From: Planctomycetota bacterium | GTDB taxonomy: Bacteria > Planctomycetota > UBA11346 | Assembly (NCBI GenBank): GCA_007693455.1 | Contig: REDP01000237.1 | Location: 1 to 48,858 of the forward strand | Direction of reading: 5' to 3' | DNA length: 48,858 bases | Shown: positions 1-48,858 of the stretch, piece by piece | How positions within the stretch are numbered: the first letter of the stretch is position 1 | How the letters are laid out: each line of letters opens with the position of its first letter | Translations under genes and position numbers: made by a program | Notes under the pieces: generated by a model | Seen by the model: only the letters and a program-made list of their open reading frames with translations | Database searches by the model: none | What the model was told of the DNA's origin: nothing

Positions 1-262
1 GCATCGTGTGTCTGAGCAGCAAGCTGAGCCTGAGCCGCAACCTGAGCCCGAGCCGCAGCCTGAGCCCGAGCCAACAGAGCCAGAACCAAGCCTACCACCC
101 AGTGATCCAGAGCCCGAGCCCGACACCCCTACTCCGCCCATAGAGGATGACCCCAGCGATCCTCCAGAGGAAGAGGACCAGGCTCCACAGCGTCCTGCCC
201 CTCCCCCACCGCCGGCGCTTGATGAAGATGCGCTCCTGGATGACTTGCCGCCCCTCGACTGA
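1..262 (+). CDS. 3' end of a protein with a Pro/Glu-rich low-complexity tail (5'-partial)
   Basis: Frame +2 is open from the window edge to TGA 260-262; it encodes EPEPQPEPEPQPEPEP...PPPPP and ends ALLDDLPPLD. Confidence 0.6.
   Translation, partial: HRVSEQQAEPEPQPEPEPQPEPEPTEPEPSLPPSDPEPEPDTPTPPIEDDPSDPPEEEDQAPQRPAPPPPPALDEDALLDDLPPLD
29..73 (+). repeat. Coding tandem repeat (~18-bp unit encoding PEPEPQ)
   Basis: cctgagccgcaa cctgagcccgagccgcag cctgagcccgagcca. Confidence 0.7.
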
Positions 263-279
263 ACAGCACATCCCCCCGG

Positions 280-306
280 GTAAGTTCTGCCAACACGCCG
301 CGTCTT
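280..306 (+). promoter_or_regulatory. Candidate ECF-sigma (autoregulatory) promoter
   Basis: GTAAG(280-284)-N16-CGTCTT(301-306) resembles the GNAAC-N16-CGTC promoter class of ECF sigmas and lies just upstream of the ECF gene ATG at 315. Confidence 0.4.
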
Positions 307-314
307 CAAAGGGT

Positions 315-881
315 ATGAGTATTATGACCCTCAGCCATGCTGACCAACTTGTCGAAGGCTCACTGCGTGAACGCAGCCTTGAGCTCCTGCAACGCGAAGA
401 AGCCGCCTTACGGCGTGTTATGCTTCGCTATGTGCACGATTACGCGGCAGTGGATGACCTTTTTCAAGAGGTCAGCATCAAGGTTCTCAAGCGCTTCAAT
501 ACCGTGCGCGACCCTCGCACCGTGCGTGGATGGATCTTCCAGGTGGCACGCAATACCTGCTTAGACTACCTGCGCGCACAACAATCTCGCCCCAATAATA
601 CCACCATTGAATGGCATGAGAGTGGTGCGAGTGGCGATATGGGCCGCAATCCCGTTGAGCGCTTTCTCTCCCAAGAGCGTATTCAGGCGGTGCATCGGGC
701 CCTCGAAGCGCTTCCCGAGAGTCAGCGCGAGGTACTGCGCCTACGATTACATGAAGGCCTCGACCATGAAGCCATTAGTGTACGCCTCGGTATTAGTCGG
801 CAGGCTGTAGAAGTACGACTGTGCCGTGGACGTGCCGCCATTAAAGATCGTCTTTCCGATATTCTCGGAGGTGATTTATGA
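315..881 (+). CDS. ECF-family RNA polymerase sigma-70 factor
   Basis: Region 2 (DDLFQEV...GWIFQVARNTCLDYLR) and region 4 (ALEALPESQREVLRLR...EAISVRLGISRQAVEVRLCRGR); start ATG 315 or 324. Confidence 0.92.
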   Translation: MSIMTLSHADQLVEGSLRERSLELLQREEAALRRVMLRYVHDYAAVDDLFQEVSIKVLKRFNTVRDPRTVRGWIFQVARNTCLDYLRAQQSRPNNTTIEWHESGASGDMGRNPVERFLSQERIQAVHRALEALPESQREVLRLRLHEGLDHEAISVRLGISRQAVEVRLCRGRAAIKDRLSDILGGDL

Positions 882-1459
882 CCCATTATGGCACTCGTCT
901 GAGCTGTGATGAGGTTGAAGAGCTGCTCCCCCTGGTCATTGATGGGGTCATAACTGAAGCAGATGAACCCGATCTTTTCTGTCATCTTGCCGAGTGTCCG
1001 CAGTGCCAAGCAAGCCTCGCCACCCATGATCTGATTACTTTTGCCTTAGCGCCCAAACAACCGCTACACATGCCCGCGAAAAACCATGGGCACTATCCCC
1101 TGCGCCTATCATGGCTAGCGGCTGCGGCCGGTATCATTGCCATGGGCGCAACGGGAATCCTGTGGCTGGGTTCATCGCCACAATCAGCACAAACACTCAG
1201 TGCCCAGGAGCACACGGGCTCCAGCAGTCGCATGAGCAGTGAATCCAACGATTTAGAAGTCGTGCAAATCCTCCGTCCAGGACCAGGACGCGAACAACCC
1301 CTCTTCGTTGTGCGCGAAAATGGTCGCATTGTGGTGCTTCCCAGCGAAGACTTGGATGGCGGCCACTACCGATCTACTCTCGATCATCCAGCACCCCTGC
1401 CAGACCAGCCGCGACATATTCGCGCCAGTGATGTGCGCCACATCGGCCACTTCGACTAA
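878..1459 (+). CDS. Zinc-binding (zf-HC2/ZAS) membrane anti-sigma factor
   Basis: SCDEVEELLP...HLAECPQC (HxxxCxxC) followed by one TM segment (WLAAAAGIIAMGATGILWL); ATGA overlap with the ECF gene; GGAGG upstream. Confidence 0.85.
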   Translation: MTHYGTRLSCDEVEELLPLVIDGVITEADEPDLFCHLAECPQCQASLATHDLITFALAPKQPLHMPAKNHGHYPLRLSWLAAAAGIIAMGATGILWLGSSPQSAQTLSAQEHTGSSSRMSSESNDLEVVQILRPGPGREQPLFVVRENGRIVVLPSEDLDGGHYRSTLDHPAPLPDQPRHIRASDVRHIGHFD

Positions 1460-1624
1460 GCACTAAGCACTAAGGGCAGCAATAATCCCATTACACAATT
1501 GTAACGCCGTTCCCAAAATGTATGGGGACAAGAGTCCGATGATGGCTGCGAGGATGCAGTGTCTGAGTGCACAAATGACGCTGTAAAAGAAAAAGGTCCC
1601 TTAGATTTCGGACATCGGCCCAGT

Positions 1625-2473
1625 TTAGGCACTCCCCTCGCGCAGCATGCGCTGCCAGGCCCGCGGACCATGCCCCGTTTGACGTTGAAACCAATGACTA
1701 AACGCGCTGGCATTGGCGGCATGCACGGCTCGTGCAACCTCCTTAATGCTCCATGAGCCATTACGCAGCAGGGCACAGGCCCGCTCGCGGGCTCGCGCCG
1801 TATTCCATTCGGTAACACTCATACCCGTGGCTGACAGGGCAAGGCGGTCCAACTGGCGTCGAGAGCAGCCCGCGAGCTGCTCCAAGCCAGACCACTCCAA
1901 CGACCCACAGCACGGATCAGCACTAAGCTTAGCTAAAACCCGAGCCAAACGGGGATCCACCCCCCGAAATCCGTCCCAACGCCAGGCCGGCAGAGTCTGC
2001 ACCACAGCCATAATCTGCGCCATGCTCGCCACCGCCTGCCACACCTGGGCTGCAGACAACAGATCCTCAAAGAGTGGCTGCATGGATTCCGCCGAAAGCA
2101 TCTGCGGCTCATCGCCGATAACTGCAGGCAAACCATCATCTCGCTGCAGCTCTAAAGCCAGGGAATCCAATTCGGCTTCGGCACTAAAGTGCTGATCCCG
2201 CGCACAGCCCGGAGGGAGAGCTACCCAGCTGCCCCGATGAAGGTGCCTGTCCCCTTTTGATCGGAGGTGGAGGTGGCCTTGGCGGATGCCCCAGATGGTG
2301 AGGAGGTCGTCGCGGTAGTTGCGGCGCTGGCCGCTGGCGGGGACGGGGCCGCGATAGATACGACGGCATACGATCTGCCATGGCGCCACCGAGAAGCATG
2401 CTCCCGTTGCCCCCGCAATGTTCTTGGCAGCGCCGCCAGCGGGGTTATGAGGAGTGCTCTGGGGACTGGGCAT
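1625..2473 (-). CDS. AraC-family transcriptional regulator
   Basis: N-terminal cupin-like region; C-terminal double HTH (LEQLAGCSRRQLDRL...SIKEVARAVHAANASAFSHWFQRQTGHGPRAWQ); start uncertain. Confidence 0.88.
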   Translation of the reverse strand: MPSPQSTPHNPAGGAAKNIAGATGACFSVAPWQIVCRRIYRGPVPASGQRRNYRDDLLTIWGIRQGHLHLRSKGDRHLHRGSWVALPPGCARDQHFSAEAELDSLALELQRDDGLPAVIGDEPQMLSAESMQPLFEDLLSAAQVWQAVASMAQIMAVVQTLPAWRWDGFRGVDPRLARVLAKLSADPCCGSLEWSGLEQLAGCSRRQLDRLALSATGMSVTEWNTARARERACALLRNGSWSIKEVARAVHAANASAFSHWFQRQTGHGPRAWQRMLREGSA

Positions 2474-2555
2474 ATGTCGCTATATAACAACTTTTGTCAA
2501 CTTTAAAAGGGTAATATGTCGTGCTTATACATTTTTGTCGGCTAAGCTCTACGGC

Positions 2556-5447
2556 ATGAAAACAACGCTCGCTCTTGCCGATTCCGTGGATGTTCTGGTC
2601 CTTGGTGGATCTTTTGCCGCTACCGCATGCGCCATTGCCGCTGCCCAAGCTGGCCAGCGTGTACTGCTTGCCGCGCCGCGCACGGGGCTTGGCGATGACG
2701 CCTGGGCTCATCTCCGGCTGGATTGTCCCCACCCTGAGCACGATCCCCTCTGTGCTGCGGTATTTGCTGAGGACGGGGTGGCGCGTCCCCTCCAGATTAA
2801 GGCGCGCCTGGAACAGATGGCCTTGGAAGCAGGCGTTGATCTGCTCTATCAGGCGCTGCCCTGTGGCTGCCTGTACGATGACCAGGATGCCGTATGCGGA
2901 GCCATTCTCGCCACGCGCTCTGGGCGTGCTGGTATTGCTGCGCGAAACGTGGTTGATGCCAGTCACACCGGCGTCTTTGCACGGCAGGCAGGGGTTCCCT
3001 TTGCGCCCTGGCCAGAACAACCCGTAACAGTGGAGCGCCGGCTTTTGGGCGCCATTCCCGATGGCGGCCACGCGGTACTTGAGCACCTCCTGCCTGCCCC
3101 TGCCGCAACCAATGATACCCCTGGCGAGGCGGTGCCGCTCACCATTGGCGCTCGCACTCTTTCCCTGTCTTTGGGCGATGGCTCTCCCTTGGCGCTGGCG
3201 GCGGCCGAAGCTGAGGCCCGCGAGCGTTGTTTTCATGCCGACCAGCAGGGCAGAAGTGAGAGCATCTGGTTTGTCCCTCCTGCGGGCTGCCAAGCAGGCA
3301 CCAACATTGGGGATGAATGGCAGCATGCCACTGAGATCTCTCCCGATGCAATACACGTAAGCCCACGCATCTGGCTGCTAAGTCCCAGTTGTAAAACCGC
3401 ACGCAGCAGTGCCGAGCGCCTTATGCAGCTGCCCCATGCGGCGGCCTGGGGGCGCCATGTGGGCAACCACCTGCAGCACACCAGTGCTTCCCCGGTGCAG
3501 CCGGTCCAAGCCGGATTGCGTGGTGGCTCTGGGCCTGGATCGTCGCAGATTCGGGGCGCCTGCCTGGGTCTACGGGGCTTTGATCAGGGCCTCCCACGCC
3601 TGCCCCTGGATGATAGCGCCCTGCCAGTTCTGGGCGAGAGTGATGTACTGGTGGCGGGTGGGGGCACTGGTGGCGCTCCGGCTGCAATCAGTGCAGCCCG
3701 CGCTGGCGCACGCACGCTCGTCCTTGAACAGCAATACGCCCTCGGGGGCGTCGGCACCGTTGGCCGCATTGCCCGCTATTGGCACGGCAACCGTGTGGGC
3801 TTTACCGCCGAATTGGATGACTTGGTTGACTCCTTCGCTGGCCCATCTCCCTACCCCAAGAACAAAGGTGCCTGGTGGTCTGTGGAATGGAAACAGGCCG
3901 CTTTACTGCAACAGCTCAGGGCTGCTGGCGGCGAGGTCTGTTTTCATGCCACCATCGTTGCCGCCGTCTGTTCGGGCAATGTGGTGCATGGAGCCTTAGT
4001 AGCCACCCCCTGGGGGAGCGGCCTCATCACCTGTCAGCAGGCCGTGGACGCCACTGGCAATGCCGATTTAGCAGCGGCAGCAGGAGCTGCTTGTCGGGTT
4101 ATCGGCAAGGATCATGTGGCGGTTCAGGGAACTGGGCTATCGCCCTGGCAACCTGGTGCTGACTATAGCAATAGTGATCACGATTTTTGTGATGATTGTG
4201 ATGCCCGCGATATCACCCGTCTCCACATTAACGCCCGCGCTAAATTCCTCGATGCCTGGGATTCGGCCCCTTTGGTGGACTCGCGGCAGCGACGGCAGAT
4301 TATTGGCGGCTGTGAACTCGGGCCATTGGATATCCTGTGTGATCGCCAGGTCCCCGATGCAGTGGTTCGGGCTTCCTCCAATTTTGATAGCCACGGCTTT
4401 ACTATTCACCCTGCCTTTTTGGTACAACCACCGAATAAACGTAAACTTTGGGCCTGGATCCCCTATCGCTCGCTCATCCCCCAAGACATAGATGGGGTTA
4501 TTGTTACAGGCCTGGGAATGAGTGCCCACCGCGATGCCCTACCAGTAGTCCGCATGCAGGCCGATGTACAAAATGCTGGCTATGCCGCTGGCTTGGCCTG
4601 CGCCCGCGCCATTAACGAACGCGCCACCCTGCGCACCCTTGATGTACGTGGCCTGCAAGAACAGCTTGTAGCCAAAGGCAATCTGCCGCCCGATGTGCTC
4701 ACCATGGAAGATGACTTCCCGCTTGCCGCCGAGACCCTGCAACGCCTGGTGGAAGAAGAGCTCAACGAGCACCGTGGCATCGCCGCCTGCTTTGCCCACC
4801 CCGATGAAACGCGGCCGCATCTCCTGCGCGCGTTATCCGACCCCAATCGCCAGCATGTGGCGGCAATGATTTTGGGTCTCCTTGGCGAAGCCGCTGCCGC
4901 ACCCATCCTTCTGGCCGATCTGCAGGCAGCTGAAGCCTGGGACGAGGGCTGGCATTTCCGTGGCATGCATCAATTCGGCATGAGCATGAGTCAAATGGAT
5001 GCCGCCCTAGTAGCGCTCGCCCTCTGTGGCTCAGCGGATGAAAGCGCATCGCTCTTATGTCACCTGGCAGGGCAGCTCCAGGCCACTAGCCCCTTCTCCC
5101 ATCATCGTGCAGTCGCCTGGGCAGCAGCAGTCATGGCGCAACGTCATCCCCAGCATCGCCAGACCGTCGCGCAAGCCCTGGCGCGCATCGTAACCCTCAA
5201 CGGGGTCAGCGGCCACGCCCGCCACGAGATCATCGATCTGAACCGGGAGAGTAATACCGACATCAATGACAATAGTATTCGCGAACGCTGTCTCATTGAG
5301 CTGCATCTGGCAGTGGGCCTGTGGCGCTGCGGTGACTGGGAACAACTGGGAGAAGGCATTCTTAAGGCCTACGCCAATGATCTGCGTGGGCATTATGCCC
5401 GCCATGCCCGCGCGGTTCTGGCAGAACATACCACCAACGCGGCCTGA
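2556..5447 (+). CDS. Tandem two-domain FAD-dependent oxidoreductase (FAD_oxidored-like) with C-terminal HEAT-like helical region
   Basis: DVLVLGGSFAA...VVDAS in domain 1; DVLVAGGGTGG, LEQQYALGG and VDATGNADLA in domain 2; helical repeats at the C-terminus; ATG 2556 preferred over 2454. Confidence 0.85.
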   Translation: MKTTLALADSVDVLVLGGSFAATACAIAAAQAGQRVLLAAPRTGLGDDAWAHLRLDCPHPEHDPLCAAVFAEDGVARPLQIKARLEQMALEAGVDLLYQALPCGCLYDDQDAVCGAILATRSGRAGIAARNVVDASHTGVFARQAGVPFAPWPEQPVTVERRLLGAIPDGGHAVLEHLLPAPAATNDTPGEAVPLTIGARTLSLSLGDGSPLALAAAEAEARERCFHADQQGRSESIWFVPPAGCQAGTNIGDEWQHATEISPDAIHVSPRIWLLSPSCKTARSSAERLMQLPHAAAWGRHVGNHLQHTSASPVQPVQAGLRGGSGPGSSQIRGACLGLRGFDQGLPRLPLDDSALPVLGESDVLVAGGGTGGAPAAISAARAGARTLVLEQQYALGGVGTVGRIARYWHGNRVGFTAELDDLVDSFAGPSPYPKNKGAWWSVEWKQAALLQQLRAAGGEVCFHATIVAAVCSGNVVHGALVATPWGSGLITCQQAVDATGNADLAAAAGAACRVIGKDHVAVQGTGLSPWQPGADYSNSDHDFCDDCDARDITRLHINARAKFLDAWDSAPLVDSRQRRQIIGGCELGPLDILCDRQVPDAVVRASSNFDSHGFTIHPAFLVQPPNKRKLWAWIPYRSLIPQDIDGVIVTGLGMSAHRDALPVVRMQADVQNAGYAAGLACARAINERATLRTLDVRGLQEQLVAKGNLPPDVLTMEDDFPLAAETLQRLVEEELNEHRGIAACFAHPDETRPHLLRALSDPNRQHVAAMILGLLGEAAAAPILLADLQAAEAWDEGWHFRGMHQFGMSMSQMDAALVALALCGSADESASLLCHLAGQLQATSPFSHHRAVAWAAAVMAQRHPQHRQTVAQALARIVTLNGVSGHARHEIIDLNRESNTDINDNSIRERCLIELHLAVGLWRCGDWEQLGEGILKAYANDLRGHYARHARAVLAEHTTNAA

Positions 5448-5515
5448 CCGCAGCCGAGAAATGCTTCGTTGCGCAGCACTTCTCAGGTGAAGATGCTTGC
5501 CTATACTGCACAAAT

Positions 5516-6232
5516 ATGCCCAGCCGTATACGCACGAGCACATCACATGACTGGGGTCTGGTTGGCCCCAGCCATGTGGAACTGCTCTTTGAAAACCCCC
5601 TTCACCTAGCCCACTGGAGCCCGCGCTGGACCTGGATTTGGGGCGTGGGTGCGGCAGGCTGGTGCTACCAACCATTTATTCGGCAGATTCAGGCCGCCTG
5701 CGAGGCCTGCCGCCATGTTATTGTCATCGCACCCCACTGGCGGCACGCCAACTATCTGTGGGAAGACGTTCGCGATGCTATGGAAAGCCTGCCCATTGAT
5801 GAGATTTGCTGGGATTACGCGATAGAAGAAGATCCCGAACGCAATATGCGCCGCGAGCTGATCGCCAATGATATGGCCGAATATATTCTCTCCCGCCATA
5901 TGCTCGATAAAATGGACTGGCTCTTGAATACCTATAGCAACCTGAGCATCTGTTGCTGGTCTATTTATGGACTGGAAAAGCGCACGCGGCGCCACAATCG
6001 GATTATTGCGTATGAACAATTATGCCGCCGCTTTGGCCATCGCATGGTATCCCTGCGTGATCTCCATTTGCGCTACGACATTATGAGCCTCTACCGCGAT
6101 CTGGATTTCCACCCCACCGCCCAAGGCTACGTACGCATGCGGCAGGTTTTCGAACGCTATATGCGCGACGCCGAGAGCTTGGGCATCCTCCATGACACCC
6201 CTGATCCCAGTGAGATACTCGAAGAATGGTAG
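5516..6232 (+). CDS. Hypothetical protein, possible divergent SGNH/GDSL hydrolase
   Basis: LVGPSH near the N-terminus (block I-like) and DLDFHPTAQGY near the C-terminus (block V DxxHP-like). Confidence 0.5.
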   Translation: MPSRIRTSTSHDWGLVGPSHVELLFENPLHLAHWSPRWTWIWGVGAAGWCYQPFIRQIQAACEACRHVIVIAPHWRHANYLWEDVRDAMESLPIDEICWDYAIEEDPERNMRRELIANDMAEYILSRHMLDKMDWLLNTYSNLSICCWSIYGLEKRTRRHNRIIAYEQLCRRFGHRMVSLRDLHLRYDIMSLYRDLDFHPTAQGYVRMRQVFERYMRDAESLGILHDTPDPSEILEEW

Positions 6233-6259
6233 GCGTATGCTCCCATCCAGCGCGGTCAC

Positions 6260-6874
6260 TTACTCGCTGACGGTGACGGGTCGTTGATAGGCGGGGAAGA
6301 CCACGTTTTCCGGCAAGGCTGCCTGAGAAGCCAAAAAGGGCCCGTCTGCGGGTTCCCCGCGCAAACCCTGGGCACGGCGCTCCTGCCAGGTATTGGCAAA
6401 TTCCACTCGCTCTACCGACACACGCTGTCCTGCGTGAATCCACTCCACTTCGCGCAAAACCACATCCATGCCCGGCATATCAATGGTCACCGCGCGGGCC
6501 CGCCCCTGCAAGGGAAATCCCTCCACGGTTCCAGTTACCAACAACGGAGGATAGAGGGTAATCGCGGCCTGGTCATCTGCGCCTTGATCAATCAGGGCGT
6601 GATCGGTATGCAGGATCAACTCACCCTGATCCATGGGCATCCGTAACATTACTCCACTAAAACGGGTTTGCCGCAAACGCGGACCCTCCTGACTGGCGCT
6701 ATCAGCTATAAGGATGCGAGGACGTGGAATGTCGGGATCCCAAATAAGTACGGTGACGGGCTGATCTCTACGCTGCGACTGGGCAGTCGTATCTTCGCCA
6801 CCACATGCGCACAATACCCATACCGCCAAAGATAGCCCAGCCAACACCATCACCCGAGGCAAGGAGCTCTTCAT
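6260..6874 (-). CDS. Putative lipoprotein, possibly LptC-like (LPS export)
   Basis: Signal peptide with lipobox-like VLCAC; beta-rich body; ATGA overlap directly after kdsC, the usual position of lptC. Confidence 0.5.
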   Translation of the reverse strand: MKSSLPRVMVLAGLSLAVWVLCACGGEDTTAQSQRRDQPVTVLIWDPDIPRPRILIADSASQEGPRLRQTRFSGVMLRMPMDQGELILHTDHALIDQGADDQAAITLYPPLLVTGTVEGFPLQGRARAVTIDMPGMDVVLREVEWIHAGQRVSVERVEFANTWQERRAQGLRGEPADGPFLASQAALPENVVFPAYQRPVTVSE

Positions 6875-7386
6875 AACACTGCACCCGTACTCGACGGCGG
6901 CCAGTGACCATGTTGACGCATCCACGACTCCAACACCTCTGCCACCACCCCCTGACCTGCGGAATAGCGAGAGACCTGATGGGCACGGCGCAAAATACGT
7001 GGGTCGGCATCGGCGGGGGCAACAAAGCAACCCACATGGCCGATCAGCTCTCGATCGGGCTCATCATCGCCCACCATGCAGATCTGCGACATGCTCACGC
7101 CGGAATCAGCACACCACGCTTGTAAGCAGGCCACTTTATCCGCCACCCCAAAAAACAGGGGCGAGAGCCCGAGATCGGTCACACGGCACTGCAATGGTGC
7201 CGACTCACGGCCACTGCAAACCCCCACAACTAAACCCGCGCGCCGCGCCGCCACCATGCGGTGACCATCACGCACATGAAAAGGCTTGAGGCTTTCCCCC
7301 TGGGGCCCATACCACATCAAGGATGAGCTCCAGCTTCCATCCACATCACAGATCACAGCACGAATCGAAGAAGGTATCTGCAGCAT
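6871..7386 (-). CDS. kdsC: KdsC-family HAD phosphatase (KDO-8-phosphate phosphatase)
   Basis: DVDG, KPFHVRDG, SGRES, DK and VGDDEPD motifs. Confidence 0.8.
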   Translation of the reverse strand: MLQIPSSIRAVICDVDGSWSSSLMWYGPQGESLKPFHVRDGHRMVAARRAGLVVGVCSGRESAPLQCRVTDLGLSPLFFGVADKVACLQAWCADSGVSMSQICMVGDDEPDRELIGHVGCFVAPADADPRILRRAHQVSRYSAGQGVVAEVLESWMRQHGHWPPSSTGAVL

Positions 7387-7569
7387 AGAGTTGATAATGA
7401 GCAGGGGCACTGGCGTACAAGCAGCAGCCGCAAAGAAGTCGCCCTGCACATCCTCATACATGGCAATAGGCTCGTGACAGGGCGGCACTTGACCACATGG
7501 CAAGGACAACCACACTCTCTCCCTTCCCTTCATGCCCTGCTCAACCTTTTTCCGAGCCGAGGAGTCACC

Positions 7570-7812
7570 GTGAGCGACATCCGCAACAAAATCATCGACA
7601 TTATCGCCGAACGCCTGTCCAAAGAAAAGGACAGCATTACCGATGACAGCAACGTCATCGCCGATCTGGGCGCCGACAGCCTTGATATCGCCGAAATTAT
7701 GATGGACCTTGAAGACGCCTTCGGCATCAAGCTAGAAGAAGACAACGACAGTCTCAAGACCATCGGCGACATTATCTCCTACATCGACCAGAAAGTAGCC
7801 GAGAATGGCTGA
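7570..7812 (+). CDS. acpP: Acyl carrier protein
   Basis: DLGADSLDIAEIMMDLEDAFGI; GGAG RBS at 7561-7564; GTG start. Confidence 0.95.
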   Translation: MSDIRNKIIDIIAERLSKEKDSITDDSNVIADLGADSLDIAEIMMDLEDAFGIKLEEDNDSLKTIGDIISYIDQKVAENG

Positions 7813-9076
7813 AGCGCGTCATGGGCGTCGGGTGGTAATTACTGCCACTGGCGCCCTTGCTAGCAATGGCAGCGATAGCGCCTCCTACTGGCAGGCGCTA
7901 CTGGCTGGCACCAGCGGCATTGGCCCGATCACCCAATTCGATCACAGCAACCACGGCACCCACTTCGCGGGTGAAGTCAAGCTTAGCGATGGGGAATTGG
8001 CCGAAGCCTTTGGTGGGGATGCCAAAACAGCTCGCCGAAAAGATCGGTTTGTCCTGCTGGTACTCAAGGCCGCACACGAAGCCATGCAGGCATCGGGCCT
8101 TGATTACCGCAATTGGGCTGATCCTTTCCGCGTGGGTGTGATTGTAGGTGCTGGCATTGGTGGACTCAAAACCATCGAAGGCGAAGTCGCGGTACTCAAC
8201 GACCGTGGCCCACGCCGCGTCAGCCCTTTCCTTGTGCCAAAGATGATTGTCGACAGTGCTGCTGGCGATATTTCCATCACTTACGGCGCCAAGGGACCAA
8301 ACTTTTGCATCACCACTGCCTGTGCCACTGCGACCCATTGCATTGGCGCAGCTTTTCAGCATATCCGCAGTGGCATCTGTGATGTTATGATAACCGGTGG
8401 CTGCGAAGCCCCGATTAGCCCTCTCGGGGTTGCTGGATTTAATAGCATCAAGGCGCTTTCCACCCGCAATGACAGTCCTGAAACCGCCTCGCGTCCCTTT
8501 GACGCAGAGCGCGATGGCTTTGTTATTGCCGAAGGTGCCGGCGTGTTGATTCTTGAAGAGTACGAACACGCCAAACGTCGTGGTGCGGACATTGTTGGTG
8601 AGATCGTGGGCTACGCCTGTACGGGCGATGGCTTCCATGAAACAGCACCCGATCCTGAAGGGGTCGCCGGCGCAGCCGCCATGCGCCTTGCCATTGAAGA
8701 TGCCGGCATTGCTCCCGAGGAGATTGGCTACTTCAATGCCCATGGCACATCGACCAAGCTCAACGATGCTACCGAGACCGTTATCCTCAAAAAAGTATTC
8801 GCTGAGCACGCCTATAAACTGGCCATCTCCAGTACCAAAAGCATGACCGGCCACACCCTGGGCGCAGCAGGAGCGGTAGAAGGCGTAGCCACTGCACTCA
8901 GCCTGCGCCATGGCATTATCCACCCAACGATTAACTACCAAACCCCTGATCCTGACTGTGATTTGGACTACGTCCCTAATCAGGCGCGGGAACTGCAGGT
9001 GGAATATGCCCTGTCCAACAACCTGGGCTTCGGTGGCCACAATGCCTGCCTTGTGTTCAAACGCTTTCATGGCTGA
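7805..9076 (+). CDS. fabF: 3-oxoacyl-ACP synthase II
   Basis: TACAT catalytic Cys, NAHGTST, SSTKSMTGHTLGAAG, GFGGHN; follows acpP. Confidence 0.96.
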   Translation: MAEARHGRRVVITATGALASNGSDSASYWQALLAGTSGIGPITQFDHSNHGTHFAGEVKLSDGELAEAFGGDAKTARRKDRFVLLVLKAAHEAMQASGLDYRNWADPFRVGVIVGAGIGGLKTIEGEVAVLNDRGPRRVSPFLVPKMIVDSAAGDISITYGAKGPNFCITTACATATHCIGAAFQHIRSGICDVMITGGCEAPISPLGVAGFNSIKALSTRNDSPETASRPFDAERDGFVIAEGAGVLILEEYEHAKRRGADIVGEIVGYACTGDGFHETAPDPEGVAGAAAMRLAIEDAGIAPEEIGYFNAHGTSTKLNDATETVILKKVFAEHAYKLAISSTKSMTGHTLGAAGAVEGVATALSLRHGIIHPTINYQTPDPDCDLDYVPNQARELQVEYALSNNLGFGGHNACLVFKRFHG

Positions 9077-9123
9077 TTGACTCAGCCAGTTGCACCCCTT
9101 TTTTCTTCCGCAGGTATAACTCC

Positions 9124-9405
9124 ATGGATCGTAAACGCGTTGCCGATGAGGTCATTGAACTACTGTGTGCAAAACTGCTCACCCTGCCACTACCCGTTGA
9201 TGATCCAGATTTCGACTACGAAGGCCAGCAACTGTGCCCCGATATTACGGACAACGAACTTGATATCGCCGAAGTAGCCATGGACCTTGAAGACGCCTTT
9301 GATATTCAATTCAAAGGCACCCTGCCTGGCGGAGAAGAGCTCCCCACCATCGGCGATGTCATTACCTTTATCTACGACCGAGTGAACAGCCCCGACGCTG
9401 TGTAA
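9124..9405 (+). CDS. ACP-like protein lacking the phosphopantetheinylation serine
   Basis: TDNELDIAEVAMDLEDAFDI aligns with acpP GADSLDIAEIMMDLEDAFGI; PTIGDVITFI aligns with KTIGDIISYI. Confidence 0.8.
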   Translation: MDRKRVADEVIELLCAKLLTLPLPVDDPDFDYEGQQLCPDITDNELDIAEVAMDLEDAFDIQFKGTLPGGEELPTIGDVITFIYDRVNSPDAV

Positions 9406-9652
9406 ACGATCGTGCCCTAAGGGCCCCGCACCATACGCGGCAGACGCTCGCGCTTACGCACCAGGGCAACTCAAAGCTCACCTTGGAATTTACGACACCA
9501 TTCCTGCCATGATCTGGCGCGGATTGCGGCCCGCGAGGAGTGCAACCGACATAGCCGGAGCGCCCTTTCACGGCACGTTTTGCATCACTTTGGCTCGGGT
9601 CCAACCCGCAAGCCGGGGCTTGGCTTTGCCGGGCACGATCTACACTACCTCC

Positions 9653-12106
9653 ATGAATGATTTCTCCCAAGAACACGGCCCCTCCAATGGTAATGCTGGG
9701 GACTACGATGCCGAATCGATCAAAGTCCTTGAAGGCATGGAAGCGGTGCGTAAACGCCCAGGTATGTATATCGGCGACCCCTCTACTACGGGGCTGTACC
9801 AATGCATTTGGGAGGCAGTAGACAACTCCATTGATGAGGCTATGGCCGGTTTTTGTGATCGAGTCGTGATCACCATCCATGCTGATAATTCTATCTCCGT
9901 GGCGGATAATGGTCGTGGTATCCCAGTTACTGCCCACTCCTCTTCCGGCAAGCCTACCTTGGAAGTAGTGCTCACAGTGCTCCACGCTGGCGGCAAATTT
10001 GAGAACAATGCCTATAAAGTTTCTGGTGGACTGCATGGGGTAGGGGTGAGCTGCGTAAATGGGGTGAGCCAGTGGATGACGGCAGAAGTGCGCCGTGATG
10101 GTCGTAAATGGCGCATGCGCTTTGAGCGTGGCCATACCGTTGGTCAGCTTGAAGACTGCGGCCCCTGCGACGAGCGCGGAACCACCATTCACTTTAAACC
10201 CGATCATGAAATTTTTGAAGACAACACCATTGTCAACTATGACACCGTTGCCAGCCGCCTACGCGAGCTCTCCTTCCTTAATCGCGGGGTGCGCATTACC
10301 CTGGACGACGAGCGCGAAGAAGGCCGTGCCGAAGTATTCTATCACGCCGATGGTTTAGCAGGCTTTGTCAAATACCTGGATCGCGGCAAGGAGGCCATTC
10401 ACCCCAAGGTCATCCATTTTGAACATATCACTGATGACGGCGTTAACGTTGAAGTCGCCATGGAATATAACGATAGCTACGATGACCGTTGGCTGGCCTT
10501 TGCCAACAATATCCGCAATCGTGATGGCGGCACCCACGTAGAAGGTTTCCGCACCGCACTCACCCGCGTATTCAATACCTATGCCAAAACTAATAAGCTC
10601 CTCAAGGGCGACCGCGCTCCTACCGGTGATGACCTCCGCGAAGGACTCACCGCAATCATTTCGGTAAAACTCCCTGATCCAAAATTTAGCGGGCAAACCA
10701 AAGATAAGCTGATCAATTCTGAGATATCGGGCTTGGTACAAACCGCCGTTACTCAACATTTAGGTGACTATCTCGAAGAAAATCCTCGGGTCGCCAAAGG
10801 CATTATCAATAAAGCGGTTCTCGCCCAGGTGGCACGTGATGCCGCCCGCAAAGCGCGCGAACTGGCACGCAAAGACCGTAAGGGCCTACTGGGCGCATCC
10901 AATATGCCAGACAAACTACGTGACTGTCAAACGCGAGATGTCAATGAAAGTGAGATTTTCCTGGTAGAAGGTGACTCCGCCGGTGGCTCTGCCAAACAGG
11001 GATCGGATCAATACTTCCAGGCCATTCTGCCCCTTAAAGGCAAAATTATTAATGTCGAAAAAGCTCGCATTGATAAAGTGCTCTCGCATACAGAAATTAG
11101 CGCAATGATCCAGGCCCTCGGTGTAGGCATTGGCGAGGAACTCAATCCTGCCGGTCTGCGGTATGGCAAAATAATTATTATGACCGACGCCGACGTGGAC
11201 GGCTCTCATATTCGCACCCTGCTCTTAACCTTTTTCTTCCGGCAAATGCTGCCGCTGATTGAAAATGGTAATGTCTATGTGGCCCAACCACCACTGTTCA
11301 AAGTTACGCGTGGTCGCGCATCCGAGTACGTGTACAATGAAAAGACTCTGGCCACAGAGATCAAGCGTCTGGGCATTGAATCCTGCCATCTCATTGATCG
11401 TCACCTGGGCATGGAGCGGGAGGTGAAGGGTCCAGCCTTGGTAACCCTTATCGAATGCCTTGATGCCTTTGACGAACATGAACGCGTGCTTGCACTTAAA
11501 GGGCTTACCCTGGAGGAATATCTGGGCCTGCGCAATGCCGAGGACATTCTGCCCTTATATCGGGTTATTTTGGGCGAACACGATCGCTTCTGCTACAACG
11601 ACAACGAGCTTGATGCCATCACCCGCGAACACCCAGAACTCTTTATGTCGGATCAAGACGATGCCGGCGAGCGTGCCTCAGCGGAAATTGTTGAGTTCAC
11701 CGAGCGCGAGGACATCGAGCGCAGCCTCGATCAATTGCGCATGCTTGGGGCCAATCCCAGCTACCTCTTTGACGATAGCGCTGAACGGGTTGATCCCTTT
11801 GTGGTACGCGGTAACAAAAATGAGGTGACCCTTACCTGTCTGCGTGATATTCCAGCAGTGGTCAAAGATTTTGGCGCCAAGCAACTTACTGGCCTAACTC
11901 GCTATAAAGGTCTTGGTGAAATGAACCCCGATCAACTGTGGGAAACCACAATGGATCCTGACCGACGGCGCCTGAAAAAAGTCACCCTTTCCGATGCCCT
12001 GGAAGCAGAGCGCATGTTCTCCACCCTTATGGGTTCTGATGTGGCTGTCCGCCGTGACTTTATCGAGCGTTTTGCCTTAAGCGTGGCCAAGAAGCTTGAT
12101 GTCTAG
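9653..12106 (+). CDS. gyrB: DNA gyrase subunit B
   Basis: YDAESIKVLEGMEAVRKRPGMYIG, DNGRGIP, SGGLHGVGVS, VEGDSAGGSAKQG, IMTDADVDG, RYKGLGEMNPDQLWETTM; includes the TOPRIM insertion. Confidence 0.97.
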   Translation: MNDFSQEHGPSNGNAGDYDAESIKVLEGMEAVRKRPGMYIGDPSTTGLYQCIWEAVDNSIDEAMAGFCDRVVITIHADNSISVADNGRGIPVTAHSSSGKPTLEVVLTVLHAGGKFENNAYKVSGGLHGVGVSCVNGVSQWMTAEVRRDGRKWRMRFERGHTVGQLEDCGPCDERGTTIHFKPDHEIFEDNTIVNYDTVASRLRELSFLNRGVRITLDDEREEGRAEVFYHADGLAGFVKYLDRGKEAIHPKVIHFEHITDDGVNVEVAMEYNDSYDDRWLAFANNIRNRDGGTHVEGFRTALTRVFNTYAKTNKLLKGDRAPTGDDLREGLTAIISVKLPDPKFSGQTKDKLINSEISGLVQTAVTQHLGDYLEENPRVAKGIINKAVLAQVARDAARKARELARKDRKGLLGASNMPDKLRDCQTRDVNESEIFLVEGDSAGGSAKQGSDQYFQAILPLKGKIINVEKARIDKVLSHTEISAMIQALGVGIGEELNPAGLRYGKIIIMTDADVDGSHIRTLLLTFFFRQMLPLIENGNVYVAQPPLFKVTRGRASEYVYNEKTLATEIKRLGIESCHLIDRHLGMEREVKGPALVTLIECLDAFDEHERVLALKGLTLEEYLGLRNAEDILPLYRVILGEHDRFCYNDNELDAITREHPELFMSDQDDAGERASAEIVEFTEREDIERSLDQLRMLGANPSYLFDDSAERVDPFVVRGNKNEVTLTCLRDIPAVVKDFGAKQLTGLTRYKGLGEMNPDQLWETTMDPDRRRLKKVTLSDALEAERMFSTLMGSDVAVRRDFIERFALSVAKKLDV

Positions 12107-13061
12107 GGTTGACTCGGTATTGCTCTGCGGCTTTGGCGGTCCCACCCCAGGATGCTGCGGGCGGCGCATTGATTGCCCCCAACAGGGCGATGGTTTCGAG
12201 GCCGACTGTTTTGTGCGCAAGATCCTTGGCGATGATCCCAATCAAGAATCGCGGGTACTGGAGGTGGTAGAACACTATCGTCATTTCGGCGGCTACAGCC
12301 CCTACAATGATCGCAGTGAAGCCCAGCGCAGCGCATTAGAAAGCACCTTAGCCCAGCGCGGCATGCCCCTACGGGTTGCCTTGGGCTTTCGCAATTGGCC
12401 CCCCTGGTACAGTCACGGGCTTGAACAGCTGCATCAGGCAGGCTGCCGCAATACCATACTCTCCATCCTTGCCCCCCATCAGGGCAAGCGCAGTTGGGAT
12501 GATTATATTGACGAAGCCCATGCTGCCCGGGCGGCGATGCCCCACGGCCCAACCCTGACTGGGGTGGCGGCTCCACTCTATGACCACAGTGATTTTATCG
12601 GCGCGCTGGCGGAACGGGTCAACGCTGCGGCGCAGCAATTGAGTGGCGATGACTGGGCCCTGGTCATGACCGCGCATGCCATTCCGCAGCCCGCCGAACG
12701 AGGCCAATACCGCCCGCAGGTAGAACACACCGCCGATCTTCTACGCCGCCAGTTCCCCCATCGCCCCTGGTATCTTGGCTTCCAATCAGCCCCCAGCTCC
12801 AGTCGTATCCCTTGGTCGCAACCAGTGGTGGAAGACTGCCTGAGCGACTGTGCTCGCGACGGTATTCGCCGAGTTGTGGTTATTGCCATAGGCTTTCTCG
12901 TCGACCACATAGAAGTCCGCTTCGACCTGGACGTTGAGCTTGCCGAACATGCCCAACACCTTGGCCTGGAGTATCAACGTGCCCGCTGCGTGGAAGATCA
13001 CCCGCGATGTATAAGCGCCATGGCCGATCAGATTATTGCCGCCATGCAAGATCATCCTTAG
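12099..13061 (+). CDS. hemH: Ferrochelatase (actinobacterial CpfC/HemH-like)
   Basis: GFGGP, HYRHFGGYSPYN, FRNWPP, MTAHAIP, FQS..PW..P, GFLVDHIEVRFDLD; overlaps the gyrB end. Confidence 0.9.
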   Translation: MSRVDSVLLCGFGGPTPGCCGRRIDCPQQGDGFEADCFVRKILGDDPNQESRVLEVVEHYRHFGGYSPYNDRSEAQRSALESTLAQRGMPLRVALGFRNWPPWYSHGLEQLHQAGCRNTILSILAPHQGKRSWDDYIDEAHAARAAMPHGPTLTGVAAPLYDHSDFIGALAERVNAAAQQLSGDDWALVMTAHAIPQPAERGQYRPQVEHTADLLRRQFPHRPWYLGFQSAPSSSRIPWSQPVVEDCLSDCARDGIRRVVVIAIGFLVDHIEVRFDLDVELAEHAQHLGLEYQRARCVEDHPRCISAMADQIIAAMQDHP

Positions 13062-13726
13062 CGACGCCAACGACGACTTGCAAAGTGTAGCACCGAACGT
13101 GCATCGCCATCTTCGGGCTCCCGCACGGCAGCACTGCCGTGACCATCCAAAAACAGCACCGTCGTCCGACCCCCATGGCGTTCGAAATCAACGCCCGATG
13201 GCACCAGATGACCCCATTGCCCCATGCCCGTTTCCCCCGCCACTGCATTGGCAAAAAGCACCACTTCATGGGCATCGGGAATGCCCATGGCCGTGGGATG
13301 ACGCCGTCGCCCACCGCGACTCAGCGCGTCGTTCATCTTATAACTTTTGGGAGAGGCGTTGGTGAATATTTCTGGATCACGCCACTGGTAACTGGGGCTT
13401 TGAAATACCGTATTACGGCCGCGAGTGTCTGGACGATCCACATAGCTGGGCAGGCGATAAAACCAGGCGGGAGATTGATCGGGATCCGTAATGCCATGAT
13501 TGCGGCTCGCCGGATAACGTCCGCCATGATCATCGGCATACATCCCTGCCGCCATCCCCACTTGGCGCAAATTGGAGAGACAAGCCGTCAGGACTGCCGA
13601 ACGACGAACACCGCCAACCACTGAAAGCAACAGAGATCCCAGTATCCCAATGATCGCCACCACTACCATTAACTCTGCCAAGGTCATGCCGCGGCAGGAG
13701 TCCTGACGCCTTTGCCACATGATCAC
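13058..13726 (-). CDS. Prepilin-type N-methylation / H-X9-DG domain protein (DUF1559-like)
   Basis: RGMTLAELMVVVAIIGILGSLLL; CLSNLRQVGMA; RHGGRTTVLFLDGH (H-X9-DG). Confidence 0.88.
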   Translation of the reverse strand: MIMWQRRQDSCRGMTLAELMVVVAIIGILGSLLLSVVGGVRRSAVLTACLSNLRQVGMAAGMYADDHGGRYPASRNHGITDPDQSPAWFYRLPSYVDRPDTRGRNTVFQSPSYQWRDPEIFTNASPKSYKMNDALSRGGRRRHPTAMGIPDAHEVVLFANAVAGETGMGQWGHLVPSGVDFERHGGRTTVLFLDGHGSAAVREPEDGDARSVLHFASRRWRR

Positions 13727-14556
13727 GCTTCCCCTGGGGGATCTCGGCGCGGAGGCTCTGCCTGCTGATCGCTTGCGGCTGATGGAGCTGGTGTGTCCGC
13801 TAGTTCTGATTCGTCCGGTGCTCCTGTTTCCTCCGGCGCCTCTGGCGCGGCGGCATCGCTGCGCTGTGCTGGGGCTGGAACAACCGCGGCTTCTTGTCCC
13901 GAAACATAGGCCGTGGCAAGGGCCTGTACTGCTGTCGCTGCGGCTTCGGTTTCACGGCTGGCATAGCGCTGGGGAATCATTCTTCCTCGCAAGGCGGCAT
14001 CGGCTTGCACACAGAGATCTTCCACAGGCAGATAGACACGGCGCACCAAATACCACCCCATGGCCGCACTGAGGGCGAGAATTGCCGTTGCCACCAAGGC
14101 AATCCAATTACGCCCCTCTTCCAAAGTGCGCCGAGCTTCGGCGTACAAAAGATGCTTGAAGGAGCCATCTTCATCGAGCTGCGCCACTGCCGCGCGCACC
14201 TGCCCACCACGGCCCTGCCAAACTTGAGGGAGGGTTACCGCATCGTAGAGCTGGGGATCGGGGTTAAGGATATCCATATCTACTTCACCGTGAATATCTC
14301 GTGGTGTCAACCCGCCCTCGGCATCAATCAGCACGCGCTGCACGCCTGTCCAAGAGCCTGGACCTGCATACACCTGACCGGGATGAGCGGCATGGGCCGC
14401 GTGGGCCTGCAAGACTTCCTGCAGACCTTGAGCATAGACGTCACGATGGGCAGCGCCAATGCGATCCCCCAAGAGTAGGAGGAGCACAGCCGCCAGCACC
14501 CCTGGAACACAGCCAGCCAACCAACAGTTTAGGCGCAAGCCTCGCAAAGACAGCAT
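13723..14556 (-). CDS. Two-TM membrane protein with extracytoplasmic domain, HAMP-like linker and disordered tail
   Basis: Strong RBS GAGGAGGAGG before ATG 14556; TM1 CWLAGCVPGVLAAVLLLLLG; TM2 WIALVATAILALSAAMGWYL; then RRVYLPVEDL...ETEAAATAVQAL. Confidence 0.7.
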   Translation of the reverse strand: MLSLRGLRLNCWLAGCVPGVLAAVLLLLLGDRIGAAHRDVYAQGLQEVLQAHAAHAAHPGQVYAGPGSWTGVQRVLIDAEGGLTPRDIHGEVDMDILNPDPQLYDAVTLPQVWQGRGGQVRAAVAQLDEDGSFKHLLYAEARRTLEEGRNWIALVATAILALSAAMGWYLVRRVYLPVEDLCVQADAALRGRMIPQRYASRETEAAATAVQALATAYVSGQEAAVVPAPAQRSDAAAPEAPEETGAPDESELADTPAPSAASDQQAEPPRRDPPGEA

Positions 14557-14784
14557 CTTACCTCCTCCTCCCAACACCATCAGGAGCTTAAAGCTCTGTC
14601 CTACAATACCACCCCCAAAAGGCCAACAATCCCGGGCGGCTTCTATCGTATCAGGAAAGGGAATGCAGACCTTGCAGACCAAGATCCTCAGCGCACAAAG
14701 CGCCCTTTTCACGGCGTTTTGTGGCTGATTCGGAGCTCGACACTCGCAAAGATACGCTTTTTTGCATACTGGCCTGAGCCCCCC

Positions 14785-14812
14785 TTGTCTTGACAGATGT
14801 TTCTATTAGAGT
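14785..14812 (+). promoter_or_regulatory. Candidate sigma-70 promoter of the IclR gene (leaderless type)
   Basis: TTGTCT(14785-14790)-N16-TAGAGT(14807-14812)-N7-ATG; overlapped by the imperfect palindrome GTTTCTATTAGAGTAAC. Confidence 0.4.
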
Positions 14813-14819
14813 AACGACT

Positions 14820-15416
14820 ATGAGCTCGCAACCCAATTCATCCATCGCCCATGGCCTTGGCCTCCTCGCCCATATCGCCCTGGCGGGGAAGGCCGTAGGC
14901 TGTCGGCCACTGGCGCGCGAGGTGGGCATGAATGCCGTGCGCTGCAATCGTCTGCTGAAAAGCTTGGCTATGGCAGGCTACCTTGAACAAGATCAGCGCC
15001 GCCGCTACCGCCCAGGCCCAGCCTTTCAGGTGTTGGCGGCCGCAGCGCTCCATGGTTCGCCATTACTGCGTCAGGGCACGCCGCTCCTGCAGAAATTGGC
15101 GCTGGAAAGCGGATACACCGTAGCCCTGGGAATAGTTTGGGATACACGCGTGGTGTATCTGTGGCATGGGGGACAAGTCGGGGCCAGTGCACCCTACCCC
15201 GCAGAAGACTCCTCCATTGGCCGTCTTTTTGCCGACCCCAGCGCCCAGTCGGCAAGCGTCATTCATCACAACCATCGCTCACTGGCGGTGCCTCTTCCCG
15301 ACTCCAGCGCGATGGGCCTGGCTCTGACCCATATCCCCCTGGACGCAGCCCTTCCACCCCTGCGCCACCTTCTGCATCAATACGCCAAACGTTTCAGTGA
15401 GCTCAACCATGAATGA
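14820..15416 (+). CDS. IclR-family transcriptional regulator (short)
   Basis: NSSIAHGLGLL...LAREVGMNAVRCNRLLKSLAMAGYLEQD...RYRPGP; TVALGI..VVYL; SSIGR. Confidence 0.85.
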   Translation: MSSQPNSSIAHGLGLLAHIALAGKAVGCRPLAREVGMNAVRCNRLLKSLAMAGYLEQDQRRRYRPGPAFQVLAAAALHGSPLLRQGTPLLQKLALESGYTVALGIVWDTRVVYLWHGGQVGASAPYPAEDSSIGRLFADPSAQSASVIHHNHRSLAVPLPDSSAMGLALTHIPLDAALPPLRHLLHQYAKRFSELNHE

Positions 15417-17274
15417 ATCCCTCCGCTGCACCAGTGAACAGATCAGTGAAAACGCCTTTCCCCATGAACAGCATGACGCCGATGTCTGTGTGGTTGGCGG
15501 GGGCATGGCTGGCATCTGCGCCGCCTTGGCGGCGGCACGGGCCGGAGCGCGCACCGTTTTAATTCAGGATCGTTCCATGCTGGGCGGGAATGCCTCATCA
15601 GAAATCCGTATGTGGATCTGTGGGGCGCATGGACCCGATTACAAAGAGGGGGGGATTCTTGAGGAATTGCAATTAGCCAACATTCTTCACAACCCTGGCT
15701 TACAGTATTCCCTTTGGGACGCGGTGCTCTACGATGCAGTGCGTCGCTGCGATGGCCTACAGACCATCCTCTCGTGCACCGTATGCGGGGTTGCTATGGA
15801 CCAGGGCCGTCTGCAGTCCGTGCGCGCCTGGCACCTGACCCGCCAGTGCTGGATTACCGTTACCGCCCAGCAGTTTATCGACTGCTCGGGCGATAGCGTA
15901 CTGCGTGCAAGTGGGGCAGCCATGCGTCGGGGACGAGAGGGACGCGATGAATTTCAGGAAAGCCTTGCCCCCGAAAAGGCCGATCGCCAGACCATGGGGA
16001 ACTCTATTCTTTTGCAACTGCGCCGCAGTAACCCATCCCATCACCGCCCCTTTCGCGCCCCGCCCTGGGCTCGTGAGATTGCCCCCGATCATCCACGCTA
16101 TGCTCATCTTACCCCCAGTGGACATAATTTTTGGTGGCTCGAACTGGGTGGCCAGGACGATACCGTTGGCCAAGCCGATGCCATCCGCGATGAACTTATG
16201 GCCCTGGCCTTGGGAGTGTGGGCCACCATAAAAAATCATCCTGATGGGCGTGGCCATGGCTGGAAACTGGAATGGGTAGGAAGCCTCCCGGGCAAACGTG
16301 AGAGCTTTCGCTATGTGGGTGCTCATACCCTCACCGAGCACGAAGTGGCCAGTGGTGGCAATTTTCCCGATCGCATTGCCTACGGCGGCTGGAGCATGGA
16401 CGACCACCCCCCTGGCGGCTTTGATCATCGCGGCGACCCCACCCAATTCCATGCCGCCCCATCCCCTTACGGCATCCCTGCGGGAATCCTCTATAGTAGT
16501 CAGGTGCCCAATCTGTGGTGCGCCGGACGCAATATAAGCGCAACCCATATGGCCCTCTCCAGCACCCGCGTCATGGCCACCTGTGCCATGCTGGGACAGG
16601 CCGCTGGCAATGGCGCCGCCTTGGCGGTAGCGGCCGCATGTGATGCCGCCGAGGTTCATACCAAGCAGCTCCATCGCTGGCAAAATATCCTTATGGACAG
16701 CGATCAGTGGCTTCCAGGGTTTACCAAAGCCTTGCCTGGGCTCACCCAAACAGCCCAACTCTCCAGCAGTGCTTCTGATGAGTGCGAAGTCCTGCGCGAC
16801 GGCATCGAACGCCGCCTTGATGGCCATCGCCATGCCCTCGACTGCCAAGCAGGCGACTGGGTGGAGTTACGCTGGGATAGCCCCCAGGACCTGCAGCGCC
16901 TGCGCGTGGTGGGGGACAGTCAACTTCATCGCCCCAAGCGTATGCCTTGCTCGCGGCCCGATGACGATCATCACGAGGCCATGCCTGCCCCCCTCTGGCG
17001 TCATGCTCGTATTTGCATCCAGGAAGATCCGCAAGGGTCATGGCATACCATAGCCGAGATCTGCGATAATAGCCAGCGCTGCCGTATCGTTCCCCTGCGC
17101 AGGCGTGCCTGCGCCCTGCGCTTTCACATCCTTGCTGGGTGGACTGAAGAGGGACCCATACGCCTGCATGCTTTAGAAGTAGGCGAGCCAGACTGGGACC
17201 AGGCACCCCAGCCCTGCCCCTGGCCAGAGCCCTTCTACCAGCACGGCAAGCCAGGACGGGGACCAGCAGCCTAA
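15409..17274 (+). CDS. FAD-dependent oxidoreductase (FAD_oxidored-like) with C-terminal beta-sandwich domain
   Basis: DVCVVGGGMAGICAA, LGGNASSEIR, FIDCSGD, LPGKRES, GGWSMDDH, AGRNISATHMALSSTRVMATC; overlaps the IclR gene end. Confidence 0.9.
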   Translation: MNESLRCTSEQISENAFPHEQHDADVCVVGGGMAGICAALAAARAGARTVLIQDRSMLGGNASSEIRMWICGAHGPDYKEGGILEELQLANILHNPGLQYSLWDAVLYDAVRRCDGLQTILSCTVCGVAMDQGRLQSVRAWHLTRQCWITVTAQQFIDCSGDSVLRASGAAMRRGREGRDEFQESLAPEKADRQTMGNSILLQLRRSNPSHHRPFRAPPWAREIAPDHPRYAHLTPSGHNFWWLELGGQDDTVGQADAIRDELMALALGVWATIKNHPDGRGHGWKLEWVGSLPGKRESFRYVGAHTLTEHEVASGGNFPDRIAYGGWSMDDHPPGGFDHRGDPTQFHAAPSPYGIPAGILYSSQVPNLWCAGRNISATHMALSSTRVMATCAMLGQAAGNGAALAVAAACDAAEVHTKQLHRWQNILMDSDQWLPGFTKALPGLTQTAQLSSSASDECEVLRDGIERRLDGHRHALDCQAGDWVELRWDSPQDLQRLRVVGDSQLHRPKRMPCSRPDDDHHEAMPAPLWRHARICIQEDPQGSWHTIAEICDNSQRCRIVPLRRRACALRFHILAGWTEEGPIRLHALEVGEPDWDQAPQPCPWPEPFYQHGKPGRGPAA

Positions 17275-17296
17275 CGTTTGAGTAAAACGTCATCCG

Positions 17297-17643
17297 GAAA
17301 TTAGGGACCGAAGTTAGGGACACGAAGTTAGGGACTATCTTATAAAGTTAGGAAAGTTAGGGACAGGCTACCTTATTGCCCAACCCGATGAAGAAGTTAG
17401 GGACAGGCTATTTTATTGCCCCAAGCCGATGCCCTGCTCGCGCCGCCCGATGACGATCATCATCGCCTGTCCTTCTTTGGGTGCTCTGCTTGAGTTCGAG
17501 GGTTCGTTCCAGCAGCGAAGTTAGGGACAGGCGAAGTTAGGGGCTAACTTATTGCCCAACCCGATGCCCTGCTCGCGCTGCCCGATGACGATCATCACGA
17601 GATCAGCCCTTCGTACCTCTCTAGATCTAGCCTGTCCCTCTTT
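17297..17643 (+). repeat. Intergenic repeat cluster: eight AAGTTAGG(GACAGGCTA) copies, inverted GCCTGTCC partners and duplicated gene-derived segments
   Basis: Motif starts at 17297 (variant AAATTAGG), 17310, 17324, 17344, 17353, 17393, 17517 and 17533; inverted GCCTGTCCTTCTTT 17465-17478 and TAGCCTGTCCCTCTTT 17628-17643. Confidence 0.9.
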
Positions 17644-17818
17644 GAGCGAGTGAGATGAACGGTAGCGCAATGCATCATATGCATATAATGTAAGCATATA
17701 ATGCTGCGTGGGTGTCCTTATCGGCCTTTTCTCCTGGTTGTACGTCGCTGATTGCGCCTGTAGATGCCCTCACACCCGCGCTATCCATGCGTAAAGATTA
17801 TGGGTAAAAGACAATAGT

Positions 17819-17836
17819 ATCATTATGTATAATGAT
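17819..17836. promoter_or_regulatory. Perfect AT-rich palindrome upstream of the pnt operon, candidate operator overlapping TATAAT
   Basis: ATCATTAT-GT-ATAATGAT. Confidence 0.45.
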
Positions 17837-17923
17837 TAGGCGAAACCCATTGCCCCGTCAGCTCATAGCCCAGCCTACGCCACTCGTCACCACGACCTCC
17901 AACCCTCATCATAGGAGCGTGCT

Positions 17924-19087
17924 ATGCACATTGGCGTTGTTGCCCATGACGGCGGCGATCCCCGCCTTCCCATCTCCCCCACGAGCGTTGGCCAGCTCCT
18001 TGGCCTCGGCGCAAGCATCTCGATCCAATCGGGCATTGGCCAGCACTGCCAGTGGAGCGATGCCGACTGGTCGGCAGCTGGAGCGCAGGTAGAAAGCGAT
18101 CGGAGCGCCATCCTTGCTGGCGCTGATATGCTGGTAAGCGTTCGTCCACCCAGCATCGAGGATCTGCGGCAGCTGCGCCCAGGAAGCATCACCATAAGCT
18201 TCCTGGATCCCTTTAATCAACGCGATCTCATTGAGGCTGCTGCCAGCGCGCAAGTGTCCTGCTTGAGCCTGGAAATGGTGCCGCGCTCTACCATCGCTCA
18301 GAAAATGGATGCCCTCTCAAGCCAGCACTCCCTGGCGGGCTATTATATGGTTCTCTTGGCGGCTGAACGCCTGGATCGTATTCTGCCCATGATGACCACC
18401 CCATCGGGCACCTTGCAACCGGCACGGGTGTTTATTATCGGGGCTGGGGTGGCTGGCTTGCAGGCCATTGCTACCGCCAAGCGCCTTGGCGCCAGGGTCA
18501 CAGCATTCGACACCCGTCCTGAGGTGGCGGAGCAGGTAGAAAGCCTGGGGGGTCGTTTTCTCAACATTGACCTGGGACGAACAGGCTCCACCGAACAGGG
18601 CTACGCCACAGCATTAAGTGAGGAACAGCTCGCGGCCCAGCAGGCTGGGATGACCAAGGCCTGCGCTGAATCAGACATTGTGATCACCACCGCCCAGCTC
18701 TTTGGCCGTCCTGCCCCACAGGTCATCAGCCAGGACATGGTAAGCGCCATGCGTCCAGGCAGTATCATCATCGACTATGCCGTGTCGTCTGGCGGCAATG
18801 TGGCGGGATCGCGTGCGGATGAAGAAGTCGTGGTCGATGGGGTACGCATTATTGGCTTGAGCAACTATCCCGGACAAGTCGCCCACAGTGCGACCTTAAT
18901 GCTGGCCAATAATATCGCCCATATGATCCGCCACGGCTGGGATGAGGAAACCAAGACCTTCTCTCTCACAAAGGATGAGGAGACACTCTCCTCCTGCCTG
19001 ATCACCCATGCAGGAGAAGTGGTCAATCCAACTATTCGTGGTCATTACGGCCTCCCTACCCAAAAGCCCGAGGAGAGCATCGCATGA
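17924..19087 (+). CDS. pntA: NAD(P) transhydrogenase subunit alpha, part 1 (domain I)
   Basis: VPRSTIAQKMDALSSQ, IIGAGVAGLQAIATAKRLGA, DIVITTAQLFGRPAP; AGGAG RBS. Confidence 0.95.
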   Translation: MHIGVVAHDGGDPRLPISPTSVGQLLGLGASISIQSGIGQHCQWSDADWSAAGAQVESDRSAILAGADMLVSVRPPSIEDLRQLRPGSITISFLDPFNQRDLIEAAASAQVSCLSLEMVPRSTIAQKMDALSSQHSLAGYYMVLLAAERLDRILPMMTTPSGTLQPARVFIIGAGVAGLQAIATAKRLGARVTAFDTRPEVAEQVESLGGRFLNIDLGRTGSTEQGYATALSEEQLAAQQAGMTKACAESDIVITTAQLFGRPAPQVISQDMVSAMRPGSIIIDYAVSSGGNVAGSRADEEVVVDGVRIIGLSNYPGQVAHSATLMLANNIAHMIRHGWDEETKTFSLTKDEETLSSCLITHAGEVVNPTIRGHYGLPTQKPEESIA

Positions 19088-19395
19088 GTATTACCCTATT
19101 GGCCTTCGTCTTTGTTCTTGCCCTCTTTTTGGGCCTGGAACTCATCGGCAAGGTTCCCGCCACCCTCCACACCCCCCTGATGTCTGGCTCCAATGCCATT
19201 TCTGGTATCGGCATTATCGGCGCCATTGCAGTAGTCGGCAATGGCGGCGCCCAAGGCTCCACGGCGGTGATGGTATTAGGCGCTATCGCGGTGGGCTTTG
19301 CCGCCATCAATGTGGTAGGCGGCTATCTAGTAACCAACCGCATGCTGGCCATGTTTAAAAAGAAACCGAGCAATGAACAAGGAGGGAAGGCGTGA
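19084..19395 (+). CDS. pntA: NAD(P) transhydrogenase subunit alpha, part 2 (membrane)
   Basis: KVPATLHTPLMSGSNAISG, INVVGGYLVTNRMLAMF; ATGA overlap. Confidence 0.95.
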   Translation: MSITLLAFVFVLALFLGLELIGKVPATLHTPLMSGSNAISGIGIIGAIAVVGNGGAQGSTAVMVLGAIAVGFAAINVVGGYLVTNRMLAMFKKKPSNEQGGKA

Positions 19396-20780
19396 ATCAT
19401 CTGATTACTGGACTGCTCGTCGCGGCAATGGTCTGCTTTATTATGGGCCTGCGCGCCATGAGCCGCACCCATTCAGCTCGTCGCGGCAACCTTATTTCTG
19501 CCCTGGGCATGACCCTCGCCATTATCGGCGCGATATTAGAACTCGTGCGCCTAGAACATCTCGCCATGACCCAGGCCTGGATTATTCTCGCTGCCATTGG
19601 GCTTGGTGCGCTTATTGGAATTCCTGCGGCATTGCGGGTTAAAATGACCGCGATGCCTGAAATGGTAGCCCTGTTTAACGGTTTTGGCGGCATTGCCAGT
19701 CTGTTTATTGCCAGTGGTGAAGTGGTTGCCAGTGGCGGGGGCATGACTGGGTTCACTGCTAGCACCGCCTTTCTCGCCATGCTTATCGGCGGCATTACCT
19801 TTACGGGCTCACTGATTGCGTTTGGCAAATTGGCAGAGTGGATTCCCTCACGCGCCATTTGCTTCCCCGCCCAGCATGTCCTCAACGCGCTCCTCTTACT
19901 AGCAGTGCTGGTTGGCGTGGTCAGCTTTGCCATCTGGCCTGAAGCCCAGTGGATTTTCTGGGCCGCCATCGCCGTGGCGGCTGTCCTCGGCATTATGGCA
20001 GTCATTCCCATTGGTGGTGCTGATATGCCCGTGGTGATCAGTCTCCTCAATAGCTATTCAGGATTGGCCGCCTGTGCCGCTGGCTTTGCCATTGGCTCTC
20101 CCCTACTGATTACCATTGGTGCCTTGGTGGGTGCAGCGGGCATTATTCTCACCAAGGTCATGTGCAAAGCCATGAATCGCTCCCTGGGCAATGTCCTCTT
20201 CTCTGGCTTCGGCAGCGCCACTAGCAGCGGCGGCGGCGGACCCCAAGGCGAAGCGCAATCACTGCTTCCCCAAGACGCCTATTATGTGTTGGAAGCAGCT
20301 CAGTCGGTGGTATTTATTCCTGGATATGGCATGGCTGTGGCGCAGGCCCAGCACGCCGTGCGCGAATTGGCCGACACCCTCGCTGCCAACGGCTGCGATG
20401 TGCGCTTTGCCATTCATCCCGTGGCGGGGCGCATGCCTGGACACATGAATGTGCTCCTTGCCGAGGCCAATGTCAGTTACGATCTTTTAGTGGAGATGGA
20501 TGATATCAATCCGAGTATGCCCACGGTTGATGTGGCTGTGGTTATCGGCGCCAATGACACCGTCAATCCAGCAGCAGTAGAAGATCCCGAAAGTGCCATT
20601 GCTGGTATGCCGATCATTCTTGCCCATCAGGCCCGTCAGGTTTTCGTCCTCAAACGCAGTATGCGCTCTGGCTTTGCTGGCATTGAAAACCCCCTGTTTT
20701 TCCGCGATAATACCTGGATGATTTTCGGTGATGCCAAAACAACCATCGAAGCCATCAATGGTGAATTCAAGGAAGGCTAA
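19392..20780 (+). CDS. pntB: NAD(P) transhydrogenase subunit beta
   Basis: MTAMPEMVALFNGFGG, IGGADMPVVISLLNSYSG, PGYGMAVAQAQ, HPVAGRMPGHMNVLLAEA. Confidence 0.97.
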   Translation: MNHLITGLLVAAMVCFIMGLRAMSRTHSARRGNLISALGMTLAIIGAILELVRLEHLAMTQAWIILAAIGLGALIGIPAALRVKMTAMPEMVALFNGFGGIASLFIASGEVVASGGGMTGFTASTAFLAMLIGGITFTGSLIAFGKLAEWIPSRAICFPAQHVLNALLLLAVLVGVVSFAIWPEAQWIFWAAIAVAAVLGIMAVIPIGGADMPVVISLLNSYSGLAACAAGFAIGSPLLITIGALVGAAGIILTKVMCKAMNRSLGNVLFSGFGSATSSGGGGPQGEAQSLLPQDAYYVLEAAQSVVFIPGYGMAVAQAQHAVRELADTLAANGCDVRFAIHPVAGRMPGHMNVLLAEANVSYDLLVEMDDINPSMPTVDVAVVIGANDTVNPAAVEDPESAIAGMPIILAHQARQVFVLKRSMRSGFAGIENPLFFRDNTWMIFGDAKTTIEAINGEFKEG

Positions 20781-20896
20781 TCTCTGTATCTCAGCCTTGT
20801 CCCGTGTACCGTGAATATCTTGAAGAAGCTGCTGCGCCGTGATCAGCAGCGGCGCAGCGACTTCTGATGGTTCTTATGGGACACTGCACTCGATCA

Positions 20897-20933
20897 GGAA
20901 AGCCGTGCACAGGCCGTGCACGGCTTTCCATTT
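20897..20933 (+). terminator. Strong hairpin, probable intrinsic terminator downstream of pntB
   Basis: Perfect 14-bp stem GGAAAGCCGTGCAC / GTGCACGGCTTTCC with a 5-nt loop, followed by ATTT. Confidence 0.6.
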
Positions 20934-20967
20934 GGCCTTACCATGGCCCGCTCTACCCTAAACCACT

Positions 20968-21594
20968 ATGTCAGCATCAAGAGCCACCAGCCACCGAGAA
21001 GTAGAGTGCAAATGGCGCATTGACGGCCGTGATCAGGCTGCCGCCTGTGCCCTGTTTTGTCAGCTCGCCGGACCGCCCGAACACTTACAGCAACGCAATC
21101 GTTTTTTTGATACTGCCGAGGGCCATCTACGCGCTCAGGCCACCAGCCTACGCCTGCGACAAGAAAATGCCCGACTTCTCCTTACCTGCAAACGCCGCGT
21201 CGCCAAGCGTGATGGCGCCCTGCACCAACAACAGGAGGAAGAATCCTGGCTCAATAGCGTGCTCTGGAATCTCTACAGTGAGGCCCCACTAATCCCCCAC
21301 GGCGCCCTCCCCTTGCCGCCACAGGCCCGTCACCTGCTTGGCTCACGGCCGCTCTGCAATATGGGTGGATTTGACAATCGGCGCCTCCAGTGGCACTGGG
21401 ACAGGGATGTGCTCTGCCTCGACTGCACCGACTTTCCCCGCGGGCAGCGTGAGTATGAAATTGAAATCGAATTGGGGGGCACACGTGACCAAGACTGGTG
21501 GTGGCACACCCTGCGCCAAGGGGGCATTGCCATGAGCGATCAGTCCGAGACCAAATTACATCGCTACCTGCGCCTCCAAAAGGAGCAGCGCTAA
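20968..21594 (+). CDS. CYTH-domain (triphosphate tunnel metalloenzyme) protein
   Basis: REVECK (ExExK), QRNRFFDT, SLRLR, LTCK, LDCT, YEIEIE, ETKL. Confidence 0.85.
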   Translation: MSASRATSHREVECKWRIDGRDQAAACALFCQLAGPPEHLQQRNRFFDTAEGHLRAQATSLRLRQENARLLLTCKRRVAKRDGALHQQQEEESWLNSVLWNLYSEAPLIPHGALPLPPQARHLLGSRPLCNMGGFDNRRLQWHWDRDVLCLDCTDFPRGQREYEIEIELGGTRDQDWWWHTLRQGGIAMSDQSETKLHRYLRLQKEQR

Positions 21595-21639
21595 ACTGGC
21601 ACTGGCCCAGGCTCGGCCTGGACCTACCATAGCTGCATC

Positions 21640-21879
21640 ATGAGTGATCACGTACAGATTCGCATTATCTCCCTGCTTGAAGAGGCTGCCAACAGCTTCG
21701 AACAATTGGAGACCCTCGCCAACCGACTGCTGCGCGAAATACCCGCCGACAAAGTCGATCAGGTTGAGTTACGCCCCATCGAACGAGATATTATGGAGGC
21801 CGACAACGAGCCCGGCAGCGAGGTCGACCACATCGTATTCATTCGCTACCGCACCGACCAAAGCGATGACGAGTTTTAA
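21640..21879 (+). CDS. Small acidic hypothetical protein
   Basis: 79-aa ORF filling the gap between the CYTH gene and convergent ruvA; TACCAT upstream of the ATG. Confidence 0.65.
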   Translation: MSDHVQIRIISLLEEAANSFEQLETLANRLLREIPADKVDQVELRPIERDIMEADNEPGSEVDHIVFIRYRTDQSDDEF

Positions 21880-21885
21880 AAACCC

Positions 21886-22506
21886 CTAGACCCGTCGGAG
21901 AATACCGAGTGAGGCGCGAACATAGGCCTCACTTGAGTCCTGATCTTCGACGTTGGCCAAAGCCTGCTCACTTTCACGAACGCTAAAGCCCAGGGCCACC
22001 AGGGCGCGATGGGCCTGAGAGCGAGCGTCGTCCGCAAGTGTTGCAGGGGCGGCTGTGGCATCGCTGCTGTCATCGCTGCTTGGGCTTACCCCTAGGGGTA
22101 TGCGCTCCACTTTATCGGCGAGTTCCAGGACCATGCGCTCGGCACTTTTGGCGCCAACTCCTTTGACTTTTTTAAGCGCGGCAACATCACGCCTGTGGAG
22201 GCTGCGACGTAGTTCATCAACCCCCAAGGTTGAGAGAATAGCCATCGCCACCGCGGGACCGACGCCCTGCACTGCGGTCAGCAAGTCAAAGGCCGCACGC
22301 TCTGCGGGATCGTAGAAACCGAAGAGGAGATGCTCGTCCTCACGAACCACCATGCGCGCATGCAATAGTACCGTACTGCCATCAAGGGGGATGGCGCGGC
22401 GGGTATATTGGGATACGCGCAAACGGTAGCCCACTCCCTGCACATCCAGACTGACATTGCCATCAGGATCTAATTGCACGGCAACGCCGCGAAAAAAATC
22501 ATACAT
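21886..22506 (-). CDS. ruvA: Holliday junction branch migration protein RuvA
   Basis: DVQGVGY, VRED..LFGF, VQGVGPAVAMAILS, VKGVGAKSAERMVLEL, ALVALGF; GGAG RBS. Confidence 0.95.
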   Translation of the reverse strand: MYDFFRGVAVQLDPDGNVSLDVQGVGYRLRVSQYTRRAIPLDGSTVLLHARMVVREDEHLLFGFYDPAERAAFDLLTAVQGVGPAVAMAILSTLGVDELRRSLHRRDVAALKKVKGVGAKSAERMVLELADKVERIPLGVSPSSDDSSDATAAPATLADDARSQAHRALVALGFSVRESEQALANVEDQDSSEAYVRASLGILRRV

Positions 22507-23167
22507 CACCGTACTCCCCCGCTTGAGCCCAACGAATCAAGGCTGCAGGGTCAGGGTCTTTAAAATAGGCTGATCCGCACACCAAGCGGGTTGCTCCATC
22601 GGCCACTACCAGGGGTATGGTACTACGATCAATACCCCCATCGACCATAATCGGCAACTGGGGAAAACGCTCACGCACCGCACGAATACGCGGCCGCACG
22701 GCGGGAATAAATGCCTGCCCGCCAAAGCCCGGGTAGACCGTCATCAGCATGCACTGATCCACCTGGGCCAAGGCGTCAAACCACATACAAGGATCCGTGT
22801 CAGGGTTAAAGGCCAGGCCCGTTGCCGCGCCAGTGCTGCGCAACTGACTTATGGCATCATCTATGGCACGCGGACCCACGGCTTCTACGTGCACGGTTAT
22901 GGCATCTGCCCCAGCATCGCGAAAGGATTGGGCGTAGCGCAGGGGATCAGTCATCATCAGGTGCACATCTAAGACCAGGTCGGTGGAGCGCCGCATCGCC
23001 TCGACCAAAAGCGGGCCCAAGGTAAGGTTGGGAACAAAGTGGGCGTCCATGACATCCACATGCACCTGCGATGCACCTGCCGCAGCACAGGCAGCCAATT
23101 CATCTGCCAAACGAGCAAAGTCACAGGACAGTAAACTTGGCAGGACAATAATGGGTGATTGCGACAT
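22499..23167 (-). CDS. rpe: Ribulose-phosphate 3-epimerase
   Basis: PSLLSCDF, HVDVMDAHFVPNLTLG, DVHLM, MTVYPGFGGQAF, VDGGI. Confidence 0.96.
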   Translation of the reverse strand: MSQSPIIVLPSLLSCDFARLADELAACAAAGASQVHVDVMDAHFVPNLTLGPLLVEAMRRSTDLVLDVHLMMTDPLRYAQSFRDAGADAITVHVEAVGPRAIDDAISQLRSTGAATGLAFNPDTDPCMWFDALAQVDQCMLMTVYPGFGGQAFIPAVRPRIRAVRERFPQLPIMVDGGIDRSTIPLVVADGATRLVCGSAYFKDPDPAALIRWAQAGEYGDV

Positions 23168-23428
23168 GATGACTCCACAACAAACGCTGGGGTGAACGAT
23201 ACGTACACTGACTCGACCGGTGATGTTCACAGGCCTCGGCCAGGGGCAAGGCCCAGCAACCACTCTCAAGACAGCCAGGGCAGCGTTCCCGCTCTTTTCC
23301 ATGGCAGGCTTTGCGTCGCGCTGAAATCTCGGTGTTGGCCCTAGCTTGTGTTTTTACAAAGGATGGCACTATACCCATCCTTCAAAGATATCGTCATTAC
23401 AACACTATACCGTCATAAGGAGCCACTC

Positions 23429-23743
23429 ATGGCCGCTGAATTTACCGACGACAACTTCGCTTCTGATGTTCTTGGCAGTGACAAGCCCGTATTGGTGGAC
23501 TTTTGGGCCCCATGGTGCGGCCCCTGCAAAATGGTTGGGCCGATCATTGAAAAACTGGCCGGTGAACTGGATGATGTCGTTATTGGCAAATTGAATGTCG
23601 ATGACAATCCTGGCACCGCCCAGAAATATGAAATCATGTCCATCCCCACCATGCTGCTGTTTAAAAACGGTGAAGTCGTGGCCAAGAGCATGGGCTTTAT
23701 GCCTGAACCCAAAATTCGCGAATTTATCAGCTCCAATAGCTGA
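23429..23743 (+). CDS. trxA: Thioredoxin
   Basis: VLVDFWAPWCGPCK, SIPT; AAGGAG RBS. Confidence 0.97.
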   Translation: MAAEFTDDNFASDVLGSDKPVLVDFWAPWCGPCKMVGPIIEKLAGELDDVVIGKLNVDDNPGTAQKYEIMSIPTMLLFKNGEVVAKSMGFMPEPKIREFISSNS

Positions 23744-23805
23744 GCTGGGCTCGGCGGCGCATGGGCCACACACCATGCGCCGTCGCCTCCCTGGCGCCTC
23801 CTACC

Positions 23806-24558
23806 ATGAGTGGCATTTCTCTGGCGTTAACCCCGGCATATTTGCTTCGCCGCTGGAAACGCTTTCTTTGTGAAGCACGCCTAGAAGACGGCACTGTGGT
23901 AAGAGCCCACGTGCCCAATTCTGGCTCTATGGCCACCTTACTGCGTCCCGACTGCCCCGTGTGGCTACGCCATGATCCCTCACCACGACGCAAACTCGCC
24001 TGGACCCTGGTTCTTATGGAAACCACCATGGGGGGATTGGCAGTAGTCGATACCATGCTTCCCAATCGGATGGCATGGGCGGGTATCATGGATCAGCAAG
24101 TGCCTGAACTTGCGGGTTACCGCCAGCCACGCCGCGAAGCCAGCATCCCCGAGCTTGCCCCCCACGACGGCACTCGTTCGCGCTTCGACTTGGTCTTGAG
24201 CGATCACATTAAAGATGCGCGAAGCTGTGTGGTGGAAATCAAAAACGTCACCATGCTGGGGCGCTCCGGCGAGGAACAGCCACGACAGGCGGATTTCCCC
24301 GATGCGAAAACACTTCGCGGTCGCCGTCATCTGCTCGACTTGGCCCATCTCGCGGCAATGGGCTACCGTTGCGTCCAGTGGTATATCTGCAATCGCAGCG
24401 ACTGTGATCAAGTGGGTATTGCCCGCGACATTGACCCCGCCTATGGCGAAGCTCTTGATACGGCCATGGCTGCAGGGGTGGAAGTCTTGTGCTATCGCGC
24501 CGCGATCAGCAGCAATAATGTCAGTATTGGACAAGCGGCTGCCTTTATCCCCTCCTAA
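23806..24558 (+). CDS. sfsA: DNA/RNA nuclease SfsA
   Basis: RRWKRFL, HVPNSGSM, SRFDL, VEIKNVT, FPDAKTLRGRRHL, IDPAY. Confidence 0.92.
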   Translation: MSGISLALTPAYLLRRWKRFLCEARLEDGTVVRAHVPNSGSMATLLRPDCPVWLRHDPSPRRKLAWTLVLMETTMGGLAVVDTMLPNRMAWAGIMDQQVPELAGYRQPRREASIPELAPHDGTRSRFDLVLSDHIKDARSCVVEIKNVTMLGRSGEEQPRQADFPDAKTLRGRRHLLDLAHLAAMGYRCVQWYICNRSDCDQVGIARDIDPAYGEALDTAMAAGVEVLCYRAAISSNNVSIGQAAAFIPS

Positions 24559-24646
24559 TATCTCTGGACTCAGCCTTCGGGAGACCCGGAAAACCTGCCG
24601 TCTCCCAGCCCCAACCGAGATACTGCCTCACCGACCATGCGGTAGC

Positions 24647-25360
24647 CTAGTCCTCAAGCAGGTGCCGAAAGTCGGCGGCTTGCTGCGCTTGTCCATCTTC
24701 GCGGAAGGCGGAGAGCATGGCATCCAAAAGCGTCCGCGTATCATACGACACAGAGGCCAACTGACCGCCAAGGAGGGTACGGGCCTGGGCAAACCCCTGC
24801 GACACGCCGCGGGTAATGGCTTCGCTAAACGCCGCAAAACGTGGGTGGTCTACCTCCATGCCAGCACCAAGGCGCGAGACAAAATCAAAGATACGCTGGG
24901 CCGTAGGCTCGGCGGCAAAATAACTGCGCAGCAGATCCTGATCACCACGCACCTCGACCTCAAGGCTATGACCACTTACTCCCAAGAAAGCCGCCTGGCC
25001 GTGCTGGAGCAACATTTCACGCGCACTCTCCAACCGCGCATCGTTACCCACCTGCATTTCTCGCACCTGGGCAACACTGGCTCTGGTATAGGATTCTTGA
25101 TAGTCGAAGGCTGCGGCGTTAATGCGGACGCTGGCACTACGTCCATCGGCGGAGGCAATATCCATGGAAATCGTGGTGGTTGCCATGGACAGGCGCTGCT
25201 GGTGACGCTGCACATCTGCCACCTGAAACTGCCGTGCTGGCGGCCCCTGTGGGGCTTGGGGCTGGGGAATCGTGGTACGACGACCGCGGTGATTGGCGTG
25301 GAGCACTGCCGGAGGGAAGATACGATTTCCCAAGGCCTGGGTATTGAGCAGACTTCGCAT
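24647..25360 (-). CDS. Hypothetical protein, DUF5610-like C-terminal helical domain
   Basis: YFAAEPTAQRIFDF...RGVSQGFAQARTLLGG resembles DUF5610 proteins (from memory, not searched). Confidence 0.6.
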   Translation of the reverse strand: MRSLLNTQALGNRIFPPAVLHANHRGRRTTIPQPQAPQGPPARQFQVADVQRHQQRLSMATTTISMDIASADGRSASVRINAAAFDYQESYTRASVAQVREMQVGNDARLESAREMLLQHGQAAFLGVSGHSLEVEVRGDQDLLRSYFAAEPTAQRIFDFVSRLGAGMEVDHPRFAAFSEAITRGVSQGFAQARTLLGGQLASVSYDTRTLLDAMLSAFREDGQAQQAADFRHLLED

Positions 25361-25511
25361 GCCCTCAGTATCGGCTCAGCCTGGACGCACTTGAGCACCT
25401 AAGTGATAGAGCATACTCTCCCTGCCAAGAGGCCCCCTCCCTTCCAGGCCAGCTAAACGCTGCCTGGACGACACCACCCATACCATACTCATACAAGGTC
25501 CGGTAACGCCC

Positions 25512-26702
25512 ATGCACAACCCCGAAGAGCAGAGCGAAGAAGCCCATCATCTCGCCCCAGCACCGCGCCCACGGCGCCTCTGGCCATGGATTTTAGGTGT
25601 GGTGTTGATCATTATTACCCTGATTCCCATTGGTATTCTTCTCCTCTTAGAAATGGGCTTTTCGTGGCTCGCGCGTCAAGCTATGCATGACTTCGCCCTT
25701 GAACATGAAATGGTTATTGAAGGCAAGCATGAAGTCTCCGCTTCTCTGCTTGGTAGCTCCATTACCATTAATGACACGGGCCTACGCGACGCGGGCCGCG
25801 GCGATGCGCGGCCCTTTATGGGCTTTGCTAGCCTCGATATTGACACCAGTTTGTGGGCTGCTTTGCGTGGCCGCGACTTGGTTATCGACCACGTAGAGCT
25901 ACAAGCGCCCTATCTTGACCTGCGGCGCCGTGAAGATGGCAGCATTCCCGGAATTCCTGACGAGCTGCAAGCGCATTGGCAGCACGACGATCCGCCACCC
26001 GCCCTGATTATGTTGGCTGGTGCCCTGGATATGGCCCGTGGCATCCTCCTCGAGCAGCCTCAAGGGCGCAGCGGCGAGGACGCACATGTGGTTCACCTGC
26101 GCCGTCTCCTAGTACAAAACGGAAGCATCCATTTTCCCGACCCCCTGGTCGCCATAGACAATAACGGGGACACCACCTGCGCTTTCTCTCTGCAGGGGGT
26201 CACGATTGAAGCCAGTGATCTCAGCAGCCACCCCCAACCGCAGCAAACCCAAAGCCTGCGCATTTCGCTGGATACTGCCGCTGCTGGTTCTGGCCAACTG
26301 AGTCTCCAGCACTCCCCCCTCAATGGCGGCGCATTCACCCTTTCCTGGACCGATGTGCCACTCCAACACATTGCCCATCCTACCATGAGCGGCGACCTAC
26401 TCTCTGCCTACAACCCCCAAGGATCCGGCAATCTGCGCTGGCAATTAGCGTGGGATGGCGCGGGCAGATTAGAAGGGCAGCTCACCGTTTCCCTTTATGA
26501 TCTGCGCATACACCCCGCCGACAGCAGCGATCGGCAACTCCAACAGCTCGCCGTCTTAATGCGTCAAGATGACAGTCTCTTTACCTGGGAAGTACCCTTT
26601 AGCGGAAGCCTGAGCGAACCCTTGGCCCCACAACTCAGCTGGGAACATTTTCTTGAGCGCTTGCGTCAGCATTACCTTGAGGGACCAGACGATATGTTGT
26701 AG
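25512..26702 (+). CDS. AsmA/DUF748-like membrane-anchored protein
   Basis: N-terminal TM; SLWAALRGRDLVIDHVELQAPYLDLRRREDG; LRRLLVQNGSIHFPD; FSGSLSEP. Confidence 0.65.
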   Translation: MHNPEEQSEEAHHLAPAPRPRRLWPWILGVVLIIITLIPIGILLLLEMGFSWLARQAMHDFALEHEMVIEGKHEVSASLLGSSITINDTGLRDAGRGDARPFMGFASLDIDTSLWAALRGRDLVIDHVELQAPYLDLRRREDGSIPGIPDELQAHWQHDDPPPALIMLAGALDMARGILLEQPQGRSGEDAHVVHLRRLLVQNGSIHFPDPLVAIDNNGDTTCAFSLQGVTIEASDLSSHPQPQQTQSLRISLDTAAAGSGQLSLQHSPLNGGAFTLSWTDVPLQHIAHPTMSGDLLSAYNPQGSGNLRWQLAWDGAGRLEGQLTVSLYDLRIHPADSSDRQLQQLAVLMRQDDSLFTWEVPFSGSLSEPLAPQLSWEHFLERLRQHYLEGPDDML

Positions 26703-26920
26703 CATTCCGTCCTGCTTCTCTCCCAGGGCGATGCAAAGCTTGCTCTCGGAATCGCCGATTTCCTAATCGGTCAGCACAAACGTTATTGAATGGGGCGCTT
26801 GTGCGCCAAAAGCATACACCGCGAAGCGGGAATTCCTTACCCAAGGTGAGCTTTGAGCCGACCTGGCTTCTCTCCTATGCGTGCGCTTGTATTTATGCAC
26901 CAGGGACATACGTTTTCATT

Positions 26921-29134
26921 ATGGCCTCGTCATCTCACAGTTGGATGAGCACCCTATCCTCCCTGCGAGCGCGCCTAGCCTCCCCGCTGGGGCTTCTCTT
27001 GGGCCTGCCGCTGCTGGCCATGGGGTGCACGGTGAGCGTGGCAATAATTGCCTCCCAGGTAATCCAGGATCAGGCGCGTAGTAGTGGGGCCATGCGCTTT
27101 GCCGACATTCTGGAGCGCAAAGTCGAGCGCAGCGAACGCTTTTTCGCCGAGGCAGAATCCCTCGCCCAAACGGTGGGGGATCTTGTGGCCCACCATGACT
27201 TTGTGCCCAGCACCGAACTCCTTGGCCTACCAACCATGCGCATCAATCGCGCCAAGCCCTCCATCTCAAGTTTGGCGTGGATTGATGCCGATGGCTCTTG
27301 GTATGGTACGCATCGCCTTCCAGAGGGGCATATTCGCTTTTTAGAAGTTCGCACCGACCGTGCGTGGCAACGAACCTTTGAATGGTCTAACGGATCGTTG
27401 GTCCTGGATAGCGAGAACCCACGGGATTTTGATGGCCGGCAACGCCCTTTTTTTCGTCACGCAATGGAGCATGGAAGTTCCTGGACTCCCCCGTATCGCT
27501 TTACTGGCAGTGATGTAGCAGATGCCTTTCACGTCATGGGCATGACCTACGTACATCCCATATACGACGAACAGGGAATCATGCGTGGCATGGGTGCCCT
27601 GGATTTCGATCTGGATTCCCTCTCATCAATGATTTCCCAGCGACCTGCCGAAAAGCAATTTCGCGCCTTGGTATTTGATTCAGCGGGCCAGCTCTTGGCT
27701 TGCCCCCACCCCCTGACTACCTTGAGCATTGCTGGCAATCATAGCACGCCGCGCATTACTGATTTAGAGGATCCTGCTGCGATCCCATTGTGGTCGTTGA
27801 TTCGCTCAGGATGGGACGGCAGTAAACAAGCTCTTGAACTGGAGCATGATACCACCTACGTGCAAATGCTCCCCATCCGCAGCTCAAGCACCCTTGATCT
27901 TTCCCTCGCCCTCCTTGTCGACCGCACCGTATTACACCAGCCACAGCAGCAATATCGCGACCTGATGAACTGGTTACTGCCCAGTATTGTCATCGCCGCT
28001 GGATTGATTGCGCTCCTCTATGCGGGCAGTGTCGCCACCATCCGCAAAGTCGCCTACCGTGCACAATTACGCGCCCAAGAGGCCGAGAACCGCGCTCGTC
28101 AACTGGGCAGCTACCATCTGATTCGAGAGTTGGGCCACGGCGGCATGGGCGAAGTTTGGCAGGCTCGACATCGCCTTCTAGCAAAACCCGCGGCAATCAA
28201 AATCATTCGCCCCGATCGCCTCAGTGACCGTCGCCACGATAGCGAACGCCTGGCGCGGCGTTTTCGCCGCGAGGCGGAAATTACCTCCAGCCTCCGCTGT
28301 CCCTATACGGTATCGGTGTTTGACTTTGGCATCAGCGAGGATGACCAATGGTTTTTGGTGATGGAGCTTGTCCACGGATACAATCTTCATGATGTACTCA
28401 CCATTGATGGCCCCCAACCTCCAGGTCGCGTCATGACCATTATGCGTCAAATATGCTTTTCTCTCCGCGAAGCCCATGCCCACAATCTGGTCCACCGCGA
28501 TCTCAAATTACAAAATATTATGATCTCCCCACAGGGGGAATGCGGCGATCACGTCAAGGTTCTTGATTTCGGCATTGCCCTTAATCGCAATACAGGTGAT
28601 GACAGCCATAGCTCAGAGCACATGATTACGCGTGCCTGTGGCACTGCGGGATATACGGCCCCTGAACAAGCTCGCGGACTAAACGTTGATGGCCGCACCG
28701 ACCTCTACTCACTCGCCTGTGTTGCCTGGTTGTTACTCACCGGTGAGCCCGTCTTTGATGGTGCCAACACACTTACCGTAATTAACAAGCATTTACATTG
28801 TCCCGTACCTCGCGAGGCCCTGCAGGGACCATGGGGCATCCCCGCCGACTTAGCGACTCTTATCTGTGACTGTCTCGAAAAAGACCCGCAGAATCGTCCA
28901 GCCAATGTTGAAGCTATTATAGCACGCTTGGATGCTATTGTCTGCAGCCCACAACAAAACTGGCTGCGCAATGAAGCGCAGTCATGGTGGGCGCGGCACC
29001 CCCCTACCGAGCTCAGCGAACCAGAAGATCACACGCTCCACATGTCGCACCACGCCCAACTCTCACCCACGCTCACTCATAGTTCCAGCAACCTCCCTGA
29101 ACCCGAACAATTACATCGCAAAAATACCGACTAA
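26921..29134 (+). CDS. Membrane Ser/Thr protein kinase with N-terminal extracytoplasmic Cache-like sensor
   Basis: TM1, FDGRQRPFF..WTPPY (Cache-like), TM2, then LGHGGMGEVW, AIK, HRDLKLQN, DFG, GTAGYTAPEQ, DLYSL. Confidence 0.9.
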   Translation: MASSSHSWMSTLSSLRARLASPLGLLLGLPLLAMGCTVSVAIIASQVIQDQARSSGAMRFADILERKVERSERFFAEAESLAQTVGDLVAHHDFVPSTELLGLPTMRINRAKPSISSLAWIDADGSWYGTHRLPEGHIRFLEVRTDRAWQRTFEWSNGSLVLDSENPRDFDGRQRPFFRHAMEHGSSWTPPYRFTGSDVADAFHVMGMTYVHPIYDEQGIMRGMGALDFDLDSLSSMISQRPAEKQFRALVFDSAGQLLACPHPLTTLSIAGNHSTPRITDLEDPAAIPLWSLIRSGWDGSKQALELEHDTTYVQMLPIRSSSTLDLSLALLVDRTVLHQPQQQYRDLMNWLLPSIVIAAGLIALLYAGSVATIRKVAYRAQLRAQEAENRARQLGSYHLIRELGHGGMGEVWQARHRLLAKPAAIKIIRPDRLSDRRHDSERLARRFRREAEITSSLRCPYTVSVFDFGISEDDQWFLVMELVHGYNLHDVLTIDGPQPPGRVMTIMRQICFSLREAHAHNLVHRDLKLQNIMISPQGECGDHVKVLDFGIALNRNTGDDSHSSEHMITRACGTAGYTAPEQARGLNVDGRTDLYSLACVAWLLLTGEPVFDGANTLTVINKHLHCPVPREALQGPWGIPADLATLICDCLEKDPQNRPANVEAIIARLDAIVCSPQQNWLRNEAQSWWARHPPTELSEPEDHTLHMSHHAQLSPTLTHSSSNLPEPEQLHRKNTD

Positions 29135-29439
29135 TGAAAAGAAAGCGCGCATTCATCGACTGATTGGTGCGCCGAGAGCCTTATAATGAAGACTCGCGGC
29201 CTGTACCTTGACGGCAATATGCTTGATTGCTGCATGCTCTAGACGCGCCCGCATGCCCCAAACCTGTTACTCAGCCGCTGACAAGACTGCGGGAGACCTC
29301 TCGTTCAAGGCACTCACCAGAAAATATCTGCCCCTACCGTTAAAGCATAGGTCTCAACATCCCTTTCTCTCCCTCCCTTAAGTCCCCGCGCAAAACCCTG
29401 GGTGACCAAGGCCTATACATTGCTAAGCTGTAATCCAGC

Positions 29440-31173
29440 ATGTGGCAGACCATACGACAACTCTGGACCATCCTTGATGCCCAAGAACGGCGACGCACCG
29501 TATTGATGCTGGTGCTGATGCTGGGCCTGGCTCTCATGGAGGTAGGTGGCGTGCTCTCCATAGCCCCCCTACTGGCGGTTGCGGGAAACCCTAACTTGGT
29601 TGAAGAACAACCCTTCCTAGCCTGGGTATACGCCGCTGGCGGCTTCACCTCCACCGACAATTTCCTCATCGCCTGTGCCCTTTTTGCTCTGACCATGGTG
29701 GTGGCAACATCCGTGTTTCGCGCCCTGGCCCACTACGGCATGTATCGCTTTACCAATATGCGCAGGCACACCCTGGCCTGCCGCCTCCTGGCCGCCTATC
29801 TGCATCTCCCCTTTGAGGATTTTGCCCAGCGCAATACCGCTGATTTAGCCAAAGGGGTTCTTTCTGAAGTTGACGTTGTTATCAACAAGGGCCTCCTGCA
29901 ATATATTCGCCTGGCAGCCTATACTGCAGTAGCCATGGCCATGCTAGTGATGCTGGTCATTATCAATCCGTGGCTCGCGATTGTTCTTTTGACGCTGCTT
30001 GGTGGTGCCTACACAATCCTTTACTTAGTGGTGCGTGGAATGCTGACACACTGGGGAAACGTCCGGCAACAAGCCAATGCACAACGCTATCAAGCCACCA
30101 ACGAAACCGTCCGTGGGCATCGCGAGCTCAGTATCTTGGGCCGCGAAAATGCCTACCTACAAGCCTTTCGCACCCCATCCTTAGCATACACGCGAGCCTT
30201 GACTTGGCATCAAACCCTCGCTGAAACCCCGCGCTTCTTACTCGAGGGGGTTGCCTTCGCTGCCATGATATCAGTACTGCTTTTTGCCTTGCTTGTTCAG
30301 CGTGAATCTCTTGCCGATATTCTCCCAATGTTGGGGCTGTACGCATACGCAGGTTATCGGCTACTCCCTGCATTACAGCAGATCTACGCCGCCCTCAGCA
30401 CCACACGCTTTGCAGCCGATAGCCAACACACATTATTTGCCGACCTGGATCAGATCCAAAACCCTTGTGACACTGTGCATCCTCGAGGAATCCAACAGCA
30501 CCTGGAGATTGGCCCCTTACGGTACCGTTATCCCAACAGTGAGACTGGTCTTCAAGTCCCCCGTCGCATAGACATTCCAGCTGGCGCCAAAGTACAGGTA
30601 ACCGGACCCACTGGGGCCGGTAAATCTACTCTACTTGATCTGATTCTTGGTCTACGCCAAGCCCAAGAAGGGGGCATTTCCATTGATGGTGAACCCCTCG
30701 AAGGCCATCGCGCCATCGCGTGGCAACGCAGCCTTGGCTACGTACCCCAGCACATTTTTCTCGCCGATGATACCGTTGCACGAAATATCGCTTTCGGCAT
30801 TCCTGATTCGCGGATTGATATGGCGGCAGTAGAACAGGCTGCGCGTATTGCATCTATTCATGATGAAATCATCGCCCGTCCCGATGGGTATGATACTTTC
30901 CTCGGCGATCAAGGTGCTCGCTTCTCCGGCGGTCAGCGGCAGCGCATCGGCATCGCCCGCGCCCTCTATCACCAGCCCAGTACGCTCATCCTTGACGAGG
31001 CCACCAGTGGCCTCGATCCGTCCACCCGAACCCAGGTGTTTTTGAATATTTCACAAACCCATCCCGAACTTACCATTATCTTGGTTTCTCATGACTCTGA
31101 ACAATTTTGCACTGGCGAAAAAGTCCTCACAGTATCTCATGGCGAGGCCCATCTTGTTGAAAGCCTAGGTTGA
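29440..31173 (+). CDS. ABC transporter, fused permease/ATPase (PglK/WlaB-like glycan exporter)
   Basis: TM domain; GPTGAGKST, GYVPQ, FSGGQRQRIGIARALY, LILDEATS; located in a glycan locus. Confidence 0.88.
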   Translation: MWQTIRQLWTILDAQERRRTVLMLVLMLGLALMEVGGVLSIAPLLAVAGNPNLVEEQPFLAWVYAAGGFTSTDNFLIACALFALTMVVATSVFRALAHYGMYRFTNMRRHTLACRLLAAYLHLPFEDFAQRNTADLAKGVLSEVDVVINKGLLQYIRLAAYTAVAMAMLVMLVIINPWLAIVLLTLLGGAYTILYLVVRGMLTHWGNVRQQANAQRYQATNETVRGHRELSILGRENAYLQAFRTPSLAYTRALTWHQTLAETPRFLLEGVAFAAMISVLLFALLVQRESLADILPMLGLYAYAGYRLLPALQQIYAALSTTRFAADSQHTLFADLDQIQNPCDTVHPRGIQQHLEIGPLRYRYPNSETGLQVPRRIDIPAGAKVQVTGPTGAGKSTLLDLILGLRQAQEGGISIDGEPLEGHRAIAWQRSLGYVPQHIFLADDTVARNIAFGIPDSRIDMAAVEQAARIASIHDEIIARPDGYDTFLGDQGARFSGGQRQRIGIARALYHQPSTLILDEATSGLDPSTRTQVFLNISQTHPELTIILVSHDSEQFCTGEKVLTVSHGEAHLVESLG

Positions 31174-31207
31174 ACTCTCTTAAATTTTGCACACTGAAAC
31201 CATCTTC

Positions 31208-32590
31208 ATGAAATCCACCAATCATCGGACTCCTCAAAAACCACTTCTGGTACTACCCATCGAAATCTATGAGCGAGAAATAGATGGGCGACTCTGGTTG
31301 GCTGGCGAAGCTCTTCAACGGGGATATCAGGTATTAATTGCCCACCACGGCGCAGCGTTCTTAAGCAATTTGAGCGACTGTGGCATTCTCTATAAAGACC
31401 ACGGTCCAGGTCTAAGCAAACTGTGTGAATATCATGGATGGAAAGACCCCTCATTATGGATCGGGGCCCTGGATGAAGAAGGCTTAGTGTTCAGGGACAA
31501 GAATACATACCGAAAGACAAGAGTTGATGGTAAAGCTCTACAGTACATCAACGACGTTTTCTTTGTGGGAGATACCCAAAAAAACGCCGCGGGCATTGAA
31601 TGTTTCGCGGCGCATACACATATCAGTGGCCACCCTCGTTTTGACCTTTGTCACGTCAAACATTGCCAATCGAGCCCTGAGGAGCCATCAGGAAAACTCC
31701 ATGTTTTAATTAATACTCGATTTGGATCGCTTTTCCCTTTGGGAGAACAGACCTCTACCACTTTACGGCATCACCTTACCAACAACCCTTCTCTCAGGAA
31801 AACGGTTGCCAATGAGTTAGTGATTTTTCGTGAATTTATGGCTCTTGTTGATCTTCTTAGTTCCGACCCTAAGATTAAGATTACCCTTCGCCCACATCCC
31901 GCTGAACGACCTGATTATTATCGTAAACGATTTCAGCATACAGACAATGTTAGTGTTCAACGTTCATTTGGAGTCATTCATGCCATTCAACACGCCGATG
32001 TAGTGGTACATGATGGCTGCACTACAGCCATTGAAGCCTGCTTAATGGGAAAGGTGGTTATTGGGCAACGCCCACCTTTACCATATACCTCAATGGGCTA
32101 TACAGATTTTTGTAATCAATTCTCACTTCCCACCACTTCTGCTCAAGAGACCTATAACCTCATTACCAGCTTAAGAAGTCGCCAAAGTTATCACGCTATC
32201 TCGAATCGCATGCAGGCACTCCGCGAGGCGATGTGGCCCTCGCATCATATAGCAAACTGGAACTCCATTGGTGCCGCCATGAAGATCCTTGATGTGGTAG
32301 ACCAACAAAAACTCCCTCCACGGCCGGCTCCAGTCCTATCCCTTTGGCACCGTTGGAAGATAGCACGGGAGACCTTACGCCGTCACGTTTTGAAGGGGTG
32401 CTCTACCTGCCCACCCATCACCTCCATCGTTAAAAAACTTGGTCCTGCCCTTCAGCAAATTCAGCTCACTGACAGCAAATTCCCTGTCGTTACCGTTGAT
32501 GACATTGTTCGTAGAACCGAGTATATTCTAGGGGAACGATTTACGGTCCAAAATATTGGCAACAATTGTTTTCTCATGTGCTCTTCCTGA
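31208..32590 (+). CDS. Surface carbohydrate biosynthesis protein (GT-B-like)
   Basis: LPIEIYEREIDGRLWLA, LDEEGL, SGHPRFDL, INTRFG, LRPHPAE, HDGCTTAIEA; low GC. Confidence 0.75.
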   Translation: MKSTNHRTPQKPLLVLPIEIYEREIDGRLWLAGEALQRGYQVLIAHHGAAFLSNLSDCGILYKDHGPGLSKLCEYHGWKDPSLWIGALDEEGLVFRDKNTYRKTRVDGKALQYINDVFFVGDTQKNAAGIECFAAHTHISGHPRFDLCHVKHCQSSPEEPSGKLHVLINTRFGSLFPLGEQTSTTLRHHLTNNPSLRKTVANELVIFREFMALVDLLSSDPKIKITLRPHPAERPDYYRKRFQHTDNVSVQRSFGVIHAIQHADVVVHDGCTTAIEACLMGKVVIGQRPPLPYTSMGYTDFCNQFSLPTTSAQETYNLITSLRSRQSYHAISNRMQALREAMWPSHHIANWNSIGAAMKILDVVDQQKLPPRPAPVLSLWHRWKIARETLRRHVLKGCSTCPPITSIVKKLGPALQQIQLTDSKFPVVTVDDIVRRTEYILGERFTVQNIGNNCFLMCSS

Positions 32591-32595
32591 AGTAT

Positions 32596-34863
32596 TTACG
32601 GAAGGACAATATTCGTATTCACAGCAGATATTACTTTGCGAGTACGCTCTTGCCAATTATGACACTCCCTAATACAATTCACACCTGCCTTCCCCAAGCG
32701 CTCTCGGAGCTCTTCGTCATAAAGCCGCTCCAATGCTTTCCGCCATGCATCCGCATCGTTCCATGGACATAGCAACGCATTCACATTATCGCAGAGTATC
32801 TCACGAAGAACCGGTAAGTCAGATGCAATTACTGGAACTCCTGCCGCTAAATATTCGAAAAGCTTTAACGGAGAAGTGAAGGCCCCTATGTCTTCGGTTT
32901 CCCCATGCCCCCACGAATGGGGTTTATTGGGCAGCAAGGCAATATCGGCCAAAGCAAGTATTCCAGAAACCTCCGCATGAGGTATTTCTCCATGGAAAAA
33001 ACAATTTTCCCGTCGAGCCACGGCGGTTAAAGCTGGTATGCGACAAACGGGTCCACCATAGATATGAAATTCCATGCGCGGACAAAGGTTGCTTAGCGTG
33101 ACTATTAATTCAACCCCTTTACCTGCATGTAAGTGTCCAACATATACCGCCCGAAGCCGTTCACGCTGAATGAAAGGACGGCTTCGATGCACTGCATGAG
33201 GATTGGGCTGCGCTGCATCTGGGGCAACCAACAATTTTCTTCGCTGTTTAATACAATCTACGATGTATCGACGTGCAAGCGATCGGCTAATAACCACCAG
33301 TGCTCGAAATCGGCTCCGTGCCTGAAGTATACGCCACAACAGCCTCGCATAACACGACCCTTCTGGCACTGGACCGTGGGCTTCATATACGGTGGGCACG
33401 CCCAAAAGACTTGACCATAGGGCCATGGGCAATGAGCGTGTCCAGGCAAGATCGGATCTTTGCCAGCTGGCGGTGCAACCAAAAATTACACCACAAATAA
33501 AGCCCCATCCTGGGATTGCCGGCCAGGGAAGTAACGTCACGTGAAAGCCACCCCTGACCCCATACTTGTTAGCGATTTCCTGCTTATTCACCACATCATC
33601 GCCACGACAAGCGATTAAATGGGTCCTACATCCTAAATCGCAGCAAGCCTGGGCCACATGAAGAACGTGGACACTATTGGCTGTTGGCGAAGGAAGATTA
33701 GACATGGCACCATAGCATATTCGTGGAGACTTTGCATGGGTTAGTGGTATGGAATGACATACCGCTCTCACATCATATCTCACCGCAGCATAGGCCTGAG
33801 CCCAGTGTCGCAAATCGTTGCCCCTCATCTGTATCTTGTTCGTTTGAGGTGGTCGAACAGGGGCGCTGCACAGGGTCCCAGTGAGTTTTGTCACATTATT
33901 CATTGGCACGCATGTTATTCCTTGGCAATAATCCCGCTGCATCTGGCGATGATTGGGAATATCTGACAACACCACCGGACACCCACAAGCCAGGGCTTCC
34001 AGCACCACATTGGCCTGGCCTTCGTGACTGCTGGGCAGCACCAGGGCATCGGCGGTTTTCATCCACGCGGGGATATCGTCGCGCTGACCAAGGAAGCGGC
34101 AGATAGGGTCTATGCCCAGGGTCTTGGCTTGAGCCTTGAGTTGCGCTTCTTGACTACCTTGGCCGCAAATGATCAGGGTTATGGGACGTTGTTGGCAGGC
34201 CTGGGCTACCGCCTGCAACAGGTCGCCGAGACGTTTTTGCGGCTCGAGGCGGCCAACAAATAGGAGCAACAGGTGGTCGGCGGGAATGCTTTGCTCGGCC
34301 CTATTGATGGGGGCATAAGCATCAATCCATGCCTGATCGACGGCGTTGGTAATGACTGACAGACGGCGATTAGGTATCCCCTGGGCCTGCCAGTAGGCAG
34401 TCCCGGCCGCGCTATTGGCTATGATTTTGGTGGCTCGACGGGCAATGATCTCGCGCAGGCGATGGCGCATGCCATGAGCGTATTCCGGGGCGCTATTGCG
34501 TTCGCTTAGCACCCAGGGGATGCCTAAGCCGCGGCTGGCGAGGCCGCCGACCACGTCCATCAGGGGGAGCCAGGTTTGCAGGATCTGCGGGCGCTCGCGG
34601 CGCAGAATGCGACGCAGGGCCAGGATGAGCCGCGGGTCACGGTGGCCGTAGGCGGGGAGCTGGAGCAAGCGTAACTGTCCCGATTGCGCCTGTGGACTCT
34701 CGGCGAGTCGCTGCCACAAGGGGCCTCGATGCAGGGTTATGACACAGACCTGCCAACCACGATCGCAGAGCTCTGGGGCCAGGAGACTCAGCTGGCGCTG
34801 AGCGCCACCAATGTCTAAATCAAGAATAGCATGGGCGACCAATGGCGGCGACGGCATCTTCAC
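32596..34863 (-). CDS. Fused tandem GT4 (GT-B) glycosyltransferase
   Basis: Module 1: GGAQRQ, FVGRLEPQK, EGQANVVLEALACGCPVV. Module 2: PSPTANSVHV, YVGHLHAGKG, SPLKLFEYLAAGVPVIASDLP. Confidence 0.85.
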   Translation of the reverse strand: MKMPSPPLVAHAILDLDIGGAQRQLSLLAPELCDRGWQVCVITLHRGPLWQRLAESPQAQSGQLRLLQLPAYGHRDPRLILALRRILRRERPQILQTWLPLMDVVGGLASRGLGIPWVLSERNSAPEYAHGMRHRLREIIARRATKIIANSAAGTAYWQAQGIPNRRLSVITNAVDQAWIDAYAPINRAEQSIPADHLLLLFVGRLEPQKRLGDLLQAVAQACQQRPITLIICGQGSQEAQLKAQAKTLGIDPICRFLGQRDDIPAWMKTADALVLPSSHEGQANVVLEALACGCPVVLSDIPNHRQMQRDYCQGITCVPMNNVTKLTGTLCSAPVRPPQTNKIQMRGNDLRHWAQAYAAVRYDVRAVCHSIPLTHAKSPRICYGAMSNLPSPTANSVHVLHVAQACCDLGCRTHLIACRGDDVVNKQEIANKYGVRGGFHVTLLPWPAIPGWGFICGVIFGCTASWQRSDLAWTRSLPMALWSSLLGVPTVYEAHGPVPEGSCYARLLWRILQARSRFRALVVISRSLARRYIVDCIKQRRKLLVAPDAAQPNPHAVHRSRPFIQRERLRAVYVGHLHAGKGVELIVTLSNLCPRMEFHIYGGPVCRIPALTAVARRENCFFHGEIPHAEVSGILALADIALLPNKPHSWGHGETEDIGAFTSPLKLFEYLAAGVPVIASDLPVLREILCDNVNALLCPWNDADAWRKALERLYDEELRERLGKAGVNCIRECHNWQERTRKVISAVNTNIVLP

Positions 34864-36164
34864 GCCCGCACAATTCCTGGTTGGTTGGCGGCAAAGCGGC
34901 CGCGCGTATCAATGAGCAATACAGCCTCACGTTGAATCAGGGAGTAGTCCAGGCAATCGTGATCCGTGATCAGCATAACCGCTGCATGGGCGCGCAAGAT
35001 TTCGGCATTGAGGGGAAGGCTGGGAATATGGAAACTCCAACGTCGGGTTTGTGGACAGCGTGGCACAAAGGGGTCGTGATAGGCAACCTCGGCGCCCAGG
35101 TGCAACAGTTGATCAATAATGGCCAGGGCTGGCGACTCGCGCGTATCGTCCACATTTTTCTTGTAGGCAAGACCAAGAATAAGGATGCGACTGCCCTTCA
35201 CGGCAGTGCCACAGGCATTAAGAGCATCACGCAACTTCCCCACGACATAGGTCGGCATGGCGTGATTGATCTCCCCAGCCAGCTCTATAAATCGGGTGTG
35301 CACCCCATATTCTTTGGCTTTCCAGGTGAGATAAAACGGATCTATGGGGATGCAATGGCCACCGAGCCCTGGACCAGGATAGTACGGCGTAAAACCAAAG
35401 GGCTTACTGGCGGCGGCGGCGATAACTTCGTGAATGTCAATGCCCATAGCATCGGCCACTACCTTCATCTCATTAACCAAGCCAATATTGACCGCGCGAT
35501 AAATATTTTCTAACAGTTTGGTCATCTCCGCCGCCCGCGGGGAAGACACTGACACTACCTGCTCCACCAATTGCTGATACAAGGCACTGCCAACCGCCGT
35601 GCAGGCAGCAGTAACACCACCTAAAACTTTGGGAATAGTTTGGGCATCGTGAGAACTTCCTGGGTCCTCTCGTTCTGGGGCATAGATCAGGGCCACATTC
35701 TCCCCTGGGAAAAAACCTGCTTCTTGCAGGGGCGGCAAGAGTTCTTCTTCGGTGGTACCAGGATATGTTGTACTTTCCAGAATTACCGCCGCGTGCGGCT
35801 GCAAGTGGGGAATAAGCGCCGCCATGGTATGGCGAACATAACTGAGATCGGGTTCACGATGTAAACCCAGGGGAGTAGGCACACAGATAATCACCACCTG
35901 GGCTTGCGCCACCACTGCCATACTCTCGCTGCAGTGAAACCCCTGGGCCTGTGCATTGGCAATCATCTGATTGCTTACGGTAGAGAGATAACTCTCGGCG
36001 CGCTGTAAACGCTCCACCTTACTGGGATCAACATCAATGCCGCAGGTGGGAAAGCCTGCAGCACATAGGCGCATTGCCAGGGGTAAACCAACATAGCCCA
36101 AGCCGATTACGGCTACGACTGCGCGGCGCTGATGGATAGTATCAATGAGGGAGGTAAACGGCAT
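34860..36164 (-). CDS. wbpA: Nucleotide-sugar dehydrogenase, UDP-GlcNAc 6-dehydrogenase (WbpA-like)
   Basis: IGLGYVGLPL, CVPTP, ESTTYPGTT, PEREDPG, KPFGFTPYYPGPGLGGHCIPIDPFYL, GLAYKKNVDDTRESP. Confidence 0.88.
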   Translation of the reverse strand: MPFTSLIDTIHQRRAVVAVIGLGYVGLPLAMRLCAAGFPTCGIDVDPSKVERLQRAESYLSTVSNQMIANAQAQGFHCSESMAVVAQAQVVIICVPTPLGLHREPDLSYVRHTMAALIPHLQPHAAVILESTTYPGTTEEELLPPLQEAGFFPGENVALIYAPEREDPGSSHDAQTIPKVLGGVTAACTAVGSALYQQLVEQVVSVSSPRAAEMTKLLENIYRAVNIGLVNEMKVVADAMGIDIHEVIAAAASKPFGFTPYYPGPGLGGHCIPIDPFYLTWKAKEYGVHTRFIELAGEINHAMPTYVVGKLRDALNACGTAVKGSRILILGLAYKKNVDDTRESPALAIIDQLLHLGAEVAYHDPFVPRCPQTRRWSFHIPSLPLNAEILRAHAAVMLITDHDCLDYSLIQREAVLLIDTRGRFAANQPGIVRA

Positions 36165-36388
36165 TCCCCCATTGCAATTCATGGCGCCGATTAGGCAAGA
36201 GCGGGATTGGTGAAGCACCGTCAAGGAAAGCGCTTACCCCCCCTGCCTTCAATCCAGACGGCAAGCAAGTAGATCTCAGGCGTCATTGTGCCAACAGCCC
36301 CCAGGGCGACTTAAAGCTTGCCGCCCGCCTCGCGTAGGATGCTTTTGCGCCCAATAACATCCTGTTCAGGGCGTTCTTGGTGGCGATA

Positions 36389-37888
36389 TCAGGCGAGGGT
36401 CAATCGGTCTTGCCATGCGGCTGCTTGGTCGAGTCGTTGGTGGCGCGCTTGCTGGCCCATGTTTTGCCATGTGCGCACCGCACGCGCCATGCGGTGATTG
36501 GCTAAAAGCTCCTTGGCATGACGATCAATAAATGCCCAATATAAACCAGTAATGCCATCTTGCCACGGGCCTTTCGGCCAGCGTCCCATTTTCTTGAGAT
36601 AATTGGCGCCACAAACATAAGGCTTGGTAGTCATCAAACCGCCATCGGCATGCAAAGCCATGCCCATGACATTGGGGCCCATAACCCAGTCGGCACTGTC
36701 GATAAAGCACTGCATAAACCATTTCCAGGCTTCACGCGGATGAACCTGACAGAGGGTCATAAGATTACCGGCAACCATAAGGCGCTCTATATGATGGCCG
36801 TAGGCACGGCGGTGAATTTTATCGATGAGATGATCCAGCGGCGGAATAGTGCTACCGCCGCGCCACCAACAGGGGGCAAGTCGGCGCTGCGCGTGATAGT
36901 GGTTGGCGTGATCCTGATGGGTTCCGTAATGGCGATCTATGCCGTATACAAATTCTCGCCAGCCGAGCACTTGTCGACACCATCCTTCTACGGCAGCCAG
37001 TGGAGCATGGCCCTGCTCATAGGCCTCAACAACATCACCTGCTAGGTCGGAGGGGTGGAGAAGGCCTACATTGATGTACGGGCTCACGCAGGAATGAAAC
37101 AGCATATCATGCTCAACCGACATGGCATCTTGATAGGCGCCAAAATGGGGAAGGCGCTGGGTAAGAAATTGCCGCCACATATGCTGGGCCTGGGCGCGTG
37201 TGGTCGCCCAGGCAAATGCCTGGCCATGGCCAAGATGATCGGGAAAGGACTGCTGCACTTCTTTGATTACCGCCTGCTCGACACTTCCTGGAGCGGGTGG
37301 CTGATACGTTGGTACGGATAGAGTAGGTGGTAAAGCCTGACGATTGTCACGATCAAAACTCCAACGCCCACCCACTGGTTCGCCGTGGCCGTCCATAAGC
37401 AATCCGGTGCGTCGACGCTGCCACTGCCAGAAATCTGCCAAATGGAGGCGGCGGGCATCGCTCACCCATGCATCAAGGCTGGCGAGGGGTGTAGCGAACA
37501 AGGGTGAATCTGCTTCTTCACGCACGGCAATGCTGGCCTCCTGGCAGGCCTGGTGCATGGCCTCTCGGGCAAAGCGATCAGCTAAGGGAAAACAGCGCAG
37601 GCATCGCCAGCCATGCTGCTGCATCTGATCAATGACCTGCTGCCAGTGACTCGCCTGCGGATCTGACTGCTGGAGACTACGATACACCACCGTTGTCCCC
37701 TGCTCGCGACGTTCGGCGGCATAGTGACGCATGGCCGCCAAATGAAATACCAGCTTGTGTTGATGATAGGGAACATGACGGCAGAGATCATGACTCTCGA
37801 CCATGAGCACGGGTAAATCTGCCAGTGATCCCAAGCGTTGGCGAGAAAACAGTTGGTCGCCGCAAATGAGAAGCACCTCTTCGCTCAT
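36389..37888 (-). CDS. Cryptochrome/photolyase family protein, prokaryotic (6-4) photolyase (PhrB/CryPro-like)
   Basis: GDQL, HQHKL, PVGGRWSFDRDNR, FGAYQDAM, EGWCRQVLGWREF, HHIERLM, DSADWVM, DGGLMTTKPY; ATGA overlap with the upstream gene. Confidence 0.92.
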   Translation of the reverse strand: MSEEVLLICGDQLFSRQRLGSLADLPVLMVESHDLCRHVPYHQHKLVFHLAAMRHYAAERREQGTTVVYRSLQQSDPQASHWQQVIDQMQQHGWRCLRCFPLADRFAREAMHQACQEASIAVREEADSPLFATPLASLDAWVSDARRLHLADFWQWQRRRTGLLMDGHGEPVGGRWSFDRDNRQALPPTLSVPTYQPPAPGSVEQAVIKEVQQSFPDHLGHGQAFAWATTRAQAQHMWRQFLTQRLPHFGAYQDAMSVEHDMLFHSCVSPYINVGLLHPSDLAGDVVEAYEQGHAPLAAVEGWCRQVLGWREFVYGIDRHYGTHQDHANHYHAQRRLAPCWWRGGSTIPPLDHLIDKIHRRAYGHHIERLMVAGNLMTLCQVHPREAWKWFMQCFIDSADWVMGPNVMGMALHADGGLMTTKPYVCGANYLKKMGRWPKGPWQDGITGLYWAFIDRHAKELLANHRMARAVRTWQNMGQQARHQRLDQAAAWQDRLTLA

Positions 37889-39138
37889 GGCTGGGTCAAA
37901 GATTGCATAAGGTCGCGGGCGCAGCGCTCTCCACTTGCCAAGGCACCGTGAATGGAGGCATGATCGCGATGGTCGCCACACTGCCAACAGCCACTGGGAT
38001 GGCGTTGATCGCGCTCAGCCTGATGCAGATCTTCTGGCCACTGACGAGGTTGAGCATGAGCAATGGCTTGCTCGGTGATGCACTGCCAGGCATCAACCTG
38101 GGGGCCTAGCCATTGGCGCAGCTGCGATCGTACACGCGCCTCAAGATCCGGGGCGTTACCATCATCCCCCAACACGGTTGCCACCATCAGATGCTGGCCC
38201 GGGGGCGCATATCCACCGCAGACGTCTGAGGGGGCCGCTAAATGATTCACTGGACCAGTGCCATCACCATCAAGAACAATCCACGGACCAATGCCAGGAT
38301 CCACCGTACTGACAAACCACAGAGAGCGCAGTCCTACTCCTGGTGGCGGGGCTGGATCGCGTAACAGGCGAGCGCTCGCCACGGCATCAGTAGCCACCAC
38401 TACAGCCCGAGCAGAGACCACACTGCCATCGCTGCAGCGCACCTGGTTAGCCTGCGCAGACACCACTTGGCGACCGTAGTGGATGGTTCCTGGGGCCAAC
38501 TGCGCTGCTAACTGATCAGGGATGGCCTGCATTCCACCCCTCGGTAAACAGGCTGCTCCCTGGCTCAAACAGGCAAAATAGGCGCGAAAAAGACGACTTG
38601 AAGCACGCAATTGGCGATCGCATAAAATACCCGCAAACCACGGAGTAAGGAAATGATCCAGCATCTGAGGGCCAAACCCTTGGCACTGCAGCCACTCACG
38701 AGTAGACATCTGGGGACTCGCCAGGGCCTCGTCCATGGACATGCGTCGATGTTGCAGGGCCAAGCGCAGCATACGCAATTTATCCAGTAAGGATCCCGGG
38801 CCACTCAATGATGAGCCCATACAGCGTGGGTGCCGTATGGGGTCGGCCATGGGGCGGATTTTCCCTCGCCAATAGAGCTTCGCCCCAGGGATGAAGCGGC
38901 CCAAGGATAATGCATCCATATCAAGACGCTGCTGTACTTGGGGATAGGCATCCAAAACCACCTGAAAACCCACATCACAACGGAAGCCGGCAATGCTGCG
39001 CGAGCCAACACGGCCACCAGGTCGATCGTCGGCCTCGACAATGTGTACCGGCACTCCTGCAGCCTGGAGATCGCGCCCACAAGCCAAGCCTGCCATACCA
39101 GCACCGATGATTACTACTGGGGGGTGGGAGTCCTGCAT
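37885..39138 (-). CDS. Flavin-dependent amine-oxidase-family oxidoreductase
   Basis: VVIIGAGMAGL, EADDRPGGRV, DVGFQV, GGMQAIPDQL, CGDHRDHASIHGALASG. Confidence 0.88.
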   Translation of the reverse strand: MQDSHPPVVIIGAGMAGLACGRDLQAAGVPVHIVEADDRPGGRVGSRSIAGFRCDVGFQVVLDAYPQVQQRLDMDALSLGRFIPGAKLYWRGKIRPMADPIRHPRCMGSSLSGPGSLLDKLRMLRLALQHRRMSMDEALASPQMSTREWLQCQGFGPQMLDHFLTPWFAGILCDRQLRASSRLFRAYFACLSQGAACLPRGGMQAIPDQLAAQLAPGTIHYGRQVVSAQANQVRCSDGSVVSARAVVVATDAVASARLLRDPAPPPGVGLRSLWFVSTVDPGIGPWIVLDGDGTGPVNHLAAPSDVCGGYAPPGQHLMVATVLGDDGNAPDLEARVRSQLRQWLGPQVDAWQCITEQAIAHAQPRQWPEDLHQAERDQRHPSGCWQCGDHRDHASIHGALASGERCARDLMQSLTQP

Positions 39139-39445
39139 CACAGGAAAGTACGTATGATGAGGGCTTGTGCTTGCAGGCGAAAAACCCTCACGTCTTACCC
39201 CCGAATCCACGCTGGGCCATTCAGGGCGACGAGGATCTGTCTGCGCCCAACCCCTGCTCTTCTTCTTTGCGCTAGTGACTGTGCATCAGCACTCTCACGC
39301 GATTACAGAACACCACACAATGCACCACAGAGACCACCGGAAACACGATTGTAGGGGCAGTGCTGAGAGAGCATCTCGCCCACGGGATATTCCTAGGGGC
39401 TTTTAATGATCTTTTTTAGGTTGGCATGGGAACATCCGGGTTTTT

Positions 39446-41968
39446 TCACGCCGTGGTGGGGTCCTCGGGCCAGGGGTGCTTGGGGTAGCGGCCGCGAAGG
39501 TCTTTGCGTACCTGTTGGTAACTGCCGTGCCAGAAGCCTGCGAGGTCTTCGGTGATTTGCTGTTCGCGGCCATTGGGGGCGAGGAGGTGTAAGCGCACTG
39601 ACATCCGACCGCCAAGAATGCGGGGGCCATCGCGCCAGCCAAAGCAGTGCTGGATGCGAATCGCCAGGGAGGGAGGGCGCTGCGGATCACTATAATCCAG
39701 GGCTAGGGGCTTACCTCGGGGGGGCTGGATCTGGGCTGGCGCCAGGCGATCCAGGAGAGCCTGCTGAGGGTGGTCCAGAAGCAGGCTGAGGTAGTCTGAT
39801 ACGGGGGGGAGATCCTCGCGGGCAGTGATGCCATGGGCCCAAAGGGACAGTAAACGCGTCCCATGTTCTGGGTCATCTGGGTCGGGCAGGCCTTGACTGG
39901 GATCCTGAGCGCTCAGCCAGCGCCAACGGGTGAGCCATGCTCCAAGGCCTGCATCCTCTTGGAGGAGCGCCTGCCATTGGCCTGCCAGCTGCTCTTGCAG
40001 CAGGGCACTGGCGGCGACTCGGTTTGTGGCGCGACTGGGCTCCCAGGACAGGGTGAGGGATGCATAGCGGCGAACCTGCACTGCCTCCACGCGCTGACGC
40101 TGGGCATTCCAATGGAGTTCTTCCCCCTGCCAGGTGAGCGTGGGGTGGACCTGCTGCAGAAGGTCCCAGTCACATGCCGCCGCCCCTTCGCAGATGGTGG
40201 CATGGCGACCGTGGCCGCCCAGGCCGCGGATCGAATAGGCCAGGCAGAGGGGATCGCCACTACTGCCCGGACGTACGGCCTGACACGACGCCGGGGCCAA
40301 GCCGGCGGCAATTCCGCCGACAATTTTAAGGTTATTGCTACGCGGACCACTGCGCTTGCCCACGCGATCGGGATAGGCAGCTAGCAATAATGCTGGAAGC
40401 TGGGCTGCCATTTCCGGGGTATAGGCTGGCGCTGCCGCGGTGGCTGCACCCCAGTGCCGCAGGAGATCGCGTCGCGCGGCATCGATCTGTCGCCAGGCGA
40501 GCGCATGCACACTTGGGTGCTGGGGGCCTGCTGCCAGAAGAGCGAGATCGTCTTCAATATCGGCGCGTTGGGCATGGCCGAGGCGATCCGACATCGTGGC
40601 GCGGATACTGCGTTCGCTCAATAGGGCTGCCACGGCTGCCCCCAAGGGAAGGACATCTGCTTGTTCGGCGGCAAGGAGGAGGCGCGCCAAACGAGGGTGC
40701 AGGGGCAAACCAGCAAGATACTGGCCCATGGCGGTCAATCCGCCGTAGGGCGCTTGGATGTAGCCAAGCTGTTGCAGAAGCTCCTCTGCAGCTTGCAGGC
40801 GTTGCTGATCGGGTGCTTCAAACCAGGGAAAGGTGCGCAGGTCATTGCCGTGAATACCGCGTAATTGCACACATAAGGGTGCAAGGTCGCTGCGGCGAAT
40901 TTCGGCTACAATCTCAGCAGCAAGGCGTTGATCCTCGAGGCGCGACCACAGGCGGAGGCACCAGCCAGGCGCAGTCCTTCCCGCCCTGCCAGCGCGTTGA
41001 TCGGCGTTCCAGCGACTAATGCGTTCCAAACGCAGGATTTCTAAACCGCTATCAGCATCCACATGGGCAGTGCGCTGCCAGCCGCTATCCACCACCGCCG
41101 TAACACCCTCGATGGTCAAACTGGTTTCGGCAACATTGGTAGCCACCACCACTTTGCGCCTGCCCTGGGGATCAGGCCGCAGGGCGCGATCTTGCTCCTG
41201 GGCAGAGAGAGATCCATGCAGGGGCAAAGCCACGCATTCCATATGCCCAAGGCCCGCAATAACGCCACGTATTTCTCCCACTCCTGGGACAAATGCGAGG
41301 ACATCCCCCTTCTCTACGGACTGCAAGGCACGCTCGATCCCGGCACACACGGCAGCATCACGACGGGTACGGGGGGCAGGGGCCTGGTAGACCGTAGCTA
41401 CGGGAAAACTACGGCCCGGGCAATCAATTACCGGGCAATCATCCAAGGCTTGGGACAGGGGCTGAGGATCGATGGTGGCACTCATGACCACAAGGCCAAG
41501 ATCGGGGCGCACGGTGCGCCGTAATTCGGCGACCCAGGCAAAGGCAATATCGGCATGCAAAGATCGTTCGTGAAATTCATCCACCACCACCACCCTGACG
41601 CCCTGCAGATAGGGATCGTGGTGTAAGCGCCGCGTAAGGATGCCCTCGGTAATGACCCACAAACGGGTTGCGGCGCTGCCCACTTTATCATGGCGTATGT
41701 GGTGACCAATGCTCTGTCCCACAGCTTCACCTCGTTCAGCAGCGATGCGCGCCGCTACCGCCCGTGCGGCAACCCGGCGGGGCTGAAGCAGGAGGATATC
41801 ACCGTCCCCATGCGGCAGGAGCGATGGCGCTACCCGTGTACTTTTTCCCGCCCCTGGAGCCGCCACCACAATGGCCGCACCATGATCCCCTAGGGCCTGA
41901 GTCACCTGCGCAAGATGCGCGTCTATGGGTAAGGGTGCCAGGGAGGGTGGAAATGATGCCTCAGACAC
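39446..41968 (-). CDS. hrpB: ATP-dependent helicase HrpB
   Basis: APGAGKST, QPRRVAAR, DEFHER, MSAT, ATNVAETSLTI, QRAGRAGR; C-terminal FWHGSYQQVRKDLRGRYPKHPWPEDP. Confidence 0.95.
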   Translation of the reverse strand: MSEASFPPSLAPLPIDAHLAQVTQALGDHGAAIVVAAPGAGKSTRVAPSLLPHGDGDILLLQPRRVAARAVAARIAAERGEAVGQSIGHHIRHDKVGSAATRLWVITEGILTRRLHHDPYLQGVRVVVVDEFHERSLHADIAFAWVAELRRTVRPDLGLVVMSATIDPQPLSQALDDCPVIDCPGRSFPVATVYQAPAPRTRRDAAVCAGIERALQSVEKGDVLAFVPGVGEIRGVIAGLGHMECVALPLHGSLSAQEQDRALRPDPQGRRKVVVATNVAETSLTIEGVTAVVDSGWQRTAHVDADSGLEILRLERISRWNADQRAGRAGRTAPGWCLRLWSRLEDQRLAAEIVAEIRRSDLAPLCVQLRGIHGNDLRTFPWFEAPDQQRLQAAEELLQQLGYIQAPYGGLTAMGQYLAGLPLHPRLARLLLAAEQADVLPLGAAVAALLSERSIRATMSDRLGHAQRADIEDDLALLAAGPQHPSVHALAWRQIDAARRDLLRHWGAATAAAPAYTPEMAAQLPALLLAAYPDRVGKRSGPRSNNLKIVGGIAAGLAPASCQAVRPGSSGDPLCLAYSIRGLGGHGRHATICEGAAACDWDLLQQVHPTLTWQGEELHWNAQRQRVEAVQVRRYASLTLSWEPSRATNRVAASALLQEQLAGQWQALLQEDAGLGAWLTRWRWLSAQDPSQGLPDPDDPEHGTRLLSLWAHGITAREDLPPVSDYLSLLLDHPQQALLDRLAPAQIQPPRGKPLALDYSDPQRPPSLAIRIQHCFGWRDGPRILGGRMSVRLHLLAPNGREQQITEDLAGFWHGSYQQVRKDLRGRYPKHPWPEDPTTA

Positions 41969-42845
41969 GCGGGCCCTGCTCCACCTGCGCTGCGGTCAAA
42001 AAATCATCGAGGGTAGGAAGGCGCTCACGAGTAATTCCTAAGCGCGGCCGACAGGCCAGGAGCCCCTTGGTATAGGGATGCTGGGGGTCGGCGAAAATGT
42101 CGCGCACGGGGCCTTCCTCCACTTTTTTGCCGCGCCACATGAGCGCCACTCGGTCGGCAAGCTCTGCCACCACACCGAGATCGTGAGTAATAAACAGTAC
42201 TGCCATGCCCCGTTCTGCCTGGAGGCGCTTGAGCAATTCAAGTATTTGGGCTTGGATGGTTACATCTAAGGCTGTGGTGGGCTCATCGGCGATAAGCAGT
42301 TCAGGATCGCAGGCCAGGGCCATGGCAATGCAGACGCGCTGACGCATGCCACCAGACAATTCATGGGGATATTGATCGTAGCGCTGAGACGCTTCGGGGA
42401 TGCCCACATCGTTGAACAGTTCCACCACGCGATCACGCCGTTGCTGGGCATTGAGGGTGGTATGCAATTGGAGCGCTTCGTCGACCTGCCTGCCCACTGT
42501 CCAGGTGGGATTGAGGCTGGTCATGGGCTCTTGGAAAACGATGCCGATTTCCTTGCCGCGCAGACGCCGTAAACGCTGATCATTCATCGTCAGCACGTCC
42601 TCACCGCGCCAGAGAATGCGGCCCTGGGGATAGCTTGCTGGAGGCATCGGCAGCAGGCGCAGAGCCGACATGGCGGACACACTTTTACCGGAGCCCGATT
42701 CACCCACCAAGGCCATAACTTGGCCTGGATCGATGCGCAAGGAAAGCCCCCGTACGGCATCAGTGGTGGCACCGCGAGCGTGGAAGCGGACATGGACATC
42801 ATCAAATTGCAGGAGGGGATCTGCGGTGCTGGTATCTTGGCCCAT
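41961..42845 (-). CDS. oppD: Oligopeptide/dipeptide ABC transporter ATP-binding protein
   Basis: [51 protein letters not shown]. Confidence 0.9.
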
Positions 42846-42850
42846 AGTGC

Positions 42851-44158
42851 CTACTCCTCATTGCGCGGGTCGAGTGCCTCGCGCATGGCATTGCCCAATA
42901 AATTGAGACTGCTCACCAAGCCAAAGATGGCCAAACCAGGAATCCAAATCAGCCAAGCATAGGCCACCTGTTGCCGCCCCACATCCAAAAGACTGCCCCA
43001 GCTCGGCACCGAATCATCACCCATGCCAATAAAAGCCAGGCCGCTTTCCGCCAATACCATCCCCGCCATACCGAAGGCGGCGCTAATCATCAGCGGCGTC
43101 AGGGTATTGGGAAGCACGTGGCGAAACATAATACGACTGGTGCGCAGGCCCAAGGCTTCCGCCGCCAAGACATACTCACGCCCCGATTGGGCGAGAAACT
43201 CCCCTCTAACTAGCCTTGTAGTACCTGCCCAGCCAGTGAGGCCAAAGACAATCATCATCAAATAAATATCCCTCCCCCACATGGCCACCACTACCAAGAC
43301 CAAAATAAAGGTGGGAAAGGCCATCATGATTTCCACCAGGCGTTGTATAAATAAGTCCACCCAGCCACCAAAGTAGCCACTGGTGGCACCCAAAATAATG
43401 CCAATAAACATGGAAATACCGACCGCCACCACGCCAATGGTGAGACTAATACGCGAACCAAAGATCATCCGGGCAAAGACATCTTGGCCGCGATCATCAG
43501 TCCCCCACCAAAAACGCCGATCGGTATCGGGATTGATGGTTCCCGGGCTTTGGTAGCTGTAAAAGTTACTGGTATAATTATGCCGTACCAAGGGGTAGAG
43601 GGCAAAAATTTGCACCTCAGGGTCTTCCGCCACAAGCGCACGATGATTGCGCCAGGTATGGCTGGTGGTACGGCGCTCATCCCAGAGGGCGCGACGCTCG
43701 GAAAACTCACCACCACTAGGAGCCAGGGGCAGCCAGGCCAAGAACATGGCCAAGACTTGCACCGCCACCAGCAGCATAATACGCGTGGTCACCGGGGTTT
43801 TGCGCCAACGCCCCAATACCCACCAGCCAATCACGTACGCAGGTAAAAGAAGGCCCAAAACATTAAACAGGAGATGGTGGGGCTTTTCGTAGCTATTGCG
43901 ATTCAATAGATCGGCCAGCAAGGGAAAGCGCAGACCCTGGTCGTCCCACCAGATAATGGCCACTTCGCTGGCAAAAAGGGGAGCATAGGTGGCGGTCAGG
44001 AAGAACACCAGCAAGAGGGCCAAACCCATACGCGCCGAACCCATGCGCATAAAACGCGCCATGGCCATGGCCATGGGAGAGCGTCCTCGTGCTGGGTCGC
44101 TCGACGGAGGGCCAGACGTGGCTTGCGTATCGTGGGGGGGTGGTGGCAGATCAGACAT
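42851..44158 (-). CDS. oppC: Oligopeptide ABC transporter permease
   Basis: WGTDDRGQDVFARMIFGSRISL, EYVLAAEALG..RIMFRHVLPN, PSWG. Confidence 0.9.
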   Translation of the reverse strand: MSDLPPPPHDTQATSGPPSSDPARGRSPMAMAMARFMRMGSARMGLALLLVFFLTATYAPLFASEVAIIWWDDQGLRFPLLADLLNRNSYEKPHHLLFNVLGLLLPAYVIGWWVLGRWRKTPVTTRIMLLVAVQVLAMFLAWLPLAPSGGEFSERRALWDERRTTSHTWRNHRALVAEDPEVQIFALYPLVRHNYTSNFYSYQSPGTINPDTDRRFWWGTDDRGQDVFARMIFGSRISLTIGVVAVGISMFIGIILGATSGYFGGWVDLFIQRLVEIMMAFPTFILVLVVVAMWGRDIYLMMIVFGLTGWAGTTRLVRGEFLAQSGREYVLAAEALGLRTSRIMFRHVLPNTLTPLMISAAFGMAGMVLAESGLAFIGMGDDSVPSWGSLLDVGRQQVAYAWLIWIPGLAIFGLVSSLNLLGNAMREALDPRNEE

Positions 44159-45638
44159 AACGACTCCGAATGCGTGGATCCACCACCGCATACAAGAGGT
44201 CTGCCAAAAGAATGCTGATCAACAGCAGGGACACGGAAATGACCGTGGCCCCCATCACCAACGGCGCGTCCTTAGCGCGCGCCGCCTCTAAGAGCAAGGT
44301 GCCCAGACCAGGAATGGAAAACATATACTCCACCACCACAAATCCGCCAAACAGGGCTGACAATAAGCCGGACCCCATGGTGATCATGGTAATCATGGAA
44401 TTGCGCAGATTATGCTTGTAGACGATGGCGTCTTCACTCACTCCCTTGGCGCGGGCGGTACGAGCGTAGTCAGCCCCCATTTGATCCAATAAGGCCCCGC
44501 GCATATAGCGCGATAGGACGGTAAAGCTACCATAGGTGAGGCAGAATAGGGGCAGCAAGCCATGATAAGCGACAGCCATAAGGTAGGCCGGAGTATGCAG
44601 CCACAAACTATCGGTATCGGGTAAGCCTTGGGCGGGGAAGAGGGCGGCCGATCCTTCGCGATCGGTACACAGATAAAACAGCAGCAACGCACCAACAAAG
44701 AACTCGGGCAAGGACCACAGCATAAATAAGCTATTGGTGGTTGCCTTATCTTCCAAACTGCCCTTGCGGCGGGCAGAGCGAATGCCAATGGGAACGGCAA
44801 TGGTCCAGGCTAAAAATACCGAAAGGAACTGCAGCCAAAAGGAGATATACCAGCGCTCACCAATCAGCTCAAATACCGGGCGACGGAATTGCTCTGACTC
44901 CAAACGTCCGGAAAAAAAGCGTCCGAAGAAATCAATAAAGCCCGTTTCAAGAAATACAGCCGCCCACGCTGCCCCCGGGCCATAGGTAAAATCTTCGCCA
45001 TAACGTTGCCACCACTCTTGAATATTGTGCAACCGCTCGCGGTAAGTCTCCTCGTCCACGGTTAGGGAAAAGCCCCCTTCAAAGGTGTTTTCATGGCCAA
45101 TGCGGATGTGGCGCAAACGCGCATTGCGGGTACTGATATGCGAGCGCTGGGCGCTGGGCATAGTCTGGATATCATGCAACGATAGCGGCCGATAGGCGGC
45201 AAAACTCAAGGCGTAACTGGCGGGGCCATGCAGGTGTTCCTGATCGGGATCACTCAGAATCTCATAGAGCGGCTGCACGGCAAAACGGCCACTGAGCCAC
45301 AGGCCGCTTTCCCGTCGCTGCCGCCGGGCCTCTTCGTCCTGCATGCCTTCTTCGCGCTCGGTGCTCTCCAGCCAGGATTGCACCCGATCTCGATGCAAAA
45401 AGCCGCGCATATTGATGATGGCTGGAAGATGCCGCCCGCTCATGGCGGCGGTGCGGATACTGCTCTCCACGGTTTGCCCGATCAGCTGCGGATCAAGGGC
45501 ATTGTCTTCGCTACCTTCTTGGCTCAGAGCTGAGCGTAAAGGGTCATCGGCACATCGCAGTACCGCGAAATTAATCAGCAAGATTCCGACAATGGTCGGA
45601 ATCATTAACAGCAGACGACGAGCAATGTACCCCCACAC
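44151..45638 (-). CDS. oppB: Oligopeptide ABC transporter permease with large insertion
   Basis: YIARRLLLMIPT, DYARTARAKG..HNLRNS, DLLYAVVDPRI. Confidence 0.9.
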   Translation of the reverse strand: MWGYIARRLLLMIPTIVGILLINFAVLRCADDPLRSALSQEGSEDNALDPQLIGQTVESSIRTAAMSGRHLPAIINMRGFLHRDRVQSWLESTEREEGMQDEEARRQRRESGLWLSGRFAVQPLYEILSDPDQEHLHGPASYALSFAAYRPLSLHDIQTMPSAQRSHISTRNARLRHIRIGHENTFEGGFSLTVDEETYRERLHNIQEWWQRYGEDFTYGPGAAWAAVFLETGFIDFFGRFFSGRLESEQFRRPVFELIGERWYISFWLQFLSVFLAWTIAVPIGIRSARRKGSLEDKATTNSLFMLWSLPEFFVGALLLFYLCTDREGSAALFPAQGLPDTDSLWLHTPAYLMAVAYHGLLPLFCLTYGSFTVLSRYMRGALLDQMGADYARTARAKGVSEDAIVYKHNLRNSMITMITMGSGLLSALFGGFVVVEYMFSIPGLGTLLLEAARAKDAPLVMGATVISVSLLLISILLADLLYAVVDPRIRSRYV

Positions 45639-45645
45639 CTGGCCG

Positions 45646-47724
45646 TTACTCCGTCACCATAAACCACCGCGAGCGTTCGGTGGGCATGAGGGGGTGATAG
45701 TGCTCAAAGCCATGGATCACCCCACCCAGACGCTCACGCGTGTCTGGGGCATCGGTATATGGGGTATTATGCCAAAAGATGGCGCCGCGACGCACGCTGA
45801 CAAATAAATAGGGTTGATCGCGATAAATATAATCGGCCACCAAGGCCCCCAGGCGATAGCGCTCTTCCAGATCAAAGGTGGTGCGCAGGGCTTCCATGTG
45901 CTGATCCGCTTCGGGATTAACATAACTGGCGTAGTTACTGCTGCGGGGTTCGTTAGCACCGCTGGAATGCCATAACTGCATAAAATCTACCTGTAAACCA
46001 CTGCGCCAGCCAACCGCAAAAGCATCAAAATCACGATTATCAGCACGGCGTCCCCACTCCTCATCTTCCACGGGATCGCCGACAATACGCACGCCAATCT
46101 TACGGCAATCATCAGCATACAGGCTTATCAGGTTGCCCCAGACACGGTTGAGCGCAAAGTAGGTAATGTTAATGCGCAGGGTAACCCGTTCGCCATCAAT
46201 AATTTTATCACGCCAGCCATCGCCATTGCTATCTACCCATCCAGCCTCATCCAATAACGCGGCAGCGCGCTCCAAGTCAAAGGTATAGGCGGGGGTATCA
46301 GCGTTAAAATAGGGGCTGGTGGGATGCACAGGGCCGGTGGAGCGTTCCGCTAATCCAAAAAACACTTCGTCCCGCACCCGCTCAAAATCAAAAGCATGGG
46401 CCAGGGCCTGGCGCACTCGTGGATCACTCAGGCGAGAGCGCCGGGTATTCCAGCACAAGCCACTCCACGAATTACCGCCAATGATCTCCCAGCCAAAAGG
46501 GCTTTCGCGGCCGGCCTGGGGGTTTTCTTCGGGATCATAGGCGGCAAAGCGCGGCTCATGGCGGTCGATCACCTCCCCCTTCCACTGCGATGGGGTGGGC
46601 GAGTGAATATGCACCTCATTGTTTTTGAAGCCCAGTAATTGTGCGTCGGGCTCACGGGTGCGCAAATTCCAGCGCTGCCGCTCAAAGTGCTGAGTGACTC
46701 CCCAATAATCAGGGTTGCGCCGAAATTCTACGTGGGAGCGCGGCTCAAAACGATGCATGACATAGGGGCCGGTACCAATCAGGCCCCAGGCACGGTCAAA
46801 CCAATGCTCATTAAATACTACGGGGATATCTTCCTCCCCCAATGGTTCGCCAAATTCATCGTTGGTATAAATATGACGGGGCAGGGGTGACATACCCAGG
46901 GTAAAAGTAATATTGGTATACTCACCCTCTTCCCAGGTAACTTCCAGAGTGTAGTCGTCAATCGCCCGGGCTTGTGCACCACTATAATACACGCGCAGGT
47001 GCGGGGCTTGGACTTCTAGATTGTTGACCATATCCAGATAGAAAACAAAATCATGGGCAGTAAGCTCGACGGGTTCGCGCAACCACTCCTTGCCCTCTTC
47101 GCGGGCCATGCGCGGCACATGCCAGGTAACCCCCTCGCGCAAGGTAAAGGTAAAACGAGTGAAATTGTCTTCGATTTTCACCGCCGTTGCCAAACCCTGC
47201 CGCCAACGAGTAGGGTCTTCGGGCCGAGTATGGGCCAAAGCATCACTCACCATATTCACAATGTCTGAGGTAGCTCCCATACTGGTGATCACCGTATTGA
47301 GCCCCTGCGTGGGCTCGGAGGCATAGCTGCGGTAGGTCCCCCCCACCCGATCAGGGTCAAAGGCCGAGCGGTCATACGGCAAAAGAAAGTTGCGCCCTTC
47401 GACTGGAATTCCATCGGGCTCGCCCGGCAGATAGGCCCTGGCATCGTCGTTGGCATCCGTTTCTGGAGCGTGTAATTGGCCACTGTGCAGGCCTTCGCTA
47501 AAGGCATTAAGGGAACGACTCAGCGCCCGCATGCTTTCGCTGAGTTCTTGCTGGCCAGCCGTGAGTTGCCGCTGATCACCGCGCAGACGTTGAAATTCAA
47601 CCTGAGACTGTTCCAGGGTTTCATGCAATTCGGCTAACTGCAAGGTCTCGCGCGAACGGTCCAACAACTGCACCAAGAGCAGCAAGGCGACAATGACCAA
47701 TAGGATTATTTTCAAGAGCTGCAT
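45646..47724 (-). CDS. oppA: Peptide ABC transporter substrate-binding protein (family 5), membrane-anchored
   Basis: FTLREGVTWH, TAHDFVF, IGTGPY, RRNPDYWG, DPRVRQALAHA, AAALLDEAGW; N-terminal TM plus coiled coil. Confidence 0.88.
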   Translation of the reverse strand: MQLLKIILLVIVALLLLVQLLDRSRETLQLAELHETLEQSQVEFQRLRGDQRQLTAGQQELSESMRALSRSLNAFSEGLHSGQLHAPETDANDDARAYLPGEPDGIPVEGRNFLLPYDRSAFDPDRVGGTYRSYASEPTQGLNTVITSMGATSDIVNMVSDALAHTRPEDPTRWRQGLATAVKIEDNFTRFTFTLREGVTWHVPRMAREEGKEWLREPVELTAHDFVFYLDMVNNLEVQAPHLRVYYSGAQARAIDDYTLEVTWEEGEYTNITFTLGMSPLPRHIYTNDEFGEPLGEEDIPVVFNEHWFDRAWGLIGTGPYVMHRFEPRSHVEFRRNPDYWGVTQHFERQRWNLRTREPDAQLLGFKNNEVHIHSPTPSQWKGEVIDRHEPRFAAYDPEENPQAGRESPFGWEIIGGNSWSGLCWNTRRSRLSDPRVRQALAHAFDFERVRDEVFFGLAERSTGPVHPTSPYFNADTPAYTFDLERAAALLDEAGWVDSNGDGWRDKIIDGERVTLRINITYFALNRVWGNLISLYADDCRKIGVRIVGDPVEDEEWGRRADNRDFDAFAVGWRSGLQVDFMQLWHSSGANEPRSSNYASYVNPEADQHMEALRTTFDLEERYRLGALVADYIYRDQPYLFVSVRRGAIFWHNTPYTDAPDTRERLGGVIHGFEHYHPLMPTERSRWFMVTE

Positions 47725-47897
47725 ACCGTTCCCTTCGTAGTCGCACATCCCAGGCTACGCAGCTGCCGCAGGGGGCACTACGTGTATGCGCGCAGTGTGG
47801 TTTCAGCCAGGACGAGGCAAGGCCCCCCAGCTGTCTCTCTCCTGTAACTGTATCTCCCAGTATCTGCCTATCGCACGGGGCCGGGGCAGGCCTTCTC

Positions 47898-48299
47898 TCA
47901 ATCCCACCACTCAGCCGCCTGCAACATGGGGGTCAGGCGCAAACGTGGTGGTGCTGGTAATTGCGGTTTGCTACACCCTTGGGCTAGGGCTGCGCATACA
48001 ATTAACAGATGCCCGGTATCAAAGGGCCAGCGCAGAGGATCGGCCCCTGCCAAGTGGCGCGGAGCCCGTTCGAGCACCGCCCGAGCCGGTCCACGACGGC
48101 CACGTTGTAAATGGTAGCCTGCAGCTGCCAGCTGAATAAGGCCTTTGAGATAATGCCGGTCCGGGCCCGCATACGCCCGCCAACCATCTTCCCAGGCCTC
48201 ATGAGCGGCCCAAAACCGCCGCTGATCAAAGGCCAAAGCCCCCTCCTGCAAGCGCCGCCACAACAACGGATGAGATTCACGACGAATGGGCGGTAACAC
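47898..48299 (-). CDS. DUF309-family protein
   Basis: FDQRRFWAAHEAWEDGW...KGLIQLAAAGYH. Confidence 0.8.
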   Translation of the reverse strand: MLPPIRRESHPLLWRRLQEGALAFDQRRFWAAHEAWEDGWRAYAGPDRHYLKGLIQLAAAGYHLQRGRRGPARAVLERAPRHLAGADPLRWPFDTGHLLIVCAALAQGCSKPQLPAPPRLRLTPMLQAAEWWD

Positions 48300-48334
48300 A
48301 AAAACCAGGATCGCCCCTCCCCAACACGCACAAG

Positions 48335-48410
48335 AAAAAAAAGGGGGACAGGCTAATATATCTCAGCCGCCGCGCACCCGAGACAGCAACGATAACAGGA
48401 TCGTCTGTCC
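48335..48410 (+). repeat. Isolated copy of the GGGACAGGCTA motif with a degenerate inverted partner
   Basis: AAAAAAAAGGGGGACAGGCTA 48335-48355; ATCGTCTGTCC 48400-48410 resembles ATCGCCTGTCC 17462-17472. Confidence 0.55.
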
Positions 48411-48858
48411 GTTATAGATTGCTTGCAATCAATACGTTACAATTATCTGGAGGGGCTCAGCGAAAAGAAGACAAACTTCACCCGTGGCCCAGAAACGGAT
48501 TGAGCCGAGATTGAGAACCGGAAAGCCAACTCCCAGCCGCTAAGAATTAGCGACTACAGGCAAAGGCTTGGATACAGACCGCATCCGTGTTTATCTGCAT
48601 TCATCCGCGGCCACAACCATCCGCAGGCACACTATCTCCGTGGTTCTGGCTCAATCGCAATCGCATGAGGCCATGCATAAAATGATTGCTGCTACCACCT
48701 ACCGACACACGCTCACGGTAAATCCTCCCACACAGGCTAAAGCGTCGCAAGGCATCCATAATAGTGATATACGATTTAGTGGTTTTCGTCTACTGTTGGT
48801 CAGCTTGCCGTGCCAGGGCGCAGTGCGCCTTCGCGATCCACTAATGCAGGTTTTCGAA

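Follow-up and report, generated by a model that had tools for sequence, protein, structure and literature searches.

An acyl carrier protein (ACP) is defined by its prosthetic arm, and the Ser of its D-S-L motif is the site at which 4'-phosphopantetheine is attached. The DNA analyzed here, a stretch of 48,858 nucleotides from a Planctomycetota bacterium (the window), encodes directly after acpP and fabF a small protein that resembles the neighboring AcpP and has Glu where that Ser should be. We call this protein pACP. The locus raises the question of what such a gene is: an error or a relic, a carrier that works through another residue, or an ACP-like protein with some purpose other than carrying.

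The locus and its FAS II setting

The AcpP of the window exceeds the cut-offs of both PF00550 (45.9 bits, cut-off 20.8) and TIGR00517 (71.7 bits, cut-off 70.45), and its FabF, at 571.9 bits against a TIGR03150 cut-off of 493.75, is a full KAS II. The fabF start codon at 7805 precedes the end of acpP at 7812, an overlap of 8 nt, and pACP follows fabF at a distance of 47 nt (Table 1). The pACP frame runs through its 93 codons without an internal stop in translation. BLASTP aligns pACP with AcpP at 42% identity over 53 aa (E 1e-11), a resemblance far beyond chance, and sets the site stretches TDNELDIAEVAMDLEDAF and GADSLDIAEIMMDLEDAF of the two proteins opposite each other. This alignment and the codons themselves agree with an earlier, sequence-only reading of the window, which had described an intact frame with Glu in place of the AcpP Ser. 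The single Ser near the C-terminus and the two Cys that it mentioned were also located, the Ser as S89 in an unconserved tail and the Cys as C15 and C38.

Table 1. Positions in the window of the acpP-fabF-pACP trio and of the pACP and AcpP residues discussed in the text
Feature	Position	Strand	Details
acpP, genuine acyl carrier protein	7570-7812	+	80 aa, GTG start
Ser37 of the AcpP DSL motif	7678-7680	+	codon AGC, read directly
fabF, beta-ketoacyl-ACP synthase II	7805-9076	+	423 aa
pACP, AcpP paralogue without the Ser	9124-9405	+	93 aa
pACP Thr42, where the AcpP G-x-D-S motif has Gly	9247-9249	+	codon ACG
pACP Glu45, equivalent of the AcpP phosphopantetheine Ser	9256-9258	+	codon GAA, read directly and by alignment
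pACP helix II, residues 46-59, LDIAEVAMDLEDAF, ACP recognition helix	9259-9300	+	

pACP stays below the thresholds of the curated ACP models. Pfam gives no match to it up to E 1, and it scores 28.9 bits against the best NCBIfam ACP model (cut-off 66) and 23.7 bits against TIGR00517 (cut-off 70.45). Its net charge is -17 versus -13 for AcpP. DNA contigs from run X1 span the stretch with pACP unchanged; X1 is possibly the source sample and hence not independent.

In the window's genome, AcpP is the only PF00550 match, one AcpS-type transferase is encoded at C67:24501-24851, and FabH is present. FabF Cys173, His313, and His350 are invariant in 20/20 class sequences. The FAS II of this genome looks complete and ordinary. 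With one true ACP, an AcpS-type transferase, FabH, and the FabF triad all in place, pACP adds to FAS II and replaces nothing. A missing FabH as the cause of an odd FabF partner was ruled out, as FabH occurs in 46 of the 48 genomes of the class. In a comparison with a small outgroup of five FabF sequences from other families, the FabF of the class shows 32 near-invariant class-specific positions, among them Lys79 in an ARRKDRF segment (Ile, Val, or Leu in the other families) and an inserted Trp104.

The neighbors beyond the trio include a HAD hydrolase, GyrB, and a ferrochelatase, with no more lipid genes among them. An ordinary and unrelated pair lies at 147-1456, where the gene for an ECF-type sigma factor (Sigma70_r2/r4) overlaps by 4 nt the downstream gene for a zf-HC2 anti-sigma protein. 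Two FAD_oxidored (PF12831) proteins are encoded at 2454-5447 and 15397-17274; the former is unusually long, with a longest frame of 997 aa and three matched stretches.

Distribution, gene order, and constraint

A word-indexed search returned 61 pACP homologues of 88 to 121 aa at 50-90% identity, and a profile search yielded 298 clusters at E up to 1e-8, the best 120 of which, each scoring at least 147 bits, were inspected. The family is compact, as an exhaustive search of 50%-identity representatives yielded no more than 14 clusters up to E 1e-3. Where organisms are named they are Planctomycetota MAGs, and the source names are "hypothetical protein" or "acyl carrier protein"; none of the homologues carries a precomputed Pfam domain in the family search listings.

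Our sample of the phylum comprised 401 genomes, and the window's class was represented by 48 genomes, all of one family. Within the phylum sample, matches at E 1.1e-30 or better were confined to the window's family, in G000 and 21 of the 23 others. No pACP was found in the 377 other sampled Planctomycetota genomes, where the best match reached E 2.2e-12, and the five weaker matches that we inspected (L027, L029, L030, L032, and L033) are genuine AcpP with DSLD. In the class, pACP occurs in 45 of 48 genomes, in all 18 genera, and in 7/7 high-quality genomes. The three negatives fit incomplete assembly: G318 is 81% complete and its AcpP match is missing too, acpP lies at a contig end in G100, and G407 is 62% complete. 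pACP is thus a clean single-gene marker for an uncultured planctomycete class.

The order acpP-fabF-pACP on one strand recurs in 19 of 20 class loci, so that the synteny with fabF that the sequence-only reading proposed to look for is present; the twentieth locus ends at a contig edge inside fabF. Among 36 metagenome pACP loci, FabF lies directly upstream in 32 of the 33 with at least 60 nt of room, the sole exception (L064) having room of only 327 nt, and AcpP lies farther upstream in 19/19 with at least 1700 nt of room. The distance from the fabF stop to the pACP start, measured in 15 of 21 loci, is 98, 124, 36, 129, 60, 6, 11, 9, 12, 22, 13, 11, 4, -4, and 47 nt; it is at most 22 nt in nine of the 15, including one 4-nt overlap. 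From the acpP stop to the conserved FabF start, the relatives have 2 to 138 nt. Outside the trio the flanks vary between loci, and no fourth gene is universal, the downstream neighbors falling into 49 clusters over 41 loci; gyrB follows pACP in the window only (0/20 class loci). A search for fused forms of pACP covered 555 candidates of 164-2000 aa and found none up to E 1e-6, which is weak evidence.

Two downstream arrangements recur in subclades. In 13 of the 41 loci with downstream room (L039, L040, L042, L043, L046, L050, L053, L071, L073, L081, L087, L089, and L101), the next same-strand gene belongs to one cluster, at a gap of -3 to 176 nt. The three members scanned (L071, L081, and L087) match PF01135 at E 2e-44 to 4e-52, which makes them protein-L-isoaspartate O-methyltransferases. 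The 13 loci all belong to a subclade whose pACP has N-H (in one case N-P) at the former D-S site, and the methyltransferase gene of the window's genome lies elsewhere (C322). This adjacency may be a clade-specific gene order, or it may relate to an Asn before the site that is prone to isoaspartate formation. In seven of the 41 loci (L034, L059, L060, L067, L078, L080, and L084), all of a K-D-P subclade, pACP is followed by a convergent ORF of 462-528 aa. Those of L059 and L060 were scanned and encode class-III aminotransferases (PF00202, E 4e-83 and 2e-86), which appear to resemble BioA.

In an unrooted tree, pACP (support 100/100), the AcpP of the class (84/86), and the AcpP of other families (96/96) form separate groups. 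Five pairs that are close or sister in the pACP part (L041/L043, L040/L042, L035/L037, L048/L053, and L039/L047) are so in the AcpP part too, where L041/L043 and L035/L037 are identical rows, as expected from vertical co-inheritance. pACP has a single origin in or before the class ancestor, followed by vertical inheritance within the trio; as the tree is unrooted, it is silent on whether pACP stems from the class's own AcpP. The derived form of helix II in the AcpP of the class, LDIAEIMMDLEDAFG, seen in the window and class loci L034-L053, is found in pACP too, and the pACP N-terminus (MDRKRI..EVIEILC.KL) resembles other-family AcpP, represented by L030: MDRKEIEAKVIDIICDQL. This mixed likeness suggests gene conversion or common partner constraints.

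Selection on pACP was estimated by pairwise NG86 for 20 genes (19 class loci and the window), with 21 of the 190 pairs saturated. Each of the 169 usable pairs gives a dN/dS below 1, with a median of 0.28 and values of 0.04-0.2 in the closest pairs; the AcpP median is 0.15. Median dN is 0.277 for pACP versus 0.161 for AcpP, an approximately twofold faster evolution of pACP. In a same-genus genome, 69 of 90 residues are identical to those of the window's pACP, at a dN/dS of 0.10 with dS saturated. Change is spread unevenly along the pACP genes, with a median pN of 0.13 in helix II, 0.26 in the N-terminal part, and 0.34 in the C-terminal part. pACP is a real gene under purifying selection, not an error or a product of decay.

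The residues held constant lie both within and outside the recognition helix, selection having kept helix I and a loop and turn peculiar to the family as well as helix II. Invariant in 62/62 aligned members are, in helix II, L46, D47, A49, E50, M53, E56, D57, and F59, and outside it, M1, R5, E9, K17, L18, L21, P22, T42, F63, P68, and G69. The acidic recognition helix is thus kept, as the earlier reading had stated, with D47, E50, E56, and D57 never varying. Of the NELD motif that the same reading proposed to look for in homologues, L46 and D47 are invariant, and the Glu is present in 10 of 130 parsed members. The helix is identical to that of the window's AcpP at 12 of 15 positions (LDIAE..MDLEDAF.), including all the acidic residues common to the two. 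Class AcpP and pACP have a common helix II, LDIAE[IV].MDLEDAFG, and AcpP from five other planctomycete families reads ...AEL.MEFEDEFD. The longer Pro- and Asp-rich loop between helices I and II is also present and conserved across the family; it exceeds loop I of AcpP by about 10 residues, is rich in Pro and acidic residues, and carries a conserved FDYE..Q.L.PDIT. An F63...L-P68-G69 turn occupies the place of AcpP helix III, and the C-terminal tail is variable.

The former Ser site, the predicted fold, and possible roles

We surveyed the former Ser site in 133 family proteins, 130 parsed by pattern and three by eye, and none has Ser there. Of the 130 parsed members, 57 have Pro, 41 have His, 10 Glu, 8 Gln, 7 Asp, and 3 Asn, with a single case each of Lys, Arg, Thr, and Ala; the proteins read by eye have Pro, His, and His. 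The 36 metagenome loci have Pro in 18, His in 17, Gln in one, and Ser in none, and farther members, at 43-49% identity, likewise have no Ser at the site. To judge from these sequences, the site residue is free to vary, indeed hypervariable, with Glu a variant of one clade, and pACP is evidently barred from bearing phosphopantetheine on the canonical Ser. Ser is wholly absent from 16 of the 133 proteins and Cys from 65. Because the site is variable and Cys dispensable, neither Glu nor Cys is a conserved attachment point and a negative charge is not needed, which disposes of the earlier suggestion of a carrier using Glu or Cys chemistry.

The sole conserved nucleophile of the family is Thr42, present in 62/62 aligned and 130/130 parsed members. 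We suspect that it caps the helix. The preference for Pro, His, Glu, Gln, and Asp at the site, together with a T42-x-N/D44-x pattern, would suit the first turn of a helix, and we infer that the former Ser site simply forms the first turn of helix II.

An AF2 model built from the family alignment (pLDDT 92.4, pTM 0.83) has helices at residues 3-17, 37-41, 45-59, and 76-88; a helix III (residues 60-75) is not predicted in it. Among the matches listed by Foldseek against the PDB, all are ACPs save rank 46, a designed epitope scaffold, with target-normalized TM up to 0.83. They include ACP subunits of mitochondrial complex I and of mitoribosome assembly, which match no better than free bacterial ACPs. 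All 31 rows of a search with the pACP profile against PDB sequences are ACPs, and the ESM Atlas gave nothing but ACP-like clusters. We can therefore predict confidently that pACP adopts the ACP fold.

We propose that pACP is a non-carrier mimic of ACP and that, by docking on an ACP-client enzyme, it acts as a regulatory or structural subunit, a proposal that we give about an even chance of being right. Helix II, the most constrained part of pACP and closely matched to that of the cell's AcpP, would dock on the basic ACP-binding patch of such an enzyme, and the docked pACP would occupy the patch and deliver no substrate. FabF would be the prime candidate partner because its adjacency is invariant and the coupling of fabF to pACP frequently tight, and about half of the weight that we place on docking goes to it. 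More tentatively, and doubtful in our own estimate, pACP might be a stoichiometric pseudo-substrate subunit of KAS II that gates acyl-ACP or malonyl-ACP at one site of the FabF dimer; it would be translated in a coupled manner with FabF, and the inert pACP would set flux or chain length. To serve FAS II as a decoy, as a regulator, or as a structural partner, as suggested from the sequence at the outset, is still a plausible role for an intact and selected gene beside acpP-fabF, but the part of that suggestion that relied on the charge of Glu is not.

Several considerations count against docking. Gene adjacency by itself is weak evidence of a physical partner. By analogy with the reviewed toxicity of apo-ACP in Escherichia coli (PMC3896788), a general apo-ACP mimic expressed from the acpP operon would be expected to do harm, so that a specific partner or low expression must be assumed. 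The longer loop I and the absence of a predicted helix III may change or block canonical docking, pACP changes at about twice the rate of AcpP, and the invariant Thr42 is given only a presumed structural role. A complex prediction for the FabF dimer with pACP gave scores of 0.19 and 0.02, where the mark was 0.32, had no controls, and speaks neither for nor against binding. The single metatranscriptome run of the same study (X5) has 0 reads over the whole of 7000-10500 and is thus no test of pACP expression.

The main competitor to docking on a FAS II enzyme is that pACP serves as a phosphopantetheine (Ppant)-independent scaffold for a non-fatty-acid partner, its position after fabF reflecting only its origin by duplication. 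An essential, Ppant-free ACP that acts only as a binding partner has been described (PMC8547962), and the family-specific loop and turn could make a second, non-FAS interface; the Foldseek matches to complex I and mitoribosome-assembly ACPs and the lack of lipid genes downstream of pACP also lean this way. We nevertheless think a scaffold unlikely. The trio order is fixed over 18 genera despite changing flanks, with tight coupling to fabF, whereas an unlinked gene would be expected to drift off; helix II hardly differs from the one in the FAS AcpP; and no candidate partner emerged, nor, as weak evidence, a fused form.

Other explanations fare considerably worse. Could pACP still be a carrier, through Thr42, which precedes the former Ser site by three residues? 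The complete conservation of this residue, its location in the turn from loop to helix II that also holds the canonical site, and the AcpS-type transferase of the genome are in keeping with that idea, but T-x-x-E/D/Q/P appears to match an ordinary helix-capping pattern, Cys and Ser are dispensable in the family, and pACP falls under every curated ACP model threshold. No phosphopantetheinyl transferase is known to us to act on Thr or at a position three residues away from the usual one, and we judge a Thr42 carrier very improbable. Harder still to credit is that Glu45 mimics the charge of the Ser phosphodiester, so that pACP imitates holo-ACP. Glu is found in the window and its closest relatives, including the same-genus genome, and Glu and Asp account for 10 and 7 of the 130 parsed members, but Pro or His stands at the site in 98 of the 130, and Gln, Asn, Lys, Arg, Thr, and Ala occur there too; with such a majority, negative charge is unnecessary for the function of the family, and the earlier idea of a Glu imitating the phosphoester is contradicted. 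Finally, a sequencing error in a Ser codon or a dead, neutrally evolving acpP duplicate was possible a priori, and nothing more than that favors it. The sequence-only reading had named Ser in orthologues and neutral evolution as the signs of such an artefact or decay, and neither was seen. An intact, Ser-less gene in 45 of the 48 genomes of the class and at 36 independent metagenome loci, dN/dS below 1 in every usable pair, and a fully supported clade whose branching partly mirrors that of AcpP reduce its probability to almost nil.

Comparison with known ACPs

ACPs also serve as structural subunits in Fe-S assembly, complex I, and mitoribosome assembly modules. Compared with AcpP (PF00550; TIGR00517), pACP is likewise small and very acidic, has in its model helices I, II, and IV and a short loop helix, shares the helix II motif LD.AE..M.LED.F, and is encoded in an acpP-fabF operon. 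It differs in that no member has the DSL Ser, with T-x-N/D-x standing for G-x-D-S, in a loop I longer by about 10 residues, in the conserved F...LPG turn in place of helix III, and in scores under all curated ACP thresholds. The sequence argues against phosphopantetheinylation and carriage of an acyl thioester. With the predicted ACP fold and helix II, but with neither the Ser nor a score above threshold, pACP is probably best not labeled an acyl carrier protein in annotation; some sources give its homologues that label although they are, by the same argument, unable to carry.

A search of a collection of full-text papers readable without subscription turned up no account of a Ser-less ACP paralogue beside fabF in bacteria. 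A physical basis for the mimic or decoy idea may be seen in E. coli apo-ACP, which, according to a review (PMC3896788), lacks the arm, still binds and blocks client enzymes, and stops growth when it accumulates. Apo-ACP as described there is a transient biosynthetic intermediate, whereas pACP is the product of a dedicated, conserved gene with a loop and turn of its own.

The class-wide retention of an arm-less ACP implies that in bacteria, too, the ACP fold and helix II can be selected for what they do by themselves; experimentally, such a function has so far been shown only for the Ppant-less mitochondrial ACP of malaria parasites (PMC8547962). Binding to FabF or to some other FAS II enzyme would make pACP a natural regulator of fatty acid synthesis at the protein level, a probe of how clients recognize ACP without acyl-Ppant, and a template for protein or peptide inhibitors of condensing enzymes. 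Should it prove to be a pseudo-substrate, pACP would be the first bacterial ACP retained purely for binding to other proteins, and a naturally occurring protein that inhibits or modulates a condensing enzyme.

By analogy, the nearest precedent for pACP would be the mitochondrial ACP of Plasmodium falciparum, which is Ppant-less and is essential as a binding partner of Isd11-Nfs1 (PMC8547962). In both cases the Ppant group has been lost and the protein retained under selection, with a binding role that is so far only proposed for pACP. The Plasmodium protein is eukaryotic and organellar and is the only ACP of a compartment that has lost FAS II (PMC8547962); its LYR partner is Isd11, with Nfs1. 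pACP, in contrast, is bacterial, has a canonical AcpP two genes away and a complete FAS II alongside, and is not the sole ACP of a genome that encodes AcpP, FabF, FabH, and AcpS. The two would represent independent losses, and the likeness between them, which is that of ACPs in general, is one of analogy rather than common descent.

Follow-up and report, generated by a model that had tools for sequence, protein, structure and literature searches.

The mobile repeats closest to those described here are the TIRtrons, or TIRYTs, in which a RAYT-like Y1/HUH gene is accompanied by terminal inverted repeats and not by REP hairpins (Di Nocera, De Gregorio & Rocco 2013, PMC3733652). According to the part of that paper that deals with these families, the TIR repeats share the sequence GGGGWSAS and form moderately abundant families found as singles, dimers and clusters, and the planctomycete R. 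baltica is counted there with the genomes in which such genes and repeats abound. In the REP/BIME model, as given in the part of Ton-Hoang et al. 2012 (PMC3333891) devoted to it, cleavage is followed by 3'-OH priming, a second cleavage and attack on the Tyr-5'P, and BIME-type units may pick up flanking genes or gene fragments. Class 2 of the TnpA-Y1 proteins (2.1/2.3) has been treated by Quentin, Siguier, Chandler & Fichant 2018 (PMC6006769), whose portion on this class is drawn on below.

Here we analysed a window of 48,858 nucleotides from a soda-lake planctomycete, in which a repeat cluster sits between two genes. With confidence about evenly balanced, we read its region 17297-17644 as a cluster of TIRYT-type terminal-repeat copies that includes a gene capture made by the enzyme. 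The terminal repeat would be (A/G)GGGACAGGC, and the RAYT-like enzyme would be supplied from elsewhere in the genome.

The transposase gene and its terminal motif

A Y1/HUH transposase gene occurs in multiple copies at other places in the genome; at least 14 starts were counted, and 13/14 lie at contig ends. The motif stands 52-55 nt upstream of the ATG at all 14 starts (12 with exact GGGACAGGC and two with GGGACACGC), and further upstream the sequence is unrelated among the copies, which bears out the suggestion of the first-pass annotation that the motif marks the ends of elements of an HUH/Y1 (RAYT-like) family. The motif brackets the sole complete copy (C310:319-1434) as an inverted repeat of 12 nt, ATGGGGACAGGC, which stands at a distance of 55 nt before the gene and 202 nt after it. 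The same layout is found on contigs C50 and C91 of the same-genus genome G001, with GGGACAGGC at 23299(+) and 24565(-) around the gene on C91, and in other genera variant motifs (AGGACAGGC, GGGACATGC and ATGGACAGGTCATT) lie upstream of the enzyme gene. Pairs of transposase copies reach 95-99% identity, and the gene is multi-copy in 21/24 genomes of the same bacterial family.

The protein encoded by the complete copy (371 aa, with an inserted domain after the HUH strand and a long tail) contains SNHLHLVV and YVDLNPIRAK, and the residues H65, H67, Y178, N182 and P183, as well as YVDLNP, are invariant among 36 aligned sequences. The best Foldseek match of its AlphaFold model (pLDDT 86.2) was 4er8_A, the E. 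coli REP-associated tyrosine transposase with a REP hairpin (E 3.6e-4, probability 1.00, TM 0.69 normalised to target), followed by the TnpA of IS608, ISDra2 and IS200. Profile matches were found to NCBIfam REP_Tyr_transpos (NF047646; 36.6 bits, E 3.6e-9, residues 126-192, under the cut-off of 80) and to Pfam Y1_Tnp (22.1 bits, E 1.8e-4, residues 18-75, under the gathering score of 23). Sequence and predicted structure together suggest an active Y1 enzyme. Those Y1 enzymes whose structures are solved recognise hairpins. No conserved hairpin was found beside the motif at the 14 left ends, and GGGACAGGC is not self-complementary and holds no GTAG; six of these 14 ends read GGGGACAG, which fits GGGGWSAS, and the other eight read AGGGACAG or AGGGACAC, fitting at 7/8 positions.

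The genome holds 75 exact copies of the motif, 45 of them within the 12% called intergenic. One solitary copy lies in the window at 48345..48353 (+), with no transposase gene adjoining and in the usual setting of an A-run before and AT-rich sequence after. Convergent exact pairs within 300 nt occur at six loci, and because a motif-cargo-inverted-motif family with three copies at 78-85% identity exists on other contigs (C60:6750-6894, C291:11947-12069 and C207:1071-1191), short motif-bounded units do spread.

Copies of an oxidoreductase gene segment behind the motif

The copied segment has its source in an intact gene for an FAD-dependent oxidoreductase of 625 aa (15397..17274, + strand; Pfam PF12831, E 1.1e-77), an ortholog of which, with 626 aa, is present in G001. 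The source segment (16913..16977, +) is native coding sequence, conserved in the G001, G023 and G011 orthologs. GGGGGACAG occupies 16911-16919 inside the gene, and at 16913..16921 (+) lies GGGACAGTC, a look-alike of the left end matching the motif at 8/9 positions; the G001 ortholog encodes VGDS by other codons, without the look-alike. The gene also carries a look-alike of the right end, which the first-pass annotation had missed: GCCTGCCCC at 16983..16991 (+), 8/9 to the inverted motif and 6 nt past the end of the exact homology. The two look-alikes (in context ...GGGGGACAGTCAAC... and ...GCCTGCCCCCCTCT...) are inverted relative to each other and flank the source segment at a mutual distance of 61 nt. 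Compared with the tails of the copies, the right look-alike was marginal against shuffles (105/2000 for copy 3 and 841/2000 for copy 2).

The cluster downstream of the gene begins with three stutter units GAA(A/G)TTAGGGAC (17297-17308, 17310-17321 and 17324-17335, +), which end at GGGAC without AGGC and form part of a repeat family (D4) of seven units altogether. Unit 1 (17353..17392, +) has the flank AAAGTTA, the motif GGGACAGGC at 17360-17368 and a truncated cargo at 17371-17390, with 25 nt at 96% to 17542-17566. Unit 2 (17393..17479, +) consists of the flank GAAGTTA, the motif at 17400-17408 and gene-derived cargo to 17462, and closes with the inverted motif GCCTGTCCT (17465-17473) and TCTTTG. 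Flank and full motif without cargo (GAAGTTAGGGACAGGC, 17517..17532, +) then precede unit 3 (17533..17644, +), where GAAGTTAGGGGC is followed by gene-derived cargo at 17545-17601, 22 nt of it exact, a 28-nt linker, the inverted motif GCCTGTCCC at 17630-17638 and again TCTTTG.

The positions first given for the partial copy (17371-17390) and for the two long copies (17411-17462 and 17547-17601) were all recovered, as were the exact matches of 22 nt (17580-17601 = 16956-16977) and 18 nt (17445-17462). The long copies share a 2-nt insertion after CTCGCG, a C for the T of the gene, and CCG for its GCGT. The closing inverted motifs are likewise present, as GCCTGTCC(T) at 17465 and TAGCCTGTCCCT at 17628-17639, whose 12 letters are all complementary to both 17359-17370 and 17399-17410. 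The window contains GTTAGGGACAGGC three times, where shuffles would lead one to expect 0.05. The cargo holds internal direct repeats (CCCGATG twice), and copies 2 and 3 have different right ends. Folded as single-strand DNA, the units pair their arms over 8-10 bp, with energies no better than those of shuffles (z -0.74 for unit 2, and -1.19).

In BLAST searches of the whole assembly, copy 2 aligned with the gene at 17400-17462 / 16913-16973 (84.1%, 63 columns, E 6e-12) and copy 3 at 17555-17601 / 16933-16977 (87.2%, 47 columns, E 1e-8), a similarity far beyond chance. The homology between gene and copy begins precisely at GGGACAG, and its left boundary is thus exactly the look-alike, as the first-pass annotation had it. 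The direction of copying supposed there, from the gene to the intergenic region, is supported by orthologs in three other genera, which carry the segment as coding sequence, and by the copies, which are closest to the gene of this same genome; as judged from these comparisons, the copying took place after the split from G001. The cluster region is missing from this same-genus genome, where the oxidoreductase gene has another neighbour.

Several other readings were considered and set aside. Nothing else in the assembly significantly matches the intergenic region 17275-17923, so the window unit does not belong to a genome-wide REP/MITE family. A homology that stops at about 16996 gives no support to a decayed paralog, or to a tandem copy of the whole 3' part of the gene. 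As for a diversity-generating retroelement, inspection showed that indels are among the differences, that these affect more than the adenines, and that the segment is not at the 3' end of the gene. A sigma-54-like GGC-N7-TTGC reading was dismissed by eye, other genomic copies of the motif having no TTGC at that spacing.

It is very unlikely that the tandem copies were created by the assembly, through strain variants or repeat collapse. The genome is a metagenome bin of 3.63 Mb in 334 contigs with 6% contamination, and the independent contigs break within 17548-17577. One of them, of 9039 nt, covers 16800-17577 and keeps the order of gene, stutter units, copies 1 and 2 and the start of copy 3 with only 2 substitutions, which argues against an artefact, and a second covers 17548-17950. 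The two overlap by just 30 nt, and the join inside copy 3 (17548-17577) rests on this overlap and is unbridged; in addition, a low-depth contig of 79 nt joins different sequence ahead of 17533. The independent contig set comes from the probable source run and is hence not an independent sample, and runs X2 and X3 of the same study held next to nothing of the stretch. Indels and about 15% substitutions moreover separate the copies from the gene, more than variants of one strain would show.

A role in regulation, either by RNA pairing or titration on the oxidoreductase mRNA or with the GAAGTTAGGGAC units as protein-binding sites for the transhydrogenase genes, is just as improbable. The cluster does lie upstream of such genes, beginning with a pntA-like gene at 17924-19087, and its motif is repeated seven times. 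Against this role stand the absence of the region from the same-genus genome, the lack of promoter- or terminator-like sites in a scan of 17200-17960, and an Rfam search that gave three weak matches only, all well under their gathering scores. The copies also have the direct orientation of the gene, so that no pairing with the mRNA is to be expected from a sense transcript, and the transposon already accounts for the motif. The copies look like by-products without a function for the host, and with its gene intact the locus looks harmless.

A fixed breakpoint and the origin of the copies

At 10/45 intergenic motif sites, the 11-mer that ends at GGGAC is repeated at most 70 nt upstream, whereas the same test succeeded at 17/2961 random intergenic positions (0.6%) and at 2/45 on the other side of the motif. 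Because flank and GGGAC are duplicated before these 10/45 sites, the breakpoint is placed at GGGAC/AGGC (the stroke marking the break; sequence of the site, AAATAGGGACAGGCTAAAATA). Other stutter sites lie on contigs C105, C144 and C207. The stutter recurs in G001 (locus L037) and also in G016 (locus L018), a genome of another genus, where it is built on the motif variant proper to G016.

On the reading we prefer, the enzyme would nick one strand at GGGAC/AGGC, and the freed 3'-OH (...GAAGTTAGGGAC) would then either serve as a primer for extension or be joined to a second site that had been cleaved; the seven GAAGTTAGGGAC units in a row would come from repeated rounds at one site. Ton-Hoang et al. 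put forward this scheme of cleavage, strand transfer and priming to explain how REP/BIME units are amplified. The partner in one round may have been the chance look-alike GGGAC/AGTC in the gene, about 440 nt upstream, where a break after GGGAC would fall at 16917/16918. About 65-85 nt of coding sequence would thereby have been copied behind the motif, stopping near GCCTGCCCC at 16983, and the gene-derived unit would then have been duplicated locally with its flank into two long copies and a truncated one. We infer both this order of events and that the enzyme, and not the replication machinery alone, made the joints. Against this reading weigh the single occurrence of gene-derived cargo, the differing right ends of copies 2 and 3, folds no better than those of shuffles, the lack of a conserved hairpin at the 14 left ends and the 30-nt overlap at the join inside copy 3. 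More tentatively still, the enzyme may need little beyond the 9-nt word, cutting GGGAC/A and joining or priming at any such site, gene look-alikes included; this is possible, if doubtful.

A lesser but appreciable possibility is that the transposase was uninvolved, and that replication slippage, unequal exchange or microhomology-mediated template switching between the resident GGGACAG and the chance one of the gene about 440 nt away duplicated gene sequence behind the motif, the mosaic seen today being the result of further slippage and of deletions. Slippage or template switching without an enzyme would likewise leave a microhomology such as the 7 nt found at the junction. The local flank on every unit is what tandem duplication predicts, the direct repeats CCCGATG in the cargo favour slippage, and the case is a single one. 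Such a course leaves unexplained, on the other hand, the ends at GGGAC, far more frequent at motif sites than at random intergenic positions, and a stutter that recurs in another genus with a different variant of the motif. The second look-alike, to the right of the source segment, is likewise left unexplained, since with 527 reverse look-alikes per 3.63 Mb only about 0.004 would be expected within 30 nt.

Each unit carries the locus-specific flank GAAGTTA, and the units therefore multiplied locally and not by transposition, contrary to what had first been suggested. The same flank, unexpected on a transposed unit, speaks against the improbable alternative of a pseudo-element, in which the Y1 enzyme excised or copied the segment between the two look-alikes as a small unit of single-stranded DNA, which then entered a GGGAC target in the intergenic region like a REPIN or MITE. 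The inverted 8/9 look-alikes of both ends, 61 nt apart, would suit such an element, as would the three-copy motif-bounded family on other contigs. Within the assembly, however, the copies are confined to the neighbourhood of their source gene; in copy 3 a gap of 28 nt separates the last homologous position from the inverted motif, and among the gene-internal look-alike pairs only the present one has intergenic copies, the other 17 having none.

The first-pass annotation had gone on to propose motif-directed capture of neighbouring DNA as a general mechanism, and this was not supported. Gene-derived cargo was found at one locus only among the 45 intergenic motif sites of this genome, at 0/40 sites in G001 (searched there with about 1.5 kb of flank) and for 1/18 look-alike pairs. 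Flank matches were not enriched, being seen in 2/10 motif-bearing intergenic regions and in 77/822 others; one of the two was an unrelated repeat, and most of the matches belong to another repeat family. Among 48 genomes of the family, a single pair of exact motifs spaced 30-90 nt was found (in G005), lying in an open frame of 656 codons and with no flank match. The gene-derived cargo is thus apparently a one-off, the outcome that the first-pass annotation had itself named as speaking against its proposal.

To our knowledge, the published models of how TIRYT and RAYT enzymes act come from in-vitro work on the E. coli enzyme. The genome described here offers two natural footprints, namely a fixed breakpoint, marked by flank duplications at roughly one in five intergenic motif sites, and a gene look-alike that was seemingly used. 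Both are concrete substrates for an assay of cleavage and strand transfer, and they point to a simple approach by which genome sequence alone could reveal where uncharacterised Y1 enzymes cut. If the enzyme does need little beyond the 9-nt word, the stutter arrays and the gene-derived unit would be natural footprints of its activity, and its family would represent a bacterial counterpart of Helitron-style fragment copying that seeds intergenic DNA with pieces of coding sequence.

Comparison with known systems

That units pick up fragments of flanking genes had already been proposed (Ton-Hoang et al. 2012, PMC3333891). What is new here is that the source gene bears 8/9 look-alikes of both ends, that duplications of flank plus GGGAC place the breakpoint at GGGAC/AGGC, and that units were amplified locally, flank included, without transposing.

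The label of REPIN, under which the repeats had first been discussed, does not suit them, as the ends lack the palindromic form of REPs and several copies of the enzyme gene exist. REPINs do resemble the present units in having two inverted repeats round a short spacer and in being non-autonomous with a Y1 enzyme encoded elsewhere (Bertels & Rainey 2011; Bertels et al. 2017, PMC5581495). Where the latter paper describes them, however, they number tens to hundreds of near-identical copies with a single-copy RAYT, whereas here the unit has no copy outside the locus and the largest family of short units found has three. IS200/IS605 elements differ in having subterminal hairpins at both ends and no terminal inverted repeats, whereas here no conserved hairpin was found and the ends are inverted repeats. 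In Helitrons (PMC4778049) and IS91/ISCR (PMC3333891), to follow the passages on these elements, an HUH enzyme that uses a wrong or look-alike end also carries adjoining host sequence, but these are Y2 or rolling-circle systems that move the captured piece away, whereas here a Y1 enzyme would be at work and the copy lies beside its source.

Of the REPtrons, the TnpA-REP (RAYT) proteins have the nearest fold (4er8), and the model of BIME addition, as set out in the corresponding part of its source, fits the local amplification at this locus. REPs are nevertheless hairpins tagged with GTAG, served by a single-copy domesticated gene, whereas here there is no conserved hairpin, no GTAG and a multi-copy gene, and the protein of 371 aa with its inserted domain and long tail contrasts with one of 165 aa. 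In the portion of PMC6006769 that treats them, class 2 TnpA-Y1 proteins share the Y---NP signature and are long, with an insertion and a C-terminal tail and no REP-like structures adjoining; subclass 2.3 is found mainly in Chromatiales and Alteromonadales, and the likeness to it here is by general features (371 aa, insertion, tail, multi-copy). The TIRtron/TIRYT description fits best in place of the REPIN label. Stutter arrays of flank plus GGGAC and gene-derived cargo are not mentioned in the part of PMC3733652 that describes these families, and the present gene, with at least 14 copies, some of them near-identical, is more like an insertion sequence. In common with the TIRYTs, however, the protein has the HUH motif, one catalytic Tyr and the Y---NP signature, and its gene is flanked by inverted repeats in place of REP hairpins, with a motif that fits GGGGWSAS and forms a moderately abundant family.

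Copies of an oxidoreductase gene segment

The window carries an intact gene for an FAD-dependent oxidoreductase (15397-17274; PF12831, E 1.1e-77), and a segment of it that starts with GGGACAG (16913-16977) is found again downstream of the gene as one truncated copy (copy 1, 17371-17390) and two long ones (copy 2, 17400-17462; copy 3, 17545-17601). The sequence letters and coordinates reported for the segment and its copies in the first-pass annotation were correct on re-reading the window. Gene and copies are identical over runs of 18 nt (17445-17462) and 22 nt (17580-17601, equal to 16956-16977), and BLAST against the whole assembly matched copy 2 to the gene at 84.1% over 63 columns (E 6e-12) and copy 3 at 87.2% over 47 columns (E 1e-8). 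Copies 2 and 3 resemble each other (95.3% over 43 nt in one comparison, 91.2% over 57 nt in another) more than either resembles the gene, and they share against it a 2-nt insertion and two substitutions; one copying event therefore lies behind both, which bears out what had been proposed from the sequence alone. The inverted motif said to close each of them is also present (copy 2, GCCTGTCCT, 17465-17473; copy 3, TAGCCTGTCCCT, 17628-17639), and a run of seven GAA(A/G)TTAGGGAC words (repeat family D4) precedes the units. Because these units carry the locus-specific flank GAAGTTA, they appear to have been amplified in place and not via transposition; the unit was not found as a dispersed repeat in the assembly, where only its 9-nt core is dispersed.

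Contiguity was checked in a soda-lake metagenome run that is the probable source of the assembly and hence not an independent sample. A single 9-kb contig of this run spans 16800-17577, differing from the window by two substitutions (17377 T>C and 17385 C>T), and therefore confirms an unbroken stretch from the gene through copies 1 and 2 to the start of copy 3; a second contig covers 17548-17950 and overlaps the first by just 30 nt, so that the join inside copy 3 is unbridged by the run contigs. A low-depth (3.4) contig of 79 nt (run X1, record 2) matches 17533-17577 with 3 differences behind 34 unrelated letters, and is probably a variant from a strain or relative having the unit behind other sequence.

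In the oxidoreductase orthologs of a genome of the same genus (G001) and of two other genera (G023, G011) the segment is ordinary coding sequence, and the intergenic copies agree with their own genome's version of the gene (GCCCGATGACGATCATCACGAG here vs GCCCGCTGACGATCACCATGAG in G001). Together these comparisons show that the gene is the source and that the copying postdates the split from G001. None of the repeats of the window cluster was found in G001 after the oxidoreductase ortholog, whose 3' neighbour differs from that in the window. Synteny is lost directly after the oxidoreductase gene (2071-3570 of locus L002, on G001 contig C276, vs window 17275-19087), G001 continuing with an open frame that has a GNPNAGKS P-loop and the window with pntA/pntB transhydrogenase genes; the repeat cluster is therefore located at a rearrangement point. 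An AT-rich near-palindrome and tandem (17673-17703, CATCATATGCATATAATG TAAGCATATAATG) with two TATAAT-like words lies ~220 nt before the start of the pntA-like gene, and may be a promoter or operator region; a simple promoter scan made no call there.

The motif as the end of a Y1 transposase element

The assembly (3.63 Mb) contains 75 copies of the motif's 9-nt core, GGGACAGGC, vs an average of 38 per word for 40 permuted words, and 45 of these 75 copies are intergenic, in the 12% of the genome so classed by a rough home-made gene caller. Typically an A-run is followed by (A/G)GGGACAGGC and then by AT-rich sequence. For 17 of the 45 intergenic copies a contig end lies 70-340 nt ahead of the motif, and these contig ends all fall within the start of one multi-copy gene, present as 13 starts at contig ends and one complete copy (contig C310, 319-1434). 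The motif stands 52-55 nt upstream of the ATG in all 14 starts (12 exact, 2 as GGGACACGC); the motif-bearing enzyme gene supposed at first reading was thus found by searching genome-wide. Upstream of the motif the DNA is unrelated among the 14 copies, so the motif is the left boundary of an element, and the complete copy sits between the arms of a 12-nt inverted repeat, ATGGGGACAGGC. Of 24 genomes of the same bacterial family, 21 have the gene in several copies; the upstream motif is GGGACAGGC in G001 and G010, AGGACAGGC in G005, G011 and G022, GGGACATGC in G021 and, forming an inverted repeat of 14 nt, ATGGACAGGTCATT in G016; one G023 locus has an inverted repeat unrelated to the motif.

The encoded Y1 protein (371 aa) contains SNHLHLVV (HUH) and YVDLNPIRAK, and H65, H67 and Y178 are invariant in 36 aligned relatives. 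Its matches to Pfam Y1_Tnp (22.1 bits, cut-off 23) and NCBIfam REP_Tyr_transpos (36.6, cut-off 80) fall below the cut-offs, and solved structures searched by sequence gave no match. The best solved match to its AlphaFold model (pLDDT 86.2, pTM 0.87) is 4er8_A (E 3.6e-4), the REP-associated tyrosine transposase of E. coli bound to a REP hairpin, followed by the ISDra2, IS608 and IS200 transposases. Of 8000 candidates scored for this very large enzyme family, 7994 pass E 0.001; the closest named relatives among these 8000 are entries called 'transposase' from Planctomycetota genomes, and one source names some members 'REP element-mobilizing transposase RayT'.

Other repeats were seen alongside. 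A three-copy family of ~120-145 nt in the window's own genome (C60:6750-6894, C291:11947-12069, C207:1071-1191; identity 78-85%) is bounded by GGGACAGGC and its inverse, and represents a small REPIN/MITE-like offshoot of that element family. In locus L041 of G001 (on contig C91) the final 169 nt of a Y1 element, to the right-end motif, stand at locus positions 1340-1509 and again, 100% identical and 107 nt apart, at 1617-1785, the second copy running on until the contig breaks off; this reflects either an incomplete further element in tandem or the way the contig was assembled. Much more abundant than the motif family is a dispersed intergenic repeat of ~100 nt on ~100 contigs (e.g. C57:10540-10600, C10), with none in the window. 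Its core GCCGATCAGGAGATCGGC, then ...GAGCTTTGAG, gives 149 core hits (<=2 mismatches, both strands counted); no 8-mers are more frequent in intergenic DNA than those of this repeat, to which most matches between an intergenic region and its own flanks are due.

Borders at GGGAC and the copying of the gene

Homology between gene and copies begins precisely at GGGACAG: GGGACAGTCAACTTCATCGCCCC of the gene and GGGACAGGCTATTTTATTGCCCC of copy 2 align without gaps, with a score matched by 2 of 2000 shuffles, and no similarity between the two was found upstream of GGGACAG. The gene has a left look-alike of the motif (GGGACAGTC, 8 of 9) and, 6 nt past the exact homology, a right look-alike of the inverted motif (GCCTGCCCC, also 8 of 9). 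Neither is found in the G001 ortholog, where different codons specify identical amino acids at the two positions. The whole assembly has 18 convergent look-alike pairs inside genes, fewer than the control orientation (24), and copies elsewhere exist for one of the 18, that of the oxidoreductase gene. On these grounds the coincidence of copy borders with look-alikes is not chance. It would agree with a joint made between GGGAC and A, linking the resident motif site to the gene. The 7-nt microhomology at the junction is also the expected trace of enzyme-free slippage, a rival origin for this joint. At the right end the inverted motif follows the cargo of copy 2 almost directly and that of copy 3 after 28 further nt, weakly gene-like (15 of 26 in register, manual count); tests of tail resemblance between gene and copies against shuffles gave 841/2000 and 105/2000.

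At many motif sites the preceding flank plus GGGAC is duplicated, with AGGC after the last copy only, as on contigs C105 (TAAATAGGGAC twice, then AGGC) and C207 (GGCTGGCTGGGGAC, CGGCTGGCTGGGGAC, then AGGC), at locus L037 of G001 (aagtctaataaGGGAC twice, then AGGC) and at L018 of G016 (CGTCAGGAGTCATGGAC twice, then AGGT); the window's seven GAAGTTAGGGAC units are the most extreme case. For 10 of the 45 intergenic motif sites the 11-mer ending in GGGAC at the breakpoint has a repeat (<=1 mismatch) no more than 70 nt upstream; at random intergenic positions the count is 17 of 2961, and the mirror test, made on the opposite side of the motif, gives 2 of 45. We read this stutter as the likely footprint of a nick or joint between GGGAC and AGGC. 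A second large array resembling the window's lies at C105:4790-4960, where a Y1 element has its right end (the 3' end of its gene is at the contig end, 5235-5378); the array contains three complete motifs besides several TAAATAGGGAC stutter units.

Cargo matching a non-transposase gene was seen at only 4 of the 45 intergenic motif sites, all at the window locus, and at 0 of 40 motif sites in G001 (30 loci, ~1.5 kb of flank), and flank matches in motif-bearing intergenic regions were no commoner than in other regions. The recurrent flank-derived cargo predicted for other motif loci is thus not supported, and gene-derived copying is local and one-off. Of the motif-directed capture first proposed, there remain a non-autonomous cluster of HUH/Y1 ends and a gene piece copied from behind a look-alike, as a single event amplified locally. 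What is new and testable is the fixed stutter at GGGAC and the pair of look-alikes in the source gene.

Comparison with known systems

A classic RAYT/REP system was rejected, for here the gene is multi-copy and the repeat is no hairpin and lacks GTAG; no conserved hairpin was found beside the motif at the 14 left ends. TnpA-Y1 subclass 2.3 is described as long, multi-domain and multi-copy, without REP-like structures, and Quentin et al. assigned most TIRYTs to subclass 2.1 (PMC6006769). A TIRtron is described as a RAYT-like tyrosine transposase (TIRYT) between terminal inverted repeats with a common GGGGWSAS, the repeats occurring singly, as dimers or in clusters, with planctomycetes among the rich hosts (PMC3733652). 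The present element has the same layout, GGGGACAG matches that consensus, and it belongs to the described TIRYT/TIRtron class. Gene-derived REPIN or TIR cargo was not found in the titles and abstract openings of the papers that literature searches on RAYT/REPIN with capture listed; capture is familiar from other HUH elements, and for REP/BIME units the uptake of fragments of flanking genes has already been proposed (PMC3333891). The reading of the stutter as a nick or joint agrees with the model of Ton-Hoang et al. (PMC3333891) for BIME unit addition, in which the DNA is cleaved, the 3'-OH serves as primer, another cut follows, and the tyrosine-linked 5' end is then attacked.
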